A stretch of DNA of 63,921 nt, the filler included, from Atractiella rhizophila (taxonomy: Eukaryota): NCBI GenBank assembly GCA_021432655.1. It is 5 parts of 5 records of this genome, joined end to end, with 100 filler letters (N's around TTAATTAATTAA, not from the genome) between each part and the next. Parts side by side here need not be neighbours in the genome. Positions count along the whole stretch, not along the records: positions 36,748 to 54,851 come from MU271862.1; 4 more parts are not named here. One strand, given 5' to 3'. A program made the position numbers and the translations under genes. Every line of letters starts with the position of its first letter. Within the stretch, counting starts at the first letter, position 1. The notes beneath the pieces were generated by a model, which ran no database searches, had not been told where the DNA came from, and worked only from the letters and a program-made list of their open reading frames with translations. Shown here one piece after another: positions 1 through 63,921 of the stretch.

Positions 1-356
1 CAACGAACTTGCCTCCCTTTCTGACACACTACCAAACATCATAGCTCCATCCTTACTCGTTCCCTGTTGCCTGTTAACCGCTAGATTTGACGACATAGCA
101 TATAGAGACACACCTGGCGGGGTTGCGAAGAATAGTCCATCTCTACTTAAAACAACCTGCTTCTTGAAGGATACTGACAACTTTTTTGCCTCACTTTGAT
201 GCGGAAACCGTGCTCTGCCGCATGTTTGTTTGGCGAGAAGCATTCAAGTCACCTGACCTTGTTAACAGCGCGTCAGTCCAGAAACAAAACCGTTTCTTCC
301 CTTCGTCCTTTCTACCCAACTTGCTCAACCTCTTGCTCTTGATATACGACCATAAA

Positions 357-1670
<1,314 letters not shown>

Positions 1671-2053
1671 GTTGTTGTCAGTGTGCAAAGATGGTGATGT
1701 GATCTGCTTCGTTTTTCTTCTGTCTTTGGTTGGTATCTTCATGTGTAGAAATTCGACCAATTAGTGCATCGGACAATGACTACGACTTCTGACTGGTATT
1801 CTTCATCTAATGCGAAAAGCACCATGATCCCTTTCAACAAGAGGATGTTCACGACTTAAACTTGAATGAGATAGATTGGCCTTTGCAGCAGAATCGCATT
1901 TCTGGTAGGCAGGAACCAAGAACAACTGAAAAACTAGAGGCTCCATTGTTGGGCTGGATCCTACGTGTCCCAAAGAATAACTTGCTACAGGTTCCCTATT
2001 TATTTCTTGCAGTTATTTCCAGTACAGATATTTGAGATTGAGAGATCAAGCGA

Positions 2054-2619
2054 TCAAGAAGGGATGAGTCCAAGCTTCTTAGCTGCCACCAAAGCCTTCG
2101 CTTTCACAGGTTCAAAATCACCAAAGGCTTCCAACTTCTTTGCCTCCTCATCCTCTGGCCCCTTCGTCCAATGGCTCGTAGCCTTTACGGTCTCACTGTC
2201 ACCAGTTCCTTTGAAGGTATATGTGATGTTGTTGACGACGATGGTCTTGTCGGGATGTACCTCGATGGATTGCAGACTGGTCCCCCAAGATTGTACATTA
2301 ACGGTCTATCTCTTGAAGCAGTAAAAGAGCAAATGTACTCGTTCTTGACAGACTCAAAAGCGGGGATTTGGGATAGGAAAAACTGCTTGAAAGCGTCCCT
2401 GCCTTCGAGGGGAGGCTGGCCATTGCCAATGATGATGGTTGCATCAGGTGCGAAAGAAGCCAGGTAGGCTTCGAGGTCATAAGATCCTCCGGAGAATTCT
2501 CCAGCTGCAAGAGTCTACAAGCAATATCAGGTAAGGGAGCTCGAAGAAAAATCATTAGAAAGACGCACCTTCTTCACCCATTCCTCACCAGCTTTCTTTT
2601 GTGCTTCGGTAACGCTCAT
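2054..2619 (-). CDS. Small SnoaL/NTF2-like fold protein, multi-exon
   Basis: MSVTEAQKKAGEEWVKK...LASFAPDATIIIGNGQPPLEGRDAFKQFF...NNITYTFKG...LGLIPS*. The F-A-P-D-A...G-N...G-R-D-A pattern is typical of SnoaL-like domains. Confidence 0.6.
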
Positions 2620-3522
2620 GTTGTGATTCCGTACGTCGGTATTTGGGTTAAAAGGGGAGGGGAGGTTTCGAAACCAGAGAGACAGACGCCTTTTATGCTC
2701 AGGACGCCGAGGACTCATGAAAAGGCTCCGGTGTGGAGAACAAACGACGAGCAGTGTACTTGATCGATTATCGATGAGATGAGCGCTCTATCAACAAACT
2801 CCTGCGCAATATGTTGGCAAAGCTGCCCTCGATAGCGCCATGGTATTCAACCTGTTACGCCGTATGTATTACATCATGAGGATGCCGCACTTCGAGCAAA
2901 TCCTTGAACAGTTTCTAAATCACGCATACGCCTGGGAAGACTTCCTCAACCCTCCACTGACCATCCCTACGTGTACCTGCACCACACATTGTTGGTGGTC
3001 GGAGACACGAAGGCATTTCCCACTGGCGAAGCACGCTCAAAACATTTCAGCTTGTGTTTAATCGTCGTTTCATACGCGATATTAGTGGTATCACGTGGCT
3101 TCTGTGCCTTTTTTGCACTCTCTACCTCTTTAGCTGAGCAGAACAACTTAGTTTTCAGCTCAAATTCAATACTTACCATTCTTGAGCTATATAATTTGTT
3201 AATTTTCTCGTCTTTTCCATCGAGCATCCCGGGAAACAGTAGTGCTAACATTGAAACCTTGGCTGGGATAGCCCGATGAACACACTTTACTCCGGGATGG
3301 GAGCGGCGGAATGTCTACGATACGATAAGAATTGGCAACCAGTGACGCGAACGTGTAGGCGAGCCAATTGATTTCTCGATTTCTGGGCAAGGTATGGACT
3401 AGCGAAACCGAGGTCAACGCGTCAGAGAGAACTGAAGGTAACACGTTCCTGGCGCGCATACAAAAGAGCGGTTAATACTTTGGAGTAAAAATGGCCCTCA
3501 GGATCTTCAATCAGACGTCGCA

Positions 3523-5041
3523 ATGGTCCAGCTCAAGCTCCTCGCTTTCGCCCCACTCGTGTTTGCTGTCCCTTTTTCGAAGAGAGCGCCCCAAAATCTG
3601 AACTTGCAAGGACATAGGGGATCGAGGTTTGCATTTTATTTTCTTTTGTACGGTAGACTGAACACGACTGGACTTTATAGGGGAGAGACCGTCGAGCAGA
3701 CGATGCCTGCTTGGGCGAGGGTATGTGTCTCTCTCTCCTGTAGTCTCTCCTCTACCGAACGAAAACTAAATTGAAGGGTGTTGAATAGGCATTTGAAGAC
3801 GGGGTAGATACCATGGAGGGTGATTTTGGTATTACTAAAGACGACATTGCTGTCTGCTTTTTCCCTTCTTCCCTCCTCTGATACTGAGAGCTGCAGCACA
3901 GGTGATTTGGCACGACGAAGACATTCAGGCGACAAAATGTCTCGATACGAAGCCTGTCGCCGCCGACGATCCTCTGTTCCCGTGTTAGTATCTTCATCTC
4001 TTTCCTGATTCTCGGCAAGCTGAACGACTTGAACAGACGTCGGAAAGTACATTGCGAACCTGACGTTGGCTCAAATCAAGACGCTTGACTGTGGTTCTCA
4101 ACACCTCACTGGATTTCCTCTCGCTCTCACATCTCCAGGCACAAAGATCCAGACGCTGACACAATTTTTCGAGTTCACAAACTGTGTTGATGTTTCCAGG
4201 CGGCTGCACTACAATTTGGAGACGAAGATCGATCCTGCATTCCCCAACTTAACAAAGGGACCGGAAATTTTTGTTGAGAAGGGAGTGGAGGTTTTCAAGA
4301 AGAGCGGAAATTGGAAACGCATTACTCATCAGAGTTTCGATTGGAGAGCATTGGTTTACTCCAAGCAGAAATACAGTGACCTTACGACCGTTGCGCTTTT
4401 TGACGATACAACGATTGATCCTCAAGGTTTGTTTCTATCTCTCGATTGCAAAGGCGCTAATGGTATGCATCCATGGACAGGTTACCCTAGGGCTGAAGAC
4501 CTTCCTATCCCTGGTGATGTCTCTCCTTGGCTCGCAAACTTGAAAATCGAAGACTTCCCCGGAGACGAGCCCTCCGCCCAAGTCGTTTACGCTGCACAGA
4601 GCATCGGAGCTTCTATCATCTCTCCCAGCTATCGCGCGTATAATTCCGGAGATCAATCAACGAACGATATTGGTGAACCTGGCTTTGTGCCATTCATCAA
4701 CTCAACAATGGTGAACACGGCTCATGAGCTTGGATTATGTTGGCTCTTCTTCTCCACACTGTGACAGATGCTGATGGCACTTGGTGCAGATGTCATTCCG
4801 TGGACTGTGAACGGGATTAAGAATGTCGAGTGGCTCGTAGATGATTTGGGAGTCGATGGTGTGTCCCCATTCTCCTCGAATTTGGAGAGCCGAAGACTGA
4901 ACAGAGTACGCAGGCATCATTACGGATTATCCTGGTTCTATCGCTCGCTGGCTTAAACAACAGGAGATCAAGAGTCCTAAGCCTTGGGCACAAGAGAGGA
5001 TAGACTACTGCCTGAAAAAGTACAACTACGGCAGGCAGTAA
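3523..5041 (+). CDS. Secreted glycerophosphodiester phosphodiesterase (GDPD, PLC-like)
   Basis: Hydrophobic N-terminus followed by KR; motifs LQGHRGSRGE, DTMEGDFGITKD, IWHD, YNLETKIDP, HQSFDWRAL, IPWTVN, GIITDYP; stop TAA 5039-5041. Confidence 0.88.
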
Positions 5042-5221
5042 TTCCGTGTCTAATCTCACATGGCACATTCATATTTCGTTGTAATTTATCGCTTCATGCC
5101 TTTAATGGGAACAAAATTGCCATGCCTCTTAATTTAGCTTCTGCAGGTGGGAAGATGAGCCGGGATTTGTTTGGTCTGGAAGAATGATACAATGTTCCGA
5201 CAAACGTGAGAGTATAACATT

Positions 5222-8200
5222 TTAGAACTCCTCTGCGTCGTCAATTTCGATCTCGTCCTTGTTTTTGAGAACAGCAGCGTTCTCGGGACCATCCTCCCGA
5301 GCCTTATTCGTCGAAGCCCTGCATACGGAAGACATCAATTCCATCCACAGACATAATAGGAGGTTTGATGGATACTTACGGAACAAAAGCCCCCTTCCGT
5401 CCAGTTTCCAGCGAGGCCATTGGATCCCGCGCTTCCGACACTGATGGCGGAGGTGCTTTGCCTGCACGCGCCTGTGATCGCAATAGTAGAGTGAGAGGAC
5501 CGTCACAGGACGTTGGTAGAGAGGCATAACCTACATTTTCGACTCTTGCAGCGATATACGAACTTTCGGTATTAAAGCTAGCTTGGACGCTTCTTTTGAC
5601 TGTTCACCCGAGTCAGGCCCATGTGATACCAGACGAGGGACAGGATGGTCGTACTTCTCAACATCTCCCTGAATGTATCTTCACTCCCATGATCGACTTC
5701 AAAGTCATTCCATTCCTTCCAATACTTGGCCATCGTCCTCGGATCACAGAATTGTGCTCCATACCCAAATATACGTCTTGCACGATCGATCTCGCCCAGC
5801 TTCTTCTCCATAGCAGAAAACCGAAGGCACATCTCTGCCGTTTCACGATCGGGCAGTGATTCGATTGCCTTTTCGTAGATCTTTCGAGCAGCCGGGAGAC
5901 CGAAATTGGCAGTGGCTTTGGCGACGTAGAAAGTGTACATCTATCAGCAATTTAGTGCTCAGAAGTGAAAAAGAGGTGAATACGCACCTCGAACTTATCC
6001 TCACTCTCCACCATCTCAGTCGCCCTCTCGTATATCCTCATCGCACGCTTGGCGAGGCCATGTTCCTCTTCCAACTTGCCATACATGAGGAAGATCGGCT
6101 TGCAAAACTTTGGGGGACATTTCTCAAGCGCTTGTTCGAAAAGGTCGCGGGTTCGTTCTAGCTTGTCTCCTCCGTAACGCTTGACGAATTTTGAAAGGTA
6201 GATGTTCCAGATTTCGAACACGACCGGGAAGGTGAAGGACTCCACACCTCGCTCGTACACCTATCATCAACAGACACAGTTGAGACAGCACAGGTGAGAC
6301 AAAATGAGCACATGTGAAATGATGTGAAGAAAGAGTGAGGATACGCACTTTGAAGGATTCCTCAAAGTATTCGTTCTCCTCCAAGAAATTAGCATAATTG
6401 ACGACCGTTTGCGGATTCGCAATCTTGAGCTGAAACATGAGGTCGTACACTCTCTTGGTGCTCTCGACCGTCCCAATGCTCTCCTCCAGATCGACATAGA
6501 AGCTCCACAGTTTCAAAGACTTGAACAAGCGTTGCTGAACCGGCAAGCTCTATCGCACAATTGCCTCGCATCAGTACTCCGATTCTTCCACTCTCCGAAA
6601 GAAACAGAAACGAACCTCATTAAAGTACCCCACTCCCTTCGCGCTCTTCGGGACCGCGGTAGCCCTCTCCATCACCTTTCTGGCCTCCTCGAAATTCCCA
6701 AGTCTCAATTCCATCTCTGCTCTCTCGATCCACACCTCCGCCAACTCATCCACCTTTCTAAACTGCACCGTCGTCGCTTTTTCGAATACCTGTCTGGCGG
6801 AGGAGACGTCGCCTTTGGAGCTCGAACCGCCTGTCTCGTAGAATTTGGCAAAGTTTATGTACAATCGATGTAGGCCGGCTGTCGCTTTTCGCGGGTCGAT
6901 AGTGGAGAGGGCTTCTGTGTATGTTTTCGCTACCTGATGTCCATAGTCTTAGACACACGACACGTCGAAGATATAGAAGACGAGAGAGGAGAGAGGAGAC
7001 AAACCATGACATCGTCTTCTCCATACAACACAACCCTCTTCTCCCACTCCTGCACATCATCCCTATTCCTCCTCAACAATACCTCATTGACAAGAAAAGG
7101 TCTGCGATCCATAAGTTCCTCAAACTCCCTCATCCGTCGATCCGTCTCCTCACCTCCATCCTCTCCATCCTCCTCCGCCTCAACCAACGACGAAACAAGC
7201 ATTTCAAGGAAGGCGACGTAAGCATCGAACACCTTGGTAAAGTCTCTGACCGTCAAAACCTTCTGCAGACCTTCCTCGAAAGTGCGTTGCGCCGCATCGA
7301 TGGATGAACGTTTGATGTAGTAGAGGGCTAGGGAAGCGAAGAGTGGGCCTGCTTGGTCCGGGAACGGTTTCACCCCGTGTTTGAGCACCACTTGGCGGAC
7401 AGGTATCTTGTCCGGATTACTGGGATCAGCATACGGAGGGAGCGTGTCCCCATCCTCCACCACCTCCATTCCCTCCTCCCCTCCTTCGCCTTCACCAATC
7501 TCCTCATCCTCAACTCCAACCTGTTCACCCCACTCTTCCACACCCTCCATCCAGTCCTCTACAAGTTGATACGTGCTCCGTCCCCTCGTATCCTTATACT
7601 TTCCGGTCTGAGCGAGGATGGCGAGTCGCAGTCCACTCTTGAGTGCGACGAGAGGTTGTGGGGCTGGGTTGAGGGGAGAGAGGAGGAGTTTGATGTATAG
7701 CGGTTCGAGGGAAGGATAGATGGTTAAGGCTCGCTTCCACACCCGTTGGGCCGTCAGACCGCCCCGACGGGTGGACCACCGTAGATATGGACGCCAGATT
7801 CTGGTGTGGAGGGAGGTAGGGAGGGAGCGGAGTGCGCGGTCGAAGGTTCGACGGGCGTGTGTGTGTTGCAGCCTTTCACCAGCAAACACAAGCATCAACA
7901 ATTCTGCTCATGTACCCTATCCAGCTACACGAGAGAGAGAGAGAGATGGAAGAGAGGACGTACGATGCTGGGCATTTTTGGTGCAGGAAGACGGTAAACA
8001 ACATGAGCCATATCCTCGGCATCTTTGGTAGGTAAGCCAGAGCACGTTCAAAGCACCCCACAAGCTCTCTCCACTCCCTCCATCCCTTCACCGGATCGTT
8101 CCCTCCCTCCCAAGGTCCCTCCGCAAAGTCCATTTCCGCCTCCTCCAGCTCCAGCTCCTCCTCCTCCTCCTCCTCGTCATCATCCTGCGTCGCACCTTTG

Positions 8201-8541
8201 AAATACCTCCCTTCCGTCTTCTCCAAATACGCAACGACTCCAACGCTCTCCTCCTCCTCCTCAGTCCTAAACCTCTTCCTAGGGCGTCCCTCCACCCAAT
8301 CCCTCTTGCTCTTCCCCATCACATGGCCGCTTCTCAGCTTCAGATACTCGTACCAGAGCCCAAAGTCTGTGGGAAAGTCGCGGACTGCTCGCTCGTAGAT
8401 GTCGTAGACGACGGCATGTGGAAGGGAGGGCGTGGAGGCGAGGGAGAGGAGGAGGGAGCGGTAGACGGGCAGTGTGGGTGCCTTGAGCGCTTGGAGGAGG
8501 CTCGTATGGAGGTGGGTGGGGACGGATGCTGCCAGTGCCAT
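5222..8541 (-). CDS. SYF1: Pre-mRNA splicing factor Syf1/XAB2 (HAT repeats)
   Basis: FERALAYLPKMPRIW, RRTFDRALRSLP, FEELMDRRPFLVNEVLLRRN, LFKSLKLWSFYVDLEESIG, KLERTRDLFEQAL, EVDHGSEDTFREMLR. Confidence 0.95.
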
Positions 8542-8612
8542 GCTGAACCGCGTCTTGCTTTTTCGTGTTTCCTTCACGTAGTCCTCAGACTACGGCTTTA
8601 GTCGACGGTAAT

Positions 8613-8622
8613 ATCACGTGAC
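8613..8622. promoter_or_regulatory. E-box ATCACGTGAC (bHLH, Cbf1/SREBP-type) upstream of SYF1
   Basis: Palindromic TCACGTGA about 70 bp upstream of the ATG; another TCACGTGA at 17993-18000 precedes TAF9. Confidence 0.35.
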
Positions 8623-10662
8623 CGCTATCTTTCGCAGAAAAATCTTTGGAATTCTCAGGCAGCACGGTATTGCTCATTGGCACATAATGGAAAGTTTACA
8701 ATTTACTATCGTTTCCGAAAATACAGCAAGTTTCACACTTCCCTTTCCCTCGAAAGTCTAGCTTGACTTCAGCAAAACAGGCATACAAAAGGTATTCCTG
8801 CTGCAAAGCTAAATCCATTCCTTGATGCACTCATTAGATACGTTTCGGTAAAGGATCGCAAAGTTCAATTTCCTGATGGTCGGATCATCGACTGGGATGT
8901 TGTCGGTTTGTCATCACACCTCCGTTTCTTTGCATCCTTGCATTGTTTCGCCGTTTCGCTGATGATGTCGTGGGCGTGAAGGCCATGACTCTCCAGCTCC
9001 GAATTTCACAGGAACGTTTACCTTTGTCCCTTTCGAGAGAAGGACTGAATAATGGAACAGTCGTCTTCCCATTCCACAGCGCTAGCGTAGGCTTTGTCTT
9101 CTTCCCCAGGCAGTTGTCACTCATTCGGCGCACAGAAAACCGTGACCATGATACGAGAGTATGCTCAAGGTATCGTTCTCTACATTTACAAAGGCTTCAA
9201 GTTTTCAATGTGGACGAATGAAGGAACGAATACACTCCACATCTCCTTTCCATCCGGTTCCGTAGACTGGAAGAAACACACATCAGCAGAACACGGCGCG
9301 CGCAACGAGCTGAACGAAGAAGCGAGGTGAAGTATCCGTCTAGCATTTGATTCGATGCGCTCACTCGGAGTAAGGCTGGAAGGAGGCACGTGGATACCTC
9401 TCGTGGATGAGAAGGATGGATGGCTTCCGGAGCTGAAATGGTCCACCGTCCGTCCACTTCATCTCTCATATTGGTCACCAATTGATCACCAGGATCGCAT
9501 CGCAGAATAGATTTATACCCTATCTCGTCATCGTTCGTCCATATCTATTTTTGCATGTTATTCGTCCAATTTCATGGCGGCGATCCAGGATCCACTCCCA
9601 TCTTCCAGTCCCCTACCTCAAGATGAGGAGGTTAGTCTTTCTCCAAGTCTTTTTGACCGTCGTATATGAAAAGTGTGTATAGGAGCTGATTGAGCCCATT
9701 CATAATGTAACTTTTGAGCAGTTTAAACAGTTTCTTCGGAATGGCCAGGTCATGGGTCCTTCCGGTTTGTTTTCCTTCACGTTGTCTCGTTGTTATAAAG
9801 GAGCTAACATGAGAGAACAGCTCAGACTTTTCTAATTGCTGTCGAGAGGTTGAAAGAAATGGGATTGGTGACAAAGGAGGACCTTTAGAATTGGACATAG
9901 AATGAGCAGGCGACTCTGTAGATCTGTCACATAACTGTATATTACAACTGGCATAGACAGTGTTCACGGAACTTTCTCCAGAAACATCGCTTCATGTGTG
10001 ATAGCAATGTGCTTTCTCGCTTAGAAGAGACAAGCTTCTTCACAGGATCAAGAGCGCATCTAGTTCATTGGAAAAGGATGCCGGCAGCAAGTTACGTCGT
10101 ATTTACAAGTTGGGCCACTGGCAGAGATCGACATTACAAGCATAACCAACTGTACAATAACAAGAAAAAGCATCCCGAAGGAATAGACCACTTGAAGAAT
10201 ATGTTCGACGACCTGGAGCCAAAATAACAAGTCTAGAATGAGGTCTGACGACTTCCTGCACTTTGGACTATGAAAGGTTTCGAGGGTTTCAATGTCTGCC
10301 ACGTGTCAGAATCGAAGCAAGCTGAACCATGGTCCGAGACCTGGCTTACTTCGAGTACCAGCAGCAGTTCGACTTCTATCGACCTCTTTCCATGATGTTT
10401 GAAACACATCGGTGATGAAAATGAAAGAAACTCTTCAAAGATCCAATATCCTATATGTCTACCGCCTAGCACAACACACCTGATTCCTTTCTTCCATCAC
10501 TGTCACATATGCTACTGAAACTGCATTAGAGCCAAGATTTCTTCATTTTCTTTCGTGGTTGGGGAGATCTTGCATACTTTCAAGCCCCTCCGAGGGCTCA
10601 GAGATCCACCACCACAATTGCCACTTCTGCTTGTACTTGCATCTTGCGAGGTAGAAGGAGGA

Positions 10663-12601
10663 ATGGGGAGGGAGTTGCAATCTTTGCCATCTGAGCTACT
10701 TCTGAGGGTACTAAGCTATGTCGAAGCTGACGATCTGGTCCGGGTTGGGAGGTTGAATACATTTTGGAATGCGATGGCTGACGATAGGCTGGTGAGTTGT
10801 GCTTCAAAGCTTCAGGGATTGAGGGATATTATTGGAGCGTGGCGGATTTGATATACAAAAGCGCCGTTAGTTGCTCCTAATTGAAGCTGATCCAAAGTGG
10901 CCGCGTTGTGCTGCATATTTTGGCATCAATACCGAGTGGAAAGAAGCAACTTCACTCTCCGAAGGCTATAGTCCTTTCCACGTTTCCTGAAGCATAAACA
11001 CCTTGAGCAACATTGCAATTATCAACTGATTGGCAAGCGCGATGACATAAACCTGTACCAGTTGTGTGATTTGACCAACCAATGGCCGCTTCCTTTGTGT
11101 CGACCTAACCCTTCGTTCAAGCGCAAAGGCTATTAAAAGTCTATGCGCAATTATTCTTATTTCATACTCAACGCAAGCTGATTGTCGGTTCAAGCTTTGG
11201 AAACGGCTTTACCATCAACACTTCCCGCTTACAGTCCTGCGCCGTTCCCTCCTTCCAAACGTCAGCAAGTCAACTTCCCGGTCTTGGAAAACGCTGTACA
11301 AGATTTCTATACGTTGGCGCGCTCTCAAAGCGAAGACATCCTCGGTGTCCCTGTCATCCTACCCCACAGGTCCAAACACCCTGCTCCAGCATTCAGGAGG
11401 TGTTATTTTCACTGCCGCAAAGAAGCACGTTGCTGGACAAGATGGAACATCGAGGATTGGGGTTTGGAACGGGAAAGGGTTGGAGTGTTATGGATATATC
11501 CCATTGGAACAACGGAAGGAAGGAGAGGATATGACGGCACTGCAGGTCGATACTGCCGGGAGCAAGAGCGATGGGTCCCTTCTTCTTGGTGCTTTCTATT
11601 CGACAGGGAGCTTCACTTTGTATTCCGTTCAGCTTGACACTTCCGCGCCAAGCCTTAGGTCGACCGTCGTCTTCCACAGATCGCAGCTCCATGCCCCAAT
11701 CACACAAGTGGCGTTCCACTCTCCTCTTCTGGTCACTCTTGTCTCCTCTGGACGTCTTAACTTCTGGACCGTTGATAAAGGTGGCGATGGATGCTTGAAA
11801 GTGACACCCAATGCAGAAAGCGCGCTCACAGCACCATATCTCGACATGCCTTGCGTACTTTCCCTCACAAGACGGCAGGAACAGTCCTTCGATCTCTCCC
11901 TCGCTTACACTATGCCTTCCTACCCACCTTCCCCGGAATCAGCATACGCCACAACAATGTCAAGTGTGGTGGCTGTTCAGTCATTCACGATCCGTCTGGA
12001 CAAGGAGGGGAGTGCAATTAAGATTGACAGGGACGAGTCTGATTTTTCGGTCTCCATACCTGCTCCGATCGTATACAGCACGTCATCCACCGATGGAAGC
12101 CCTAGTCTGAGGCGGATGAGGGGGAAGAAACGGAAACGGGAGTCAAGCGACTCAGAAGATGGTGACAGAAGAATGCCTCCACCTGCTCCTACCTCAACCT
12201 CACATCCAGCACCACCCCTCTCGACAGGCGTAACTTCCATCACCTTCTCTCCACCGCACATTCTAACCTCCCATTCATCCAACGTCGTCCGTTCATATCT
12301 CGTTCCGTCTGCCCCAGGGCTGTCGACCGGCATCCTCCCTCACACGTCAGTCTCCTACCTTCCATCCCCGTTGCTCTCGCTGTCTTCTTCGACAGAGATG
12401 GAGAAGTGTGTCAGTGGTGGAAAGGATGGGCAGATTCGAGTTTGGGATTTGGGCACCGATGGTGCTGGGATGGTTTTGCAGGAAGAAGGCGAGGAGGTCA
12501 GAGGCAAGATTGTGGAAGTTGGTTTTGATGAGGATCGTATTGTTTGCATCACCGTAGATGAAGAGGATAGAGAGATTCTGAAGGTTTATAGCTTTGAGTA
12601 A
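10663..12601 (+). CDS. F-box / WD40-like protein, two exons
   Basis: Exon 1 is an F-box (LQSLPSELLLRVLSYVEADDLVRVGRLNTFWNAMADDRL); intron 10792-11194; exon 2 continues in frame LWKRLY...WKTLYKISIRWR, with C-terminal WD motif VSGGKDGQIRVWD. Confidence 0.8.
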
Positions 12602-12766
12602 TTGTTTGTTGTTGTACTATGCATCTTTATTTGTCGAGGAATATTACTTCGATTCCACAACATGAAATTACCTGATTACGGCTTTGTATAAAGCGTGCTT
12701 GGGCAAGGAAATAACGTGAGGTGTATCAGAAGTCCCCCCACCTTCACACCTATCCTTCCTTTCGAA

Positions 12767-15700
12767 TTACTTCCGCTTCGCCGGTTTAGACTTCGCATTG
12801 GCTCCTTTCTTAGGTGGCGGTGGTGCGGCCTTCTTCTTCTTCTTCTTCCCACTGTCTGAGTCGACACTATCATCGTCTCGTGCGGCTTTCTTCTTCGCGT
12901 CCTTCCTCGCCATCTTCTCTTCCATCTCATCCCAATCCTCCCCACTTCCCTCGTCATCAAACTCACTACCACTCCCGCTGCCAGAATCGTTGGATGCATC
13001 TCCATCCGAATAGTCAGACGAGTCGCCTGAGGATTCCATTTGGAAGTCGGATTCGTCCATCTCGAATTCGGAGGCACTCTCAGATTCTTCGGAGGCGTCT
13101 GAGGCGTCAGAACGGGACTGGAGGAAACCCCAACCTCCTTCTTCAAAGAATTCGGCAGGCCCATCGTTGACCGTCTTCATGATTGTTGGCCAGTTGAGGT
13201 TGACCTGACCTTCAGTGAACGAGATGTCGACCGAACTATTGATCAAACCAAACTAGATCAGCACCAACAGTGGAACGAGAGTGGTGCAGGAAACCCACTC
13301 AAGCCATTCCTTCACATTTTCCAGTTGATTCATCGGTATCGTATTGATGTGCACAACGGGCTTCGTGTAATCCTTGAAGACGAAGCACAAATCGAAGTTC
13401 TTCAACCCATACTGCACTCTTTCAAGATGTGCAATCTCAATCTCGTTCAGCGTGATCACGAGAAATGGCGGTTCTGTCAGGTGGACGAGACAGTCGGTGG
13501 TTGGCTGGAGCAAACAGTTCTGACGGAATGGAACACCAGTGAAGCCAAGGTCACGGAAGGGGATATCGACTTCGAAGCGGTTGTCGCTCTATCCTCGTCA
13601 ATCAACATGAAAACCTCTCCGTCAAGAAAAAGACGAACAGCTTCGGCAACCTTATCAGCGAAAGCCTTAAAATACTTGTTCAGTTCTGCCCTTCGCTTCT
13701 TCTCCTCCTGTTCCGCCTCCAACTCATCCTCATCGTGAAATTGCCTCCTTCTTTTCCTATTACCTGTCTCGTCGAACGCCGCCTCACTGGCCTCTCTGAA
13801 GAACTGCACGTCTCTAGTCTTCTTCTTGCCCATCAGTATAGGGTTCTTTAGGTGTACATGAACGATGGACATCAGCTCATGATCACAAGGCTGAAAAAAG
13901 AGGTGCTTGATGTTTGAGAAGAGCAGGTCAATTCTATGATCCGACCGAATGGACGACTGATAACGAATCCCATTCTTGTGAATCTCCACGTCGCCTGCTT
14001 GACGCTTAGCATCGAAAGCTGGACGGACTTGAATGTCCTGCAATCGAACAGGTTTGCGATCTACATGCAAACATTATGGGCAATACCTTGCGAAGAGCAT
14101 AACGACGCACCTTTTCGCTCGATAAGATCACCTTGCTCGACAACATCCTCCATTTCTTTCCTCTCGTTTTCCCTCTTCGTAGCCGTTCTCTTCATCTCTT
14201 GAATTTCCTTGTGGAGTTCTGAGAAACGATAATTGTCTGTGCTCCGCAATGTCATTCCCCTGAGGAAGGTAGCGTTAGGGTTCTCAAAAGGCTATCCCAT
14301 TTCTCATTTGATTAGTTCAACAGGCATTGACGTAACCAATGGACAACAAACCGTATCCTCCTTCTTGCCAGTGATTTGCCCAGGTGTTACGAACATTAGA
14401 CGCATGACGGTATATTCCCCTTCTTCTTGTTTGATTGCAGACTTGAGAGTATTTATGTGGAATGGGACAGCGAATCCGTTGATGGGAATGACGATGGAAT
14501 GGCGTTTGTGATCCACGATCACCTATTCTCACTGAGCTTTCTCTCGACAAGAAAAGGTAGCGTACCCGCAAGTCCTTAACAGAATCAGGGATTAAACTCT
14601 CCCTCGCGTAGCTTTCAAATCTCTTCCACTTCTTCTCCTTCTTCTCCTTTGCACCTGTCCCCTGTCCACTCCCATACCTCTCCACACCCTGTGCAGCAAA
14701 GGCGAGTCAGCTGTGTCACCTCAAAATGCAGGGACAGAAATGGGGACCATACCTCCTCCTGGATCTTCTGTGCCAACTCCTTCTGATGCATCTTTCTCTT
14801 ATTCGACATCTCATGATCAACCTCCCTAGCTTCCGCCCTGAGTTTGGTCGCCATAACGGCGGAACTCTTGTCCCCACCTCCCCTTGTGCGGGCGACGGCT
14901 GCAGGTTTCTTCTGTTTGCTCTTCGGGTCGTCCGCCTAATCATCATGATGATGATGGTAAATATTCGAACACAGGAAGAATAGAGAGAGGCAAACATTGA
15001 GGTAAAATACGACGTCCGCCTTCTCCTTCATGCCGGGGCTGAGAGATTTTCCGCTATCTTTCTGCACAAGAACTGTATCTGTAAGGGACATCGCATAGCT
15101 GCGCCAACACGTTTTGTCTTGCTTCTGCTTTCAAAAAGAAACGGTTGAATGAACACACGTCAAATTTTTGTTGTTTGGATCAATCATCCCCTGGAATCCA
15201 ACACCGACACTCCAAACCTGCCCTTCTTGCAGGACTTTCGTACACTTTGAGCTTAAGCTGAAAGTCGACTCCCTAAACTCGATGCCAATCTTCACAATCC
15301 CATCATTCAGCAATTCTTCCTCGAAGAATTTAAGGATGTCTGCTCACAACGTGACCAAAACTTTTCCCAAACACGTATTCCTCCAATTCAGGTTTTTCCT
15401 CCCGAAGCTTCTCCATGATGGCCGCATGCACATCTTTCGCCACTGAGCCATGTTTGAGCTGGGAGATTGCGAAGAGTTGAAGCTGTTTAAGGAAGGCATA
15501 GCGCTCATCTTGTTCCTACATCATGCTCTCTCAGCCCCGCACACCGGATTATCACGAAGGACTTGCCTTGTGAGGATCAATGATAAATGTGCGGCCCACA
15601 TTGGAGCAGTAAGAGCGATAACGAATACCCATGTTACAAAGGATGACCCCTGTACTCTTCAAGCGTTTATCATTCGAGCTCGCACTTGCTTTGAGATCAT

Positions 15701-16817
15701 AGTCGCCACCAGATTGGATGATAGGCGAATAGCACCAGTCTCCATATTGAGGATCAAACTTTGATCCAGCTCCATCGTTAGACCCAAAGAGCATATAGAA
15801 GAGGGAAGAAGACTGACAGAAGTAGTATGCGACTTAAATCCTTTCCATGCGCCAGTAGAATCTAGACGCTTCTCCACTATTTCCCCAAGCTTTTCGTGTG
15901 TTAACTTTTTGTCTTCCTCTATGCACGCGACGAGTTCCCTTTGAAACAAGGACATCAGGTGCAGCGACATTTCGGACGCGCTTTGGACGTTTCCCTACAC
16001 GCACACAGAATCACATCTCACCCAACTAGCACCAAGTCAAATATGAGAGCACGCACGAGTTCCAGCTTATCCTTCTTAGCCAACAGCGCAGCTATAGCTG
16101 ATCCAACATCAAGAAATTTGTCCTTATCCATTCCAGACTCGTTCAATGCCGCCTCGTACTCTTTCACAATCTTCCCATCATATTTATCCTTTGAAATGTG
16201 CCCCACAGGTTCGCTCAGCTGACCTAGGAAAGAAACCATCTTCTCCTTCTCTTTCTTCTTCGCCTCGTCGTCCTTTCGTCCATCACCAGTCAAAAGCAGC
16301 ACAAGCAAGATGAAGAAAGGACAAACCTTTGCCGCCGCCTTCTCAATCACTTGTAATTTGATCCCCAGAGGATTGAGTTCCTGGTCTTTCGCTGACGCGG
16401 TGATGAGAGGCTGGAAGAACTTGCCTGGAACCTCATTCGTTTTTGTGACAGACGAAGTGAGCGGGAAGACGAACATTTATTCGTGCTTCCGATAAATGTC
16501 AAAGTTTGCTTATTAAACGCCAAACCAGTGCTAGGAAACTCATAGCCCATTAACCAAGTCTGCACATTCAGAGCAGCATCAAGCGAATCCATATAAATCA
16601 ACATCATACTCCCACAAAATAGGAGAAAGCGGACCTGTAGAGCAGTTCCTTTCCGATACGGACGCTCCTCATCGTTATCACCCGCCACCACCACCAAGCT
16701 CTCGCAACTCCTGAGAACTTCGTATTCTCCTTCCTCAACATCCTCCTTCGTCCACAGTTCATATAGACGCGTAAGCCGCGAGAAAAAGGGTTCGATCGCA
16801 ATGGTGACACCTGCCAT
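12767..16817 (-). CDS. SPT16: FACT complex subunit Spt16
   Basis: [95 protein letters not shown] and an acidic tail. Confidence 0.95.
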
Positions 16818-16948
16818 TTCCACTTCTTGTCGTAAGAGTTGTAAAGGGAAATGGTGGACAAAGTCGTATCGTCGTTTTTGAACGCGTTTCTCCACTCTGA
16901 CTCAACCATCGGTTCCGCTGCAAACGACCAAAACCGTTACTCTCAGAG

Positions 16949-17763
16949 ATGTTTTTCCGCAAGGAGCTCACGCATACCATCTCTCTGCACCCGTCCTTCT
17001 TCGGTCCCTCACTACACGCGCACTTGGAGGCTCGTTTGTACCAAGAAAAGGAAGGCACTTGCACGGGACGCGATGGCTACGTTATTAGCGTGTTGAAGAT
17101 TGAGGAAGTGCAGAAGGGGAGGGTGAAGATTGGGGATGGAGGGGCTGAGTTCACGATAAAATTTAATGCTATTGTTTACAAACCATTCAAGGGAGAGGTG
17201 GTCGATGCGCTCGTTTTTCAAGTCAACAAGGTGCGCTCCGATACATTTTGGTTTCATTTCAGGGTCGATAAAGGAGCATTAGTTGGGCTTTCAAGCTCGT
17301 GCTGGCCCAACGGAAGTGTTTGTAACCTCACACGTCTGTCATCCGTCCCTGCCTCCGTTGTAGTCAGTTCAAGACCTGTCCATCCCAGCTTATACCTCCC
17401 GACCTCAAATTTGACCCTAACTCCAACCCACCGTGCTACTCTTCAGAAGAGGATGTGGTATGTCTATCTCCCTCCTTTTTTATCTTACAGATTCGTTGAT
17501 GCACTTTGATTTGGCTGGATCTCAATAGACCCAGACCATTGCTGTCAACACCAAAGTCCGCCTAAAGATCGTAGGAGTTCGTATTGATGCCACTGAGATA
17601 GTACGTTTCCCTTCCTCCTTCTGCGATCTGCTGGAATGCTTATTCGTACGGAACCTCTAGTTCTGTGTACGTTTAAAGTCGCTCCTCGAGCGTTCATGAT
17701 CAGACTGAACAATTTGGGCAGATTGGGACCATAAAAGAGGACTTTCTAGGTCCCATAGACTAG
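16949..17763 (+). CDS. RPB7: RNA polymerase II subunit Rpb7
   Basis: [75 protein letters not shown]. Confidence 0.95.
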
Positions 17764-18054
17764 TCATCGATGTCTAATGGTATGAAAAGTACCTGTATAT
17801 ACTTCTAAAGGTTAATGGATGCAACAGAAGGTATTTCCATGTTGTACCAGCTTCGCACTCGATATCGGGTAGCATTAGACTTTAGCATTCTTCGCCTTCG
17901 CTGAAGCTAAAAGAGAAGTCTTGCTTTAGAAGAGACTTCGCAGCTTCACTTCTTGGTATAACTTGCTTGCAAACTTTTTCCTTGTTAAAGCTTCACGTGA
18001 TCTCTAGAGGTGCTGATAGAGAAAACTCTAGAGAAGACGCCAAACCATTCGAAG

Positions 18055-18396
18055 ATGGCCACCCCTGTCAAGCCGCATATGCTCCCACGAAATGCACGTA
18101 TAAGTGCCATTTTACTCGCTTCCCTCGGCGCGCAATCAGCAGAAGACGGCGTGCTACCCATGTTGACGGAGTTCGCTTCTCGTTGGTCTCCCTTTACCCA
18201 TCAAGCCAAATAGCGGTGGCTGATAGTGTTGGGAATGGCTTTGTTCTATGGCACGACTAATGGGTATAGGGTACACGATTGGCATATTGACGGATGCAAT
18301 GAGCTATGCTGAGCATGCGCGGGGGAGTGGAAGCACTCTTACTCGAGAAGACGTGTTGCTAGCTATACAGTATCGGAACGAAGGCTCCTCCACGGG
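18055..18396 (+). CDS. TAF9: TFIID/SAGA subunit Taf9, 3' end lost in gap
   Basis: Histone-fold segment PRNARISAILLASLG...MLTEFASR|YTIGILTDAMSYAEHA...EDVLLAIQ. Confidence 0.85.
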
Positions 18397-18496
18397 NNNN
18401 NNNNNNNNNNNNNNNNNNNNNNNNNNNNNNNNNNNNNNNNTTAATTAATTAANNNNNNNNNNNNNNNNNNNNNNNNNNNNNNNNNNNNNNNNNNNN
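18397..18496. other. Assembly spacer N44-TTAATTAATTAA-N44
   Basis: Six-frame stop linker inside an N run; the same construct occurs four times in the window. Confidence 0.95.
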
Positions 18497-19457
18497 CCAT
18501 AGAAAAGCAGATTTTACCACAATGGACATCCCTCCGAGAATTGTACTCTGGGAACCGGATGCGTTGGAGGAGCTTGAAGCGCTTGAGGACGAAAAGACGG
18601 ACAGGAACCTTTCCGCGATCTTAACATCCCAAAATCGCCTTTTTACGACATACACCCACCTTACGTATACAACTTCATCTATCTCCATCACTCAAGGCAT
18701 TGGACTCCATCTCCCATCTAATCCGAACATTTTTGGAGATGGCCTCGAAGACACACGGCCAATGTCACCTTATTCTGGCTTCTGCCAATTTCTGTTAGCA
18801 GTTCCCGCAAGAAATGGGACAGTAGATACCATCATCGCAATGTATACTCTTGACGACGAAGGCTTCGTTGATTTAGGAAGCTTGGAGACCACCTTTCCTG
18901 TTCAAGCCGTATCCATTCAGCCACACGGTGCCAGATGGATGATCGCATCCTCTGGCCATGATCAGAATGGTAAATTGCCTTGTCTTCAGTTTTCAGGCTA
19001 ACGGAGTTTGATGGAAGGTATCATAAAGAAGAATCAGATAGCGGTGTGGAAGAGAGTCAGCAGGGCGAATCATAGTTGATAAGAGGGATCACATTTCTGT
19101 GAGTCCTGGTTCACCTTGCTCGCAATGTTGTTTGTGCCAATGTCTAGTCTCACGAGTCCCCAAGATGGTTTGTTGGGGGGTCATGATGCCCTTGTTGTTA
19201 TTGCGCAGATTGATTTGCCATTTGGCGCAGAAGAAGAAACGAGGTCACGTTATTCTTACCACGTCATCAATATTGCAGTACAATCTTCCTCTTCTTCGTT
19301 ATTTTCCCCTCGTGCTGCTCCGATGGCTAGTTACGCTTCTGCGAGCCAGAGGCTTGGGAATTTGAGACGTTCCCCACCTCCACGGCCAATAATTACCGCA
19401 CGAAGCGAAAGACTGAGGGGCCTACCCGAGGTGGAAGCTTTCAATTTCTTTCCTTGA
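18497..19457 (+). CDS. Hypothetical protein fragment, possibly 5'-truncated by gap
   Basis: 159-aa open frame followed by a GTAAAT donor and a further 113-aa ORF; family not recognised and the exon join is unresolved. Confidence 0.35.
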
Positions 19458-19962
19458 CAGCTGAAGCTAAAGCCGCTCCAAATTTTCCAGAAAACTGCCA
19501 CTCTGAAAGGAGCTAAGAGCTCAAGCAGATAGGCAATCTGGCAAAATCAGGTTGCCATCAAGCTAGCTCATGCAAATCATGAAGCACAAAGGCGACTAAG
19601 GTGCAACAGCGCCAAGCGTCAGGCCTGAGCTCTCTCGTTCCTCCCAGTAGAGCTAATGCCGTCTCACTCTTTCATAGGCTCATCTTTTCTTGCATGTCAC
19701 CACTTCGCGAACCACTTTTAGTTGAGGAGAATTAACCCTGATAGTCAGCACTTCTGTTCACTGCGACAACCACCTCTGGCTGGGATTTCATCGCGTTCCC
19801 CACTATAGAGGCTTGTAATCGGGATTATTTATCATCTATTTCCCCAAGATTCGATATAGAAGAATATGGAGAATATCTTGGATCCTGTGGAGACGTTAGA
19901 GGGACGCGGATTCATCTACGTCCCTTTCTACCCCACATAACTATCAGTCATCTAGCCTCAGC

Positions 19963-19970
19963 TATAAAAG
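19963..19970 (+). promoter_or_regulatory. TATA box of alcohol oxidase gene
   Basis: TATAAAAG about 90 bp upstream of ATG 20057. Confidence 0.55.
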
Positions 19971-20056
19971 GAGGGCCCCGGGACATTGGAAGTCAAGCCT
20001 TCGAAGTTTCGAAACCACTTGAAAGTGATTTAAGGGCAACGAAAAGTTTCTTAACC

Positions 20057-23000
20057 ATGATCCCTCCTGAAGGTGCGCTTGCTTTTTGATGTGCGCTTTA
20101 CAGAAAGAACTGACAACCATCCAGTCGATGTCATTGTAGCTGGAGGCGGCCCGGCTGGCTGTGTTGTTGCCGGTCGATTGGCGAAAGCAGACCCCAACTT
20201 ACAGGTGTTACTTGTTGAAGCAGGAGGTCCGTGCATGACTCCATCCATGAGGCAAATGTTCAAGCGATTTCCAGCAAACAACCAGGATGATCCATGGGTA
20301 CGACAATCAAAGAACCTTTCAGGCAGCCAACCTTGTGCTTTAGGTTTACAGGCCAGCAGTGTATGTGCGAAATATGCAAAGGAATGGCATCAATGACAAG
20401 GGTGAGTGGAGCAAAAGTTGGGACAGCGCTTAGCCCTACGTTTATCTAGCTAAATTCTACGTGGACACCAAAGTAAGTCTCTTGTCTCAGAGCTTCGAAG
20501 CTGATATTTCTTAGGCGTCAAGCTATCTGAGAGGAAGAGTAAGGTGTCCACGTTCACCATGATGTTTGTTTGACCTTCATCAACAGCAAAGTATCGTTCC
20601 GTGCGCAAACATACTTGGAGGTGGAAGCAGCATCAACTTCCAAGTATGTCTTTCGTTTGACATATTCCTTACTGATTTTCTTTAGATGTACACGCGTGCC
20701 TCTCCGTCAGATTGGGTAAGTTCTTCTTTCATTCCTATAAAGCATCCCTCATCATCAGTGGACTTATTAGGACGATTTCAAGACGGAAGGTGAGACGTCA
20801 TCTCAAGTGGAATTGGATGCTATAACTTTGTTGATTAGGCTGGACTGCCAAGGACTTATTACCGTTGATGAAACGCCTCGAGAAGTACCAAAAACCTTGT
20901 GTGAATGACACCCACGGATACGATGGACCGATTGCAATCTCCAATGGTGGTCAAATGTGAGTTGACAACATTTTTGACGACGTTTGCTCATATTGAAGGT
21001 CAGAACGGCTCTTGCGCATGACTTTTTGAGGTGACTTGACTTTTATCCACCCTCAGTAACGTCTGATCGATTTCAGGGCTTCCGAATCCATCGGCATTCC
21101 ATATACAGATGATTTACAGGACCAGATTGATGGCATTTCTCACGCTTGTGAAATATGGGTAGGTACCACAACTTACTCAAGAATCTGACTAACTGAGCAT
21201 CTATAGGCGAAATACATCAATAAATACACTGGGCGTCGTTCTGTACGTCCCCGTTTGACATCTCTAGCCATGCACATTCTGATTTGTCTCCTAGGATGCC
21301 GCGACGGTATATGCTCATCTAAATCGCCTGCCGTAAGACCTAAACATTATCCTAGGCATATGTCCACTCTGTTCGAGCGAATCAACAGAATCTTCATTTG
21401 CTCTGCAACGCGAAAGCAAACCGTGTCATCTTCGAAGGGACACGCGCTGTTGGGCTTGGCTGGGTTCCATCGCGCAATTTGCATGGAGGGTGAGACTTAG
21501 CTTGCACGTTGTAATCTTGTTATTGATGTCCCGCTAGCCGAGTTGATGAGCGTATTGTGAAGGCCAGGAAATTCGTCGTTCTTTCTTCTGGCACATTGGG
21601 AAGTCCACAAATCTTGGAAAGGTATGCGTTCCGGCTCTGAAAAGAGTTGACTTGACGCGAAATAGATCTGGTGTGGGAGATGCGCAACTCCTGAACAAGC
21701 TCAAGATACCCTGTCGTTTCTGATCTTCCTGGAGTCGGAGAGCAGTATCAAGGTGAGAGCTTTGCGTCACGTAAACAGTGTCCCTTACCTTCCATCAAAG
21801 ATCATTACACCACGTTGTCGATTTACCGTGTCTCTGAGGGAGTCGACTACTACTGACGACTTTTTGAGAGGTGTCGGAGATGTGCGAGAGAAGGTACGTC
21901 TACTTCTGCTGAGGAACAAAGGACTCATTACTTGTGACACAGCTGTTCAAGGAGTGGCAAGACAGGCCAGAACAAGCTCTTGTTTCATCGAACGCCATCG
22001 ATGCCGGGTTCAAGATTAGGCCAAACGGAAGAGGAATTGAAGGAGATGGGTCGTAAGTATATGCTCCCAACGTAGATTATCTGAGCTGTCACCTAGCCGA
22101 ATTCAACGATCTCTGGAACCGCTACTTCAAGGACAAGCCTGACAAGCCTGTGATGTTTGGCAGCATCGTGTCTGGAGCTTATGCCGACCACACGCTCCTC
22201 CCTCCTGGAAAATATATGACGATGCAAGTTTTAGATTATTCTCCCATTCCCATATTGAGCAGGATCTAGGTTCCAATACCTCGAATATCCAGCATCTCGA
22301 GGCAAGGTCTGTAATTTAATTTATCGCAGATCTCAGCTGATTCGTTGTAAAAGATCCACATCAACTCTCCGAACCCCTATGACGATGTGAGGCATTCTGG
22401 TTCATCTACAAGGATATACTAAACCGATTATTCCTAGCCTTTCTTCGACTCTGGATTCATGAATAACAAGGTAAATATGCTAGTTCTCAACAAGCTTTGT
22501 TTGATTCATTGGTGCTCAAAGGCCGACTTCGCTCCGATCAGATGGTCTTACAAGAAGACTCGAGAGGTAGCGAGGAGGATGGCGGCTTTCAGAGGAGAAT
22601 TAACCTCTCATCACCCGCACTTCCACCCAGCCTCTGAGGCGGCTTGTCTCGACATCGACATCGAAACTGCGAAACAGATCTTGCCCAACTCCTTTACCAG
22701 TGCGTGTTTTGCACCTTATACAATTCACTTCTGACACGGACTGGCACGTTGTAGCTGGGATTCAGTGAGTTTCCATTCATTCGAACTACTGTCACTAAAT
22801 ATGTGGATATAGCATGGGCACATGGGTTCGTCATTCGTCCATCATCGAGTACAGCTACATCTGATCATGGTGTTCCGGGCAGCATAAACCTGGCAAGCCT
22901 TACGACGAAAACAAGGTGAGTGAGCAGAGGACCTGTGGGTAGTTTCCTGATAACTCTCCCGCAGGTGCATCAAAACGTCAAATACACCAAGGAGGACGAC

Positions 23001-23478
23001 GATCGCATCGATGAATGGATCTCGGACCACGTCGAGACCACCTGGCACAGGTACGCTTTGGCTTGGACTAAGAACCAAGACTGATGCTTTTTCAGCCTTG
23101 GAACCGCCGCTATGAAACCGCGCAAGGAGGGCGGTGTCGTGGACAAGAGACTCAACGTTTTTGGTTCGTCTACCTCCTCATATTCCTAGACCTCTCTCCT
23201 AATATACCAACTTGTAGGAACTGAGGGACTCAAAGTCGTCGACCTGTCGATCTGCCCTGACAATCTGGTAAGTATTCCCAATGCCTCTGGTCTCAAGTGC
23301 TTTATTACTAACCGCTGTGCAGGGCACGAATACGTACAGCTCTGCCTTGCTGGTCGGGGAGAAGGGTGCCGACCTTTTGGCTGAGGACCTCGGAATCAAG
23401 TTGAAGTTCCCCCACGACATCGTCCCTCACGAGAAGTCGCTTTTCGAGCCTTATAGGAACTTCAAAGCGCAAGCTTAA
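20057..23478 (+). CDS. AOX1: Alcohol (methanol) oxidase, GMC oxidoreductase AA3_3; many small exons; three apparent +1 indels
   Basis: MIPPEVDVIVAGGGPAGCVVAGRLAKADPNLQVLLVEAG, CANILGGGSSINFQMYTRAS, HGYDGPIAISNGG, LEYPASRG, DHVETTWHSLGT, DLSICPDNLGTNTYSSALLVGEKGA. Confidence 0.93.
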
Positions 23479-23737
23479 TCCATCCGAGTTCACTCGTCTG
23501 CTCCGTTGTTACGGTTTTTGGAATTTCTCGTTTTTTGTCTTACTTTGCTTATGTCGTTGAAAACTCAAAAAAAAAGCTCAGTCTGTGTCGATCCATGCGG
23601 AATGACTGGAATGTAACGATTAATGTACAAACGGAAACAAATGGAATGAAATGAATGGACTTGTTCGTTTTATCATCAGTGTGCATGTTCACGTTGATCC
23701 ATGAGTAAGTGATCTATTACGGCATAATGCTCGATAT

Positions 23738-24829
23738 CTAAACACTCTTGATCCAACCTCTAAGATCGGCATCGACATCATCATTCTTCGTACTTCCCAC
23801 ACCCCAAGAAATATCCACCAGCTCCTTAAGCTTCCTAAACTCAAACTCACCCTCCTCCTCAAAAGCCAAATCCTCATTCGCGAGGATCTCATTCTCGTCC
23901 TCGGGCAACTTCCCTTTCTGAACCTCCACCGTTCCTCCGAGGAAGAATTTCTTTATGGACGACACCAGCGACTGGTTCCTCGCCAACGAGATGTCTTCAA
24001 GACCTTCCAGCTTTGCTCCTACCCCCGTCGTCCCCGTCGAATGGATGCCTCCGACGTTGGAGAGCCGCCGTCGTTCGAGTTCACGCTCGAGTGATGAGCG
24101 GAAGCGGGAGATGGTGAGAGTAGGGGATTGGGAGGGGGAGAGGTCGGACTTGGAGATATAAATGAAGAGAGGGAGAGGCTGAGGGTTTGAGAGGATGCGT
24201 AACAAGGAGATGAGGATGTGAAGACACCTGCACATTCCAGCGTTTCAAAATTGCTTGCTGGAGTGCATGGAAGGGAAACGCTTACTCTCCAGCTTCACGA
24301 ATAGCCTTCCCTCCTAGTCCTGCAGAGCCGTCTACAACAAACACCACGCCAGAGGCATGCGGAAGGTGTCGAGCAAGCTGACGAGCTCGAAGGCGGGGAT
24401 GACCAGGAAGGTCAACGACTTCTCCCGCTTCTTCAATTCTCGTCTCGTTAGGATCAGCCTCTACCTCCTTCAAAGACTCTCAACCCAGTACCCCACAAAG
24501 CGAAGATATGGCAAGCTCACCTCCTTGCTCTTCTCAAACACGATCGTTCCCTCGTTCTCTTTCGTAGACGTGACACAATCCGGCGCAGATCCATAGACCA
24601 GCTAAGAGGCAAACGGGAGTCACCTTACAAGTTTCAACGTCTGGATGATGCTCACTTTGCAGAATAAAGCGGTCTTTCCAGCATTCGTTGGGCCAAACAG
24701 CACCACCGCTTTGGCGCCAGAGCGTGTGTCGGGGGATACATTTCTGCGCCGAAAGAGAATGGAGAGGAGGAGGAAGGTGACGCCGAGGACGAAGAGGGCG
24801 ACGGGTGGCGGGAAGGGTAAGAGTTCCAT
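23738..24829 (-). CDS. SRPRB: Signal recognition particle receptor beta subunit
   Basis: N-terminal TM helix, P-loop GPTNAGKTALF, VVDLPGHPRLR, GVVFVVD, SLERELERRR. Confidence 0.9.
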
Positions 24830-25740
24830 GTCGTGTCGTCGTTTCCGTTACGCATTCTGGACGCCACGTGGCTATTCCTAGGGAGGCAGCTGCCGACAAA
24901 CTTTACGTAAGGAACAAGGAAATATATCCCTCTCAATGTTGTATGGACAGGCAAAAGTCTCCAGAGCTTCAAACAACACTCATACTGTGCACATCCGTGG
25001 AACACAAGTATCACGTGCGTCCTTTTGAACTGAAAACGTCCAAGAAAGGAAAGCGTGATCTTTGCCGTCATCGATTGAGAATTTGAGATCGATTTGTGTT
25101 GCGCCTTTTGATTGGGAAGGCGCTTTGACAAGACGGTACGTCGGTTCTTTGTGGGCATCTTTGAGCTACCCACAGTGAGGATATGAAACTGAGAAGCAGA
25201 AATGAGCGCGGCGAAATGCGTGCGTATGGGGGAATTGAATAAGAGACCTCCGTGACCTTGATGCTACCCGTCGAATATTGCGAATTGCAGTGGGGGAGAA
25301 GAGCACGATATTCCTGACGAACCTTCTCCCCTCTGGTCAACACCTTGCATTAGAGCCCATGGAGCTGTCTTTGCCATCGCACGTCCCGTCCAAGCCCTGT
25401 TGACTGTTAGCGTTGGATCCAAGATCCCATCAGGCGCAAGAGCGGGCCAAGACGAACCTAAACGACGGCCTTGAAGATTTGACGTTTTGTGGAATATTGA
25501 ATGAGGAGGCTAATTCTGAAACGTGCGGAGGGCGAGCAATTCATTCGAGGCATGGAGGTGTCATCACCTTATGCACCTTCTCTCGGATGCCGGGGCGTCC
25601 ATCCTGCTTCCTCATTGCACAAGTTCTGGGGATGAACACGACAGTGCGGGGAGCCATGCTCCCCATAAAAGAAGCCAGGCATCCCAAAGCTCCCCCTCCA
25701 GTTTGCTTTTTTCGTGAACGCGCATCACAGAACGGCCACC

Positions 25741-27247
25741 ATGATTCTTGCGACCGTCTTGTTCCAGTCTCTCCTCTTCGCGACCTCGTTCGCTGCCCCT
25801 AGCAACAGCGGAGGAGGCTCTGGGTCTTCCGGTTCTTCTTCGAAGACATATACCATCTTTGCGGGCACGTACAACGGCGAGCTCTTGACGTTCACGTATG
25901 ACTACGGCGCCAACACCATCAAGCTCGTAAACAACCAGACCTTGGGTGCACCGTTCAACAACCCCAATCCTTCCTGGCTCGAACCCTTCCGCGTTCCCGG
26001 CCAAACCTCCAAGCACAGGTGGTTGGTCACGGATGAGAGCGATGTCGGCAATATTCAAGTTGTCGAACGTCACGGCAACAGCGTGAAACTCATTGGTACT
26101 ACTCCTTCAGGAGGTAAGCTGGTAATTTCACGCAGATGAAGTGGCCCACATTAACTCTACGAACCGAATAGGGGTTTGGCCCGCCCATTGCGGATCGACT
26201 ACTGATGGCAAATGGGTCATCGCGGCTAACTATGGAGGTGAATCCAATTTTGGCAGCATGGGCAATGTTGATCAACTGGAGCAGATGGAACTGTCCTTCC
26301 CATCCCTCTCAATCCGGACGGCTCCTTCGCCAAAGCCTCTGTGAAACAACCCATCCTCAACTACAACACGTCGAAGACCGCCCCCAGCCATCCTCACCAG
26401 GCTGTGAACACACCCACTGGAACCATCCTCATCAACGATCTTGGATGTACGGCTCTCTTTCTTCTCCTGAAACGTTCCGATAATGAATTGGTTTGCAGTG
26501 GATCAGATTCATGAAATTGCTCTGAACAAGAAATCGGGAGTTTGGGAGACGATTGGTAAAACAGACGTTACACCCACTGGTTCCGGTCCCAGGCACTCTG
26601 TCTTCTCAAGCGACGGTATATCCAATTACTCTGGGTGGTTGTATAGTGCTGATCAACTGTATTTTCGGATAGGATCTGTCTACTACCTGCTAAGCGAACT
26701 GCAGAAGACTCTTCAGATCTTCAAGGTCTCAAAGACGACCCCGCTCAAGCTTACCCACGTTTCCACCACGTCCATGCTTCCCCCTGGTGCCGTGCCCATC
26801 AACGGTACAGTCCTTGCGGCCGCAGAAATCCAGCTTTCCAAGGACGGCAAGTTCTTGTACACGAGCAACAGGTGCCTATCTTTCATGACCGGTAGTGACA
26901 AGGGTTGCTGACACGGGATGGTAGGAACCAAGACTACAAGCAGGGAGATGCCATCACGATCTTCAAGCTCACCTCGCCGACCACGGTTTCCGAGCCTGTC
27001 TATGTGCGAAGTGAAGGACAGCATCTGAGAGGAATCAAGTTGTCCGACGACAACGCCATCCTCCTCGCTGGCAATATGCTTTCGTGGAGCGTTTCCGTAT
27101 TCAAGCGTGACGCTAACACTGGAGGCCTCACCCTCGCGACCATCATTGACCTTCCCGAAGGCACCCAGGTCAGTTTGCTTTCCTTTTCTTTCTCGGCACA
27201 AAGGTCTGATGTTGTTCAAGGTCACGAGTTTCCTCATCGATCCTTAA
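25741..27247 (+). CDS. Secreted lactonase-family 7-bladed beta-propeller (6-phosphogluconolactonase / carboxy-muconate cyclase-like), paralog A
   Basis: Signal peptide; TIFAGTY, PSWL, AANYG, HPHQ, DLG, GSGPRH, AAEIQLSKDGKFLYTSNR; last exon VTSFLIDP*. Confidence 0.85.
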
Positions 27248-27556
27248 ATGTGAGCGTTGCGAGGAGCGAGGTCACTTGGAAGTGGTACTGTACTGACAAA
27301 ATATGTACCCGCTGCAATCTTATTGTCTCGATAATCAGATTGATTTGGTCGAGGAAATGCTATCGTCACGGAGCACCCTTATCTTACAGCAATGGACCCT
27401 TTCCGCTTTGTCGAATGTCACGCTGTCCATCGAGATCGTTCAACTGTCCTTGGTACAATCCCAACTTTGGTTTGGAGGGACGAGTGCAAGATATATGGGA
27501 GAACATTAATGATACGCTGTGATTGCACGGTGCCTACATATCCTACATGACTTCGT

Positions 27557-28985
27557 TCACTGCTGCCACCAGAATCCGGTGACGCTGATTCCAGGGACAG
27601 GAAGGGTATCGACCAGAGTGAGGCCACCAGTCCTAGTATCCCGTCTGAAAGCAACGACGGACTGAGGAGCGTAAGGGCTTTGGATCATGTTTCCAGCGAT
27701 GAGGTAGCAGTCGGTGCTGTCGAACTGCATGCCCCTCACGTGTTGTCCACCCGTGCGAACAAAGGTGGGAGCGGAGACGGTGGTGGGAGAGGTGAGCTCG
27801 AAGATGGCGATGGCATCACCGAGCGTCGTGTTTTGGTTCTGTCCCATCAATTCCTTAATCATCTTGTTTTCCCTTCATGCGAATGGAGCAACGTACCCTG
27901 TTGCTGATGTAGATGTGGTTGCCGACCCTGAGGAGCTCACCGGCTCCAAGGATGAATCCAGAGTAAGGAACGGCACCAGGAGGGAGGATAGAGGTAGACG
28001 AAACGTGGGTCAGAGCGGTGGGCTTGACGGATTCGTCGACAGTGAAGATCTGGAGCTCGTTCGCCTCCTCAGTGACGAGGTAGTAAACCTTGCCTAGAAG
28101 GTGATGCTCAGACTGCGTTTAGGAGGAAGCTACAAAGCAAGCACGCACCGTCGTCTGAGAGAGCTCCGTGTCTAGGACCGCTACCTGTGGGACTGACTTG
28201 GGTGTTCCCAATGACTTCCCAGACACCAGCATCGTTCAAGGCAATCTCGTGGATCAAGTCAACTATTCGACCCGGTCCTCAGCGATCAAACTTGGAAGAG
28301 AAAGATGTGTGCTCACGGCCCAAATCATTGATGAGGACTGAACCTCCGGGAAGCTCGACGGTTTGGTGAGGATGGGACGCCGTGGCACCAGTGAAAGTGA
28401 TGAGAGGCTGCGAGGAGGAGGCAAAGGTGCCATCTTCCTTGAGAGGGATAGGAAGGACGGTTCCGTCTCCGTACTACTCCGACAATTTAGACATGGATGC
28501 GATAGCACAACCAAGGTAGTGTGAGCACCTACATTGGCAGCAATGGCCCAGTCTCCGTCAGAGGTGGCACCAACCCAAGCAGGCCCATTTCCTGCTCACT
28601 TTGTCAGCCACCAATCACATACGCATGGATAACAGGACTCGCCTCCGGACGAGGTCGACGCGACAAGTGCGACGGACTTGTTGCTTTCAGCAGCCACCAG
28701 TTGAATCTGGCCCACAGCACTCTCGTCTGTGACCAGGAACTTGGTGGCTGATCCGGTCCTCTCAAGCCAGGAAGGCGAGGGATTGTTGAACGGCGCCGTG
28801 GTGCTGGTGTTTCCAGCGAGGGCGAGTTTTTCGGTGTTGGTGTCGAAGGTGAAAGCCAACAGCTGCTGGTTATAAGTACCAGCGAAGATGGTGTGAGAGC
28901 CCCTCCTCGGGACAGGCTTGAGCCTGCCGAAGGCAAGGGAGGTGGCGAAAACGAGAGTGTTGAGGATGACGCTGGAGCCGACCAT
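27557..28985 (-). CDS. Secreted lactonase-family beta-propeller, paralog B
   Basis: Signal peptide; TIFAGTYN, APFNNPSPSWLE, LVTDES, HPHQ, GSGPRH, GQHVRG. Confidence 0.85.
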
Positions 28986-29960
28986 TTCGTCGTTCTTCTG
29001 AGGGCAGAGGCTACGCTGGAAGAGGGACTATTTTAGCACCAAACCACCTTAAAGTCCTTATAAGGCGGGCAGTGAGACAAGGACATCTCCACGCATCCAC
29101 TGTCACAGCGCTTGTCCTCCGGTCGCACTAAAGGGAGCAACAAGAGGCGCGACATGACATGGACACGGTCCTCGTGGTTTGTTGATTGTAAAGTGGGGGC
29201 GGCGGAGTCCGCTTCTGCACATGAAACATATTCCTTTTCCTCCCGCTTTTCAACACTTTGGGGTTGCCTTGTGAGCTTAAGAGCAATTTCAGGGCTACTT
29301 TCAAGGACAAGGGTGTTTACACGTATTGGTGAGGTACTAGTTGTCGATTGCAATTTGTGAGATTCTTCATCCTGGATGGTACGTGTGCAGGTTCAGCCTG
29401 GCAACTACGAGACGCTGTTCTTTCTTTCTCGACCTTCAATCCTTCGATCTACCCTCCTAGACCTCAGACCAGACTGTAGGTGGAGAGATGTTTAAGGAGT
29501 ACAGATCGCAATACTTATCGTGTGGATCACTCCCCACAAATGCTTCTCCTCCCCATCCCGCCCCATCCACAGAAGGGTTCCACACACCAAGATTAGTTAC
29601 TTGCGCATGGTCTTTCCGAGCACGAGAGCAATTTGGAATAGCGATACTTGTCATCCTATCTTTGTTTCAGTGACCCCCAGTTCACTCATGTTCGCATTGC
29701 TTGGCTCTGAACGATCATAACGCAGTCAGCAACATAGTCAACACATAGTTGCACACTTCAATACAAGACAGAAAGTGGGTGGTATTATTCCAGGTATTAT
29801 TCGGGGGTATCATGCCTGCGATACAATCACAGAATACAATCACAGAATTGCGAAACAATTTGGACATCAAACTAGTAAAATCGAGACCCAGAAGTATTCA
29901 CAGAGAGAAGTCGGCTCCTCTTCAGGCTCCTCCATCGTGTATCATGTTGGTTCATGTGTA

Positions 29961-30502
29961 TTAATGGCCAAGCTTGCTGGCAGCATGTCTCATCGATTTA
30001 GCTTCAGTCAGCTTAGCTCTACACATCACACAACCATCAGTTACTGCAATTGATGAAAAGGAAGATAGCATGAAACGTACTTCGCAAGCTTGGCTTCCCT
30101 CCTCGCTTCATCCTCCAACTTCTCGACATGCTGTTTAGCTTCCCTCCTACAAACAGAAAGGAAACTTCAACATCCTATTGCATGCAAACCTCGAATAAGG
30201 AAATGAACGCACAAGGAAGCTTTAGCCTTCTGCAAAGCCATCTCAGCCTCTTTCTCATGGTTGATGGCCCGATTTAGTCCCTCTCTAGCATTCGTGAGCG
30301 TGTCGCTGGTGATAGGCTTGGGGCCGCCGAAAGTCCTGTCGTGCCTCCTCAAATTATCAGAGTGCTCGCTCGTGTGTGTGGAATTGCTTCGACGGCTGAA
30401 GAGCGAAGACGAGGAATGCGAGGTCGTCGTGCTCGTCCTTCCAGCGGCTGGAGGGGGAGATTGGCTGCGTTGAGCTTGGGAGCTGGAGCGGAAGAGACCC
30501 AT
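29961..30502 (-). CDS. Small Ser-rich / coiled-coil hypothetical protein, three exons
   Basis: MGLFRSS...AREGLNRAINHEKEAEMALQKAKAS|REAKQHVEKLEDEARREAKLAK|AKLTEAKSMRHAASKLGH*; canonical splice sites; TATAAAA upstream at 30613-30619. Confidence 0.7.
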
Positions 30503-30746
30503 TTCGTCGTTACTGTAGATCGTTATCGACTCTTGATAATTGTAGCGCTAAAGCTGGAGGTATCGAAGATTATCTCTTGGCAATTTCGAAGGCAACAACA
30601 GCAGTTCTTTCCTTTTATACCAGAGCAAGACATTCTATCAGCTACGTCATTCTTGCGAAGGGAGCAATTAAACAAATGAGATCTACGTCACTTGTGTGAG
30701 CAAACATCCGGTCGGAAAGACAACACCTTCTCTCCTTACAGAAACT

Positions 30747-32768
30747 TTATCGAAACCTTATCGACTCCGCATCAAAACGACCATCCTCTGCAACCCCCAT
30801 CAACATTTCTGCTCTCTCACTCTTGATATCGCCTGATTGCTTTATCTTCAGGAGTGAGATACTATACTGTCTTTCCTTCGCATCCGCTGTATTTTTACAT
30901 ATCGTGGTTCGTCGTCTAACGACGAACATGAACGATATAGAGAAGTTCCGAAGCCGAGGGTTAAGACGAACTGGCGGCCAGAGGTTTCTGATTTCTTGTG
31001 CCAGGCAGGCAAGAAGACTATTAATCACTTAAGACGATTGTCCACTTGCTAAACTTCCCGCATCCGTGGAAAAAAGTGTATGTGGTTGGAGGAGACCCGA
31101 GAGTGGAAGGTTGCAGAGAAGAAGGTGGTGTCAGGGCTGTAGGAGAGTCAGAATCCCTCGACGCACTAGGAGTGGAGTCGGGAGACCCACATGTAGAGAT
31201 GTTTATTTCTTCTTCTTTTCCTCTTCCTTAGGGAAGAAGGAGGAGGCCGGCTGCTCCACCTCGACAATCCATCGTCCTCAGCCAGCGGCTCAAACCCCAG
31301 CCTCCTTTCTCTCCAGCCTCACTCTTAACCCTTACTTCTTGTAAAATGCCAGCCTCGTTTCCTAAGCACGCTCGGAGATCGAGGTCTACTTTCCCTTCTA
31401 GAGCTTCTTCGCCGATATCGGCAAGCTACTGGGTACCCAGACTCGACCGATCTCATCAAACCTCCGTGGCTGACGCACGCTATCTCGAAGAATAGTAGGT
31501 AAACTGACTATCAAACGGATTAGTTCAAGATACTCATGTTCTTCTTTCTTGCTAATGTCGAAGTTGGATTCCCGATGTTCGTTTTTAGGTTTTTTAAGAA
31601 CGAGCCGTTCTGCTTCCTCTGCTTCTTGGTAATTGCTGCTAATAATTGCACACGAAGCTCTTTTCTCTTTGCTTACTGTCTAATCCTTGTTACGGATGAT
31701 TCTTATTCACCGACCCTTCTCTTTTCTGACTGTTTCTAATGCTTCATGACTAATACGTGTAAAAACCCCAAAGCCCTTATTAGTAGTTGGTGAAAAAAAG
31801 GGTTGACTTAAGGAATTTTTTCTTCCATGATGAGTTTACTCTTGGACGTGGAGAACAAGTGTGTGAGTCGGAGGAGAAGGCCTCAAAGGAGGGAGAAGGA
31901 GGAAACTCGAACTCATTTTCTGTGGTACTCCCCGCCTCCTCTTAAAACCGAGGTAGCGCGCTAACCTCTGAGAAGATTATTACGGAACTCAGAGACATTG
32001 TAAGAGTTTCTCTTCTCTCTTCGCCTGGTCGGAAGTTCAGAAGATGAAGGTAGACCATTAGGTAGCCGAGTTATCAGCCTGAACCTCGACCTGAGAGGTT
32101 CGTCCGTCAGCACTCACCCCAGTGCTCTACTGCCTCTCCGACGCCGCGAAGTTCCACGAAGGATTTCAGCAGATAGGGTACCTTTCTCTATCGACAGCGA
32201 GAGCTAGACGGAGAGCGGATCTTTCTATCTTGTCCATAACTAGTCACGTAACTGAAAGTCTCTCTTTGCAACCTGCCTGCCAGGCTCTAAGGTGAACACC
32301 TTGTGACCGTTATGAAACAGGGCGGTGGTGTAAGAAACGGCAGTTGTCTCGTTAGGTGAGGAGAACACAACAACTTCCCTTTGGCTGATAGTGAACTCTC
32401 GCGACTACCACCTGGCACCTCTATAACACTAGTTACCAGCTTTCACCCACTTCGTAACTTCTCTGGGGCGGTAAACTACCTAACCCCATTCTGTCAAGGT
32501 ATGAAGAAAACCTTTGCATTCCGCTTCCTATCTTACTTGACGCTACCTTCACATCTATCCGCGATTTTAGGAGTAGTCTTCTTACTAAGTCTGGGACGAA
32601 AGTTTCCAACTGAGTGTCGCGAGTGAATTATCTATCCTTCCTCTATACTAGCTCTCTTTACAGCTCTTTAATATCTTATAACATCGGTCACAAGTTACTT
32701 CAACCATACTTCTCCTCTTCGTCTAATCGATAAAGTTGGTCAGTCTTAGACCTGTACTAACTATGAAT
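30747..32768 (-). pseudogene. Degenerate coding-like remnant (repeat or transposon relic?)
   Basis: Minus-strand frames read as plausible protein but are interrupted by frequent TAG/TAA/TGA; the tract is visibly TpA-rich; no family recognised. Confidence 0.4.
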
Positions 32769-33024
32769 NNNNNNNNNNNNNNNNNNNNNNNNNNNNNNNN
32801 NNNNNNNNNNNNNNNNNNNNNNNNNNNNNNNNNNNNNNNNNNNNNNNNNNNNNNNNNNNNNNNNNNNNNNNNNNNNNNNNNNNNNNNNNNNNNNNNNNNN
32901 NNNNNNNNNNNNNNNNNNNNNNNNNNNNNNNNNNNNNNNNNNNNNNNNNNNNNNNNNNNNNNNNNNNNNNNNNNNNNNNNNNNNNNNNNNNNNNNNNNNN
33001 NNNNNNNNNNNNNNNNNNNNNNNN

Positions 33025-34069
33025 GTGAGAAGGAACGGCATACCCGCTTCCCAATCTTTCGAATTGAGATATACACTCCAGCGATGCCAACGACACCGAG
33101 AAGCGCAACCATGACAGCGCTCAAACGCTGAGCATTCGTCACATCCGGAAGGAGATCTCCCTCTTCAATACCTTCTCCTCCCTCAGTTGGAGGAGGCAAC
33201 TCTACTTGGACATCCGAAGAAAACAGAGAAGTTGGCTTCGCAATCAAGAGAACCTGTATAGATAATTTGGTATGCTTTTAACAAGTTGAAGGAATGCTCA
33301 CGCCAAATATTGATAAAAGACCAGCCCAAATAGCAGTCTTTGCGAATGGTTCACCAAGGAGGAAAGGGGAGACCACGGCTGAGGATCGAGAATTAAGATA
33401 GCATATTAAAGGTAGCGAGGGTACCAACCCGTCAACACGGGTGTGAGGAAGGTAATTGCCGTAGCGTCACTCAACGAGAGGTATCTGACGGAATAATACG
33501 TTCCGAACAAACCAAAAAATCCAAAGAAGCCTCGAAGGCAGAGGAGGAGGCGGATGCCTTTGGGGCCCAGAATCGGATCAGGGATTGCTCTGTATCTCAT
33601 GTAGGTGTAGGTAAAAGCGAGCGTTATCGTCATTCGCAACAAGATGAGCTCCCAGGCGGGCATGCCATAGATGGCGAAGTATTTAGCGGTCGCGTTCATG
33701 CCTGCATTAAAGACTGTAGGAATATCAGCATTTTTTGGACCGTATACATATTCAGATTAGTGTCTTAGGTTCTATAGGACATATAAATTGTGCTTTGCGC
33801 AAGCTGCCTGCTCTCCTATGGGATATTAAGGGAGGCGTACCTTGAGCCAAACAGATGAGGAGGATGCCCTGAGCATCTTTAAAGCCTTCTTTAAACCTCC
33901 TCCACCAATAATTCACCCAAACAAACGCAGGGGAATCATGATCTTCTTCGTCCGTCCAAGCTCGCTCATCGTTCGTTCGCTCTTCCCTTGATATAAGTTC
34001 TGCTACTGTTTGAGGAGAGGTTGCGCTGATCGACGACTGGAAACGATGCCCTTTTCGTGTTCCCTTCAT
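33025..34069 (-). CDS. EamA / drug-metabolite transporter family protein, 3' end missing
   Basis: ELILLRMTIT, PDPILGPKGIRLLLCLRGFFGFFGLFGTYYSVRYLSLSDATAITFLTPVLT, LLIAKPTSLF; runs into the N gap. Confidence 0.85.
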
Positions 34070-35053
34070 GCTTCCTGCAGAATCAAGCCAGTGCTCAGAG
34101 CTTGACGCGGGTATCAAGTCGCTTCGTTTGAGGGAACGAATGTCTTGTGACTTCAAATTTTGTTGGGAAATGCGATCAGGGCAAACATGTTACATCATCT
34201 TATCAGAGCTGGTCCAACAAACGACGATGTACTCCCATTCACAACGACCACGGGCCTCACACGAGACTGCCCTTCTACACCCCTCACATCCCATGAAACG
34301 ACTTCCGACCACAAATTTCGCACCCCATCCCGCATTTGCACACTTTCCCTACTTCAACCAAGTCCGTTCATCAATCAGTGTCTCCGAAGCAAAGCGGGTA
34401 GCGGAGGACGTGAGGAAGAAGCATCCTGCATGGTTTGGATATGAAGAGCGGAAGCCGAAGTTATGAGTTATCTCGCATGGCTTGTTGGAGGTGCGCTTTC
34501 TGTTTATCACCAGGTTAAGAGTAAAGTGGAGCTAGAAACCACTGCCAGCGACGAGGGGTATTGACTGTATATAATCTGTATGTCTGTAGAGCTGTTGTAT
34601 TGTCATCCTGGTGCCATTCTTCATCTTCGTAAGGTTCTGACCGCCATACTTTCACTCTCGAGGATGAAGTTACAACCGGCCTTACCCATCTGCAGGTGTA
34701 CTATTCTCTTCAGTGACAACAGTTTCCGAACTCAACTGACGATTTTGTCTAACCGAGTAAGCTATCCTGGGATGAAGTTGAAGTTTCCTCGACTGCCAGT
34801 GCTCCAACCGCATCCAAAACATGGAGCAGAACCGTAAAGTGCTACAGTAAGAAGCCAGATACTCTCAAACACTCAAACACCCGCGGTGGGTGAGGATGAT
34901 CCATCATTCTGAATTACTTCTCTCTGCCTTCATATGATTGCAAAAGCCAGCCGGAGTAATAGGCGACTTCATGCGGGACGTACACCAACATTGGTTCGCG
35001 ACGTCCTTCTCTCATCATTTTTATTCTTGACCAAGCGTGAACGTTTGAAGGAG

Positions 35054-35613
35054 ATGGAGGGAGCGGTGACTGGAAACAAGACCATTTACGTGGGTGCGCT
35101 GTTCTTTCAGGAGAGTCGTGGATGTGGGTTGAGCCAGTTCTCGCAGGTGGACTACCTCCCGAAACAAACGAAGAAGTGCTCTACAACACTTTTCTGACCT
35201 TTGGAGATGTTCTCGAGGTGCAACTGCCACCAGATCCCACACACAGTACTCCTTCCTTCCTATTTCCTCTCCCTCTTTGATCGTTGATCTAATCATCAAA
35301 ATGCTCAACGACAGATGAGACACATCGAGGATTCGGATTCGTCACCTTCTCCCTCCCCATCTCCGCTCATCGAGCAATCGACAACATGCACCTGAACACC
35401 TTCACCTTCGTCTCCGGCAAACAAACCATCGAAACTCGTCCGCTTAAAGTCAATCTCGCCAAACCCACAAAGGGCATCCTTACCGCTGGAAGCAATAGGC
35501 CTGTGTGGGAAGATGAGGAGTGGTTGAAGGAGCATGTGGTCGGAAAGGATGCAGAGGATGGCGCAACGGCCACAGCGGATGGAGGAGATGAAATGCAGAT
35601 TGACAAGTCGTGA
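35054..35613 (+). CDS. RRM protein of the cyclophilin E (PPIE/Cyp33) RRM type, no PPIase domain
   Basis: RNP2 TIYVGGL, FLTFGDVLEVQLP, RNP1 HRGFGFVTF, AIDNMHLN, LKVNLAKP, NRPVWEDEEWLK. Confidence 0.8.
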
Positions 35614-36131
35614 GTTGGTTTTTTGTTTTGTGGCGATGGGGTTGTGGGAACGATTGTGTAATAATAAGAGCCTTGCTGCTCGTTTTGCGAGGATTTCTCC
35701 TTTCTACCGTCACTGAGGATGGCAAAGCCATACTAGAGATTGACATGCCGTCTCTAGATAATTTAATCTTTGAGCAGAATCCGTTTCCTTTCAGCTTAAT
35801 TGGGTTTTTTAAAGACTGGGGCTTCGTCTCCCAACTTTGAGGTGACCTTGAGTATGCATTACTGGAGCCGCAACCATATTTCCTTGACGGTTTATTGGTG
35901 GGTTTTATACCGCTGACAGTAAAGTGAAAGACGTGCTAAGCAATAATAGCGACCTGAGGATGAGGATCGGGGAAGAAGTTGAGTTTCTTCTGCGCCGCGC
36001 CCAGTGAATAGTCGTCTTGTTCAAATTAGATTCTCCCACATGCAAAAAATGAAAAGCCTTCAAAGTCTTCATGAATTCATGCCGCTGCGAGATTGGTGAA
36101 AATGCTAGTATACAAGGCGGCCAACTAATGC

Positions 36132-36647
36132 TTAAAATGATTCGTAAGATGTTTGGCCTTCCTCAGGAGAGGGGAAGAACCAGAAAGAAAGGGCGATAAC
36201 GCCGTAGGCAGTCATCAAGCAAAGTCCTTCGAGCCAATTCGTCCTACCATCCTGAATGGCGAAGTTGACGAGCAATATGGAGATCAACAACACGGCTGTT
36301 TCATAAATATCAAAGTGGAAGGTCAACTGTCGAAGTACATGTCAGTTGTGAGAATCAGACATGTAGAAGGACGCACAGGCTGGCCAATCGCCCAGGCAAT
36401 CAGAACCAACAATGGAAGAACAAATAGCGCAATCTGGTTAAAATAGCAATGTGAGGAGAAGTTGCGGGTAGTGGGAAAGGGAGCGAACCTGTATTGAACT
36501 TCCGATTGCGACAGAAAGACTCAGGTCCAATTTGTTTTTCACGCTGACACTGTGGGGTCCACATTAGAATATAGTGAGACCTGAGAACAAGGGACTCACG
36601 TCACAGCTGTCAAGTGTTCAGCCGCATTGCCGACGAGGGGGAGGAGA
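36132..36647 (-). CDS. VCX1: Vacuolar Ca2+/H+ exchanger, C-terminal part only
   Basis: LLPLVGNAAEHLTAV, KNKLDLSLSVAIGSSIQIALF, QDGRTNWLEG. Confidence 0.85.
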
Positions 36648-36747
36648 NNNNNNNNNNNNNNNNNNNNNNNNNNNNNNNNNNNNNNNNNNNNTTAATTAAT
36701 TAANNNNNNNNNNNNNNNNNNNNNNNNNNNNNNNNNNNNNNNNNNNN
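36648..36747. other. Assembly spacer with TTAATTAATTAA
   Basis: Same 100-bp linker. Confidence 0.95.
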
Positions 36748-37459
36748 CTCAAGAATGCTTGCTTGGCGGCACGGGCGGTTTCCATCTCGTGGCTTCCGAT
36801 AAATACTTTGAACTCTTAAACCTCAAGTTCAGGAATGTTCACGCACCCTAGGGAAGAAGCTTCTCTAAGAGGGAGGAATCGAGTCTGATATTTATTGTCT
36901 GATTCTGATCGAGTTTGCAGCATTACAATGACTCACCATGACCCAAACCGCAAAGTAGCAAAGCATCATGCAAAACAAATGCAAAGTTAGAGCAATGTAG
37001 ACCAGCCAAAACGTTATTTCGGAGCAATCTGGCTCACCATCCTCACCGCGATGCGCTGCGATAGGAAGAGACACATTACGCAGAGGTGTGGGAGGGTGAG
37101 GTTGGAAGCTAATCACGAAGGTGGTTGGATCGGCACGTACGTTATTCTTACTCGTAACTCGTATGAAACAGTCAGATCCTAGTCAGATCATTCTCTTTGT
37201 GCTGCTTTCTTGCTTGGGGCCATTTCACTTCCTCTTATCCCGTTTGTAGATTGCCAGATTGGAACGACGTTCCTCGTTGTGTCGATCTATTTGGTGTTCC
37301 CGCGATTCCTTTCTGGGTTTCCAGTCATGCAAATGCGCACCACTTGGTAACCTTCCAAGCACTTTTGTATTACTCCAAGGTATACTAGGAAGATTGTCTA
37401 ACCTTTTCTTTCCCACCCTTAAGAATAGAATGGCACAACGAATTGATAAGAACCAATAT

Positions 37460-38953
37460 CTACCGAATTGTATCGAACAAACTGAAAGGGACCTCTGTTC
37501 TCAGTGACCTCAATTCTCTCTCCAACGGGTGGACTTCAAGCTCTATCCCGTTATCATCACACCATCCGGTGATCCTTGTTATAACTTCATCTTCATCAGT
37601 AACGTGACCCGGTGTGCCTGAATCTTGTTCCACTTTGATAATTTCATGAGAAATACGGAGCTTCTTCAGACCTTCGAAGGATCTTTCTCTTTTTTTTAGG
37701 ACCTCCAAGTAATCCTCCACGATTATAGTGTACACTGTTGGATTTGGCGGGTTCGACAGGTCCGTAATTCGCATGTACCGTTTCGTAAAGAGGCCATGAG
37801 GGAGGCCGTCCCAAGGATGCAATTCTACCACCTGAACAGATGCGGGTAGATTCAATATCATGTCTAGATCGATGTGGTAGGAGGCGAAGGAGAACATCTG
37901 CAACACTCTTGCTTCTTTCCAGCAAGTCTCCAACCCATCCATCAGTGTCGCGATCTTCCTTTCGTTCATCAGCCGATATCCATCTTCAGGCTCATGAAGC
38001 TCCTCGTAAAGGCTCAAATGGAAATGAGTCAGTGTTCGGAAGGTGGAAGCGAGGTTATGGAGACCGATTTGGAGTAGAGGAGAAGTTTCGTTCAGCACGA
38101 GACTGAGATGCGTGAGATCTCGACCAATGGAAGAGAATTGATAGGGGAGGTAGCTGATTAGTAGATCCCCTGAAAGGTGGAGACTTCGTATCTTGGACAG
38201 TAGAGGAGAGTTGGGAAGGAAATCGTAAAGCTCTCGTGATGTTTCGGACGCGATGGGAAGGTACAGCCAGCGCTTTTGCTTCCATACGTCTCCTAGTGCT
38301 AGATTCCTGATTTGAAGCTCCTCAAGGTGCTCAAAACGCCCTAAAACTTCTTCCAGATCTAGTCGAAAAAGAAAGAAGTTCGACAGCATTATACTCCTGA
38401 CTCGGAGCTTCTTCTCGACCATGATTTCGAGCGTGGCTCTAAGCCGATCGCAAAATATTTTTGAAGGAGTGCTTTGCTCAAATCCCACATGCACAATATT
38501 TGGGAACGTATTAAACAGCCTTTCGAGGTGTGGACGAGAGTGTCTCGATCCGTTAAGGCGTGAAAAAGTCAGGCCAAGGACATAGAGTCGCTTAGGTGAG
38601 TTGTTGAGCCTGGATACCCATTGCTCCGCGTGTTGCATATCGCGAACAGTGAGGTGTCGAAATAGGAATCGCTGTACAGGTCTTTGCCATGATCGACATA
38701 TTAGACTAAAAGCAGAGAAGATTTTCGGGCAGCAATGCTGGTGGAGGTAGGATAGAATTTGCCCGATTATCTCGACCGGAAGCTGGGAAAAGGGACTTGT
38801 TTCGACCGTTGGACGACACTGTGGCGCGGCTCGCTTTGTTACAGGTTCAGTAAACTTTCTCGGAAAAGAAAAGGCGAATACCAATTTGCCTCGCTTCCTC
38901 CCCCTTGAAGCACTCTGACTCCGCGTTGAAGGCGCTTTTTTCTTTGGTGGCAT
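37460..38953 (-). CDS. F-box protein with LRR/RNI-like region
   Basis: 497-aa ORF; F-box FSQLPVEIIGQILSYL...SLICRSWQRPVQRFLFRHL; LxxLxL repeats. Confidence 0.75.
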   Translation of the reverse strand: MPPKKKAPSTRSQSASRGRKRGKLVFAFSFPRKFTEPVTKRAAPQCRPTVETSPFSQLPVEIIGQILSYLHQHCCPKIFSAFSLICRSWQRPVQRFLFRHLTVRDMQHAEQWVSRLNNSPKRLYVLGLTFSRLNGSRHSRPHLERLFNTFPNIVHVGFEQSTPSKIFCDRLRATLEIMVEKKLRVRSIMLSNFFLFRLDLEEVLGRFEHLEELQIRNLALGDVWKQKRWLYLPIASETSRELYDFLPNSPLLSKIRSLHLSGDLLISYLPYQFSSIGRDLTHLSLVLNETSPLLQIGLHNLASTFRTLTHFHLSLYEELHEPEDGYRLMNERKIATLMDGLETCWKEARVLQMFSFASYHIDLDMILNLPASVQVVELHPWDGLPHGLFTKRYMRITDLSNPPNPTVYTIIVEDYLEVLKKRERSFEGLKKLRISHEIIKVEQDSGTPGHVTDEDEVITRITGWCDDNGIELEVHPLERELRSLRTEVPFSLFDTIR

Positions 38954-39255
38954 TTGCGTTTGGTGACTCTAAGGAAGAAAAGAATGGAGGGATGCTTGAG
39001 AACGGGTGATAAGTATCTGTTTCACCATTTTGTTGCGGTAAACCGGACAGATATGGTATTGTTGAGCCATTCTATTGTTGACCTTGTTGACAGTTGCTGC
39101 GCCAAGGTTAGCCTTGACATGAACACCCTTGTTACCATTTTTTGTTTGTACCTGAGGTTGAAGCCGTAGAGCACATTTTGATGTCAAATAGATATTGGCG
39201 CACAACAGGCGGAAAATTCTACATTCATTCTATTATATAGCAACAGGTCATAAGT

Positions 39256-41468
<2,213 letters not shown>

Positions 41469-42737
41469 TTAGGGCAAGTCAATGGACCTACTTGAACGCT
41501 CAGATTCATAAAGTTGAATAATATGGAAGCGGAAAACGCAGTTGTGCATCGGAAAACAAGGGAGCTGAACAGGGCTTACCCTGGGCCAGGATCCAGCCAA
41601 GTGAGGAAGGGACAGGAGTGAGTGTTTCAATGCCTCTTGGGTATGTAATTGCGTACAAGGATGCCATGCAGTTGAGAGTTGCTACACAAGAATGTATCTG
41701 GATCTCAGAGAGTCAACTTAGGAGAATGTGTGGGGTGATACTTTACTTCCTTGAGTCTTTATAGTGGAAACAGTCTACTGAGCTGGCTCTTTACAGTATT
41801 CTGTCGTGCATTCTTTTGAACCTTGAATTGACACATTCGGACACTGTTGTGAGATCAATCCACGAACAATGCAATGCTTACAACAGTTCTCAAGAGCTGC
41901 AACGCAATATGTTGTCTACTCCATCTCTCTCTCGCGCCTTTTGATGCTCAAAGTATAAAGTACAAATGGGCAACTGAACTGGACCTGTCAGGTCACGCAT
42001 TGAGGAGAGATATAAATGGGAAATTCGTATGTTCGCCTGATCCCGCCGCGCTGAGCTTCGACGGCTTTCTTTATTATAGTCATCCGAGATTATTAATATA
42101 TGCGCATCCCTTGTCTGCTTTTCTCCCTTTCTTGTTAAGAACATATCTACATCTTGTTAGATTATAATGCAGGCGCAAAGACGTGCTGTCAAATTTGTCC
42201 GTGTACAGTCATGGTTTCAACGGCTGACACCCGTTACATTGCAGTTCAAATTAAATGCAATGCTTACGCGATTGAGCACAGTCGCTTGTTCAAGGCGACC
42301 GCAGGAGCTCCTTGGTTCTCTGCACTGCGAGACCTTTATGCAATGATGGACACCTTGGAACCCACTATTTACTTCACTCAGTTTCTTTTTGTTTTCTGTT
42401 AGAGCGCTCGATTTTGTTCCATGTACGATAGACTGATGCCGTCGCTTGACTAGATTTCTTTTGGTGGAAGGAGACGAATTGGAGGAAGACGAATTAGAAG
42501 AAGACCAATTACAAAAAGGGGAAGGCACGAACGCGCTCCAATTGCATATACCGGGCAACGAGGGATCACAAGGAGGATCCGACGATGCGATGGTTTTGAC
42601 GCCAGAAAGCGCCATTGAAACAGAAGTACGCCTGCTCCTCGTCTCAAAATACACTAACTCTGCTTGCCCAGCTCCTTAGCAAGGAACATAAATCGACCGG
42701 AGCCGACAACGACATTAGGACTGTGGGCACAACCAAA

Positions 42738-44992
42738 ATGGGAGATCAAGGGTCCTGGGAGTCCACTACCAGACCAGCCGGGGACGGTTCCGATGAAGCT
42801 TTACGAACTACGGGATGGAGGTCTACGCCGTCTCGAGATCAAACTGATGGATGGGGAGCAACTGGCGAATCATCCCCAAACAAGATGGAAGATCCCGCAG
42901 CTGCAAAGTCTCGGGAAGACAAGACGTCGTCCCAGGCAGTGTCCGCTCGATCAGGTTGGGGAAGCTCTGACACTGGCGCGGTTTGGGCAGCGGCGACGAG
43001 CACCTCTTCCAATTTGAACCTTGAGCCTGATGATGACTTTGGCGGATGGGGTACTCCGTCGAACTCACAGTCCGGCTCAGGTATTAGGTCTGTTCCCAAC
43101 AGAACTACAGCAGCCAATGGCGAACCTCTGGTTAATGCGAGAACATGGGGTTCCGAAGCTCCAAAAACCTTTAGGGCAGACTCCCTCTTACCTTCGCTCG
43201 AGACCAACGGCTTGAGTAGTACGGCCCAGACGACCTCCTCTCCTACGACTACGCCTTCGAGACAGGAATCAAGTGTACTAAAGGAGCCGTCTACTACCTC
43301 TATGAATGCGGTTCCTTCATCAGTCTCCGTTGCAGACAGCATTCCTCCTGCAGCCGATGTGGTGATGGAAGACCACAGCATCACGACAGCGGCCAGTTTT
43401 AACCGCGATCCTACGAGCTGGCTTCCTGTCTCTGTGTGAGTGTACTGATTGTTAACGTGCATAAGTGAAGCTAAACGGTGGGGTAGAGAAGAAAGGGATT
43501 TGCTTATTCGCTTAGGAAGTGTTCGAAGCGAAATTGAAAAGTTATTACCGATCTATTTAGACGGTCTGTTTCGTCCCTGTGCCTTCCGCTCCGAAAACTG
43601 ATTAGTTATCGTAGAGGAAGCAGCCCGACGACAGATGGAGAAACTTCTTGGAATATCGTTGGGTAATGCAGACTCATCTCGAAGGCGCTGCAGGAGAAAA
43701 ATAAAGGAATTAAAGGGGCAGCTGGAGGCCATTCTCAAAGCTGCGGACGACGTCAAACCCGGACTGTCATCCATCATGCTGGAGGTTGTTGGCGCTCTCC
43801 CGGGTTATGTGCAAGAGATGCCTACAATCGTCTCAAAACCACGCCAAGCAGAGGTACAACGACCGGATGGTATTACCCTTCAGCAAGAGAAGCTCGCCGT
43901 TTCCACAAATTCATGGGCATCCACCTCTGCCGCGCCATCGACTCGTCAAAAGGTCAACGACCAGACTTGGGGCTCTGTGGCAATGTCAGATCGAGCTCAA
44001 CCCTCAACCTCATGCTGGAATGACAATCAGTCGCCGAGACGGAGGCAAGACAGTGGATTCACTAGCAGCGGTGTTGGAGATTTGCAATCACGCTCGACTG
44101 ATGAGCACGCTGAGCTTTTTGTCAAATCGCTGCCTTACACTGCAACGGAGGAATCACTTCAGACTTTCATTTCCTCTAAATTTGGCGGGCTGAGGTCTGT
44201 TAGAATGCCCCTTGACCGTGAAACAGGTGTGTAACTGCCGTCCGTGGTAGGAGTTGTTATTGCTAATAGAATCTGCAGGGAAGCACAAAGGCTTTGGTTT
44301 CCTGGAATTTAGAGACCGTCAGAGTGCCGAGGCCGTTCTTGAGGCTCATGCAAATGGTCCTCTTTCTCTAGATGGTCGGCAACTCCAGTTCAATTTCAGG
44401 TGCGTCGTTATCCTCCAGTATCCGAAGGGTCCAACCGCGCATCAACAGCCAGGGAGGTGCCGGAGGACGGGGTAGAGGTCGAGGTCGAGGTCGTGATTAT
44501 GGGAGTCGAGATTTTTCAAGTCGACGGAATTCTGGTTCGACGTCCGCTACTGGATGGAGCGCTGGTGGTGGGGGAGGGGATACTGCTCCGCGGGATTCAG
44601 GTTCCTCCGGCTGGGGACCTTCATCGTTGTCGCGTACATCCGTCAGCGTTCAAAATGCTCAAGGAGATGGCGGCTGGGGTCCGACGACTACTACACAGGT
44701 CAAGACTACTGATTCGGCTTCAAATGGCGGTTGGGGACCTTCTACATCTTCGAATTTTGTCAGCGCCCCTACACGCTCCTCTACCGCAAATGATGATGGA
44801 GGCTGGGGGATGCCAGCTGCTGCTACAAAGGATGATGGGGGTTGGGGGATGCCGGCTGCTACTACAAAGGATGATGGAGGCTGGGGGACGCCAGTTGCTA
44901 CTACAAAGGATGATGGGGGTTGGGGGATGCCAACTTCTACCAGCCATGTTGGAGAAAGTAGCGGCGGAGTTCAGGACACCGGAGGGTGGTAG
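42738..44992 (+). CDS. GW/WG-repeat, RRM and RG-repeat protein
   Basis: Disordered N- and C-termini with many GWG/WG motifs; RRM with ELFVKSLP (RNP2) and KGFGFLEF (RNP1); GRGRGRGRGR. Confidence 0.8.
44792..44932 (+). repeat. 39-bp coding tandem repeat, about 3.6 copies (DDGGWGMPAAATK)
   Basis: Units start at 44792, 44831, 44870 and 44909. Confidence 0.92.
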
Positions 44993-45704
44993 GGAAGGCG
45001 CTATTTCTCAACGTAGAGATGCAGTCTGTTAGTAGTAATATATCATGTGCAGATGGATGCTTATGACAAGAGCTTCCCTCACATGTGGACGATCTGACCA
45101 CCGCTTAACAATATATCCATGAACCCGTTGTTGCTCTTCCTGTCCATGCTCCAAAATCTGTAAGACTCCAGCATTGTCTGTCTTTTAATTTTCTTCCACC
45201 TCCTTGAAGCTTCGAGGATGTCATGTATCAGGCGGAGACGCATCAAAGCTTGAATTTCAACGTTAAACTGCGACGGCATCCTCCTTCAAATCGAAATCAT
45301 TCCTTGAAACATAATAGAGAACAAATTATTAGATCTGATTTCTGCTAAGAAGGCATCAGAAATTGATCAAGCATTCTCCTGCCTTCAACATTCTGACGAA
45401 TCGGAATGTGAGTAACGTCGAAAAATTTATGCCCAATGACAATGAGTCTTCAGACATGCCACACTATTAAGGGCTGCAATGAGATATTGTTATCAGTCAG
45501 TTGGCAGAGGTGTAGGAGCTGGCACGTGAGAATGGAAGAATTGTGACTAGACGCTGACTACGGCTTCTGGATGTTTGCGTGGCTTTTGTTTTTTCTTTCG
45601 AACGAATCGACAATTTGTAGGTGGATTTCTATTTCAAGGTGGGTAATCAAGCGCTACGATTGGATATGCAGAGATGCTGACCACAATGGGCATTGGGATT
45701 AGGT

Positions 45705-46268
45705 ATGGCACGCACAAAAAAAGAGGGCAAAAAGCCGCGGTCCGCTTTGAAGGATGTCGTTTCCGTAAGTCGTCCCCTCTCCATTCCTTAAGAAGAGCTG
45801 CTGAGAAGCGGGATTGGAATGACAGAGGGAGTACACGATCCATCTTCATCCCAAAATCCACACCCGCTCCTTCAAGTCGAAAGCTCCCACCGCCGTCAAA
45901 GCCGTCAAGGCATTCGCTTTCAAGCACATGGGCACGAAGGATGTGAGGATTGATAAAGAGCTCAACAGCGAGATCTGGAAGTTCGGTATTAAAGATGCAC
46001 CGAGGCGGATCAGGGTTAAATTGAGCAGTTCGTATTCCTTTCCTCTATGTTGTTGGGTTCAAAGCAGGATTAATGGAGGTCGAATTTGCAGGGAAGAGGA
46101 ATGATGACGAGGACGCGAAGGAGAAGCTCTACACTTACGTTACCCTAGTACCTGGGATCACCAACTTCAAGGCAAGCATCCTTCCTCCTTTGCTGTTCGC
46201 TTCTGTCAACTGACTTCAAATTCGGTGTCTAGGGTCTTCAAACTACCAACGTCGAGAACGAAGAGTAG
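45705..46268 (+). CDS. RPL31: 60S ribosomal protein L31 (eL31)
   Basis: RSALKDVVS|REYTIHLH...HMGTKDVRID...PRRIRVKLS|RKRNDDEDAKEKLYTYV...|GLQTTNVENEE*. Confidence 0.93.
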
Positions 46269-46526
46269 ACGCTCTGTTCTCCCAGTTGTTTTTATCCCAT
46301 GTTTTTGCCCATCATCTCATGCATTCTATGTCATTCAAACGACTCTTCTCACCGCATCCTTCAAACGCTTTCTCATACCTTTGGGACACTAAATAACTCG
46401 CAGGTGCTGGAGACATCTTTTAACTCAATCGGGAATGTGCTCAAAATCAAGCGTTGCATTAGAGGAGTGATCCAAGGTCATCCTCACCACCCATCCACAC
46501 TAGCTAAGTAATAAGTGCATCACAAA

Positions 46527-48247
46527 CTACGCCGTCAGCTTAGCCTCCGGCACGTCCTTACTCCCCAACGTCGTCCTCGCCTCCTTCTCCGAATAATAAT
46601 GGATCTCCTCCCTCTCCCTTCCCCTAAGGAACGGAGGCGCGGTGCCCTCGTAGTAGATGTCGGTCCACATGTCCTTCTCAAGGTCGGGCTCGGGCGACTT
46701 TTTGGCTTCTTCGACGGCTTCGTCAACGATGGAACGAGCTTCTTTGTCTACGGCCTGTTCCATTCATCATTCGCGTGATCAGTCTTTGGGATTCGGTGTG
46801 CGAAGAATGGAGGACAGACTTTGAGCTCTTCCTCGGATACGACGCCCCACTCCAACAAGTTGTTCTTCAATCCCGTGATGGGATCCGACGACGACCGCAT
46901 CTTTTGGATCTCCTCCTGTTCACATCATAATAGAACCATCGTCACAAAGTAGTATGGATGAGGGGGATAGGAAGGTGCGCACCCGTGTCCGGTAGGTGGT
47001 TCCGGGATCAGACATGCTGTGACCTCCGTACCGATAAGTGACGAATTCCAACAACAAAGGACCCTTTCCGCTCGTCGTCCACTCTTTGGCGAATTGACAA
47101 GCCTTGTGGACGCTGAGCACGTCCATACCATTCACCTATTCCGCACAACCACATCAATTCCAAACTTTCTACCTGAGGAGCTTAAATAGAAAGGGAACGG
47201 AGGTGAGGCGGACCTGGACACCGGGGATGAGGTCTCCACGTGTAAAGTACTTGGTGTTGGCGGACGACCTCGCAGCTGAAGTTCCCATTCCGTACAAGTT
47301 GTTTTCGCACACGAAGATGGCGGGCAAGTTCCAGAGCTTGGCCATGTTGTACGCCTCGAACACCTGTCCCTGATTCGATGCTCCGTCACCGTACACTGTG
47401 CAACAAGATTACAGTGAGTTGGGAGGGATAGGGTGACGGGGTGGACTCACTGATGAAGGTGGCGTGCTTGTCGTCTTGTCCTAGGTACTGTTGGGCGAAA
47501 GCGATTCCAGCGCCGAGGGGAACTTGAGCTCCGACGATTCCGTTTCCGCCAAAGAAGGTCTTTGTGAAGATGTGCCTGTCCATCCCTCATCAATACTTAC
47601 TACTCCAGTTATGACAGCAACTGAAGGGAGGGAGGGAGGAGAGGGGAAACGCACATGGACCCGCCTTTTCCACCAGACATGCCGACCTGCCGTCCGAGAA
47701 GTTCACCAATGACACCTGTGATGCTCCCACCGCGCATGACGGCGAAAGGATGGCACCGATATGCGGTAATGATCTTGTCGTCGGTCTCAATCGCGCTCTC
47801 CATTCCAATCGACACCGCTTCCTACACACCCAACCACACTCTCAACCTCATCATACCGAAAAGCAAAGCAAAGCAAGCAAACAAAAAGCAAAGGGGAAGA
47901 AAACACACCTGTCCAATAGCCAAATGACAGAACCCCCTGATGAGTTTCTGTTTGTAGAGTTGATCAGCGGCCATTTCCATCCTCCTCATCTGGACCATGT
48001 CCGAATACATCTGGACGAGCTTCTCCTTCGTGACCTCGACCTCGAGCGAGGGCGGGTCGCAACGGTAGGTCTGGAAGTAGTCGGCGTTTAGGGAGATGGA
48101 GAAGGGCTCGGTGGAGGAGGAGGGGACGGAGGAAGTTGGGGCGACTGAGCCTGGGCCGGTCGAGGCGGAGACGGCGTAGGCGCGACGGAGGGCGGGGGCT
48201 AGTGAGCGCGTGCTGCGTGGAAGCGTGGAGGTGAGGAGACGGTTCAT
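46527..48247 (-). CDS. PDA1: Pyruvate dehydrogenase E1 alpha subunit, mitochondrial
   Basis: Presequence-like N-terminus; [55 protein letters not shown]. Confidence 0.96.
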
Positions 48248-48533
48248 TATGGTGTTATTGGCCTGGCGTGCGAGTCACTTCTTGGAGGAATAACAGAAAA
48301 TAGAAGAAGTAGGACGAAGGTCAATAATTTGGAATGGAAATTTTGTTGGGGGAGCATACACTAGGCTCTTAGTCTCGCTGTAATCACTTGCATTCCGCAT
48401 TTCATTTGCTGTGCTCTGCTTGCTACATTTTATATTTCCCATCTCCGATTTCCATTGCGTATTACATCAAATTTATCAGCGGGACGGTAGCCATCATCCC
48501 ACCCTCGTAATAACTGTGTTGGACTAGAATATC

Positions 48534-49484
48534 ATGGCACAGGATACACATGATCCCTCGCTCTTCCCGTCCATTCCACCTTCCGGCTCCCTCCTTCTCG
48601 CCTACCGTCTTCCCTCCCGGCGCGTCCTCATCGTCGGCGGGGGTCTCATCGCCGCCTCCCGCCTCCGCGCCGTCCTCGGAGCCTCCGCGCTCGTCACCGT
48701 CGTCTCGCCCTCCTCGACACTGTGCAGCGAAATGACGTATCGCATCCACAGCGAGCGGTCCGTCGATCGCTACGAGGACCGTTCCTTCGTCCAGACCGAC
48801 CTGGACGCCGTAGACATGGTCCTTGTGTGCGACGAGGTGGCGAATACGCCGTTGGGGACGCGGATCTTCGAGCTGTGTAGGGAGAGGAGGATCGTGGTTA
48901 ATGTTGCTGATGTTCCGGAGCAATGCGACTTTTGGTTTGGGTCTACTATTCGTAGAGGGCCTTTGCAGGTCCTCGTGTCTACGGGTGGGAAGGGGCCGAG
49001 GTTGGCGCATCACATACGGAGACGGATTGAGGATGCGATTCCGGAGAATGTGGATCTGGCTATCGAGGGAGTGGGAAAGGTGCGGGAGAAGTTGAGGGAG
49101 AGGGTGCCGGGGAAGGAGATGGGGTTGGTGAAGGCGAGGATGGAGTGGATGAGCGAGCTGTGCGATCGGTGGTCGCTCGAGGAACTCGCTGAGCTCGAGG
49201 CCGACAGAGGGTTGCGTGAAACTGTGCTGCTAGGTGGGTACTTCTAATTCTTATTGGGCCCAGTGGTGATAAATGATGTTCGGATGGATGAAGGATGGAA
49301 TGACGATCCTGCCCTACGATACGTACCCTCGCACGATGCGGCACGGTCAAAGCACCCCGTTCGCCTCATGAGTGTGGCTGCGGCACTTGGAGAAGATGCA
49401 GCTGCCTTGTTTGGGAGGTTGAAATGGATTGCAGTCGGTTCACTCGCCACCATGCTTTTCTATCGGTATTCAAGGAGGTTGTGA
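48534..49484 (+). CDS. MET8: Siroheme biosynthesis precorrin-2 dehydrogenase/ferrochelatase
   Basis: GSLLLAY, VLIVGGG, VNVADVPEQCDFWFGS, RRGPLQVLVSTGGKGPRLA, RMEWMSELCDRW; acceptor of the last intron is uncertain. Confidence 0.88.
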
Positions 49485-49836
49485 TATTCTAAAAGTGTGC
49501 AGGATGATGATACCTTAACAGTGGTTTGTTATTTATTGTCAAAAACGGGATATCCAGTATACAAGGAATGTAACAGATTACACTTTACAAACAGTGTAAC
49601 AGGACATCCGCTCCACAAGCAATGTCAATATAACATTGAATTTATCCTTGAAACAGTGTAACAGGAAGTATTACAATTCGGGATAATAAGAGCTGAACAC
49701 GCAGAAGGGATGACGTAAAGAGATAGATGGCCCGATCAATCACTCCGATATCTCCGTCCCTTTGTTCTCTTTCTCCATTGCTATTAACTCACCAGACATT
49801 GCCTGCATTCCCACCTGCTGCACCACAATAGACACT

Positions 49837-51795
49837 ATGGACGTGGACTCCTCCTACTCCCCCCAGGCATACTACCCCTCTCCCCTCCCCACCCAGCCTC
49901 AATTCGGCATACCCTCTCCCTCGCCCTACTCCCCTCAGCCCCCCTTCCCCGTCCCTTCCTCGCCCAACTCTCCCGCTCCCTCCCCCTCAAAACCAACCAC
50001 CCTCCATCCCCCAGCCGCGGACGAGCTGCCGCGCAACAGTCCACGGCCGGGCGCGTTCAGCTTCGAGATGGACGGCATGATGGAGAGCTCGAGGAGGGGC
50101 GAGGACGTCGGGTTGGGATTCGAACATGTCGAGTTGATCGATACTCTTGGTTCGTACTCCCTTTTCTTCGATTCCCTTTCTTGGCTGTCTGTATCTGTAT
50201 CTTTGGTGAGAGGTGTTGACGGTGGGTTGGGTTTGTTCGCTTGTTGCGTTGTCGCGCGGTGCTGCTCTGGTGCATGTCGCTCGATATCGTTGGATGGACA
50301 GGCACGGGGACGTTTGGAAAAGTCTTCCTGGTCGGAATCCATCCGCCTGGATATCCTGCCGATCATGTCTTCTACTACGCGTGCGCCGCCCCCATTCAAT
50401 CTGCAATTAGAGTGTGTATGATAAATGGATACAGGATGAAGGTATTAGAGAAAGCAGCAGTTGTACGACTGAAGCAGGTCGAACACATAAATCAAGAGAG
50501 GAGCATATTGGGACGGGTCAATAATCCGTTCATGGTCAACCTGTCCATCTCCCTCTTCCCTCTCTCCTTACCGCCCTTCTCATGATAGATTATAGATTCT
50601 GTACCTTCCAGGACGAAAGAAACGTATACATGATCCTCGACTTCATCCAAGGCGGAGAACTCTTCTACCACCTGTTCGTCTTTCCACTCCCGTTCCAACA
50701 ATAATAATAATCATGCAATCCACAGACGGCGCTCCGGCCGCTTCACACCGGACGTCGCGCGCTTCTACGCCTCCAACATCCTCCTAGGGATCGAATACCT
50801 CCACGAGAGGGACATCATCTATCGGGACCTCAAACCCGAAAACTTGCTCCTTGACGAGCTGGGCTACGTCAAGATCACCGATTTCGGGTTTGCGAAGAAG
50901 GTCGAGGATCGGACGTTCACCCTTTGTAAGTCTCTCTCCTTTTTTCTTTCTAAGGTGGTAGAGGACTGATTGCTGTCGACTGAAGGTGGGACGCCCGAGT
51001 GAGTTTGCATGCTCTGTCGTTGTTGTCAATGCTGAAGTAGGTGGCGTATTAGGTATCTAGCCCCGGTACGCCCACATTTCATTTTCTTCTTGGAATCATG
51101 CTGAACGAAGTGGGACGCCAGGAAATCATCCAAGCGACGGGACACGGAAAAGCAGCGGACTGGTGGGCCTTTGGAATCCTTCTCTTCGAGATGCTCTGTG
51201 GCTGGCCGTTCGTCCCTCCATTCCCTTTCCCTTACATTCCATCCCAACCTCATCCAACTCAATCTGATCTGATTTGATCTGCTTTGATGGGAAACATCGA
51301 TCTAGGCCGTTCTACGACAACTCGCCCTTCGCGGTGTACGATAAGGTCTTGAATACCACCCCGAGTTATCCGCCTTGGATTGACGCGAAGGCTAAAGACC
51401 TCATTTCTCGCCTTTTGACTCATGATCGGTCGAAGAGGTTGGGGAATCTGGAGAGGGGAGCTTTGGACGTTAAGGATCATCCGTGGTTTAAAGGTTTGTC
51501 TTCACTTTCCTCCATTCATGTCTGCCTCCCTCCTCCATCCTCAAATACCAAGTCACTCATGGCGATGGGGATGGCGGCGACAGGAGTGGACTTTGCAGCG
51601 GTCGAGTCGAAGCGGATAGGTGCACCGATCATCCCCCCCGCGAGGAGTAGGACGGACACGGCCAACTTTGAAAAGTACCAACCGACGCCTCTCACGGAGC
51701 TTCCAGGGATGGCGAGGGCGTATTCTGCAGCGAGAAACTTGCCCACCCTTCCAGTGGCCACGGACGAATATGCGCATCTGTTCACCATGTTTTAG
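49837..51795 (+). CDS. cAMP-dependent protein kinase catalytic subunit-like AGC kinase
   Basis: [63 protein letters not shown]-terminal FxxF (FTMF). Confidence 0.92.
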
Positions 51796-52374
51796 TTCAG
51801 TTCCGTCCTTTTACTTTTGCTTTCTGTTCGAAGCGATTTAAGAGGACTGATGGAGTCTTTGGGCCGATAGAAGATCCTCCATCACTTGCACCACTCGTTA
51901 CGTCGTTGGCTTGATCCATCCCGCTCTGGTTCGCTACAAGTTCCCTGCTCCCCTTGCCTTCGTTCTATTCTTCGACTATTTCTCGCTCAGTCACTCTACT
52001 ACAGTAATAGCGTCTCTTCTATCACGGAACTGCGATTTGGGAATGAATGCTTGTGTTCTCGTCGCGTTGCAGCAAAGTAATTACAACAAGCACGTCTGTG
52101 GATTTGGATTTGGAATCGGTTGGAAACTGCTCGATGTGTCTGTTCGATGTCGGAAGTGCTGGATTCCTTCTGTTTTCGTTCGTTACTTGTCAGTTGTCGT
52201 AATAATCATTACATTTTCCATCTTCATTCTCAGTACTCTCAGTTCTGATGTTCTGCATTCAAGTTCCAGTCGGTACCGTCATGCGGGCGGCTTGACCATA
52301 CAAGTGGCAACATAGGAAAGAGCAAACTACTTCTTCTCATTCACGCCCTTGTTATCATATAATAGTCCTCTGAA

Positions 52375-53799
52375 ATGGCCAACGATGCTGAAGACGAGAT
52401 TGTGGGCATATCTCATAGAGTTTCATACGGCGAACTGATGCGGTTGGGCAGTTCGGAGGCGACTCAGACCTGTCCGACGTTGGAGAGGAGGACATTCTGC
52501 CTCAGGCTGAACGCACGCCGACTCCAGGTTTGGAGGATGCTTCTGGTGGAGAAGAATATGGTGACGACTATGTTGCTGAGGATGTGTTTGGGGAGAAGAA
52601 GTGGAGGAAGCCAAAGAAATCTGCGTGCGCCTTCTACTTGTTCCTCTCCTGGATGTGGGTGTTGCAGAAGATTCATGAGATTCCTGTTTGGATTAATTTA
52701 GTTCGAGGAAGAAGAAGGATGTACTTGATGAGCAGGAGGAACCTGTTATTCTGGATCCTGTAGCTCGTGAGTTGTTTGCTGTCTGCCAGCCTAGGATGCT
52801 CAGCATAGCTGACCTATAATGGGATTCAGAGAAGAGGAGAGATTTAGAAGAACGATTGAACGCCATTGTCAAGCCTGCCAAACCTCGAAAGCGAAAGAGA
52901 AAAGAAGGCGAAGATGTGAGCACTCTTCTGTTGCTCTCGAGCGGACTGGTCATTGACAACTTCAACAGGATCTCATGGCGGACGAAGAGGTGTACCGCCT
53001 CAAACAACAGATGCTAGCTGCTGCCTCTACCGATCAGGAGTCAAACGAGGACGGGAAGCCCGCAGTGGCAAAGCTTGCCATGTTGTCTACCGTCGTTGAG
53101 ACTTTGCAGAAGTGAGTAGCTCCTGTCGTATCCAGCAAGTTGATAATTACGTTCATTGCAGAGTCGCACTCCAAGACTCTATCATGGAGGGAGGTGTGCT
53201 TGAGGCGGTCAAGAGGTGGCTTGAACCTCTTCCCGACAAATCTCTTCCCGCTCTGAACATCCAAAAATCCCTATTTGACTTTCTCATGCGGGTCCGTCTC
53301 CCACGAACTCGACGACTCCCTTAGATTGATGTCCCTGACTTAGGTACCAATGGATACACAATCTCTGAAGGGATCCGAACTGGGCAAAGTCATTCTCTTC
53401 TACACCAAATGCAAACGCGTCGAACCAGGGATCAAGCGAATGGCCGACACGCTCCTCACAACCTGGATGCGACCCATCATCCGTCGTTCCGCCACCTACC
53501 GCACCTTACCTATTGCTGAAGCCTCGGAACCAACCTTGGAGCGTTCTCAATCCGTCGCCCGCCGTCGTCTTCCCACCGCCATGATCTCGACCGGCTCTGG
53601 AGACCCGAAAGGAAAGGAGGGCTTGAGAAGGCACGCTGCTATCCCTCAGGCTATCAGCAAGACCTTTAGAATTGCACCACCTAGAATGGTAGCCGACGGT
53701 GCAGAGGTTGAGGGCAAGATCAGGAAGGCAGGAGAGAAGAAGATCAGAATCGTGAAGAGGAAGTTGATGGCACAGCAAAATGAAAGTAGGAGGATGTGA
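52375..53799 (+). CDS. IWS1: Transcription elongation factor Iws1/Spn1
   Basis: [51 protein letters not shown]. Confidence 0.9.
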
Positions 53800-53932
53800 T
53801 TTCTATTGTCTATTTACTTCAACTTCATATGCACACTGACAATGTTACATTTTCAATCATAAACGACTGCACAATGCTAAATAACGTCTACCCAAAACTA
53901 AACAAAACATGTCCGAATATGTCGTATACAAA

Positions 53933-54851
53933 CTACTTGGGAAATGTAGCATCACGTAAAACCACTAAGCGCACATCCAAAGCGTGACACACACTTTCAA
54001 GACTTTCCAACTTGAGCTCCTTCCTGGCGTCACGACGAGGGCCCTTATCACCAGAAACAAGAGTGATCTCTTTAATCAGCTTCTTGCCTCTTAATATTAG
54101 CTCCTCCGCGAACATTGCGCTCGTCTGGGGCATCGCTTCAATCTCCAACGTCTCCAAACCGTCTGGAAGCCTTTGAAACAGAGCTCGTGTGTAGCTCATC
54201 CTTCCACATTTCAGCCTTCTGACCTTCGGCACGTCGAGGATGAGATTGTCCATCGCTGGCGTGGTAGAGTAGGGGTTCGAGGCGAAGGTAAACTCTTCGA
54301 GGTTGTGCAGCTGGCGTAGAGCGAGTCGAAAGTCATGTGTCAGCGAATTGCCAGTCAAGACAGGCAACATGGCGAGGCGAGCGAGGTGGAGGCGCAAAAG
54401 TGTGCTTCTGCAGGCATGAAGAATCGTTGCTAAGATGGGGGTAACGGCGTAGTCTGTCCAAGTGAGGCGTTGGAGAGGAGCTGTTGGGTTATATGAGAGA
54501 GAAGGAGGAAGATTGATCCTGGTGACTGAAAGTTTTTGGAGGTTTGGAAGAGCAAGGCAGTAACCCAAAAGGTTCGTTGAATTGATGAATTCTTTGCGAT
54601 GCTGGAACCCAGTCTCGTCCAAGGAGATCTCGAGCAGATTCTGTGAGAGGGATCGCATGAGCTTGACACAGACATCTTGTTCGATCCCTCGCTTGAAATG
54701 TAGCGTCCGGACGTTAGGGCAAATAGCTAACACACTTTGCCACCTAGAGAGGTGGGCCTCATCCAGTTGATCCAATGGTCTCGGCCCTAGAGAAACGGAA
54801 GATACCCAATGTGTGAGGTAGATCCTACTTTCTAAGGTAGCAGCAAGCTTG
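53933..54851 (-). CDS. LRR/RNI-like (probably F-box) protein, interrupted by spacer
   Basis: 280-aa ORF with CPNVRTLHF, LPNLQKLSV, LHNLEEFTF repeats; a possible N-terminus lies at 54952-55069 across the gap. Confidence 0.6.
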
Positions 54852-54951
54852 NNNNNNNNNNNNNNNNNNNNNNNNNNNNNNNNNNNNNNNNNNNNTTAAT
54901 TAATTAANNNNNNNNNNNNNNNNNNNNNNNNNNNNNNNNNNNNNNNNNNNN
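54852..54951. other. Assembly spacer with TTAATTAATTAA
   Basis: Same 100-bp linker. Confidence 0.95.
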
Positions 54952-55783
54952 ATTTCAATGTTGCCAGAGGAAGATACCCCAGCTCCGTCGTCGAGGAGGA
55001 TAAGGCAGAGCTAAAGGCTCTTTCTATCAAGTTGTTGCACTTGGAGCAGACCTCCACCGATGAGTTCATATCAGAAATGTAGGATTGCTGACTGTTGTGT
55101 TCGAGACTGATCACGTTTTAGCTGCCGGAGCGAACATTGTGAGCTTCCTCAAATAGCGGCTTTGTTGGGTGGACTGGCAGCTCAGGAAGCCATCAAGTTG
55201 ATCACAAGACAATATATCCCCATCAACGGCACCTCTGTTTTCGACGGCATACGATCGATATCACAAGTCATCACATGACCTAATTCAAAACTGCGAACAG
55301 TTTTATGTAATTACTTTCTCTTGGAGGAGAAGATGTGTTAATGAAGGTCATGTTGTTCTATCCCCACCTCAGTTGAGAGTATTCAGACATGTCCATTAAT
55401 AAGGTTGCCAGAGCCAGTTTGCTCCAGTTAAGGTACCTGGTCACCTTGTGCTGACAGCTTTATAATAAGTCTGATTTGGATGGATATCTTTTTTCTGGTA
55501 AGGAGAAGCTTTTTACATACAAACCTGCAAGGAATGGCACAGGAACAAGTGTGGACTCTGTTCAATGAATAATACCCAGTGAAAGCTCACAATGTGAATA
55601 CTATGCCTCTACAATTTCAGCAAAATGGTATCTCATACCGAAGGCCACAGATCTCATGTGCATTGGAAAGATTATTGTGAGAAACAAGGGGAGGCTTGGC
55701 AACATTACAGCACCTTGCCCCAATACTGTGTATTCACAGTGGCATCAACAATTTCCAGAGCCGCTTTTACCTACAGCTACTAA

Positions 55784-55946
55784 TGTCAAGTGTCAGTGTC
55801 CTAAGTCAGACATTAGAGAAGTCTAGAGAGACATACCTAGGAGTAGTTGGGGGTCAATAATGAGCACCAACAGAACTAAACTACAGACATAATGATGACT
55901 CATAAGAGTCATAAGAGATGACCAACACAACACACTACAACTAACA
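55784..55946 (-). mobile_element. Diverged LTR copy, reverse orientation
   Basis: Reverse complement begins TGTTAGTTGTAGTGTGTTG and matches the 58147 LTR to about 55810; left end uncertain; no TSD seen. Confidence 0.75.
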
Positions 55947-57417
55947 AAATGTACTTATTTCTTCAAAGAGACGCCTGCACAGCATCCGCAGCGTCTCTTG
56001 AGTGGAAGCAAATAAAAGTCGGCTTTATCTCCGACGCTGCTCCGGACAGGCCGTTGGGTCCAATAATTCTAAACTCTAACATCTGCAGCTCCACCTTGAC
56101 TCAAGTTGAACTCGGAAGAGAAGTTGTACCTACCTTCGGGCAGTTATAAGTCATGTGATTGAGCTGAGTCCCCTACAACTTGAAAATACGGACCCTGTGA
56201 TCGGAAGCAGTAGTGATTATACTGTAAAGAGTCAGCCCTCACCAATATCAACTCTGTGTCTCAGTCTGCTACACTAATTTGTCGCCTCCTTTCACCAGAA
56301 TGAGATTGTTAGTCACTGCTGGATTTAGCCAATTGCACTAAAATGACCAGTCATTCCCAACAGTGCAGATTAACCCTTTATACCCAAGGTTCAACAGTCA
56401 CCATATCAAAAAAAGAATGCAATGAGGCTGCAAGGAATAGTTTTTCTTCAATGGTGCAGCAAGGTCAGAATGATATTATGGTTGGTGTGCAGCCTTACCA
56501 CTTGATTTTGATCAACAAATGTTAGAGGGTTGATCCTACATATCTATATCTTATATCTTGTTTGGCTCTGAACAGCAAAAACTCATAATAAGGAAGCGAG
56601 TTAAACAACAAAGCAATGCTATTTGCTTTCCAATGTGTGCCTCATGAGATATGAGGCAATTTGTAACAATATATACACCGTTGCATCATGTTGGAGGTGC
56701 TGGGAAGAGGGTGGACAAAGGGATGAGGATAACATCTAAAGGGAAACAAAACAGCATACAACGGTGGATGTTTCGATAATTTGATACTTTAGACATTTGA
56801 TTGTGTCTTAATCAACGTGAATGAATTACAACAAATAATGCTTGATCTATCCTATGTCATAGTAGGTCTCAGATTTCTAGAACACCCTCCTATCAGACCC
56901 TTTAATTTTCTGCCTTCTACAACCTTCTTTGCCTTTCTTCCCTCTCCACCTTCATCACATGCTCCCCAATGTAACCTCATAACAATGTACATCTGATTCG
57001 CCAATGAGAAATCTACATTGCTGATCAATGAAGAAATCTCTCTCCGCTGCTGTGAAGCTGCTTCCAAGGCCTAAGTAGTTGTTTACCTGCTCTTTAATCT
57101 CAATCCACTTTTCCTTCAGCTGCTCCTCAAACAGATGAATCCCAAGTACCTAAAAGTCCTGACGACACCGCTCAATGATTTCATCCGGCCAATTCTCACC
57201 CAATTTCTCCTTCACACTACAATTCCGCCGATTCAGCTCTCCTAGAGATGTACAGGTCGCATCGTCCAAAGGGTTCACACTTCCTGGTACTCGAGTGTGA
57301 TAGTTGTAGAACTGTTTGTCCGAGGGGAAGTATGCAGACTCAGGCTGCACCCACTTTCACTTTCTGAAGATGCCATGGCTGGAATTATACTCTCTACACT
57401 CCTGTGCTGCAAGATAC

Positions 57418-57551
57418 TGTTAGTTGTAGTGTGTTGTTTTGGTTATCTGCCTCTTATGACTCTTATGAGTCATCGCTACGTAGTTTAGTTTGCCTAGGAG
57501 TGTTGGTGCTCATTATTGACCACCAACTACTCCTAGCCTTACATCCTTACA
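57418..57551 (+). mobile_element. Solo LTR (134 bp) with 5-bp TSD GATAC
   Basis: TGTTAG...TTACA flanked by GATAC at 57413-57417 and 57552-57556. Confidence 0.93.
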
Positions 57552-58346
57552 GATACCACTTCTCCACGGCTCCACTCCGCCGTGAGCTAATTGATTCCGT
57601 AGAGTGCCATCAGGAGGCATTCAGAGAGGTCCTAGTTCGTTCAAGCGGAATCTGGGAGGAGAAGGAGGGAGGGAGGGAGAAGTGGATGTGGCAGTGTATG
57701 ATATAGGGCAAGAAGGCTGATTCTGGACCAAACTTGTCACTGGAGTGACCATGCCTTGGGGAAGAGATTCTTCATTTGTAGTCAGACATTGTGACAATAT
57801 TGGAGGAGATATTACCCTTGAACTGGGGAGACTGGCGGAAAGGATTGGGGCAAGAGTGTTAGCTGGATCTGAGGACGACAGATTTGGACCGGCCCATGAT
57901 GAGTCACCAGCCCCTCATCTCGAGTAAATGATTTGTTAACTTACTAGTCTGAACTGAAGAATATAAAAGACAGACCTTGATTATAAAATGAGTGTTGTTC
58001 AGTTGATTCAATGAGTCAGGGAAAACAGCAGCTGAGCCCTCTTCCTACCGTTCTGCAAGCTCCATCCAGCTATCGATACCTAAGCTATGAGCATCCCAGT
58101 CAATGCAAGTACACTTGTTCGGCTACAACAGTTTGGTGATACTATATGTTAGTTGTAGTGTGTTGTTTTGGTCATCTGCCTCTTATGACTCTTATGACTC
58201 GTATGAGTCATCACTATGTAGTTTAGTTCTGCCTAGGAGTGTTGGTGCTCATTATTGACCACCAACCACTCCTAGGTATGTCTCTCTATACTTCTCTAAT
58301 GTGCTTATTATTGACCACCAACCACTCCTAGCCTTAGATCCTTACA

Positions 58347-58360
58347 TGGTAGCGAGAGCT
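58347..58360 (+). other. Primer-binding site TGGTAGCGAGAGCT
   Basis: Starts with TGG (complement of tRNA CCA) directly after the LTR terminal CA; resembles initiator-Met PBS sequences. Confidence 0.75.
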
Positions 58361-58953
58361 GGTGGCTAGGATTACATTTGGTCACACCTATCACCTTCCC
58401 CCTCCTCCAGACCACAATTTTCACCCTCCTACACTCAAATTTCGCTCAATTTCGATGATCAGAACAGATTTGTGACCCTCAAACGTTCCTTTACCACCTT
58501 AGAAGGTTTCTGCCTACTCAGGAATCAAGAAATATCAAAATCTATCACCTTACCACCCATCTCCTGCTTCAAAACGCACTTTGCTGCCCTGGACTCAAAC
58601 TTTGACGAATTTGGACGTTATAGGGCTTATTTTGATCGTGAAACACTGCGCTACAACTTTACTAGGAACCATCTTGGTCACAATAAGCGAAAATTTCGAG
58701 ATAGCCACTCCATCACCTCCTTCATACCCCCAAAACGCATTTTTCGACTTTTTGAAGTCAGATCTGGTTTGATCTGGACAATTTTATTGCCATTGAATTC
58801 ACAATAGGCTATTCTACTATCCTACAACAGATCACCTTGATCAGAAGACTCAAAATTTCGAAATTTGCCACCATCACATCACACACATCAGCCTCTACCT
58901 CCTTTCTCCATCACACCAGTGCATCTTAGGACTCAACCACAGGGTCTAGGAGG

Positions 58954-61900
58954 ATGTTTGGGATGGAAATGGCTCTTAATGGGTTGGAATTTGCTGGGCT
59001 GAACAGTCTTGCTGCAGCAAATGATGTCACTATGCCTCAAGCAAGCCTTGAGTGGATAGCAGACACTGGTGCAACTTCCCACATGTCTCCCCATCGTCAT
59101 TGGTTCAGAACCTATCAGAAGAAGGTCATTCCTATCAGGGTAGCAAGTGGAGAAGTGATTTGGAGTGCTGGAATTGGCAGCTTGATCTTTGAAGCCAAGT
59201 TGGGGGAGAAGAAGACCACCACCATTACCATTTCAGATGTCCTACATGTCCCCAAGCTCTGGAACAACCTCCTGTCAGTCTTCAGGCTCACCATCTACAA
59301 AGGAATGAGGGTCTCCATCAAGCACAACAAGGTTCTCTTCTTCCAGCATCAAAAACTCTGCCTTACTGCCACTGTGGACTACAAGAATGGAAGCATGGCT
59401 GGGATACTTGATGGGAACACCCTTCCTGCTCCAGAATTCGCTGGGAATGCTTCTACACTGCCCATGGATGCTTCTCTATGGCACAGGAGACTTGGACACC
59501 TGAATTATGAGGACATCAAGCGTCTGAAGAGGAAGGAACTTGTGAATGGGATGATTTTTGGACCTAGAGGATGATCCAGACCCTATTTGCGAGCCATGCC
59601 TAGCTGGGAAGCAGCATAGGGTCTTCAACAAGTCAGCAGAGACCAGGGAGAAGGAAGTACTGGGTAGGATCAGCTCAGACCTGCATGGACCTCTTCCAGT
59701 CACTTCCAGAGAAGGATATCGATATTGGGTCACCTTCATCGATGAAGCAACAAATCATTGCACAATTGCTTCCTCAAGAAGAAATCAGAGGCCCCAGAAC
59801 TCTTCAAGACCTTCAAGAATTGGGTAGAGAATGTTACTGGGAAGAAGATCAAGAAGTTTAGAGAGGACAAGGAAGGCGCTTATTCCTCTAAGGAATTCGA
59901 TCAATACCTCAAGGCCTGTGGTATTCAGCGCGAACAGACGATCAGGAACTCTCCTCACCAGAATGGCAGGGCAGAACGAGCCAATAGGACGATTCAGGAG
60001 ACTATGGTCGCCATGTTTGAAGAATCAGGTCTTCCTCTCTTTCTCTGGCCATCTATCGCTTCAGCAGTTGTCCACATTCGCAACAGATCTCCCTCAGCTT
60101 CGATCAACCATGCTATTCCCCACACAAAACTCACTGGACTTACTCCAACCATCTCAAGATTCAGAATCATTGGATGCACTGCCTACGTTCAAGTTCAGAA
60201 GGATGAAAGGCCACACAGCTTAGGATCTCATACACGAAAATGCGCATTTATAGGCTATTCCCTTGCAGCGAAAGGGTGGGAGTTCTGGGATCCTGTTGGA
60301 AAGAAGGTCTACATTCGAGATGTTGCCAGATTTGACGAGAGAGAGATGCTCTGCAAGGTTAGGAAGGAGAAGATTATGTTGGAAGAGCCACAGGGACCAC
60401 TTGATGAGTGGAGGGAGCATCAGGATCAGGTGGGAGATGGACAGAATAATGCTCCAGCCGCTCCTCCAGCCAGGATATCGCTAGACGACAATGAAGAAGA
60501 AGAAGAAGGATGGACTCGACAGCCAGAAGCACCACCTACACCTCAGGGAACAACCCAGACCCCTTGCAATACAGTCTCCAAATCGATTTCAGCCCCTTCA
60601 GGCCGAAGAAGAAGAAGAAGAAGAAGAAAGAGAGCCATCTCCAGATCTGCTANNNNNNNNNNNNNNNNNNNNNNNNNNNNNNNNNNNNNNNNNNNNNNNN
60701 NNTAGGACACCACCTCGTCAGTACACCATGCAGAGAGATCCTTGGACAGGAGTTCACATGCCTAGATTCTCAGAGTCTCCGGATCCGCTCCAGATCCGTC
60801 CAACAACACCAGATCGACCTCCTCCAGCAGCTTCGACACCTCCCCCTGTCACCAGGCCTTCAACAAATTATTCTACGAGTAGAGGACGACCTGTTGACAG
60901 ATTTAGGACCCCAGAAGCGCCTCAAAACAACGACAAAGGGTCGACAGACAAGCTTGGGATGTCGGTAAAGGAATGTGACATCCTCACCGAGCCAGAGGCG
61001 ATGGAATATTGTTAGTTGTAGCGTGTTGTTTTGGTCATCTGCCTAGTATGACTCATATGAGTCATCACTATGTAGTTTAGTTCTGCCTAGGAGTGTTGGT
61101 CATTATTGACCACCAACTACTCCTAGCCTTAGATCCCTACAAATATGGCTATATGCTTGTCACAGAGCATGCCAAGAGTGCAGCAACAGGAGTAGAGGTC
61201 CCTCAGTCATATTCAAGAACGATGGCAAGCCCTAATGCAAAGGAATGGCATGAAGCAACAGTGAAGGAGATTCAATCTCACTTGGACAACAAGAGTTGGA
61301 TTCTGGTCAAACCGCCTAAAGGTGCAAAAATCATTGGTTCTCGATGGGTGTTTGCGGTTAAGAAGAAGTCAGATGGTTCTATTGAGCGCTTCAAGGCCAG
61401 ATTCGTCATCAAGGGGTTCTCTCAACGCCCTGGTTCGACTACTTTGATACTTTCACATCTACAGTCAAATGGGCGACACTTACGACGATTCTTTCACTCG
61501 CTTGTGTCTTGGACATGGAGTTGGAGTCAGTGGATATCTCTACGGCATTCCTCAACAGCAATATGGATGCAGAGGTCTATGCACAACAACCAGAAGGACA
61601 TCCACAGGGTCCTCCAGAGTACGTTCTCAAGCTAATCAAGGCCATCTATGGCACAAGGCAAGGAGGACGTCAATGGCAGAAGAAACTCGATAAGGAACTC
61701 ATTGATATGGGATTTAAGAAGATCAAGAGCGACTCTAGTCTGTAGATTTACTCGAAGGGGGACATCAAAGTGCTTGTCCCAGTCTTTGTGGATGATATTA
61801 CGATCGCTAGCACATCAAAGGGTGCTGTAGAGGACTTTAAGAGAGAGTTGGGGAAACGATTCAAGCTCAGAGACCGTGGACCAACGGAATTCCTACTTGG

Positions 61901-62380
61901 GGTTCACATTAGGAGGGATAGAAAGCGAAGGATGATGTGGTTGGATCAAGAACAGTATGTTAAGGACCTCCTAGAACGCCAATAGATGGACGACTGCAAC
62001 CCTGTCCTCACTCCACTCAACGTTGGACACGGTCTCAGCAAACAGGACTGCCCTCAGACAAAGGAAGAACAAGAAGAAATGCCCACAATCCCTTACAGCA
62101 ACGTTGTTGGCTCCATGATGTACTTGGCCATCTCCACTTGTCCAGATATCGCTCATGCAGTCTCTGTCCTCGGAAAATACCTCTCTAACCCAGGAAAGAA
62201 GCACTGGGAAGCGGCCAAGCATCTTCTACGATACCTCAAGGGCACTCAGAACTTAGGAATTGAGTATTCTGCAGCTGGTTTTGACCTCAAGCAACCTTTT
62301 CACGCCTTCTGCGATGCAGATTTTGCTGGGTGCAAGGATACTGGACGTTCTACGGGAGGCTATCTCCTCAAGATAGGCAA
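58954..62380 (+). pseudogene. Copia pol pseudogene
   Basis: Protease WIADTGATSHM; LWHRRLGH...CEPCLAGKQ; integrase SDLHGP, FIDE, SPHQNGRAERANRT; RT GSRWVF, RFKARFV, FVDDI; RNase H FCDADFAG; several frameshifts, in-frame stops and a nested solo LTR. Confidence 0.92.
61010..61141 (+). mobile_element. Solo LTR (132 bp) nested in pol, TSD AATAT
   Basis: TGTTAG...CTACA flanked by AATAT at 61005-61009 and 61142-61146. Confidence 0.93.
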
Positions 62381-62480
62381 NNNNNNNNNNNNNNNNNNNN
62401 NNNNNNNNNNNNNNNNNNNNNNNNTTAATTAATTAANNNNNNNNNNNNNNNNNNNNNNNNNNNNNNNNNNNNNNNNNNNN
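62381..62480. other. Assembly spacer with TTAATTAATTAA
   Basis: Same 100-bp linker. Confidence 0.95.
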
Positions 62481-62918
62481 ATCACCGAGTAAGCTGCTTC
62501 CATATCCCTTATGAGATTCGAATACTCAAGGTGCATACAAAGCTACTGCTTCGTGATACCTCAACTTATCGGTAGCACCTACCTCCTCTTCGAAGCAACT
62601 CAACTGCCCTCCCGTGCTTCCAACTCGAAATCAAGGGCACATCACCGGATGCCTTCGAATTCGAGTTCAAGAGCGCCAACAAAAGCGGACGAGAATGTAT
62701 CGATCGTCAATCTCTCTGACCTTACACGCACGCAAAGCCGTTCGTCAATGCGTAGTTTGGTAGAGAATATGAAGAAGATGGGAGGGATGGGGACGGGAAA
62801 GCAGGAGGAGGCGGAGGTGGAGGAATGTATAAGGGTTTCTGTTCATGAGGCGGAGGAGAGTCAGAAACCTATGGTCTGGCGTGAAGGCAGGCCTTCAACG
62901 TGGCGTTCCAATGGCTGA
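62481..62918 (+). CDS. 3' fragment of a hypothetical protein
   Basis: 135-aa open frame right after the gap with a hydrophobic stretch and low-complexity tail; family not recognised. Confidence 0.35.
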
Positions 62919-63142
62919 AGTTGAACGTTGATCGGTGACAACTGGTGGCATTCGTTTCAACCTTCGTTTGTTGGGGTTTTTGTGTTTTAGTACTGTTGTG
63001 TTGTTCACAATTTGACGTTCAAGAACGTCCATGCTTCAGTCCCATAAGTTATGCACAATTCGATGTGTCCATGTCGTTTCATTTGCAAGTGAAGTAAGAA
63101 GATCCACACTGCATACATTCCCTCGACCTGAACAAGGGACAC

Positions 63143-63921
63143 TTATCGCTTCCCTCCTCTAACTTTTCCTCTTCCTCTCCCTCCTCCACCTCTCCCTCGG
63201 CCTCTTGATCCTCTAGCCATCTTCCTATCCCAATCCCTCATGCTTTCTTTGTTATTTTCCTTACTCCTCGAATTATTGCTCTTCCCACCGAACCCATACT
63301 TATCGTCTCTCTTCTTCCTTGATAAACCACCTCTTCCACCACCTCCCCTTCCACGGTCTGAATTTGGTTTACCGCGTTTCGAAGGACGGTCGAAAGTCTT
63401 TTCGAGCTCAACATCGAAGTCTTCATCGCCTCCAGTAGCGCCAGCAAGGTCGGTGCCCTTCCGCTTCCGCTTCAACTCCTTAACGCGATCAGTGAACGCC
63501 TTCTTTTCCGATTGTCGCTCCTGCAATACGAAACATGGACCATGAGTACACAACGGACTAGACGATGAGGAGGAGGGGAAGAAAAGAGAAAGGAAAGACG
63601 GACCTTCTCTTTCGCCTTCTGAACCTCCTTCCCAAACTTCTTCGCCATCCTCAACCTCTTCGCCTCCTCGCTCCTCTTCACCCCTTCTTTCTCCTCCTCC
63701 AACCTCCTCCTCACCTTCCCCATCTGTACATCCGTCTTAACCATCTCCGCAAAGAAGTCGTCCGGTCTAGTGAACGGGATGTCTTGCTCTTTGCACAGCT
63801 GTCGACCAGCTAGAGCTCCGGCTAGAGAGGCGCGGTAGAAGGAGAGTTCCCGGGCGAGGTCATCGTCGACGGATAGGTTGGGTGGCAAGGCGGAGGAGGA
63901 TGTGAGGATGTGGGTATCCCG
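63143..63921 (-). CDS. EBP2: rRNA-processing protein Ebp2, 5' part outside window
   Basis: VDDDLARELSFY, PFTRPDDFFAEMVKTD, KKFGKEVQ, KRDDKYGFGGK. Confidence 0.92.

Follow-up and report, generated by a model that had tools for sequence, protein, structure and literature searches.

Does a gene of the root-associated fungus Atractiella rhizophila, in which glycine-flanked tryptophans accompany an RRM, encode a partner of Argonaute, or do its tryptophans serve another purpose or none? The gene lies in a window of 63,921 nucleotides, by which we mean the whole stretch of DNA that was analysed, joined from five parts of assembly GCA_021432655.1. A first-pass annotation of positions 42738–44992 had proposed a candidate Argonaute-hook adaptor, a proposal of some interest since few fungal species have known Argonaute partners; if the C-terminal arm of the protein binds Argonaute, it would offer, in a fungus that lives in association with roots, a short hook that can be tested at low cost. 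The surprise would be limited, as unrelated proteins have acquired GW arms on many occasions.

The window consists of fungal, intron-rich DNA, and the gene (termed the GW gene here) is located on the plus strand between a divergent adenylosuccinate synthetase gene (PF00709, ADE12) and RPL31 (PF01198), housekeeping neighbours that give no hint to its function. The GW gene is transcribed and spliced. Contigs from the public run X2 skip five coding introns with GT..AG ends (42626–42671, 43436–43486, 43564–43614, 44227–44278 and 44400–44448), the removal of which produces a single open frame ending at the stop codon at 44992. The splice evidence stems from this one run, whose sample kind is not on record, neither X2 nor a second run, X1, being registered as RNA; the coverage of the GW gene in X1 is confined to 43728–44008. 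An artefact or shadow frame was considered and rejected on account of the skipped introns and of the RRM, which is regained only through splicing.

The start codon first assigned at 42738 is an in-frame ATG, but the frame continues upstream via the spliced intron 42626–42671 into an acidic exon (42454–42625) that is supported by X2 splicing and is also present in the NCBI model P0001 (A. rhizophila hypothetical protein BT69DRAFT_1351457, KAH8921677.1). Candidate in-frame ATGs at 41523, 42016, 42590 (within the acidic exon) and 42738 would give rise to proteins of 794, 766, 717 and 683 residues, respectively. The first of these would open a possible first coding exon on the plus strand (41523–41617) that has the donor GTGAGT at 41618, is in frame with 42454 and matches the N-terminus of P0001; a junction from donor 41618 to 42454 is absent among the X2 joints listed. 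The second would open an alternative short first coding exon on the same strand (42016–42026, donor GTATGT at 42027), from which the numbering of the 766-residue form starts. A low-depth X2 contig links this region to 42454, but it carries other letters at the ATG. Alternative low-depth X2 joints between 41700 and 42453 (41729, 41733, 41845 and 41848 to about 41895, and about 42026 to 42454) suggest a long leader, variably spliced, which the GW gene shares with the upstream region of the divergent ADE12. Within the long first intron of the GW gene, six-frame translation alone brings up a possible short two-exon frame at 42168–42403 (ATG 42168, intron at about 42184–42244), where X2 contig cover is almost nil.

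Other features of the window were recorded alongside. Ty1/copia-type pol fragments, broken by stops and an assembly gap, extend over 58930–61635 on the plus strand with matches to Pol_BBD, gag_pre-integrase and a retroviral SH3 domain. Three genes are of F-box type, at 37460–38968 (minus strand), 11075–12601 (plus strand) and 53933–54895 (minus strand), the assignments being based on an F-box-like match, on a Pof12-type beta-propeller and on an open reading frame without Pfam match that appears F-box/LRR-like by eye. The minus strand at 63143–63736 encodes the rRNA-processing protein EBP2, whose C-terminal tail is rich in RGG.

All parts of the GW protein are encoded on the plus strand. An N-terminal disordered arm (42738–43154) with seven tryptophans, five of which adjoin glycine, is followed by a Ser/Thr/Pro-rich spacer without tryptophan (43155–43415) and by an orphan helical domain of about 100 residues (43416–43814) that is split by introns 43436–43486 and 43564–43614. 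A disordered linker with three tryptophans (SW, TWG and CW; 43815–44105, WG/GW score -0.5) leads to a single canonical RRM (44106–44449), split by introns 44227–44278 and 44400–44448, and the RRM is directly followed by a (GR)5 box (44465–44494), which is present as first described. The C-terminal WG/GW arm (44528–44992) contains nine tryptophans, each with a glycine before it, and includes a 39-nucleotide tandem repeat of 3.9 copies (44787–44940) that encodes a 13-residue unit with the motif DDGGWG. In an AlphaFold2 model computed without alignment, 618 of 774 residues (about 80%) have a pLDDT below 50, and the two ordered parts are the helical domain and the RRM.

A chain with such a large low-confidence portion could also be that of a generic ribonucleoprotein-granule protein, in which the tryptophans would act as low-affinity stickers in a Gly/Ser/Thr spacer while the RRM and the RG box contact RNA, with no specific docking of Argonaute. 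In the granule scaffolds known from fungi and animals, the stickers are mostly tyrosine and phenylalanine. The 390 residues of arms and linker, however, contain 22 aromatics, of which 19 are tryptophan, three are phenylalanine and none is tyrosine, and 13 of the 19 tryptophans come after glycine (17 after G, S or T), a composition that speaks against a granule protein of this kind, which we hold to be rather unlikely.

The motifs named in the first-pass annotation (DGWG, SGWG, FGGWG, two TWG, SSGWG, DGGWG and a terminal GGW-stop at 44992) are all found in the spliced plus-strand frame, DGGWG occurring five times and in four of these cases as DDGGWG inside the tandem repeat. The 683-residue form contains 20 tryptophans, 15 of them with a glycine neighbour, and ten GWG. 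The initial count of more than 15 GW/WG motifs is correct for dipeptides (13 GW and 12 WG), whereas the glycine-adjacent tryptophans, counted singly, number exactly 15. Since at least 15 glycine-adjacent tryptophans were reached in none of 10,000 whole-protein shuffles (mean 4.5, maximum 12), the motifs are not a product of chance. In the C arm, the pattern of nine out of nine tryptophans after glycine was equalled by none of 20,000 within-arm shuffles; in the N arm, 193 of 20,000 shuffles reached the observed five out of seven, which is marginal. Four of the nine C-arm motifs derive from the one 39-nucleotide repeat, the copy number of which differs between alleles, as would be expected if this were a young gene encoding an RRM protein whose low-complexity tail is incidental, having grown by recent tandem duplication, and whose tryptophans have no selected function. 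Yet after removal of three repeat units all six remaining C-arm tryptophans still follow glycine, a value as high in only two of 20,000 shuffles, and we regard an incidental tail as quite improbable.

WG/GW scoring was performed with the dos composition score alone, re-implemented from the table and extension rule of a plant study that also describes a second filter, ics, of at most 2.14 (PMC2910046). The score, which employs a plant-trained matrix and a cut-off of 6.99, was computed untrimmed because the study's own table shows mostly negative values. With it, the C arm reaches 88.0 in the window and 78.4 in P0001, while the N arm reaches 12.9 in the window and -6.3 and -9.0 in P0001. The six frames of the window contain 103 WG/GW-seeded stretches, two of which exceed the cut-off, both in the GW gene. 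The prediction therefore covers the C arm in both alleles and the N arm in the window only, and of the GW-rich arms described at first on both sides, the C-terminal one is convincing and the N-terminal one weak. The C-arm value is in the range of the Argonaute-hook protein SDE3 (74.5) and in the "medium" class of 25–150, although Arabidopsis glycine-rich proteins of the oleosin and cupredoxin types, for which a role in silencing is not evident, also pass the same score (PMC2910046). Successive C-arm tryptophans are 19, 21, 19, 24, 13, 13, 13 and 22 residues apart (range 13–24), in agreement with the TNRC6 Argonaute sites, where paired tryptophans are separated by ten residues or more (PMC9262622). 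Hence, composition score, small polar flanks and tryptophan spacing give the C arm the sequence features of an Argonaute hook.

The presence of one RRM, as first proposed, is borne out by a match to Pfam PF00076 with an E value of 1e-14 on the second allele P0001, and both signature motifs are intact (RNP2 LFVKSL, RNP1 KGFGFLEF); the protein contains no RGG triplet. Canonical RRMs bind RNA, and by this established knowledge the RRM of the GW protein would be expected to do so as well. Its nearest relatives are nucleolin/Nsr1-like and Mrd1-like RRMs with 35–43% identity. The best matches are two-RRM nucleolin-like proteins with an RRM before a Gly/Arg tail (P0015, 43% over 79 residues) and Mrd1-type RRMs (P0007, 43% over 81 residues), and the best PDB sequence match is nucleolin. 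These relationships lend some weight to the granule alternative, within which the RRM and RG box may have descended, with divergence, from the final RRM and the Gly/Arg tail of a protein of the Nsr1/nucleolin type. Against it stands the observation that none of the 14 RRM relatives compared has more than two glycine-adjacent tryptophans.

The central helical segment pointed out in the first-pass annotation is recovered by AlphaFold2 as helices with pLDDT values of 66–82, the rest of the model being of low confidence, and the domain modelled alone from its single sequence forms four helices with a mean pLDDT of 69. A Pfam scan up to an E value of 10 assigned it to no family. Fold searches returned generic helical hairpins only, the best of them an unrelated hairpin with a Z score of 8.2; Foldseek gave no match at E 0.001 for the domain against the PDB and viral models, and for the whole model it returned RRMs only, none at E 0.001. 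The best PDB sequence match of the domain had an E value of 0.037, and the ESM Atlas contained no usable feature match. From these results neither novelty of the fold nor membership in a family can be concluded. Among 1.84 billion representatives, the domain matched three sequences, of which one was the domain itself, one a repetitive insect protein of SMC-like type, rejected as a relative since it represents a coiled-coil chance match, and one a fish protein with five Myb/SANT-like repeats, to which the match is weak (E 1.3e-4). A profile built from the fish repeats scores the domain at 15.4 bits, compared with a maximum of 8.5 for scored shuffles, in a test that is circular. Agreement with the fish repeats extends to the first tryptophan and the stretch CRxKIKxLK but to none of four other aromatic positions, and the Myb/SANT-like family PF13837 yielded no match up to E 10 in a search in which the HMMER filters drop most matches above 0.1. 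The fish protein is a weak lead, and we consider a Myb/SANT-like identity of the helical domain unlikely.

Comparison with P0001 adds evidence on constraint. The two proteins share 697 of 749 aligned residues (93%), and P0001, which is annotated as hypothetical only, is evidently the same gene from another strain or haplotype. It differs from the window protein in its predicted N-terminus, in having one 13-residue repeat fewer and in containing 12 rather than 15 glycine-adjacent tryptophans. The alleles differ at one of 81 residues in the RRM and at three of 99 in the helical domain, that is, at 4 of 180 residues in the folded parts, whereas the disordered N-terminal part has 36 differences in 305 residues (Fisher p 1e-4); thus, the gene is under constraint. 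The C-terminal disordered parts, with 12 differences in 264 residues and one repeat unit, also vary less than the N-terminal one (p 0.002), so that the folded parts and the C-terminal half are more tightly held than the N arm, in which 18 of 139 residues differ and one GWG tryptophan is a cysteine in P0001. This asymmetry is not expected of an incidental tail, nor is it expected that the four repeat units differ only silently in their DDGGWG cores, although no more than two codons vary there. On the other hand, 18 of the 32 exonic base differences listed change a residue (41 further differences exist beyond those), which favours an incidental tail, and the variation in repeat number and in a single tryptophan would be expected of a granule protein in which only total valence counts. 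The tryptophans themselves, kept at 18 of 19 aligned positions, show no detectable conservation beyond the average of all positions.

The exon at 42672–43022 occurs in two versions in run X2, with 29 differences in 351 bases and 5 differences in 328 bases, respectively. Some of the differences listed agree with P0001, while others are found in neither sequence, so that two or more haplotypes or strains are present; between them, the N arm is strongly divergent.

The claim that the protein is lineage-specific agrees with searches of protein clusters, representatives (with the helical domain only), metagenome contigs and the ESM Atlas, none of which returned an ortholog. The protein searches covered 5.8 billion clusters by a word-based method that is weak for low-complexity arms. 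Exon 43617–44225 had one match among 2298 candidates when compared with longer proteins, which was P0001; the RRM with the C arm had 11 matches among 8000 scored candidates of similar length, the ten other than P0001 being RRM-only; and the RRM had four matches among 454 shorter proteins, again RRM-only. Of 198 pattern matches in metagenome contigs none was confirmed, a further search confirmed three of 59, all of them short RRM-only matches of 27–32% identity, and the best feature score in the ESM Atlas was 0.80, from generic RRM clusters. No paralog of the GW gene is located inside the window. The lack of a homolog outside the species among the collections searched is a further point that a young gene with an incidental tail would account for. 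A literature search lying mostly outside subscription journals found no report on the GW protein itself or on a GW Argonaute partner in Pucciniomycotina (rusts and kin), and among 30 of the 71 papers that name Atractiella none deals with RNAi by its title. A survey of 12 Pucciniomycotina genomes, in whose main text Atractiella is not named, reported RNAi genes in every one of them (PMC12210899), and four-way averages of two to three Argonautes per genome have been given for this group (PMC4290597).

Our main reading, to which we assign a probability of roughly 45%, is that the GW protein is a lineage-specific RNA-binding adaptor whose C-terminal arm recruits Argonaute. As a single-copy adaptor it would hold RNA through its RRM and the adjoining (GR)5 box, while the nine glycine-flanked tryptophans of the floppy C arm would insert into the tryptophan pockets of the PIWI domain of a putative host Argonaute. 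A single adaptor molecule could thereby bring several Argonautes close to the RNA that it holds, in the manner of a P-body or a silencing complex, where the protein might localise and take part in the silencing of transposons or viruses, and the helical domain could serve as a protein-contact or self-association module. The reading is held back because the N arm is variable, because the tryptophans are no better kept than the average residue and because fungal Argonautes have "remarkably variable" tryptophan pockets, of which TRP3 alone is distinctly conserved (PMC12477606). If true, it would describe an adaptor able to load Argonaute onto RNA via its own RRM and would test the use of the variable pockets in fungal Argonautes.

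The variable pockets are also one reason for entertaining alternatives, together with two observations from animals: the GW/WG repeats of Drosophila can repress independently of Argonaute1 (PMC2965232), and the C-terminal W-rich region of GW182, which lies past the central domains, binds PAN3, NOT1 and NOT9 rather than Argonaute (PMC4615383). Both observations favour a recruiter of deadenylases, in which the RRM would pick mRNAs and the tryptophans flanked by G, S or T would bind pockets of CCR4-NOT (NOT9/Caf40, NOT1) or PAN3, without Argonaute. The strong arm of the GW protein is C-terminal to the RRM, like the deadenylase-binding region of GW182, nearly all arm and linker tryptophans have the small preceding residues named above, and a canonical RRM would reach RNA without a guide. 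A PAM2-like motif is missing, however, as judged by two sequence patterns, and a fungal example of deadenylase recruitment by tryptophan motifs was not found in the literature searched. We deem a deadenylase recruiter unlikely, slightly more so than a granule protein. The deadenylase and Argonaute readings are inseparable by sequence alone and both may hold; binding of the C arm to CCR4-NOT instead of Argonaute would warn against equating GW arrays with Argonaute hooks. The granule and incidental-tail alternatives, too, can coexist with an Argonaute adaptor.

Several known systems resemble the GW protein in part. The WG/GW Argonaute-hook class, represented in plants by NRPE1, SPT5L/KTF1 and SDE3, shares with it a disordered Gly/Ser/Asp/Thr-rich arm with many glycine-flanked tryptophans. 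Tas3 of S. pombe is a further WG/GW Argonaute-hook protein. Poor conservation in sequence is common to the class and to the GW protein, which by its score would be placed in the medium range, but there is no sequence homology between them and the carrier domains of the GW protein, a single RRM, an RG box and an orphan helical domain, are different. Candidates that combine an RRM with WG motifs have been described before in plants, the RRM protein AT2G33410 being included in the list of WG/GW candidates (PMC2910046).

Animal GW182/TNRC6 proteins show the same order of parts, i.e., a W-containing N arm, a central helical domain, a linker, an RRM and a W-containing C arm. In both, the W arms change faster than the RRM (for GW182, PMC4615383), as any disordered region would do. 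The parallel drawn in the first-pass annotation is nevertheless weaker than stated, since the RRM of GW182 is devoid of the RNP aromatics and no binding of it to RNA is seen (PMC4615383), whereas that of the GW protein is canonical and retains the RNP1 and RNP2 aromatics. Unlike GW182, the GW protein (683–794 residues) possesses an RG box and has its strong GW arm at the C-terminus rather than the N-terminus. Membership in the GW182 family was rejected on the basis of this different type of RRM and of the missing UBA, PAM2 and Q-rich parts: Pfam detected no UBA in the protein (E up to 1) or in its helical domain (E up to 10), PAM2 was found neither by Pfam nor by the two sequence patterns, and there are at most five glutamines in any 30 residues. 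It is very unlikely that the protein is a fungal functional analogue of GW182 of independent origin, with a working RRM, a tryptophan arm bridging Argonaute and deadenylation, and a helical domain that might be a degenerate Myb/SANT tie to chromatin.

Nsr1/Gar2/nucleolin and Mrd1/RBM19 possess the closest RRMs, and the arrangement of RRM followed by Gly/Arg as well as a short acidic N-terminal stretch are shared features. These proteins carry at least two RRMs, in contrast to the one RRM of the GW protein, which has no RGG and bears long tryptophan arms that the relatives compared lack; with one Pfam RRM stretch and no RGG triplet, membership in the Nsr1/nucleolin group was rejected.

The basidiomycete GW/WG proteins Gwo1 (CNAG_00520) and Gwc1 (CNAG_06486) of Cryptococcus neoformans resemble the GW protein in their motifs and are not known to contain an RRM; neither was among the named matches of the protein searches with GW-protein queries. 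Gwo1 is part of a P-body complex with Ago1 (PMC6643885; PMC10402008), and GWC1 and GWO1 are lost or cut in one RNAi-less species (PMC4778953). A further species lacks GWO1 as well, and siRNA profiles stay normal when this gene is deleted (PMC8022950). By analogy, the pairing of Gwo1 with Ago1 provides a basidiomycete precedent for reading the A. rhizophila protein as an Argonaute adaptor, and the protein, with a function suggested by its motifs, is a fair candidate for a known class that has evolved repeatedly.
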